Made by a program: the position numbers and the translations under genes. A stretch of DNA of 11,372 bases from Armatimonadota bacterium (GTDB taxonomy: Bacteria; Armatimonadota; Fimbriimonadia; Fimbriimonadales; ATM1). This document shows positions 1 to 11,372 of the stretch, in pieces. The notes below the pieces were generated by a model. The model searched no databases and was not told the origin of the DNA. It worked only from the letters and a program-made list of their open reading frames with translations. Numbering within the stretch: the stretch's first letter is position 1; the number at the start of each line of letters is the position of its first letter. Location of the stretch: assembly GCA_013816225.1 (NCBI GenBank), contig JACDEQ010000048.1, positions 1-11,372 on the forward strand, in the 5' to 3' direction.

Positions 1-854
1 CTACTGCGGTGGGGTGGCTAAGCTGCATCAACAAAGGCGACCCTGTTATTACGGCCTATCGCGACCACGGCCACGCTCTGTATCTAGGTTGCGATCCCAT
101 CGCCACGATGGCAGAAATCATGGGCCGGTCTGGCGGGATGAGTCGCGGCAAGGGTGGCTCGATGCATTTGTACAGCAAGAAGCACAACTTTTTCGGGGGC
201 TGGGGAATCGTGGGCGGCCACGTACCCTTGGGCGTCGGGCTGGCTTTTGGTACCAAGTACAAGGGAGGCGACGAGGTTACCCACTGCTTCTTGGGGGACG
301 GCGCTGCGAACGCGGGCGTGGTTTACGAAGTCATGAATATGGCGTCGCTTTGGGACCTCCCAGTCATCCTCATCATCGAGAACAACGAATTCGCGATGGG
401 CACGCGTCTCGAATACCACGCCGCTGACCCCGAGATGCACAAGCGCGCTGAAGGCTTCAATATGGAACACGAGCGGATTGACGGAATGGACATCCTCGCT
501 CTTCGTAAGGACGGCAAACGGATTATCGACCGGGTCCGCAAAACCCAGCGCCCTTATCTCGTCGAGATCATGAACTACCGCTTCGCGGGGCACGGCGCAG
601 CGGACAACGACCAGGGCCTTTACCGTTCGCCGGAAGAGGTCGAGCGTGCGAAGCAGCGCGACCCATTGCACCTCTTGGGCTCCTACCTCGTGGAGCACGG
701 CGTTCTTTCTCAGAAAGAGCTTGACAACATGCGCGAGCAAGCGGAAGCGGAAATGGAGGCGGTTTACGAGAAGGCCTCCCAGTCGCCAAAGCCTGATCCT
801 GAGGAGGTCTACAACGATGTGTATAGCGACATGATCCCGGAGCCGGGGCACTAG
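1..854 (+). CDS. pdhA: 2-oxo-acid (pyruvate-type) dehydrogenase E1 component, alpha subunit; N-terminus lies upstream of window (partial)
   Basis: Translation contains the E1-alpha hallmarks YRDHG, GKGGSMHLY and the TPP-binding motif GDGAANAGVVYEVMNMASLWDLPVILIIENNEFAMGT. The frame is open to the window edge, the listed start is GTG at 9, and the protein is shorter than typical E1-alpha, so the 5' end is missing. Stop TAG at 852-854 abuts the next ATG. Confidence 0.85.
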   Translation, partial: TAVGWLSCINKGDPVITAYRDHGHALYLGCDPIATMAEIMGRSGGMSRGKGGSMHLYSKKHNFFGGWGIVGGHVPLGVGLAFGTKYKGGDEVTHCFLGDGAANAGVVYEVMNMASLWDLPVILIIENNEFAMGTRLEYHAADPEMHKRAEGFNMEHERIDGMDILALRKDGKRIIDRVRKTQRPYLVEIMNYRFAGHGAADNDQGLYRSPEEVERAKQRDPLHLLGSYLVEHGVLSQKELDNMREQAEAEMEAVYEKASQSPKPDPEEVYNDVYSDMIPEPGH

Positions 855-1829
855 ATGATTCTCACTTACCGTGACGCCCTTCGCAAGGCGATGACAGATG
901 AGATAGAGAGGGACGAGAACGTCTTCCTCATCGGCGAGGACATTGGCCGCTACCAGGGCACTTTTCGAGTGACTCAAGGCCTCTTCGAGCAGTTCAAGCA
1001 GAAGCGCGTCCTCGACACGCCGATTTCCGAGCCCGGAGTGGTCGGCATCGCCACCGGTGCGGCGATGGTAGGTCTGCGGCCGATTGTCGAGATGATGACG
1101 ATGAGCTTCTCGATCCTTGCTCTCGACCAGATCATCAACCACGCGGCAAAGATTCACTACATGACCGGTGGCCAGTTCACGGTTCCGATGGTGGTTCGTG
1201 GTCCAGGCGGCGCAGCGAATCAGCTGAGCGCCCAGCATAGCCACAGCATGGAGGGATGGTACGCCCACGTCCCTGGCCTGAAGGTTGTTGCTCCCAGCAC
1301 GCCTCGCGATGCCTACGGGATGCTGAAGACCGCGGTGCGCGACGACAACCCAGTGGTCTTCACCGAGAACCCAGGCTTGTACGCCGTCAAGGGCGAGATC
1401 CCCGAGGATGAGGATTTCACAATCCCGTTCGGGAAGTGCGCTATACGCGCGGAGGGGAAGGATATCACGCTGATCGGATACTCGCGTATGGCCCTCGTTT
1501 GCATGGAGGTCGCTGAAGAGCTCGATAAAGAGGGCATCAGCGCGGAGGTGATCGATGTTCGTTCGCTGCTACCGCTCGACAGCGAGACCATCTTCAACTC
1601 CGTGAATAAGACGCACCGTGCGGTCGTTCTGTACGAGGACTGGAAGTCCGGCGGATTCGGCGCCGAGTTGGTCGCTCGAATTCAAGATTCATGCTTCGAC
1701 CATCTCGACGCCCCGATCGGACGCGTCGGCGGTCTGAATGTGCCGATGCCTTACGCACGCAACCTCGAGCTTCTGTGCATCCCGAGCAAAGACGATCTGT
1801 TGGCTCAGGTTCGCAAGACATTGGCGTAA
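855..1829 (+). CDS. pdhB: 2-oxo-acid (pyruvate-type) dehydrogenase E1 component, beta subunit
   Basis: 324 aa with E1-beta/transketolase-like motifs (GEDIGRYQGTFRVTQGL, DTPISEPGVVGIATGAAMVGLRPIVEMMTMSF, DQIINHAAKIHYMTGG). The start codon directly abuts the pdhA stop (translational coupling). PDH versus acetoin-DH E1 cannot be resolved from sequence alone. Confidence 0.85.
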   Translation: MILTYRDALRKAMTDEIERDENVFLIGEDIGRYQGTFRVTQGLFEQFKQKRVLDTPISEPGVVGIATGAAMVGLRPIVEMMTMSFSILALDQIINHAAKIHYMTGGQFTVPMVVRGPGGAANQLSAQHSHSMEGWYAHVPGLKVVAPSTPRDAYGMLKTAVRDDNPVVFTENPGLYAVKGEIPEDEDFTIPFGKCAIRAEGKDITLIGYSRMALVCMEVAEELDKEGISAEVIDVRSLLPLDSETIFNSVNKTHRAVVLYEDWKSGGFGAELVARIQDSCFDHLDAPIGRVGGLNVPMPYARNLELLCIPSKDDLLAQVRKTLA

Positions 1830-1875
1830 CCGCAAGGGGTTACAATCGCGGGCATCCGTCCTTCACAATAGGAGG

Positions 1876-3150
1876 ATGAATGATGCCGCGATCGCCGGAC
1901 TGTTCGATCTGATAAATGAGAAGGGAATCGGTGAGGCCGTAAAGCGCGTGTCCGATGAAGAAGCGATTCGACTCACCGAGGAGTACGGCACCCACAATTA
2001 CCACCCTCTTCACGTCAACATCGTTCGCGGCGACGGGATTTACGCATACGACGGGAGCGGCACCGAATACATCGACTGCATCGGGAGCTATTCGGCCGTC
2101 GCACACGGCCACCTCAACGAGGCCGTCTCCAATGTCGTGAGAAAGCAGCTCGACAAAATCACACTAACCAGTAGAGCGGTCTATACATCCGAAATGGCGC
2201 TGCTCTTGCAAGGGCTTTGCGAGTACACCGAAATGGACATGGCGTGCCCGATGAACACCGGCGCGGAGGCCGTCGAAACCGCGATCAAGCTCGCGAGGAA
2301 GTGGGCTTACACGATCAAGGGCGTTCCCACAAACCGGGCCGAAATCATCGTCGCGAATGAGAATTTCCACGGGCGAACCACGACGATCGTCGGCTTTAGC
2401 AGCGAGGCGCAGTACAAGGAAGGCTTCGGGCCTTTCACTCCGGGATTCAAGATGGTCGACTTCGGTGATACCGCCGCCCTGGAAGCGGCCATAACGCCGA
2501 ACACCGCCGCCGTCATAATGGAACCGATTCAGGCGGAAGGCGGGATTATCTTTCCGCCCGGTGGATATATGGCCGCCGCGCGCGGACTATGCACGATGAA
2601 CAACCTGATGCTCATTTGGGACGAAATCCAGACCGGATTCTGCCGAACAGGCAAGAGATTCGCGTGGCAATACGAGGATGCTAAGCCTGACATGATGTGC
2701 CTCGGAAAGGCGCTTGGCGGCGGACTGTATCCCGTCTCCGCCGTTGTCGGTGCGCGCAAGGTGATGAGCGTATTCGTCCCCGGCGATCACGGAAGCACAT
2801 TTGGCGGGAATCCACTCGCGTCTGTAATCGCTCTGGCGGCGATGGCAGAGATGGAGTCGAAGGACTACGCCGGCCGCAGCGCGGCGATGGGGGCCAGGCT
2901 GCTCGAAGGCCTTGGGGCCCTCCCACATAGCTCCATCGAAGACGTTAGGGGAAGGGGCCTGTTGGTAGGCATCGAAGTTCGGGAAGGCGTGGACACGAAG
3001 GCCCTCACCCAAGGGTTCCTGAACGAACGAATCCTGACAAAGGAGACGAGGAGCCGGACCTTCCGATACGCTCCACCCCTGATTATTTCTGAGTCGCAGA
3101 TCGACGAAATTGTAGCGAGAACTTCGCGCGCTCTCGACGCGGTTAGCTAA
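1876..3150 (+). CDS. rocD: ornithine aminotransferase (class-III PLP-dependent aminotransferase)
   Basis: OAT-specific N-terminal motif EYGTHNYHPLHV (consensus YGAHNYHPLPV), GSYSAVAHGH, and the PLP-lysine region CLGKALGGGLYPVSAVVG (OAT: LLGKALSGGLYPVSAV). ATG at 1876 is the first in-frame ATG after the pdhB stop. The listed ORF start at 1738 overlaps pdhB in another frame and is rejected. Confidence 0.8.
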   Translation: MNDAAIAGLFDLINEKGIGEAVKRVSDEEAIRLTEEYGTHNYHPLHVNIVRGDGIYAYDGSGTEYIDCIGSYSAVAHGHLNEAVSNVVRKQLDKITLTSRAVYTSEMALLLQGLCEYTEMDMACPMNTGAEAVETAIKLARKWAYTIKGVPTNRAEIIVANENFHGRTTTIVGFSSEAQYKEGFGPFTPGFKMVDFGDTAALEAAITPNTAAVIMEPIQAEGGIIFPPGGYMAAARGLCTMNNLMLIWDEIQTGFCRTGKRFAWQYEDAKPDMMCLGKALGGGLYPVSAVVGARKVMSVFVPGDHGSTFGGNPLASVIALAAMAEMESKDYAGRSAAMGARLLEGLGALPHSSIEDVRGRGLLVGIEVREGVDTKALTQGFLNERILTKETRSRTFRYAPPLIISESQIDEIVARTSRALDAVS

Positions 3151-3195
3151 ACCTCAACGTCGCACAGCCTAAAGCTGTAATATGTTAGGCGGGCG

Positions 3196-3756
3196 ATGCT
3201 GACTTTCTACATCATTTCTGCGATTGTGGGTGGAATCTTGATCCTCGCTTCGGCGTTTGCGAGCGACGACCATCATTTCCACTTCGGTGGCGGGGATTCT
3301 CACGATGCTGACGGTATCCATGCGGATGTTTACATACCGTTCTTTAGCCTCAGATTCTGGACCTATTTTTTCACCTTCTTCGGTGTCACAGGCTTGTCGC
3401 TGACGAATTTTACGACCCTCGCCGCAGGCCTCGTCCCCTGGCTTGCGGGCGCTACAGGTTTGGTATCCGGCCTGCTCGTGTTTTTCAGCATGATGGCCTT
3501 GCGGAGGAACGAGGTAGACAGCAGCGTTTCTCAGGAGGACATCGTCGGTTCGGAAGCCAAGGTGCTCCTATCGATATCAGAGGGGAAACCCGGAAAGATT
3601 CGGTGCGCGATAAAGGGTGAGCTTTTGGACTTAGTCGCGTTCACGTCCGAAAAATCGCCAATAGAAGTCGGGGCGCGGGCGTTGGTCGTGAGCATCCAGA
3701 ATGGCAACGCGGAAGTAGTATCGTTGACGGCGATGCTCGAAGAAGGGAGGAGTTAA
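3196..3756 (+). CDS. NfeD/YuaF-like membrane protein (short NfeD with C-terminal OB-fold), partner of SPFH/flotillin proteins
   Basis: 186 aa. Hydrophobic N-terminal helices (MLTFYIISAIVGGILILASAFA; FWTYFFTFFGVTGLSL; LVPWLAGATGLVSGLLVFF) followed by a C-terminal soluble beta-rich segment (GSEAKVLLSISEGKPGKIRCAIKGELLDLVAFTSEKSPIEVGARALVVSIQNGNAEVV) typical of the NfeD OB-fold. It lies immediately upstream of the flotillin genes with a 4-nt gap, as in B. subtilis yuaF-floT. Confidence 0.7.
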   Translation: MLTFYIISAIVGGILILASAFASDDHHFHFGGGDSHDADGIHADVYIPFFSLRFWTYFFTFFGVTGLSLTNFTTLAAGLVPWLAGATGLVSGLLVFFSMMALRRNEVDSSVSQEDIVGSEAKVLLSISEGKPGKIRCAIKGELLDLVAFTSEKSPIEVGARALVVSIQNGNAEVVSLTAMLEEGRS

Positions 3757-3760
3757 AAGC

Positions 3761-4414
3761 ATGTTCGATTTCTTGCGGGAATGGACCACGATTCACTGGT
3801 CGATTGCGGGCGGCCTCGCCTTCGGGCTCGGCTTGTTGGTCCTGCTGGCGTTCATCAAGAATTTCCTCTATATCTGCACTCCCAACCAGGTTTTGATCTT
3901 TTCGGGTGGCCAGAAGCACCGGTTGCCCGACGGCTCGTACCGCGGATTTAGGGTGGTATTCGGCGGGCGGGGCTGGCGTAAACCATTCTTCGAACGCGTC
4001 AGCCGGATGAGCCTCAACCTTATGGAGGTGCCCATTCACATTCGCGGCGCCTATTCGAAAGGTGGTATTCCGCTCATCGTCGAAGCGATCGCCAACATCA
4101 AGATTTCGAGCGATCCGGTTCTTATCGGCAACGCGATCGAGCGCTTCTTGGGGCGCGATCCGGAGGAGATTCGGCGCGTGGCGAAGGAGACCTTGGAAGG
4201 ACATCTTCGGGGAGTTCTCGCTAAACTCACGCCGGAAGAGGTCAACGAGGACCGCCTCAAATTCGCAGCCGAGCTGAGCCAAGAATCGCAAGACGACCTT
4301 AGTAAGTTGGGGATCCAGGTAGACACACTCAAGATTCAGCACGTCTCCGACGATGTCAAGTATTTGGACTCGATCGGACGTGAAGCGATTGCCAATGTTG
4401 TCCGCGATGCCTAA
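3761..4414 (+). CDS. flotillin paralog 1, N-terminal fragment (TM anchor + SPFH/band-7 domain), terminated by in-frame TAA
   Basis: Membrane anchor plus ICTPNQVLIFSGG and an SPFH core ending in the conserved LKIQHVSDDVKYLDSIGR. Alignable residue-for-residue with the N-terminal half of the downstream intact flotillin (5055..6371). RBS GGGAGGAG at 3747-3754. Confidence 0.75.
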   Translation: MFDFLREWTTIHWSIAGGLAFGLGLLVLLAFIKNFLYICTPNQVLIFSGGQKHRLPDGSYRGFRVVFGGRGWRKPFFERVSRMSLNLMEVPIHIRGAYSKGGIPLIVEAIANIKISSDPVLIGNAIERFLGRDPEEIRRVAKETLEGHLRGVLAKLTPEEVNEDRLKFAAELSQESQDDLSKLGIQVDTLKIQHVSDDVKYLDSIGREAIANVVRDA

Positions 4415-4432
4415 ATTGCGGAGAGTGACGCG

Positions 4433-5053
4433 ATGCGCGCCGCCGCGCAGGCTGAAGCGGAAGCCGAGGGGCGGGCGAAGGTCATCGAAGCGAACGTCGA
4501 CGCGGCCGTCTTTAGGCTTCACAACGATCTGCGAAGAATCCAAGCGGAGTTGGAGTCACAAGTCAAGTCGGAGGAGGAGCGCACGACGGCGGCCGCCCGA
4601 GAGGCACGAGCCGTGGCCGAGCAAGAGTGGCAGCAGGTCAGGGCAGCCGTGGAGGAGATACGCCTAAAGGCTGACAAGGTGCTGCCTGCGGATGCGGCGC
4701 GGACCGCGCAGGAATTCAAGGCGCAGGGCGATGCCGCATCCATCCGAGAAAGGGGGCAGGCTGTTGGACAAGCCCTCGATATGCTTAACGCGGCTTGGTC
4801 GAGCGCCGGTGACAATGCCCTCTCGATATACCTAATCGAAGACATCGAGAATATCTTGAGCGCCGCGGCCAAGGGTGTTTCGAAGGTGAAGATCGGCAAC
4901 CTGAATATCATCGACAGCGGCGACGGGGAAACCCTGTCGTCCTACGTGTCGGCGTATCCGGCCATGCTTTCGTCGATCTTCGACGCCGTGGCGAAGACCA
5001 CCGGTATAGACATTCCGGGATCGATTTCCGGCGTGAAGAAGGAAGGCAAATAA
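4433..5053 (+). CDS. flotillin paralog 1, C-terminal fragment (Ala/Glu-rich coiled-coil + flotillin C-terminal domain)
   Basis: Same reading frame as 3761..4414 (4433-3761 is divisible by 3). AQAEAEAEGRAKVIE EA-repeat region and C-terminal ...ALSIYLIEDIENILSAAAKGVSKVKIGNLNIIDSGDG, which aligns with ...DVFLLQKLDKVIETITSVVAETEIEKLTMIDSSGTG of paralog 2. Own ATG preceded by GGAGAG (4421-4426). Confidence 0.65.
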   Translation: MRAAAQAEAEAEGRAKVIEANVDAAVFRLHNDLRRIQAELESQVKSEEERTTAAAREARAVAEQEWQQVRAAVEEIRLKADKVLPADAARTAQEFKAQGDAASIRERGQAVGQALDMLNAAWSSAGDNALSIYLIEDIENILSAAAKGVSKVKIGNLNIIDSGDGETLSSYVSAYPAMLSSIFDAVAKTTGIDIPGSISGVKKEGK

Positions 5054-5054
5054 T

Positions 5055-6371
5055 ATGGATTGGGCTGCCATTATCATCGGCATTCTCATCGTCGCGGCGG
5101 TAGCCGTCTTCATCACGATTACCAGGCTCATTCAGATTTGCGAGCCGAACGAAGTGCTCATTTTTTCGGGGACTCGTCGCCGCTTGGCGGACCGATCCAT
5201 CGGCTACCGGATCATCAAAGGCGGTATGGGCGTTCGCAAACCTCTCATCGAGCGCGTCGACAAGATGGACCTTACCAACATGATCATCGACGTCTCGGCG
5301 TCGAACGCTTACTCCAAAGGCGGGGTCCCCCTCACGGTTCAAGGTGTCGCAAACGTGAAGATCGCCGGGCACGAACCCGTCCTGAACAACGCGATCGAGC
5401 GATTCCTTGGTAAGACGAGGGCCGAGGTGATGTCGATCGCGAAGGCGACGCTCGAGGGCAGCCTTCGTGGCGTTCTTGCGACACTTACGCCAGAGCAGGT
5501 GAACGAAGACAAACTGCTGTTTGCCGAGAAGCTCGTCCAGGAAGTGGAGCACGACATGACGAGCCTCGGTCTGGTCGTCGATACGCTCAAGATTCAAAAC
5601 GTCCAAGACGACGTCAAGTACCTGGATTCCATCGGCCGCAAACAGACCGCCGAAGTGGTTCGCGTGGCGCGGATCGCTGAAGCGAAAGCGATGTCCGAGG
5701 CGGCCATTAGGTCAGCCGAGAACCGAGAAAGGGAAGTCACCGCCCAAATCACCGCCCAGGTATCGATCGCCAAGGCGGACGCCCAAAAGCGGTTGACCGA
5801 CGCGCTAACGAGACGCGACGCTGTCGTCGCCGAGGAGCAAGCGACAGTTGCTGCCGCGCTGGCATCGGCCAAAGCCGAGGTAGGCGTCCAGACCGCACGC
5901 GTCGAACAGGTGAAAGGACAACTGGACGCCGACGTTGTGCAGCCGGCCAAAGCCGCTCGCCTTGCTGCGGAAGCGGCAGCGAAAGCATCAGCTGCGCCCA
6001 TCATACAAGACGGTAAGGCGCGAGCGGAGGTCCTCCAAACCCTTGCCGACAGTTGGGTAAAGGCGGGTAAGAACGCTCGCGATGTTTTCCTGCTTCAGAA
6101 GCTGGACAAAGTGATCGAGACCATTACCTCCGTGGTTGCCGAGACGGAAATCGAGAAGCTGACGATGATCGATTCCAGTGGAACAGGCGCAACGCAACCT
6201 ATGAAAGCGGTGGCAACCCTCGAACAGATAAAAGAGATTTTCGGCATCGATGTGGTCGGCAAATTGAAATCGCTCGGCGAGCACAACGCCCTGCCGGCAA
6301 ACAGGAACGATGAGGCCCCTTTCGAGGAAACGCGCGAAATTCTCACACCGAAATCTACCCCTGACAGTTAA
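5055..6371 (+). CDS. floT: flotillin (SPFH/band-7 family, FloT/YuaG-like), intact paralog 2
   Basis: 438 aa. N-terminal TM helix, ICEPNEVLIFSG, SPFH core, conserved DDVKYLDSIGRKQTAEVVRVARIAEAKA, long Ala/Glu-rich coiled-coil and flotillin C-terminal region. RBS GGAAGG at 5041-5046. Start is 1 nt after the upstream stop. Confidence 0.85.
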   Translation: MDWAAIIIGILIVAAVAVFITITRLIQICEPNEVLIFSGTRRRLADRSIGYRIIKGGMGVRKPLIERVDKMDLTNMIIDVSASNAYSKGGVPLTVQGVANVKIAGHEPVLNNAIERFLGKTRAEVMSIAKATLEGSLRGVLATLTPEQVNEDKLLFAEKLVQEVEHDMTSLGLVVDTLKIQNVQDDVKYLDSIGRKQTAEVVRVARIAEAKAMSEAAIRSAENREREVTAQITAQVSIAKADAQKRLTDALTRRDAVVAEEQATVAAALASAKAEVGVQTARVEQVKGQLDADVVQPAKAARLAAEAAAKASAAPIIQDGKARAEVLQTLADSWVKAGKNARDVFLLQKLDKVIETITSVVAETEIEKLTMIDSSGTGATQPMKAVATLEQIKEIFGIDVVGKLKSLGEHNALPANRNDEAPFEETREILTPKSTPDS

Positions 6372-6470
6372 AAGTCGGCTATTATGGCGGTAGTGCACGG
6401 GTTGCCGCCTATTCCCGTGTCAAGTCTTGATTTACCATAGCCTAATGCTCTGCAGTTTGCGGGGCCTAGG

Positions 6471-6477
6471 AAGGAGG
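6471..6477 (+). promoter_or_regulatory. Shine-Dalgarno AAGGAGG, 5-nt spacer to ATG 6483
   Basis: Perfect anti-SD complement at canonical spacing upstream of the 748-aa ORF. Confidence 0.7.
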
Positions 6478-6482
6478 AACAG

Positions 6483-8729
6483 ATGACAAAGAGAACCCTA
6501 GTGGCCCTTGCCGGTTTCGTCGGGCTATCCTTATTGGCGTCCGTGGCACACGCGGACCAGATCTGGCAGGTCAAAAACGGTACCACGTCGATGACCCTTT
6601 ACCGCCAGATCATTCGCGACATAGGACTCAAACTCGAGATCCGAGAAACCGCTTTACCTCGAACAGATATGGAAGAGGCTGTCGGCTTCAAGGTCACGGG
6701 CGCCAGCGATTTGAAGTTCTTCACCAAGAACGGCATGTACCGCTACTGGACCGAAGGTCGCGTCACAAGCGAGGGCGGATTCACTCTTAAGAGTGCAAAA
6801 GGTTCTCTCAGGGTCGACGACTTCGCGATCATATACCGAAATACCGGCCTGTCGGACAACATGTTCGTTCTGAACGGCGCCACGGACAGCAGCCCGGTTG
6901 CATTCGATCTTTCCCATATCAAGGTCAACTTCGACCGGAAGACCAAGACGCTACGTTTCGGCTACGCCGACATGATCCTCACCAATAAGGCCGCCAATAG
7001 GCTCGGCAGGCCGGACCTTGCCGGCCAAATCATTGGCATGGCAACGGTTTCCGCCCGGGCTGCTTTCGTTAGCGGTGACGTGAAGGATCCCGATCTCGAG
7101 CCCAGTGGTGGCGCCGACGGGGATATGAATGGCAATGTGAAGTTGCACCTTCTCGGCGACTGCACGAGCTACGGCCGGGTCGGTACGTTCCCCAATGGAA
7201 TCAGTGGCCTGGGCATTTCCACGACTTCCTGCAACGTAACCGATATCCCCGGCGACGTCGTCGACTGGTATGCGCAGATGGACGAGCGGCACCCGGTGAT
7301 AGCTCAAAACTTCTACCGTATCCATTCGATCAATGGCGGAACCCGCTTCGAGCAGATCGGCGTCGGCTGGGTTAAGCACGGCTTCCTTTCGACCAACTCG
7401 AATGGCTGTATCGGTCCGAATGGCGAAAACTGCGTAACTCCGCCTAACGGCGGTAACGAACTAGGCGTTTTCTGTTCGGATACTTACGGATCTGGACTCA
7501 ACGCAAGCCGAGATTGGCTCGGCCCGCGCGACGAAATCAACGCGTTCGCAGGCACCTGGGAGTGCACGGGCAGCTACTTCTCGAACTATCAGAACGACTG
7601 TGTCGAGCGCTTCAACACTAACGGTCTGGGCCCGGTGGACCACCGGCTGCAGGTACATGACCAAGACCTGACGGCGCCGAACTCGCAGTTCTTCTATGAA
7701 GCCTACTACGTGTCCAGGGACGACGTAGATCGCTATAATAGCGCAGCGTTTCGCCCATGCACGGTCAACTTCCAGGGCGGCGATTGGCACTTCCAGCCGA
7801 CCCAAGCGCAGACGAATGGCGTAGTTGCCGACCACTGGGGCGATATTCAGCCGGCTCCCAGGGCGCAACCGGCCGACGAAGGTGATATCCTCGTCGCCGT
7901 TCAGGTGAACGATCTTGGCGGCGGCAAGTGGCACTACGACTATGCGGTGTATAACCATACATCGTATCGTGAGATGCGCCAGTTCACGATTCCCTTGCCG
8001 GATGGCTTGACACTCGAGAACGTCGAGTTCCGAGACATCGACAAAGACGACACCAACGAGTGGACGTGGAACTACGGAAACTCCGCGTTGACGTGGAAGA
8101 CGAGCACGTACGCTCAGAGCCCAGATGCGAACTCGCTCAAGTGGAATAGCGTCTTCAACTTCCGATTCGACGCGAATTCGCCTCCGGCCGTCAACGGATC
8201 CACGGCTACCCTCGGCCTGTTCAGACCGGGCGTCCTTCAGATGCTCGCGGCGGAGACCCGAGGGCCGAGAAGCCCGTTCACGAATCCCACGGTCCTAAAT
8301 GTGGAGCGCGGTGACCAAGTGGCGGGTGGGCTGGCCGACCTCTTCAACAGCGACGATTCGAAGTTGGGCTTGCATCCCGGAATAGTCTTCGGCACGTTTC
8401 AAGCGCCGATTCGAGTCGTTCTAGAGGGCACGAGCGCCCAAGGCCCGACAACCCTCAAGTTCCGCGTAGAGTCGGCTGCCAGTTCGCCCAGTGTGAGTCA
8501 GAAGATTGAGCTCTTCAACTTCACGTTAGGCAGCTATGTGCCGTTGAGCACGACCAACTTGACGACGTCGGATGGTGTTGTCGAAGTCGCGGCCCCGAAT
8601 CCTGCGCAGTTCGTGCAAGCGGTTACCGGCAAGGTTCGAGCCCGGCTCGAGTTTAAGCTGACCGGTCCGGTGTTCGTGTTCCCGTGGAGCGTGGACATCG
8701 ACCAAGCGGTCTGGAGAATCCTCCCGTAG
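6483..8729 (+). CDS. secreted Cys-containing protein of unknown family (748 aa) with a ~140-aa C-terminal module shared with the next gene
   Basis: Strong SD. N-terminal signal peptide MTKRTLVALAGFVGLSLLASVAHA/DQ. Long uninterrupted ORF with several spaced Cys (CTSYG...CNVT; NGCIGPNGENCVTPP...FCSDTYG; WECTGSYFSNYQNDCVERF), consistent with extracellular disulfides. No motif I can assign to a known family. Confidence 0.7.
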   Translation: MTKRTLVALAGFVGLSLLASVAHADQIWQVKNGTTSMTLYRQIIRDIGLKLEIRETALPRTDMEEAVGFKVTGASDLKFFTKNGMYRYWTEGRVTSEGGFTLKSAKGSLRVDDFAIIYRNTGLSDNMFVLNGATDSSPVAFDLSHIKVNFDRKTKTLRFGYADMILTNKAANRLGRPDLAGQIIGMATVSARAAFVSGDVKDPDLEPSGGADGDMNGNVKLHLLGDCTSYGRVGTFPNGISGLGISTTSCNVTDIPGDVVDWYAQMDERHPVIAQNFYRIHSINGGTRFEQIGVGWVKHGFLSTNSNGCIGPNGENCVTPPNGGNELGVFCSDTYGSGLNASRDWLGPRDEINAFAGTWECTGSYFSNYQNDCVERFNTNGLGPVDHRLQVHDQDLTAPNSQFFYEAYYVSRDDVDRYNSAAFRPCTVNFQGGDWHFQPTQAQTNGVVADHWGDIQPAPRAQPADEGDILVAVQVNDLGGGKWHYDYAVYNHTSYREMRQFTIPLPDGLTLENVEFRDIDKDDTNEWTWNYGNSALTWKTSTYAQSPDANSLKWNSVFNFRFDANSPPAVNGSTATLGLFRPGVLQMLAAETRGPRSPFTNPTVLNVERGDQVAGGLADLFNSDDSKLGLHPGIVFGTFQAPIRVVLEGTSAQGPTTLKFRVESAASSPSVSQKIELFNFTLGSYVPLSTTNLTTSDGVVEVAAPNPAQFVQAVTGKVRARLEFKLTGPVFVFPWSVDIDQAVWRILP

Positions 8730-8754
8730 AGAGCGTCTCGTTGACCACGGATAA

Positions 8755-8781
8755 GCGCGGCCTTTCGGGCCGCGCTTTTTT
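8755..8781 (+). terminator. rho-independent terminator
   Basis: GCGCGGCC (8755-8762), loop TTTCG, GGCCGCGC (8768-8775): perfect 8-bp GC stem followed by TTTTTT (8776-8781), 26 nt after the stop of the 748-aa ORF. Confidence 0.85.
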
Positions 8782-8804
8782 CGTCCGAGTACGATCGTTT
8801 GCGG

Positions 8805-8834
8805 GTGCACGGGCGCCAAGCTTCTGCGTAGAAT
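8805..8834 (+). promoter_or_regulatory. candidate sigma70-type promoter (-10 TAGAAT at 8829-8834, weak -35 GTGCAC at 8805-8810, 18-nt spacer)
   Basis: Good -10 hexamer in the 178-bp intergenic region downstream of the terminator. The -35 is poor. Located ~75 nt upstream of the preferred GTG start of the next gene. Confidence 0.3.
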
Positions 8835-8907
8835 GAGTATGCAACTAGAGTTGGGTCCGAGGTGCGGCCCCACCCCCTTTGATCGAAAAAGTGAGGAATC
8901 GTTAAAA

Positions 8908-10590
8908 GTGAATACTTCGAAGCTTTTGCCCGCCGCCTTAGGCGCGGCGAGCCTGTTTACCGGCGCTTCGGCGCAAACCTTGGTCGACCCCGACTACTTC
9001 GTTGAAACTTACGCATCGGGCTTATCCGGAGCTGTGGGCATGGAGTTTCTTTCAGCGTCGACTGTCCTTGTCACGCAGAAGGATACTGGACAAGTGAGGG
9101 TCGTCGTGAACGGTGTGGTGGACGGAACACCCGCGCTTGATTTACCTGTCAATAACGCCAGCGAGCGCGGTCTCCTCGGCATTTGCAAGCACCCCGATTT
9201 CGCCAAAAATGGTTTCGTTTACCTTTACTGGAGCCGATCCACGACCGGCGGGGATACCGGGGTCAGTGCAAACTGGAGCGACAACCGGGTCGAGCGGTAC
9301 GTTTACAACAGCGGAACGCTCTCACTCGACTCCCTGATCGCCATTTTCTCGAAAGATCCGGCACAAAATAACGGCCCGAATCATGATGGCGGAGTAATCA
9401 TGATCGGGCCCGATCAGAAGCTCTACATCATCACCGGTGACCTAAATAGGAACCGAGCCGAGCAGAACAATCAAGGCACACCGAACCTTTCCGCGAAGGT
9501 AGGCGGCGTACACCGGCTGAACCTCGACGGCACAATCCCAGGCGACAATCCGTTCGTGGGCTTAGGCAACACCGATTTCCACCCGTATTATGTGTATGGC
9601 GTGCGCAATTCGTACGGCATGAGCTGGGACCCTCTAACGAGCAAAATCTGGTTCACGGAGAATGGCCCCGGATCTTATGACGAAGTCAATCACGTCCCGA
9701 CCCCAGGTATGAACTCGGGCTGGAATGAACTCATGGGCCCGGATTCGAGAGATCCGCAAGGCGTGGGTGACCTCGTCATGTTCACTGGGGCCTACTATCG
9801 TGACCCAGAATTCAGCTGGCTTACACCCATTGCAGTCACCTCCATTGCTTGGTTGACTAGCAGCAAGTTCCACGGGACCGAGCGCACACATTGCGTCATA
9901 GGCGACGCAAACAACGGCTTCCTTTACCTGTTCCAAATGAACCTTGCCAGAGACGGATTCGTGCTCAGCGGCGGCGTAGCCGACAAGGTTGCCGATAGCA
10001 GCGCCGAGCGCGACCTGAATAAATGGGGCAGCGGCTTTGGCATCACCACCGACCTCGAAATCGGCCAAGATGGCTACCTGTACGGAACTAGCCTAACACT
10101 CGGTCGGATCTTTAGGATTCGGCCGGTTGTCGAAAGCGTCGTTCCAACGTCGTTCTCGCTCTTTCGTGGTGTCCTCATTTCGGGCAATCTGCAAAGCCTC
10201 AGTGCGAGCGACGACAACCGGCTGGTAACCCGGCCAGGGCCGGTCTTTACCAACGCTGAAGCCCCGATCCAGCTGATCCTAACGAGCACCTCGCCTTTTG
10301 TGGCGCCATCGGCTCTCTCATTCAAGATCGAGTCGAATTGCTCGGTGAGCAACATCACGCAGTCGGTAGCCCTTTATAACTTCAACACCATGTCGTACGA
10401 GACGCTGAACACGGGGACGGCAATGACATCTGACAGCACCATCACGATCAACGTTTCATCCGATGCCGCCAGGTTCATCGGACCCGATAACGAACTCCGC
10501 GCGAGAATCAGTTACAAAGCGCAAGGAACAACCTTCATCTATCCCTGGCATTCCCGGATCGACCACGTCCAGTGGACTCTGACCCGCTAG
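8908..10590 (+). CDS. secreted soluble glucose/sorbosone dehydrogenase-like (PQQ-dependent-type) beta-propeller protein with shared C-terminal module
   Basis: Preferred start is GTG 8908, preceded by GAGGA (8893-8897, ~10-nt spacer), giving signal peptide (M)NTSKLLPAALGAASLFTGASA/QT. Family motifs: DYFVETYASGL, PALDLPVNNASERGLLGICKHPDFAKNGFVYLYWS, later blades (NGPNHDGGVIMIGPDQKLYIITGD, WDPLTSKIWFTENGPGSYDEVN). The in-frame ATG at 8833 is an alternative start but has no SD and an atypical N-region. Confidence 0.7.
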   Translation: MNTSKLLPAALGAASLFTGASAQTLVDPDYFVETYASGLSGAVGMEFLSASTVLVTQKDTGQVRVVVNGVVDGTPALDLPVNNASERGLLGICKHPDFAKNGFVYLYWSRSTTGGDTGVSANWSDNRVERYVYNSGTLSLDSLIAIFSKDPAQNNGPNHDGGVIMIGPDQKLYIITGDLNRNRAEQNNQGTPNLSAKVGGVHRLNLDGTIPGDNPFVGLGNTDFHPYYVYGVRNSYGMSWDPLTSKIWFTENGPGSYDEVNHVPTPGMNSGWNELMGPDSRDPQGVGDLVMFTGAYYRDPEFSWLTPIAVTSIAWLTSSKFHGTERTHCVIGDANNGFLYLFQMNLARDGFVLSGGVADKVADSSAERDLNKWGSGFGITTDLEIGQDGYLYGTSLTLGRIFRIRPVVESVVPTSFSLFRGVLISGNLQSLSASDDNRLVTRPGPVFTNAEAPIQLILTSTSPFVAPSALSFKIESNCSVSNITQSVALYNFNTMSYETLNTGTAMTSDSTITINVSSDAARFIGPDNELRARISYKAQGTTFIYPWHSRIDHVQWTLTR

Positions 10591-10602
10591 ACCGGTCTCT
10601 AA

Positions 10603-10631
10603 GCTCCTCCCGCTCTAATGATGGGAGGAGC
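10603..10631. terminator. perfect 9-bp inverted repeat (GCTCCTCCC...GGGAGGAGC) between convergent genes; possible bidirectional terminator hairpin
   Basis: Stem 10603-10611 / 10623-10631 with an 11-nt loop. Lies 12 nt after the + strand stop and abuts the - strand stop. No U-tract on either side, so terminator function is uncertain. Confidence 0.4.
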
Positions 10632-11372
10632 CTAGTTAATGCGAACGGGCAGCGGGCCCGATGCGAGGGTCCACCCGAACGTGTCAATCGATATCCGACG
10701 TGGCTTGCCGGGCGTAGGGAACCAAAATTCCTGCTCTTTGCCGATCATCTCGACCGGAAACTTCTTCTCCCCTGCGTCGGTTTCGATGATCACAACTAAC
10801 CTCAGCCTGAACGGAGCCGCTGTGCCGGTCTGAGCAAGAGTGATCGTCGTCTCGTGGCCTTCGCGGGGAGCTTTCTCGGCAAAGGTGCGGACAAACGATA
10901 CTTCGGGGAAAATGCTCCCCCTTACCCACTGGGCGAAGAACCAGTCTAACTTGCGCTTAGAGGAGTTGGTAAAGCTCCGATCGATGTCGCTCCACTCGGT
11001 CATCCTTCCCTTACGCGACACCGCTAACTCGCGTAAGCACCGGTTCATCGTCTCCAGACCAAGCTCGTTCTCGAGCATTTTCATGACGTACGCCCCGCGG
11101 TAATAGCCGACGTTGCCATGAGGTCCATGCGCGAGGAGCGGGTCTTCCAGGGCAACCTTGGTGTTGCGGGTCGAGTAGCCCAGGTTCAAGCTCTGGTCTG
11201 AGTTGCTCTTGAACTGTGCGCTGTCGATATACTGCGTCAGGCTCTCATTCCAAATGCTGTGGATATAGCTGTTGGGAACCCAGCCTCCGAAGTACGTGTG
11301 CCCGACCTCGTGCGAGGTGGCCCAGCTGGTGATGCCCGGTGTCAGCAGTGTAAAGCTGTAGCATTCGATTCC
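10632..11372 (-). CDS. M1-family zinc aminopeptidase (gluzincin), C-terminal part; N-terminus lies beyond window end
   Basis: Reverse-strand translation from the window edge reads ...WATSHEVGHTYFGGWVPNSYIHSIWNESLTQY..., i.e. HEXXH followed 18 residues later by E (HEXXH-X18-E gluzincin zinc site, His codons at ~11312-11298, Glu at ~11246-11244). The frame is open to position 11372. The listed ORF start at 11189 is an internal Met. Stop TAG on minus at 10632-10634. Confidence 0.8.
   Translation of the reverse strand, partial: GIECYSFTLLTPGITSWATSHEVGHTYFGGWVPNSYIHSIWNESLTQYIDSAQFKSNSDQSLNLGYSTRNTKVALEDPLLAHGPHGNVGYYRGAYVMKMLENELGLETMNRCLRELAVSRKGRMTEWSDIDRSFTNSSKRKLDWFFAQWVRGSIFPEVSFVRTFAEKAPREGHETTITLAQTGTAAPFRLRLVVIIETDAGEKKFPVEMIGKEQEFWFPTPGKPRRISIDTFGWTLASGPLPVRIN

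Follow-up and report, generated by a model that had tools for sequence, protein, structure and literature searches.

The floA gene of a conserved nfeD-floA-floB module is interrupted by a single in-frame stop codon in an uncultured Fimbriimonadales (Armatimonadota) population, and the best explanation of the interruption is a nonsense allele of recent origin, which probably makes floA a weakened gene or a pseudogene in the making, and not a flotillin newly built of two parts (probability about 0.6). The codon for Glu218, GAA, would have been converted to TAA by one G to T change in the evolutionarily recent past, at the hinge that joins the membrane-proximal SPFH domain to the long wall helix. 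The features referred to below lie in the window, by which we mean the whole 11,372-nucleotide stretch of contig JACDEQ010000048.1 that was analysed.

3196 to 3756, plus strand: nfeD-like membrane protein gene, the first gene of the module, with a weak match to Pfam NfeD (E 0.0068, below the cut-off)
3761 to 4414, plus strand: N-terminal floA open reading frame of 217 amino acids, comprising membrane anchor and SPFH1/2 domain and terminated by the premature TAA
3910 to 5260, no strand: tract of about 1.35 kb that includes the stop and is mosaic (recombination) relative to the sister genome
4401 to 4422, plus strand: predicted 8-bp RNA hairpin, 4401-4408 pairing with 4415-4422; its loop holds the stop and its 3' arm the Shine-Dalgarno (SD) sequence
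4412 to 4414, plus strand: premature TAA, replacing the near-invariant Glu218 (GAA in the sister genome)
4415 to 4432, plus strand: 18-nt spacer, untranslated if termination is followed by restart, encoding a conserved IAESDA in orthologues and holding the GGAG
4433 to 5053, plus strand: C-terminal floA open reading frame of 206 amino acids, with the wall helix (CC1), the cap helix (CC2) and the C-terminal domain; its ATG is the ancestral Met225
4628 to 4630, plus strand: TGG codon of L290W, a radical change specific to the window lineage
5055 to 6371, plus strand: floB, the intact flotillin paralogue of 438 amino acids

The nfeD-like gene, floA and floB (starts at 3196, 3761 and 5055) are tightly spaced on the same strand. 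The start of floA is preceded by a strong SD sequence, GGGAGGAG (-11.6 kcal/mol), and the ATG of floB lies 1 nt past the natural floA stop (TAAtATG). Among 80 related loci from several phyla, floB follows floA in every one and an NfeD homologue immediately precedes the two flotillin genes in at least 69; the product of the nfeD-like gene is named NfeD family protein in GenBank (MBA3725617.1). The SPFH (Band 7) domain, PF01145, is found by Pfam in the N-terminal half of floA (E 1.2e-19) and in floB (E 5.1e-21). FloT (NF058507) is the best NCBIfam match for both floA halves and for floB, with scores of 126.3 bits for the N-terminal half, 23.5 for the C-terminal half and 146.9 for floB against a curated cut-off of 700 bits; judged by scores so far under the equivalog cut-off, the window flotillins are not FloT orthologues. 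They do have the make-up of SPFH/flotillin proteins, with an SPFH domain followed by a coiled-coil wall helix and a C-terminal region homologous to flotillin-1/2.

Positions 3761-5053 make up an otherwise perfect flotillin frame of 430 codons with one in-frame TAA, and the region 4397-4435 reads GTT GTC CGC GAT GCC TAA ATT GCG GAG AGT GAC GCG ATG. The two open reading frames, 3761..4414 and 4433..5053, share this frame, and the 430-residue protein obtained by reading through the stop is collinear with floB (42% identity, E 4e-83), bearing out the first-pass annotation, which had described two same-frame halves collinear with the intact flotillin. It had also placed the TAA where the paralogue has arginine. 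The stop does align opposite an Arg of floB, in VVRVARIAEAKAM, but the ancestral residue is glutamate, which occupies this column in 27 of 27 aligned orthologues. At the 80 genome loci the codon is GAG in 51, GAA in 16, GAC in nine and something else in four, and since the sister genome has GAA, the change amounts to one G>T transversion, GAA>TAA.

The sister genome is a metagenome-assembled genome, GCA_051003155.1 (L090), that is syntenic over the whole window, with 87-95% amino acid identity per gene (93% for floA) and an identical nfeD-floA-floB order. Its floA is intact at 430 amino acids and aligns to the window frame gaplessly over residues 1-430 with exactly one stop in the window copy, which puts the interruption far beyond chance. 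A Logan contig (L091) has the same gene order, likewise encodes an intact 430-residue floA and has GAA at this codon. An uninterrupted floA orthologue, with a sense codon at this position as the first-pass annotation had proposed to check, is present in all 80 genome loci, and the 120 best database matches are all 406-457 amino acids long. Orthologues sharing the split had been suggested as the mark of a genuine two-piece flotillin; none was found in the 80 loci, the 120 proteins or the sister. The locus survey came from a scan of GTDB genomes in which the best locus was 72% identical and from whose result the window's genome and the sister genome were absent. The sister was found through the 90%-identity cluster of the N-terminal half, and because of the same clustering it is missing among the 120 best matches. 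Thus floA, like a pseudogene, has a disabling mutation that is lacking in its orthologues, and with TAA at 4412-4414 it does not encode an uninterrupted polypeptide from the SPFH domain to the oligomerisation region.

Six short relatives of the C-terminal half were examined. One is the window's own product. Two (P0134, P0136) are fragments cut by contig ends, and three are disrupted at other positions: both paralogues are frameshifted on the 4x long-read contig of P0133, the SPFH domain of P0124 (L088) contains a 1-nt frameshift, and P0143 (L092/L093) has internal deletions. None of these five candidates for a stand-alone C-terminal half breaks at the window's position. Three sequences of 41-53 amino acids in the cluster of the N-terminal half (P0147-P0149) were rejected as independent sightings of the stop, being unrelated. 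The frameshift of L088 and the deletions of L092/L093 indicate that floA is sporadically lost or broken elsewhere while floB is kept.

The stop is present in a second assembly. NCBI contig JAITZQ013045071.1 also carries TAA, and it differs from the window at 13 of 9125 positions, 11 of the differences being synonymous and two non-synonymous. As the differences are mostly synonymous, the two assemblies represent natural haplotypes rather than noise. A sequencing error, which the first-pass annotation had allowed for, is therefore now unlikely. An artefact of sequencing, assembly or consensus, or a minority variant taken into the consensus of an organism that truly has GAA and an intact floA, could be argued from the nature of the change, a single-base G>T in a metagenome with millions of contigs, and from the rest of floA showing no degeneration. 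G>T changes are the class tied to oxidative damage during library preparation. The two assemblies may moreover come from the same or related read sets and need not be independent. We nevertheless consider this explanation distinctly improbable: their 13 differences have the pattern of real strain variation, the other eight genes of the 11.4-kb window are free of stops, frameshifts and gaps when compared with the sister genome, which indicates that the assembly is not error-prone, and a chance consensus error creating a stop in exactly this codon would be very improbable. Same-species contigs were also sought in JGI metagenomes, both with a degenerate pattern spanning the stop (first position free, third position A or G) and with an exact 26-mer at the floA start, with 0 matches. 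No literature was found on JAITZQ, GCA_020064125, H0W86, MBA3725618, GCA_051003155 or JBPCLO.

The stop also falls within a stretch of unusual divergence from the sister genome. In the mosaic tract nucleotide identity is 72-83%, compared with 88-96% in the flanks, and differences at four-fold degenerate sites reach 61-68%, compared with 18-29%. The very high synonymous divergence of floA raised the question of artificial recoding. This was rejected, as the tract starts within floA and ends within floB instead of following the gene borders, as would an import by recombination.

Relative to the sister the C-terminal half of floA has no indels and no further stops. The signs of secondary decay expected of a pseudogene (stops, frameshifts, raised dN/dS) are absent, and L290W, at a column where 119 of 120 orthologues have Leu, is the sole unusual change. 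The C-terminal half has one private substitution in 61 conserved columns, where the orthologue mean is 0.93, and the N-terminal half none in 87. When the differences in the C-terminal half are polarised against the sister, four are derived in the window, seven in the sister and 12 are ambiguous. The dN/dS of the N-terminal half against the sister is 0.017; for the C-terminal half dN is 0.064, with synonymous sites saturated. The two TAA haplotypes have no differences in the C-terminal half where about 0.9 would be expected, a comparison without power. In the absence of decay the stop must be either recent or tolerated; from these sequence comparisons either it arose recently or the C-terminal half is still under constraint, and the undecayed half is compatible with a very young pseudogene.

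In the protein, the stop lies about 10 residues past the part that aligns to the solved SPFH domain of flotillin-2, 1WIN (E 3.4e-20). It is just past the last SPFH strand in the AlphaFold model of an orthologue (P0006; mean pLDDT 71.5), in which a 140-residue helix follows at 233-372. The read-through floA can be aligned with flotillin-1 across residues 37-341 and with flotillin-2 across 39-301. Flotillin cages consist of a CC1 wall, CC2 and a roof of the C-terminal domain (CTD), and their dome is reported to be probably disrupted by C-terminal truncation (PMC11260169, PMC13000311). With the stop at the hinge, translation from the strong floA start would end after Ala217, giving a membrane-anchored SPFH stub without the helices and C-terminal domain used for the oligomeric cage, which it would presumably be unable to form. 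Such a weakened allele or incipient pseudogene would most likely be tolerated because the intact paralogue floB remains.

It had been noted at the outset that the downstream half keeps its own ribosome-binding site and ATG. Both are there: ATG 4433 is the first in-frame start past the stop, 18 nt downstream of the TAA, and GGAG at 4420-4423 lies 9 nt ahead of it, with an SD duplex of -7.0 kcal/mol. The description is nevertheless misleading, for both belong to the normal coding sequence. The intact protein of the sister already has Met225, and the bases of GGAG come from GCG-GAG, the codons for the conserved residues Ala220 and Glu221 of the A-E-S motif. The segment EIAESDA belongs to the best-conserved motif of the family, Glu221 and Ser222 being invariant. 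The equivalent of the GGAG in the sister is GGAA, with a duplex of -3.5 kcal/mol, and six of the seven real starts in the window have SD energies of -5.1 to -12.3 kcal/mol. Of the 61 internal in-frame ATGs in the window, none but ATG 4433 has an SD that reaches -7 kcal/mol, and 0.3-1.5% of codon positions have such a restart site within 10 codons under strict criteria, or 9% under lenient ones. The restart context is thus objectively good and unusual, and reinitiation is, on this sequence evidence, mechanistically plausible. The predicted hairpin has a minimum free energy z of -2.24 (5 of 200 shuffles fold equally well) and its stem is not kept in the wider family, so that it may be due to chance. 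A fraction of the ribosomes ending at 4414 would probably reinitiate at AUG 4433, releasing some free 206-residue C-terminal fragment and carrying ribosomes on to the junction at which floA and floB are coupled. Nothing in these sequences indicates that selection has favoured the arrangement.

It could instead be that the gene is functional in two pieces, the nonsense mutation at the hinge being rescued by termination and reinitiation, and the SPFH piece and the wall and cap piece co-assembling non-covalently with FloB. Several observations that sit awkwardly with simple loss would be accounted for. The C-terminal half is undecayed, without an excess of derived changes, as is also expected if it is still expressed and useful; the stop falls exactly at the SPFH2/CC1 hinge, 18 nt upstream of a rare, strong restart site whose SD is better than that of the sister; and in the predicted hairpin this SD is part of a stem, which would be melted by a ribosome terminating at the stop, as happens in translational coupling. 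The TAA allele is also common to two haplotypes. Furthermore, purifying selection on floA is otherwise very strong (dN/dS about 0.02), so loss of the gene should be costly, which counts against a degenerating gene. We still regard a working two-piece flotillin as unlikely. The split is confined to this lineage, neither the ATG nor the GGAG evolved for it, and a restart at 4433 would leave the seven residues of EIAESDA untranslated. The window-specific L290W also speaks against it, the haplotype comparison has no power for the C-terminal half, and the hairpin is of modest significance. Hardly credible is a third possibility, that TAA is decoded, by reassignment or efficient programmed readthrough, so that full-length protein is still made. 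The frame is perfectly kept on both sides of the stop, as this would require, but orthologues simply encode Glu at this codon, and bacteria are not known to have a recoding signal for TAA. Reassignment was rejected in view of the use of TAA as the normal terminator at five of the eight natural gene ends in the window, including those of nfeD, floA and floB, at positions as in the sister. A recent pseudogenisation, raised as one possibility in the first-pass annotation, fits best, given the intact sister and other orthologues and the undecayed downstream half.

As it stands, this is a commonplace nonsense allele of young age in a genome derived from a metagenome, and it is mainly relevant to annotation: the GenBank entries 'flotillin family protein' and 'hypothetical protein' H0W86_03990 (MBA3725619.1) are two parts of one interrupted floA gene. 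Of more general note is the wide conservation of nfeD-floA-floB, with a paralogue pair resembling eukaryotic flotillin-1/2. Were both pieces to be made and to assemble, this would be a natural experiment showing that SPFH cages can withstand an interruption between membrane ring and helical wall; the covalent link between the two would be dispensable, which would be of interest for the assembly of flotillin, HflK/C and prohibitin.

The closest structural parallel is the eukaryotic flotillin-1/flotillin-2 cage (PDB 9BQ2, 9L3G), with clear sequence homology that spans the SPFH domain and extends into the first part of the wall helix (E 7e-33 and 4e-30) and the same domain order of membrane anchor, SPFH1/2, long CC1 helix, CC2 and CTD. 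The two side-by-side paralogues, about 42% identical, recall its alternating 22+22 arrangement (PMC11260169). Unlike the eukaryotic proteins, which have a lipid-modified hairpin, the bacterial floA has an N-terminal transmembrane helix, and the window floA, known here from its sequence, is in an operon with an NfeD-like gene and interrupted at the SPFH2/CC1 hinge. The nfeD-floT and nfeD-floA operons of Bacillus similarly have an NfeD-like gene directly upstream of SPFH/flotillin genes, but the module here differs in having two flotillin paralogues behind one nfeD. The lacI and phage T4 rIIB genes are the classical cases of reinitiation after nonsense codons, and these and translational coupling are matched by a stop with an in-frame AUG no more than 18 nt downstream, behind an SD-like GGAG, and by a predicted hairpin with the SD in one arm that a terminating ribosome would open; in the window, however, these signals, as read from the DNA, are by-products of the coding sequence. 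Finally, floA resembles ordinary young bacterial pseudogenes in having one disabling substitution while its closest relative and other orthologues are intact, and in being independently disrupted in other lineages, but it differs from them in that it has no visible secondary decay and in that both the site of the stop and its restart context favour residual function to an unusual degree.

The flotillin gene floA (3761-5053) is interrupted by a TAA at 4412-4414, where the window reads GTT GTC CGC GAT GCC TAA ATT GCG GAG AGT GAC GCG ATG (4397-4435), leaving two open reading frames:

3761..4414, forward strand, floA N-half ORF, 217 aa, with an SPFH/Band 7 domain (Pfam E 1.2e-19)
4433..5053, forward strand, floA C-half ORF, 206 aa, in the same frame as the N-half

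The first-pass annotation described these same-frame ORFs as collinear with the intact flotillin gene floB (5055..6371), with the TAA opposite an Arg of the paralogue. This is accurate; read through the TAA, floA gives 430 residues collinear with the 438-aa floB product (42% identity, E 4e-83), and the Arg of VVRVARIAEAKAM in floB stands opposite the stop. In GenBank the N-half is MBA3725618.1, 'flotillin family protein', and the C-half MBA3725619.1, 'hypothetical protein H0W86_03990'. Like the N-half, the floB product contains an SPFH/Band 7 domain (Pfam). Read-through floA is homologous to human flotillin-2 and flotillin-1 (E 7e-33 and 4e-30), and cage structures of the human flotillins have been solved (9BQ2, 9L3G). 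The best NCBIfam model is FloT, with scores far under the equivalog cut-off.

The position of the stop is Glu in all 27 of the closest full-length orthologues, inside the motif RDAEIAESDA, and across 80 genome loci of relatives the codon there is GAG in 51, GAA in 16, GAC in nine and another in four. No stop was found anywhere within the floA orthologue at these 80 loci, and the best 120 database matches are all 406-457 aa long. Clustering at 90% identity groups the N-half with an intact 430-aa protein, MGI8923010.1, from the Fimbriimonadales MAG GCA_051003155.1 (the sister genome), which was also found in a Logan assembly. The sister has the same gene order over the entire window, with gap-free alignments of all nine genes (87-95% amino-acid identity) in which the TAA is the sole disruption. 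As the sister codon is GAA, the change in floA was one G>T transversion, GAA>TAA. We consider it probable (about 0.6) that the window carries a genuine, recent nonsense allele of floA, an incipient pseudogene or weakened gene, whose product would be an SPFH stub, truncated but still membrane-anchored; some reinitiation at 4433 would be likely, but unselected.

An artefact or minor variant behind the TAA seems improbable. The NCBI contig JAITZQ013045071.1 encodes the same two half-proteins and shows 13 differences from the window over 9125 positions, grouped into three clusters (4063-4228, 9207-9266 and 11345-11364). Eleven of the 13 differences, including all five within the N-half, are synonymous; since random errors would be mostly non-synonymous, the two sequences are natural haplotypes, both carrying the TAA. 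The window bridges two NCBI contigs, with a 26 nt overlap, and therefore comes from a separate assembly, although the two assemblies may have samples in common. The tight clustering of the differences resembles patches of strain-level micro-recombination, or else different routes taken by the assemblies through a mixed population. Readthrough or recoding of the TAA is very hard to credit, as five of the window's eight natural gene ends have TAA as their terminator; reassignment of TAA was ruled out on the same ground.

That the gene is a functional two-piece flotillin, partly functional and rescued by reinitiation, is doubtful, although a strong and rare restart context at ATG 4433 and a predicted hairpin keep the hypothesis alive. 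The Shine-Dalgarno (SD) duplex before this ATG has an energy of -7.0 kcal/mol. Of seven real starts in the window that were tested, six give -5.1 to -12.3 kcal/mol and the seventh, that of the aminotransferase, whose position is taken from the sister annotation, only -1.8 kcal/mol. Among 61 internal in-frame ATGs it is the only one with an SD that strong, and such a site lies within 10 codons downstream of 0.3% of codon positions (ATG alone) or 1.5% (with GTG/TTG), rising to 9% under a lenient threshold of -5 kcal/mol. The sister equivalent, GGAA, reaches only -3.5 kcal/mol. The predicted 8-bp hairpin (z-score only -2.2) has the stop within its loop and the SD along its 3' arm, and a terminating ribosome would open that arm. 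However, a restart at 4433 would skip EIAESDA, part of the family's most conserved motif, with the invariant Glu221 and Ser222. The downstream half had been said to keep its own RBS and ATG. Both are present, but ATG 4433 is the codon of Met225 of the ancestral protein, a variable position (Met in five of 80 orthologues) that is also Met in the intact sister, and GGAG is part of the GCG-GAG codons for conserved Ala220 and Glu221, with GCGGAG also seen in several intact orthologues; they were therefore neither kept nor evolved for the split. Of the three options first offered, recent pseudogenisation is the most likely, a two-piece flotillin possible and a sequencing error, with the TAA in two haplotypes, unlikely.

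The C-half is undecayed, with neither indels nor a second stop against the sister. It has one private substitution in 61 columns at least 95% conserved (intact-orthologue mean 0.93), and the N-half none in 87 such columns. Polarised with 120 outgroups, the 23 C-half differences between window and sister comprise four derived in the window, seven derived in the sister and 12 ambiguous, with no acceleration on the window branch. With a C-half dN of 0.064 and saturated synonymous sites, either the stop is very young or the C-half remains under constraint; by our estimate, neutral drift over more than about 1% of the sister divergence would be expected to leave many more replacements. The TAA-bearing haplotypes show no C-half differences, about 0.9 being expected, so that this comparison lacks power. 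The only unusual C-half replacement is L290W (TGG, 4628-4630), a Trp for the Leu that the sister and 119 of 120 orthologues have at this place in the coiled-coil wall helix; it may mark the beginning of a loss of constraint.

In flotillin-2 numbering the stop falls near residue 180, some 10 residues past query residues 81-208, the segment that aligns with 1WIN, a solved SPFH domain. In the AlphaFold model of an orthologue (P0006, 78% identity, mean pLDDT 71.5) a transmembrane helix (9-34) and an SPFH fold through strand 183-195 are followed by a short low-confidence helix (206-217) holding the equivalent Glu216, and then a 140-residue helix (233-372). Alignment and model thus place the break at the SPFH2/CC1 hinge. 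The cage wall of flotillins consists of CC1 and the roof of CC2 with the CTD, and progressive C-terminal truncation is reported to be likely to disrupt the dome (PMC13000311).

The TAA falls inside a tract of about 1.35 kb (about 3910-5260; 10150-11500 in the sister locus) with 72-83% nucleotide identity to the sister, compared with 88-96% for the flanking sequence. Of the four-fold degenerate sites, 61-68% differ within it and 18-29% outside, and its proteins are nevertheless about 90% identical. With its borders inside floA and floB, the tract looks like an import that one of the two lineages received from a more distant relative by homologous recombination, and purifying selection on it looks strong, with dN/dS about 0.02. 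The TAA may have come in with the import or arisen later. Elsewhere in the window, the 748-aa protein encoded at 6483-8729 is without Pfam or NCBIfam match. Its C-terminal ~145 residues share homology (34% identity) with the C-terminal end of its neighbour, a glucose/sorbosone dehydrogenase-like protein (8908-10590). Downstream of the flotillins, the 748-aa protein was found only in the sister and one other locus (L005). The longest ORF of the class-III aminotransferase (1738-3150) starts at 1738, with a 92-nt overlap with the preceding gene; the sister annotation and an AGGAGG immediately upstream point to ATG 1876 (424 aa) as the real start.

A search with the C-half gave 24 proteins, mostly shorter, and no lineage among the six traced to context shares the break. 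P0134 and P0136 are cut by contig ends, P0133 lies on a 4x long-read contig (L087) with frameshifts in both paralogues, and P0121 is the window's own product. In P0124 (L088, 2478-3786) the SPFH domain is broken by a 1-nt frameshift, present on two contigs, with floB intact downstream. P0143 (L092/L093) has internal deletions on a marine contig; in L092 (2474-3411), a TARA scaffold, floB follows, and a second assembly has the same sequence. Thus floA is independently disrupted now and then in uncultured relatives while floB remains, which fits a tolerable loss of floA.

An NfeD-like membrane protein is encoded 5' of floA, and the natural floA stop is 1 nt from the floB start (TAAtATG). In all 80 related loci, from Armatimonadota, Myxococcota, Cyanobacteria, Acidobacteriota and others, the floA orthologue is directly followed by the second paralogue, and in at least 69 it is preceded by an NfeD-like gene; nfeD-floA-floB is therefore a conserved module. 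The module (3196-6371; L005-L084) spans several phyla, including Proteobacteria-labelled MAGs, and its paralogues share about 40% identity and frequently lie almost end to end. The TAA-bearing floA is an ordinary interrupted gene of a known family, in a conserved operon. Flotillin-1 and flotillin-2 alternate 22+22 within the cage (PMC11260169), and by analogy the floA and floB products probably form a hetero-oligomer, the tandem paralleling in bacteria the flotillin-1/2 pair of eukaryotes.

What the first reader, a model, noticed from the sequence alone, without database searches (positions are those of the whole stretch)
8300..8726. Shared ~140-residue C-terminal module at the extreme C-termini of two adjacent, otherwise unrelated secreted proteins
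The last ~125-140 aa of the 748-aa protein (GGLADLFNSDDSKLGLHPGIVF...APIRVVLEGTS...LKFRVESAASSPSVSQKIELFNFTLGSYVPLSTTNLTTSDGVVEV...VTGKVRARLEFKLTGPVFVFPWSVDIDQAVWRI) align colinearly with the last ~125-140 aa of the dehydrogenase-like propeller (10144..10587: GNLQSLSASDDNRLVTRPGPVF...APIQLILTSTS...LSFKIESNCSVSNITQSVALYNFNTMSYETLNTGTAMTSDSTITI...DNELRARISYKAQGTTFIYPWHSRIDHVQWTL). By eye this is roughly 40% identity with conserved anchors SDD..L, PG.VF, API, ES, L(F/Y)NF, SY, TSD, (F/I)(V/I)(F/Y)PW and ID.V.W at the very end. It does not resemble the T9SS CTD, PEP-CTERM, LPXTG or PPC domains as I know them. A C-terminal module conserved between neighbouring secreted proteins of different function is the typical signature of a sorting, anchoring or secretion-targeting domain, or of a shared binding module. 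It may mark an undescribed protein-sorting system.
Basis: seen in the sequence. Interest (0 to 1): 0.7.

Follow-up and report, generated by a model that had tools for sequence, protein, structure and literature searches.

The report
Undescribed C-terminal jelly-roll domain of Armatimonadota
Two neighbouring exported proteins end in the same ~147-residue domain, which belongs to a large unannotated family that looks confined to the phylum Armatimonadota, always sits at the very end of exported proteins, has a sugar-binding-type fold, and probably attaches these proteins to a shared partner on the cell envelope.

Summary
The last ~147 aa of protein A (nt 8286-8726) and protein B (nt 10144-10587) align at 34% identity over 146 aa (BLASTP E=1e-24). 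The rest of the two proteins is unrelated.

A third copy lies 6 kb downstream on the same contig. A profile built from the two copies finds 2,454 protein clusters. In 149 of the best 150, the module ends 0-5 residues from the C-terminus. It occurs once per protein, has no linker, and usually follows an N-terminal signal peptide.

Passengers vary: beta-propellers, GSDH, subtilases and PPC. All named or genome-assigned hits are Armatimonadota, mostly Fimbriimonadales, with at least 13 intact copies in one MAG.

My best reading (about 0.45) is a lineage-specific glycan- or envelope-binding "address" module that retains exported proteins on a common ligand. A secretion or sorting tag (about 0.25) is not excluded. 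No machinery was found nearby.

It is a new domain family with a known fold, used the way an anchoring or sorting domain is used.

The parts
6483..8729 (+). Gene A, a 748-aa exported protein. The passenger (aa 25-601) has no Pfam or NCBIfam match. The module is at the C-terminus.
   Evidence: ORF list; Pfam and NCBIfam give 0 families; orthologues in L002 (90%), L013 and L018.
6483..6554 (+). Sec-type signal peptide of A (MTKRTLVALAGFVGLSLLASVAHA|DQ).
   Evidence: Read from the translation. This is inferred from the n-h-c pattern and the AHA motif; no predictor was run.
8286..8726 (+). C-terminal jelly-roll module, copy in A (aa 602-748). It ends at the stop codon.
   Evidence: BLASTP E=1e-24 against B; family HMM E=2.5e-56, aa 602-747 of 748.
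8753..8787 (+). Intrinsic terminator after gene A (11-bp stem with 8 GC pairs, then a T-run). It separates A and B into two transcription units.
   Evidence: sequence.
8908..10590 (+). Gene B, an exported GSDH-type beta-propeller. It is 560 aa from GTG 8908; the mechanical ORF from ATG 8833 is 585 aa.
   Evidence: Pfam GSDH PF07995 E=1.2e-44. GAGGA lies 10 nt upstream of GTG 8908. The orthologue in L002 starts at the equivalent MNISKLLP.
8908..8973 (+). Sec-type signal peptide of B (VNTSKLLPAALGAASLFTGASA|QT).
   Evidence: Translation; inferred from the sequence pattern.
9034..9879 (+). Glucose/sorbosone dehydrogenase (GSDH) beta-propeller domain of B.
   Evidence: PF07995, aa 68-349 of the 585-aa ORF; TIGR03606 1.3e-24, below its cutoff.
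10144..10587 (+). C-terminal jelly-roll module, copy in B (148 aa). It ends at the stop codon. This is the sequence that was modelled.
   Evidence: BLASTP; HMM E=1.7e-62; AlphaFold2 pLDDT 96.8, pTM 0.90.

Best explanation
The module is an undescribed domain family of about 147 aa that looks specific to Armatimonadota. It has a carbohydrate-binding-module-like beta-jelly-roll fold. It acts as a common C-terminal "address" on Sec-exported proteins.

Proposed mechanism:
1. The N-terminal signal peptide sends the protein across the inner membrane. The signal peptides are read from the sequences; export itself is inferred.
2. The passenger and the jelly-roll fold in the envelope (inferred).
3. The jelly-roll binds one conserved ligand shared by all family members. 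The most likely ligand is a cell-envelope glycan: LPS, O-antigen, exopolysaccharide or peptidoglycan. Binding may use a metal site formed by the near-invariant acidic residues (SDD 22-24, E63, D97, D140) and the conserved GPxFxYPW loop (inferred).
4. Functionally different proteins (propellers, subtilases, dehydrogenases) are thereby retained or displayed at the same place (inferred).

In function it would be analogous to SLH domains, dockerins or the LPS-binding domains of S-layer proteins, but built on a different fold.
For: - Fold: the AlphaFold2 model from a 64-sequence alignment has pLDDT 96.8 and pTM 0.90.
- Foldseek against the PDB returns the same set.
- BFVD returns phage tail-fibre-like proteins at TMq 0.75-0.80. 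All these matches are glycan- or receptor-binding modules.
- Deployment: the module ends 0-5 aa from the C-terminus in 149 of 150 proteins, occurs once per protein and has no linker.
- Signal peptides are present on most complete proteins.
- Passengers are diverse and mostly not CAZymes: PD40, SBBP, WD40, PQQ_2, FG-GAP, GSDH, Peptidase_S8, PPC and LVIVD. From general knowledge, these passenger types carry SLH, LPXTG or T9SS anchors in other phyla.
- One MAG has at least 13 intact copies in the ~120 kb sampled.
- The same polar and aromatic residues are conserved across paralogues only 30-50% identical: G9 100%, D140 99%, P41 98%, W144 97%, P134 96%, D23 94%, E63, D97 and W135 93%. This fits one common partner rather than many different substrates.
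- Module similarity follows passenger orthology, so the fusions are old and maintained.
Against: - No binding experiment has been done and no ligand is identified.
- I could not read model coordinates, so the clustering of the conserved acidic and aromatic residues into one site is an assumption.
- Strict placement at the extreme C-terminus is more typical of secretion or sorting tags (such as the T9SS CTD) than of CBMs, which occur anywhere in a protein.
- How these proteins would cross the outer membrane is unknown, and a periplasmic location is not excluded.
- The jelly-roll fold is also used for non-glycan functions (P-domain, C1q/TNF, MAM).
Confidence: 0.45

Rival explanations
1. The module is a secretion or sorting tag. 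It would be recognised in the periplasm by a still unknown outer-membrane translocon and/or processing enzyme of Armatimonadota. This would be functionally analogous to the T9SS C-terminal domain, and the tag might be removed or used for covalent attachment afterwards.
For: - The module is at the extreme C-terminus in 149 of 150 proteins, one copy per protein, and signal peptides are present.
- There are many cargo-like paralogues per genome, dispersed around the chromosome as T9SS cargo genes are.
- The family has been seen in one phylum only.
- The passenger repertoire (subtilases, SBBP, FG-GAP and PD40 propellers, PPC) resembles T9SS cargo (the comparison rests on general knowledge).
Against: - The fold is a 10-11-strand, 148-aa jelly-roll, not the ~80-aa Ig-like T9SS CTD.
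- No match to TIGR04183, TIGR04131 or Por_Secre_tail.
- No recurrent neighbouring gene for a translocon or peptidase among 115 neighbour ORFs or in three further contigs.
- No secretion system is known to recognise a CBM-like jelly-roll (general knowledge).
Confidence: 0.25
2. The module is an ordinary substrate-targeting CBM or lectin. It would bind an environmental polysaccharide, a biofilm matrix or a prey-cell surface and bring the passenger close to that substrate, with no role in the cell's own envelope.
For: The closest solved structures are CBMs of xylanases, mannanases, laminarinase and alginate lyases. Armatimonadota are described as carbohydrate scavengers (abstract of PMC4959169, listed).
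Against: - None of the passengers I examined is a glycoside hydrolase or lyase; they are mostly propellers, S8 proteases and GSDH.
- There is no sequence membership in any Pfam CBM family.
- CBMs are not positionally restricted and often occur in tandem, whereas here there is one copy always at the end.
- Putative binding residues are highly conserved across very diverse passengers.
Confidence: 0.17
3. The module is a structural accessory domain. It could be a folding or stability domain like the P-domain of kexin-type subtilases, or a C-terminal oligomerisation domain like the C1q/TNF jelly-rolls. It would have no targeting role.
For: - There is no linker between passenger and module.
- Three of the ten locus proteins scanned are S8 subtilases.
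- BFVD hits include collagen-repeat phage proteins, whose terminal domains are often trimeric.
Against: - The same module follows passengers with unrelated folds, so a passenger-specific chaperone role is unlikely.
- No Pfam P_proprotein or C1q match.
Confidence: 0.1
4. The similarity is a recent local duplication or a chance similarity with no wider meaning.
For: The two genes are adjacent, and a third copy lies 6 kb away.
Against: - E=1e-24, and 2,454 cluster representatives elsewhere.
- A-type modules are closer to A-type modules of other genomes (42-90%) than to the neighbouring B module (32-39%), so the fusions predate the divergence of the genomes compared.
Confidence: 0.01

Closest known systems
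Family 4, 22 and 9 carbohydrate-binding modules (CBM4-2 of Rhodothermus marinus xylanase, PDB 4bj0/1k42; CBM22, 2w5f/4xuo) and the wider galactose-binding-domain-like jelly-rolls (CBM32, CBM6, CBM16, CBM29, CBM61)
   Different: Sequence identity is only 5-15%, and no Pfam CBM model is matched. The module is attached to non-CAZyme passengers, is strictly at the extreme C-terminus, is never in tandem, and has been seen in a single phylum.
T9SS C-terminal domain (Por_Secre_tail, TIGR04183 / PF18962) of Bacteroidota
   Same: Both are folded beta-sandwich domains at the extreme C-terminus of signal-peptide proteins. Both have heterogeneous passengers (proteases, propellers, adhesin-like repeats), dozens of dispersed genes per genome, and lineage restriction.
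   Different: The fold and size differ: a 148-aa, 10-11-strand jelly-roll here against an Ig-like sandwich of about 70-100 aa there. There is no profile match. No T9SS-like or other machinery has been identified, and cleavage or attachment is untested.
Non-covalent cell-surface anchoring modules: SLH domains, type I dockerins, LPS-binding domains of S-layer proteins
   Same: In each case one module is shared by many secreted proteins of different function, and it tethers them to one common envelope polymer or scaffold. This is the mode of action I propose here.
   Different: The sequence and fold are unrelated, and there is no SLH or Dockerin Pfam hit. SLH and dockerin modules are repeats and are less strictly positioned. 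The ligand of the present module is unknown.
Receptor-binding and baseplate jelly-roll domains of phages (S. aureus phage phi812 TmpF, PDB 9euf_H; uncultured Caudovirales tail proteins A0A6J5T3S3 and A0A6J5L7N1 in BFVD)
   Different: They are viral proteins in which the domain is part of a large tail assembly. A pattern scan of IMG/VR found no sequence relatives.

Membership tests
T9SS C-terminal sorting domain (TIGR04183 / TIGR04131 / PF18962) | Match to the family profile | tested here: not met
   No NCBIfam hit for any of 64 modules at E<=0.01. Pfam gave no consistent family.
T9SS C-terminal sorting domain (TIGR04183 / TIGR04131 / PF18962) | Ig-like beta-sandwich of about 70-100 aa | tested here: not met
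T9SS C-terminal sorting domain (TIGR04183 / TIGR04131 / PF18962) | Extreme C-terminal position on signal-peptide proteins with varied passengers | tested here: met
   149 of 150 modules end within 5 aa of the C-terminus. 81 of 98 full-length proteins have a signal-peptide-like N-terminus by a crude test. Locus ORFs agree.
T9SS C-terminal sorting domain (TIGR04183 / TIGR04131 / PF18962) | T9SS machinery (SprA/Sov, PorV, PorU, GldKLMN) in the same genome | not testable with these tools
   No complete Fimbriimonadales genome could be scanned. No such genes appeared in about 250 kb of flanking sequence.
Carbohydrate-binding modules (CAZy CBM4/9/22/6/32 type, galactose-binding-domain-like fold) | Beta-jelly-roll fold | tested here: met
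Carbohydrate-binding modules (CAZy CBM4/9/22/6/32 type, galactose-binding-domain-like fold) | Sequence membership in a defined CBM family | tested here: not met
   No CBM Pfam model was hit by any of 64 modules. PDB sequence searches found nothing.
Carbohydrate-binding modules (CAZy CBM4/9/22/6/32 type, galactose-binding-domain-like fold) | Attached to a carbohydrate-active enzyme | tested here: not met
   Passengers are PD40, SBBP, WD40, PQQ_2, FG-GAP, GSDH, Peptidase_S8, PPC, LVIVD or unknown. No GH or PL family is among the most frequent families. Only the top 25 of 78 families were listed.
Carbohydrate-binding modules (CAZy CBM4/9/22/6/32 type, galactose-binding-domain-like fold) | Demonstrated carbohydrate binding | not testable with these tools
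   This needs a binding assay.
Exosortase, sortase or rhombosortase signals (PEP-CTERM, LPXTG, GlyGly-CTERM and similar) | Short motif followed by a C-terminal transmembrane helix and a basic tail | tested here: not met
   The proteins end in a beta-strand (..ID..W-x-[ILV]-x-P) with no hydrophobic helix. No NCBIfam CTERM model was hit.
PPC, bacterial pre-peptidase C-terminal domain (PF04151) | Match to the profile within the module | tested here: not met
   PPC matches only the passenger part (aa 61-129) of the third protein, not the module.
Dockerin and SLH anchoring modules | Match to PF00404 or PF00395; repeat architecture | tested here: not met
   No hit. The module is a single non-repetitive domain.
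GH114_assoc (PF14741) | Score above the Pfam gathering threshold | tested here: inconclusive
   Module B scores 20.1 bits against a cutoff of 22 (E=7.8e-4). Only 2 of 64 modules match at E<=0.01. A remote relationship is possible but not established.

The most novel reading that the evidence does not exclude
The module is the cargo tag of an undescribed outer-membrane secretion-and-attachment pathway of Armatimonadota. It would be recognised by dedicated machinery encoded elsewhere in the genome, and would be an independent invention of a T9SS-CTD-like logic on a jelly-roll scaffold.
Probability: 0.2. Interest if true: 0.8.

Novelty: new variant of a known kind. Interest (0 to 1): 0.55.

Why it matters
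Armatimonadota are a widespread, poorly studied diderm phylum. How they get proteins to their surface is essentially unknown.

A single domain that marks a large, diverse set of exported proteins gives a handle on the surface or secreted proteome of the phylum. That set includes at least 2,454 clusters at 50% identity and at least 13 intact copies in one MAG.

It also gives a concrete reagent for finding the envelope ligand or the machinery it talks to. An HMM of this domain would annotate thousands of "hypothetical proteins" and would deserve a Pfam or NCBIfam entry.

If the domain proves to be a sorting signal, it would define a new protein-sorting system. If it is a glycan anchor, it adds a new fold to the short list of bacterial surface-anchoring modules.

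Tried and rejected
- The search for homologous proteins with the single module of A found nothing. With two 56-65-sequence alignments it found only 14-15 short proteins. The word index is lossy here, so taxonomic breadth beyond Armatimonadota remains untested for the weaker hits among the 2,454 clusters.
- The first AlphaFold run, with a 2-sequence alignment, was poor (pLDDT 55.8) and I did not use it.
- The afdb50 fold library was unavailable.
- The search for related loci with the 64-sequence alignment failed for lack of conserved stretches. A 6-sequence alignment worked but is biased towards close relatives.
- A viral-contig scan found no relatives.
- Neighbour analysis of 115 ORFs around 16 loci, plus three further contigs, showed no recurrent family. 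I therefore rejected the idea of operon-linked machinery.
- Literature searches found no description of the domain. The Fimbriimonas ginsengisoli genome paper (PMC4072686) reports T2SS genes but nothing on C-terminal domains.
- I rejected T9SS CTD, PPC, dockerin, SLH and CTERM-type signals (profiles and fold do not match), recent local duplication and tandem-repeat architecture.
- I could not obtain model coordinates, so I could not test whether the conserved residues cluster in space.

Full report
**Observation**

The window carries two adjacent plus-strand genes.
- Gene A (6483-8729) encodes 748 aa.
- Gene B is a mechanical ORF at 8833-10590 (585 aa).

BLASTP between them gives one significant alignment: A 602-746 against B 438-583, 34% identity over 146 aa, one gap, E=1e-24. 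All other segments have E>=0.34. The shared module is therefore real, it lies at the extreme C-termini, and the remainders are unrelated.

A has a classical signal peptide (…SVAHA|DQ). B most likely starts at GTG 8908, for three reasons:
- GAGGA lies 10 nt upstream.
- The orthologue starts at the equivalent MNISKLLP.
- This start gives a signal peptide ending …GASA|QT.

A strong intrinsic terminator at 8753-8777 separates the two genes.

**Context and origin**

The window lies on a 19.4-kb contig of NCBI assembly GCA_020064125.1. The rest of the window holds unrelated genes:
- pyruvate-dehydrogenase E1 subunits
- a class-III aminotransferase
- an NfeD/flotillin operon
- an M1-like peptidase

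A third signal-peptide protein on the same contig, outside the window (L001 14753-16315, minus strand, 520 aa), has PPC-type domains and ends in the same module (HMM E=1e-37).

**Size and shape of the family**

A profile of only the two window modules, searched against 1.84 billion cluster representatives, found 2,454 proteins at E<=1e-3, 1,388 at E<=1e-10 and 168 at E<=1e-30.

Among the best 150:
- The module ends 0-5 residues from the C-terminus in 149.
- It is never duplicated within a protein.
- It follows the passenger with no low-complexity linker.
- 81 of 98 full-length proteins have a signal-peptide-like N-terminus by a crude test. The complete ORFs in genomic loci show the same.

Passengers are heterogeneous.
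- In 71 representatives: PD40 (13), SBBP (6), WD40-type, PQQ_2, FG-GAP and others.
- In the loci: GSDH, three S8 subtilases, PPC, LVIVD and several with no Pfam match.

**Taxonomy and copy number**

Every named database hit is from Armatimonadota. All 16 loci from the species-representative genome collection are Fimbriimonadales or Armatimonadota MAGs, 11 of them from one MAG.

An HMM scan of those loci finds at least 13 intact and 2 split module ORFs in that MAG alone, always at the ORF's end and often in pairs or triplets. This is a lower bound because the scan used two narrow peptide patterns.

L002 is syntenic with the window (A 90% and B 92% passenger identity). Module similarity follows passenger orthology. 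A-type modules are 42-90% identical to each other, B-type modules are 50-80%, and window A and B modules are 32-39% identical to each other and to their close orthologues. The fusions are therefore old and not a local duplication.

**Is it a known domain?**

- Pfam-A and NCBIfam gave no family for module A.
- Module B gave only a sub-threshold GH114_assoc hit (20.1 bits against a cutoff of 22).
- Scanning 64 diverse modules gave no consistent Pfam family and no NCBIfam family at all.
- Profile searches of PDB sequences found nothing.
- Literature searches found no description.

**Structure**

With a 64-sequence alignment, AlphaFold2 gives a confident model: pLDDT 96.8, pTM 0.90, 10-11 strands and two short helices.

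| Search | Best matches |
|---|---|
| Foldseek, PDB | the same set |
| BFVD | uncultured-phage tail-fibre-like proteins at TMq 0.75-0.80, 18-20% identity |

The fold is a galactose-binding-like, CBM-type jelly-roll. It is not the small Ig-like sandwich of T9SS CTDs.

**Conservation**

Across 137 modules the best-conserved positions (numbered from B aa 438 = 1) are:

| Position | Conservation |
|---|---|
| G9 | 100% |
| G14, D140 | 99% |
| P41 | 98% |
| W144 | 97% |
| P134 | 96% |
| D23 | 94% |
| G32, E63, D97, W135 | 93% |

S22, D24, R8, Q73, N79 and G128 are also well conserved. Most lie in the two long loops (20-41 and 127-136) or at strand ends.

A cluster of invariant acidic residues plus an aromatic YPW loop, kept across paralogues that are otherwise 30-50% identical, suggests one common ligand or metal site.

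**Genomic neighbours**

In 115 neighbouring ORFs from 16 loci and in three additional long contigs, no family recurs beyond generic TPR, AAA and methyltransferase domains. The genes are dispersed and there is no operon-linked machinery.

**Interpretation**

These points are shown:
- It is a large unannotated domain family, seen only in Armatimonadota among named hits.
- It is strictly C-terminal on signal-peptide proteins.
- It has a CBM-like fold and is multicopy per genome.

These points are inferred:
- I favour (about 0.45) a common envelope or ligand-binding "address" module that retains diverse exported proteins on one conserved polymer.
- A secretion or sorting tag for unknown machinery (about 0.25) fits the positional rule but not the fold, and nothing yet points to machinery.
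- An ordinary substrate-binding CBM (about 0.17) fits the fold but not the passengers or the positional rule.
- A purely structural or oligomerisation role (about 0.1) is less likely.
- Chance or recent duplication is refuted.

**Verdict**

The fold is known, but the family and its deployment are new. I rate it a new variant of a known kind, with moderate-to-good interest (0.55). It is a clear candidate for a new database family and a direct experimental handle on protein localisation in a neglected phylum.

Noticed in passing
window 3196-6371: This looks like a four-gene operon: an NfeD-like membrane protein, a Band_7/SPFH protein (217 aa), a 206-aa protein with no Pfam match, and a second Band_7/SPFH protein (438 aa, flotillin-like).
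   Followed up: no
window 6555-8285 (protein A, aa 25-601): This ~580-aa passenger has no Pfam or NCBIfam match. It is conserved at 44-90% identity in Fimbriimonadales loci L002 and L013, and as two tandem paralogues in L018. The flanking synteny (class-III aminotransferase upstream; M1-like peptidase and HrcA downstream) is kept.
   Followed up: partly
window 8753-8787: A strong intrinsic terminator (11-bp stem, 8 GC pairs, then a T-run) sits 24 nt after the stop codon of gene A. The two module-bearing genes are therefore separate transcription units.
   Followed up: yes
window 8833-8910: The mechanical ORF of gene B starts at ATG 8833, but the real start is probably GTG 8908. GAGGA lies 10 nt upstream, the orthologue in L002 begins at the equivalent position, and this start yields a proper signal peptide.
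   Followed up: yes
L001 14753-16315 (-), same contig but outside the window: A third module-bearing protein (520 aa). It has a signal peptide and a PPC domain confirmed by Pfam at aa 61-129. By eye the following region looks like a second PPC-like repeat. The jelly-roll module is at the extreme C-terminus.
   Followed up: yes
L006 5002-6447, L007 2063-3505 (-), L009 4984-6447, L011 4969-6450, L012 5011-6447: A recurrent passenger family of ~480-500 aa has several paralogues across the MAGs. The N-terminus resembles 'MK..A.AIA.FLA.CANAQWTVVNLHP', and one scanned member (L006) has no Pfam match. All members end in the module.
   Followed up: partly
L016 4060-6440, L017 5902-6323, L012 4127-4992: Module-bearing ORFs are split across reading frames here. 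These are possible pseudogenes or assembly frameshifts in the MAGs.
   Followed up: no
BFVD entries A0A6J5T3S3_1, A0A6J7WIE9_2, A0A6J5L7N1_2: Large proteins of uncultured Caudovirales (lectin-like or collagen-repeat, tail-fibre-like) match the module model better than most or all PDB entries (TMq 0.67-0.80, 18-20% identity). They may be true remote homologues used as receptor-binding domains. A pattern scan of IMG/VR found no sequence relatives.
   Followed up: partly
window 10144-10587 (module B): Module B gives a sub-threshold match to PF14741 GH114_assoc (20.1 bits, cutoff 22, E=7.8e-4). Only 2 of 64 modules show this match. A remote relationship is possible but unresolved.
   Followed up: partly
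P0146 (858 aa, NCBI-sourced): This is the only one of 150 representatives in which the module (599-741) is not terminal. A 117-aa extension of unknown nature follows it.
   Followed up: no
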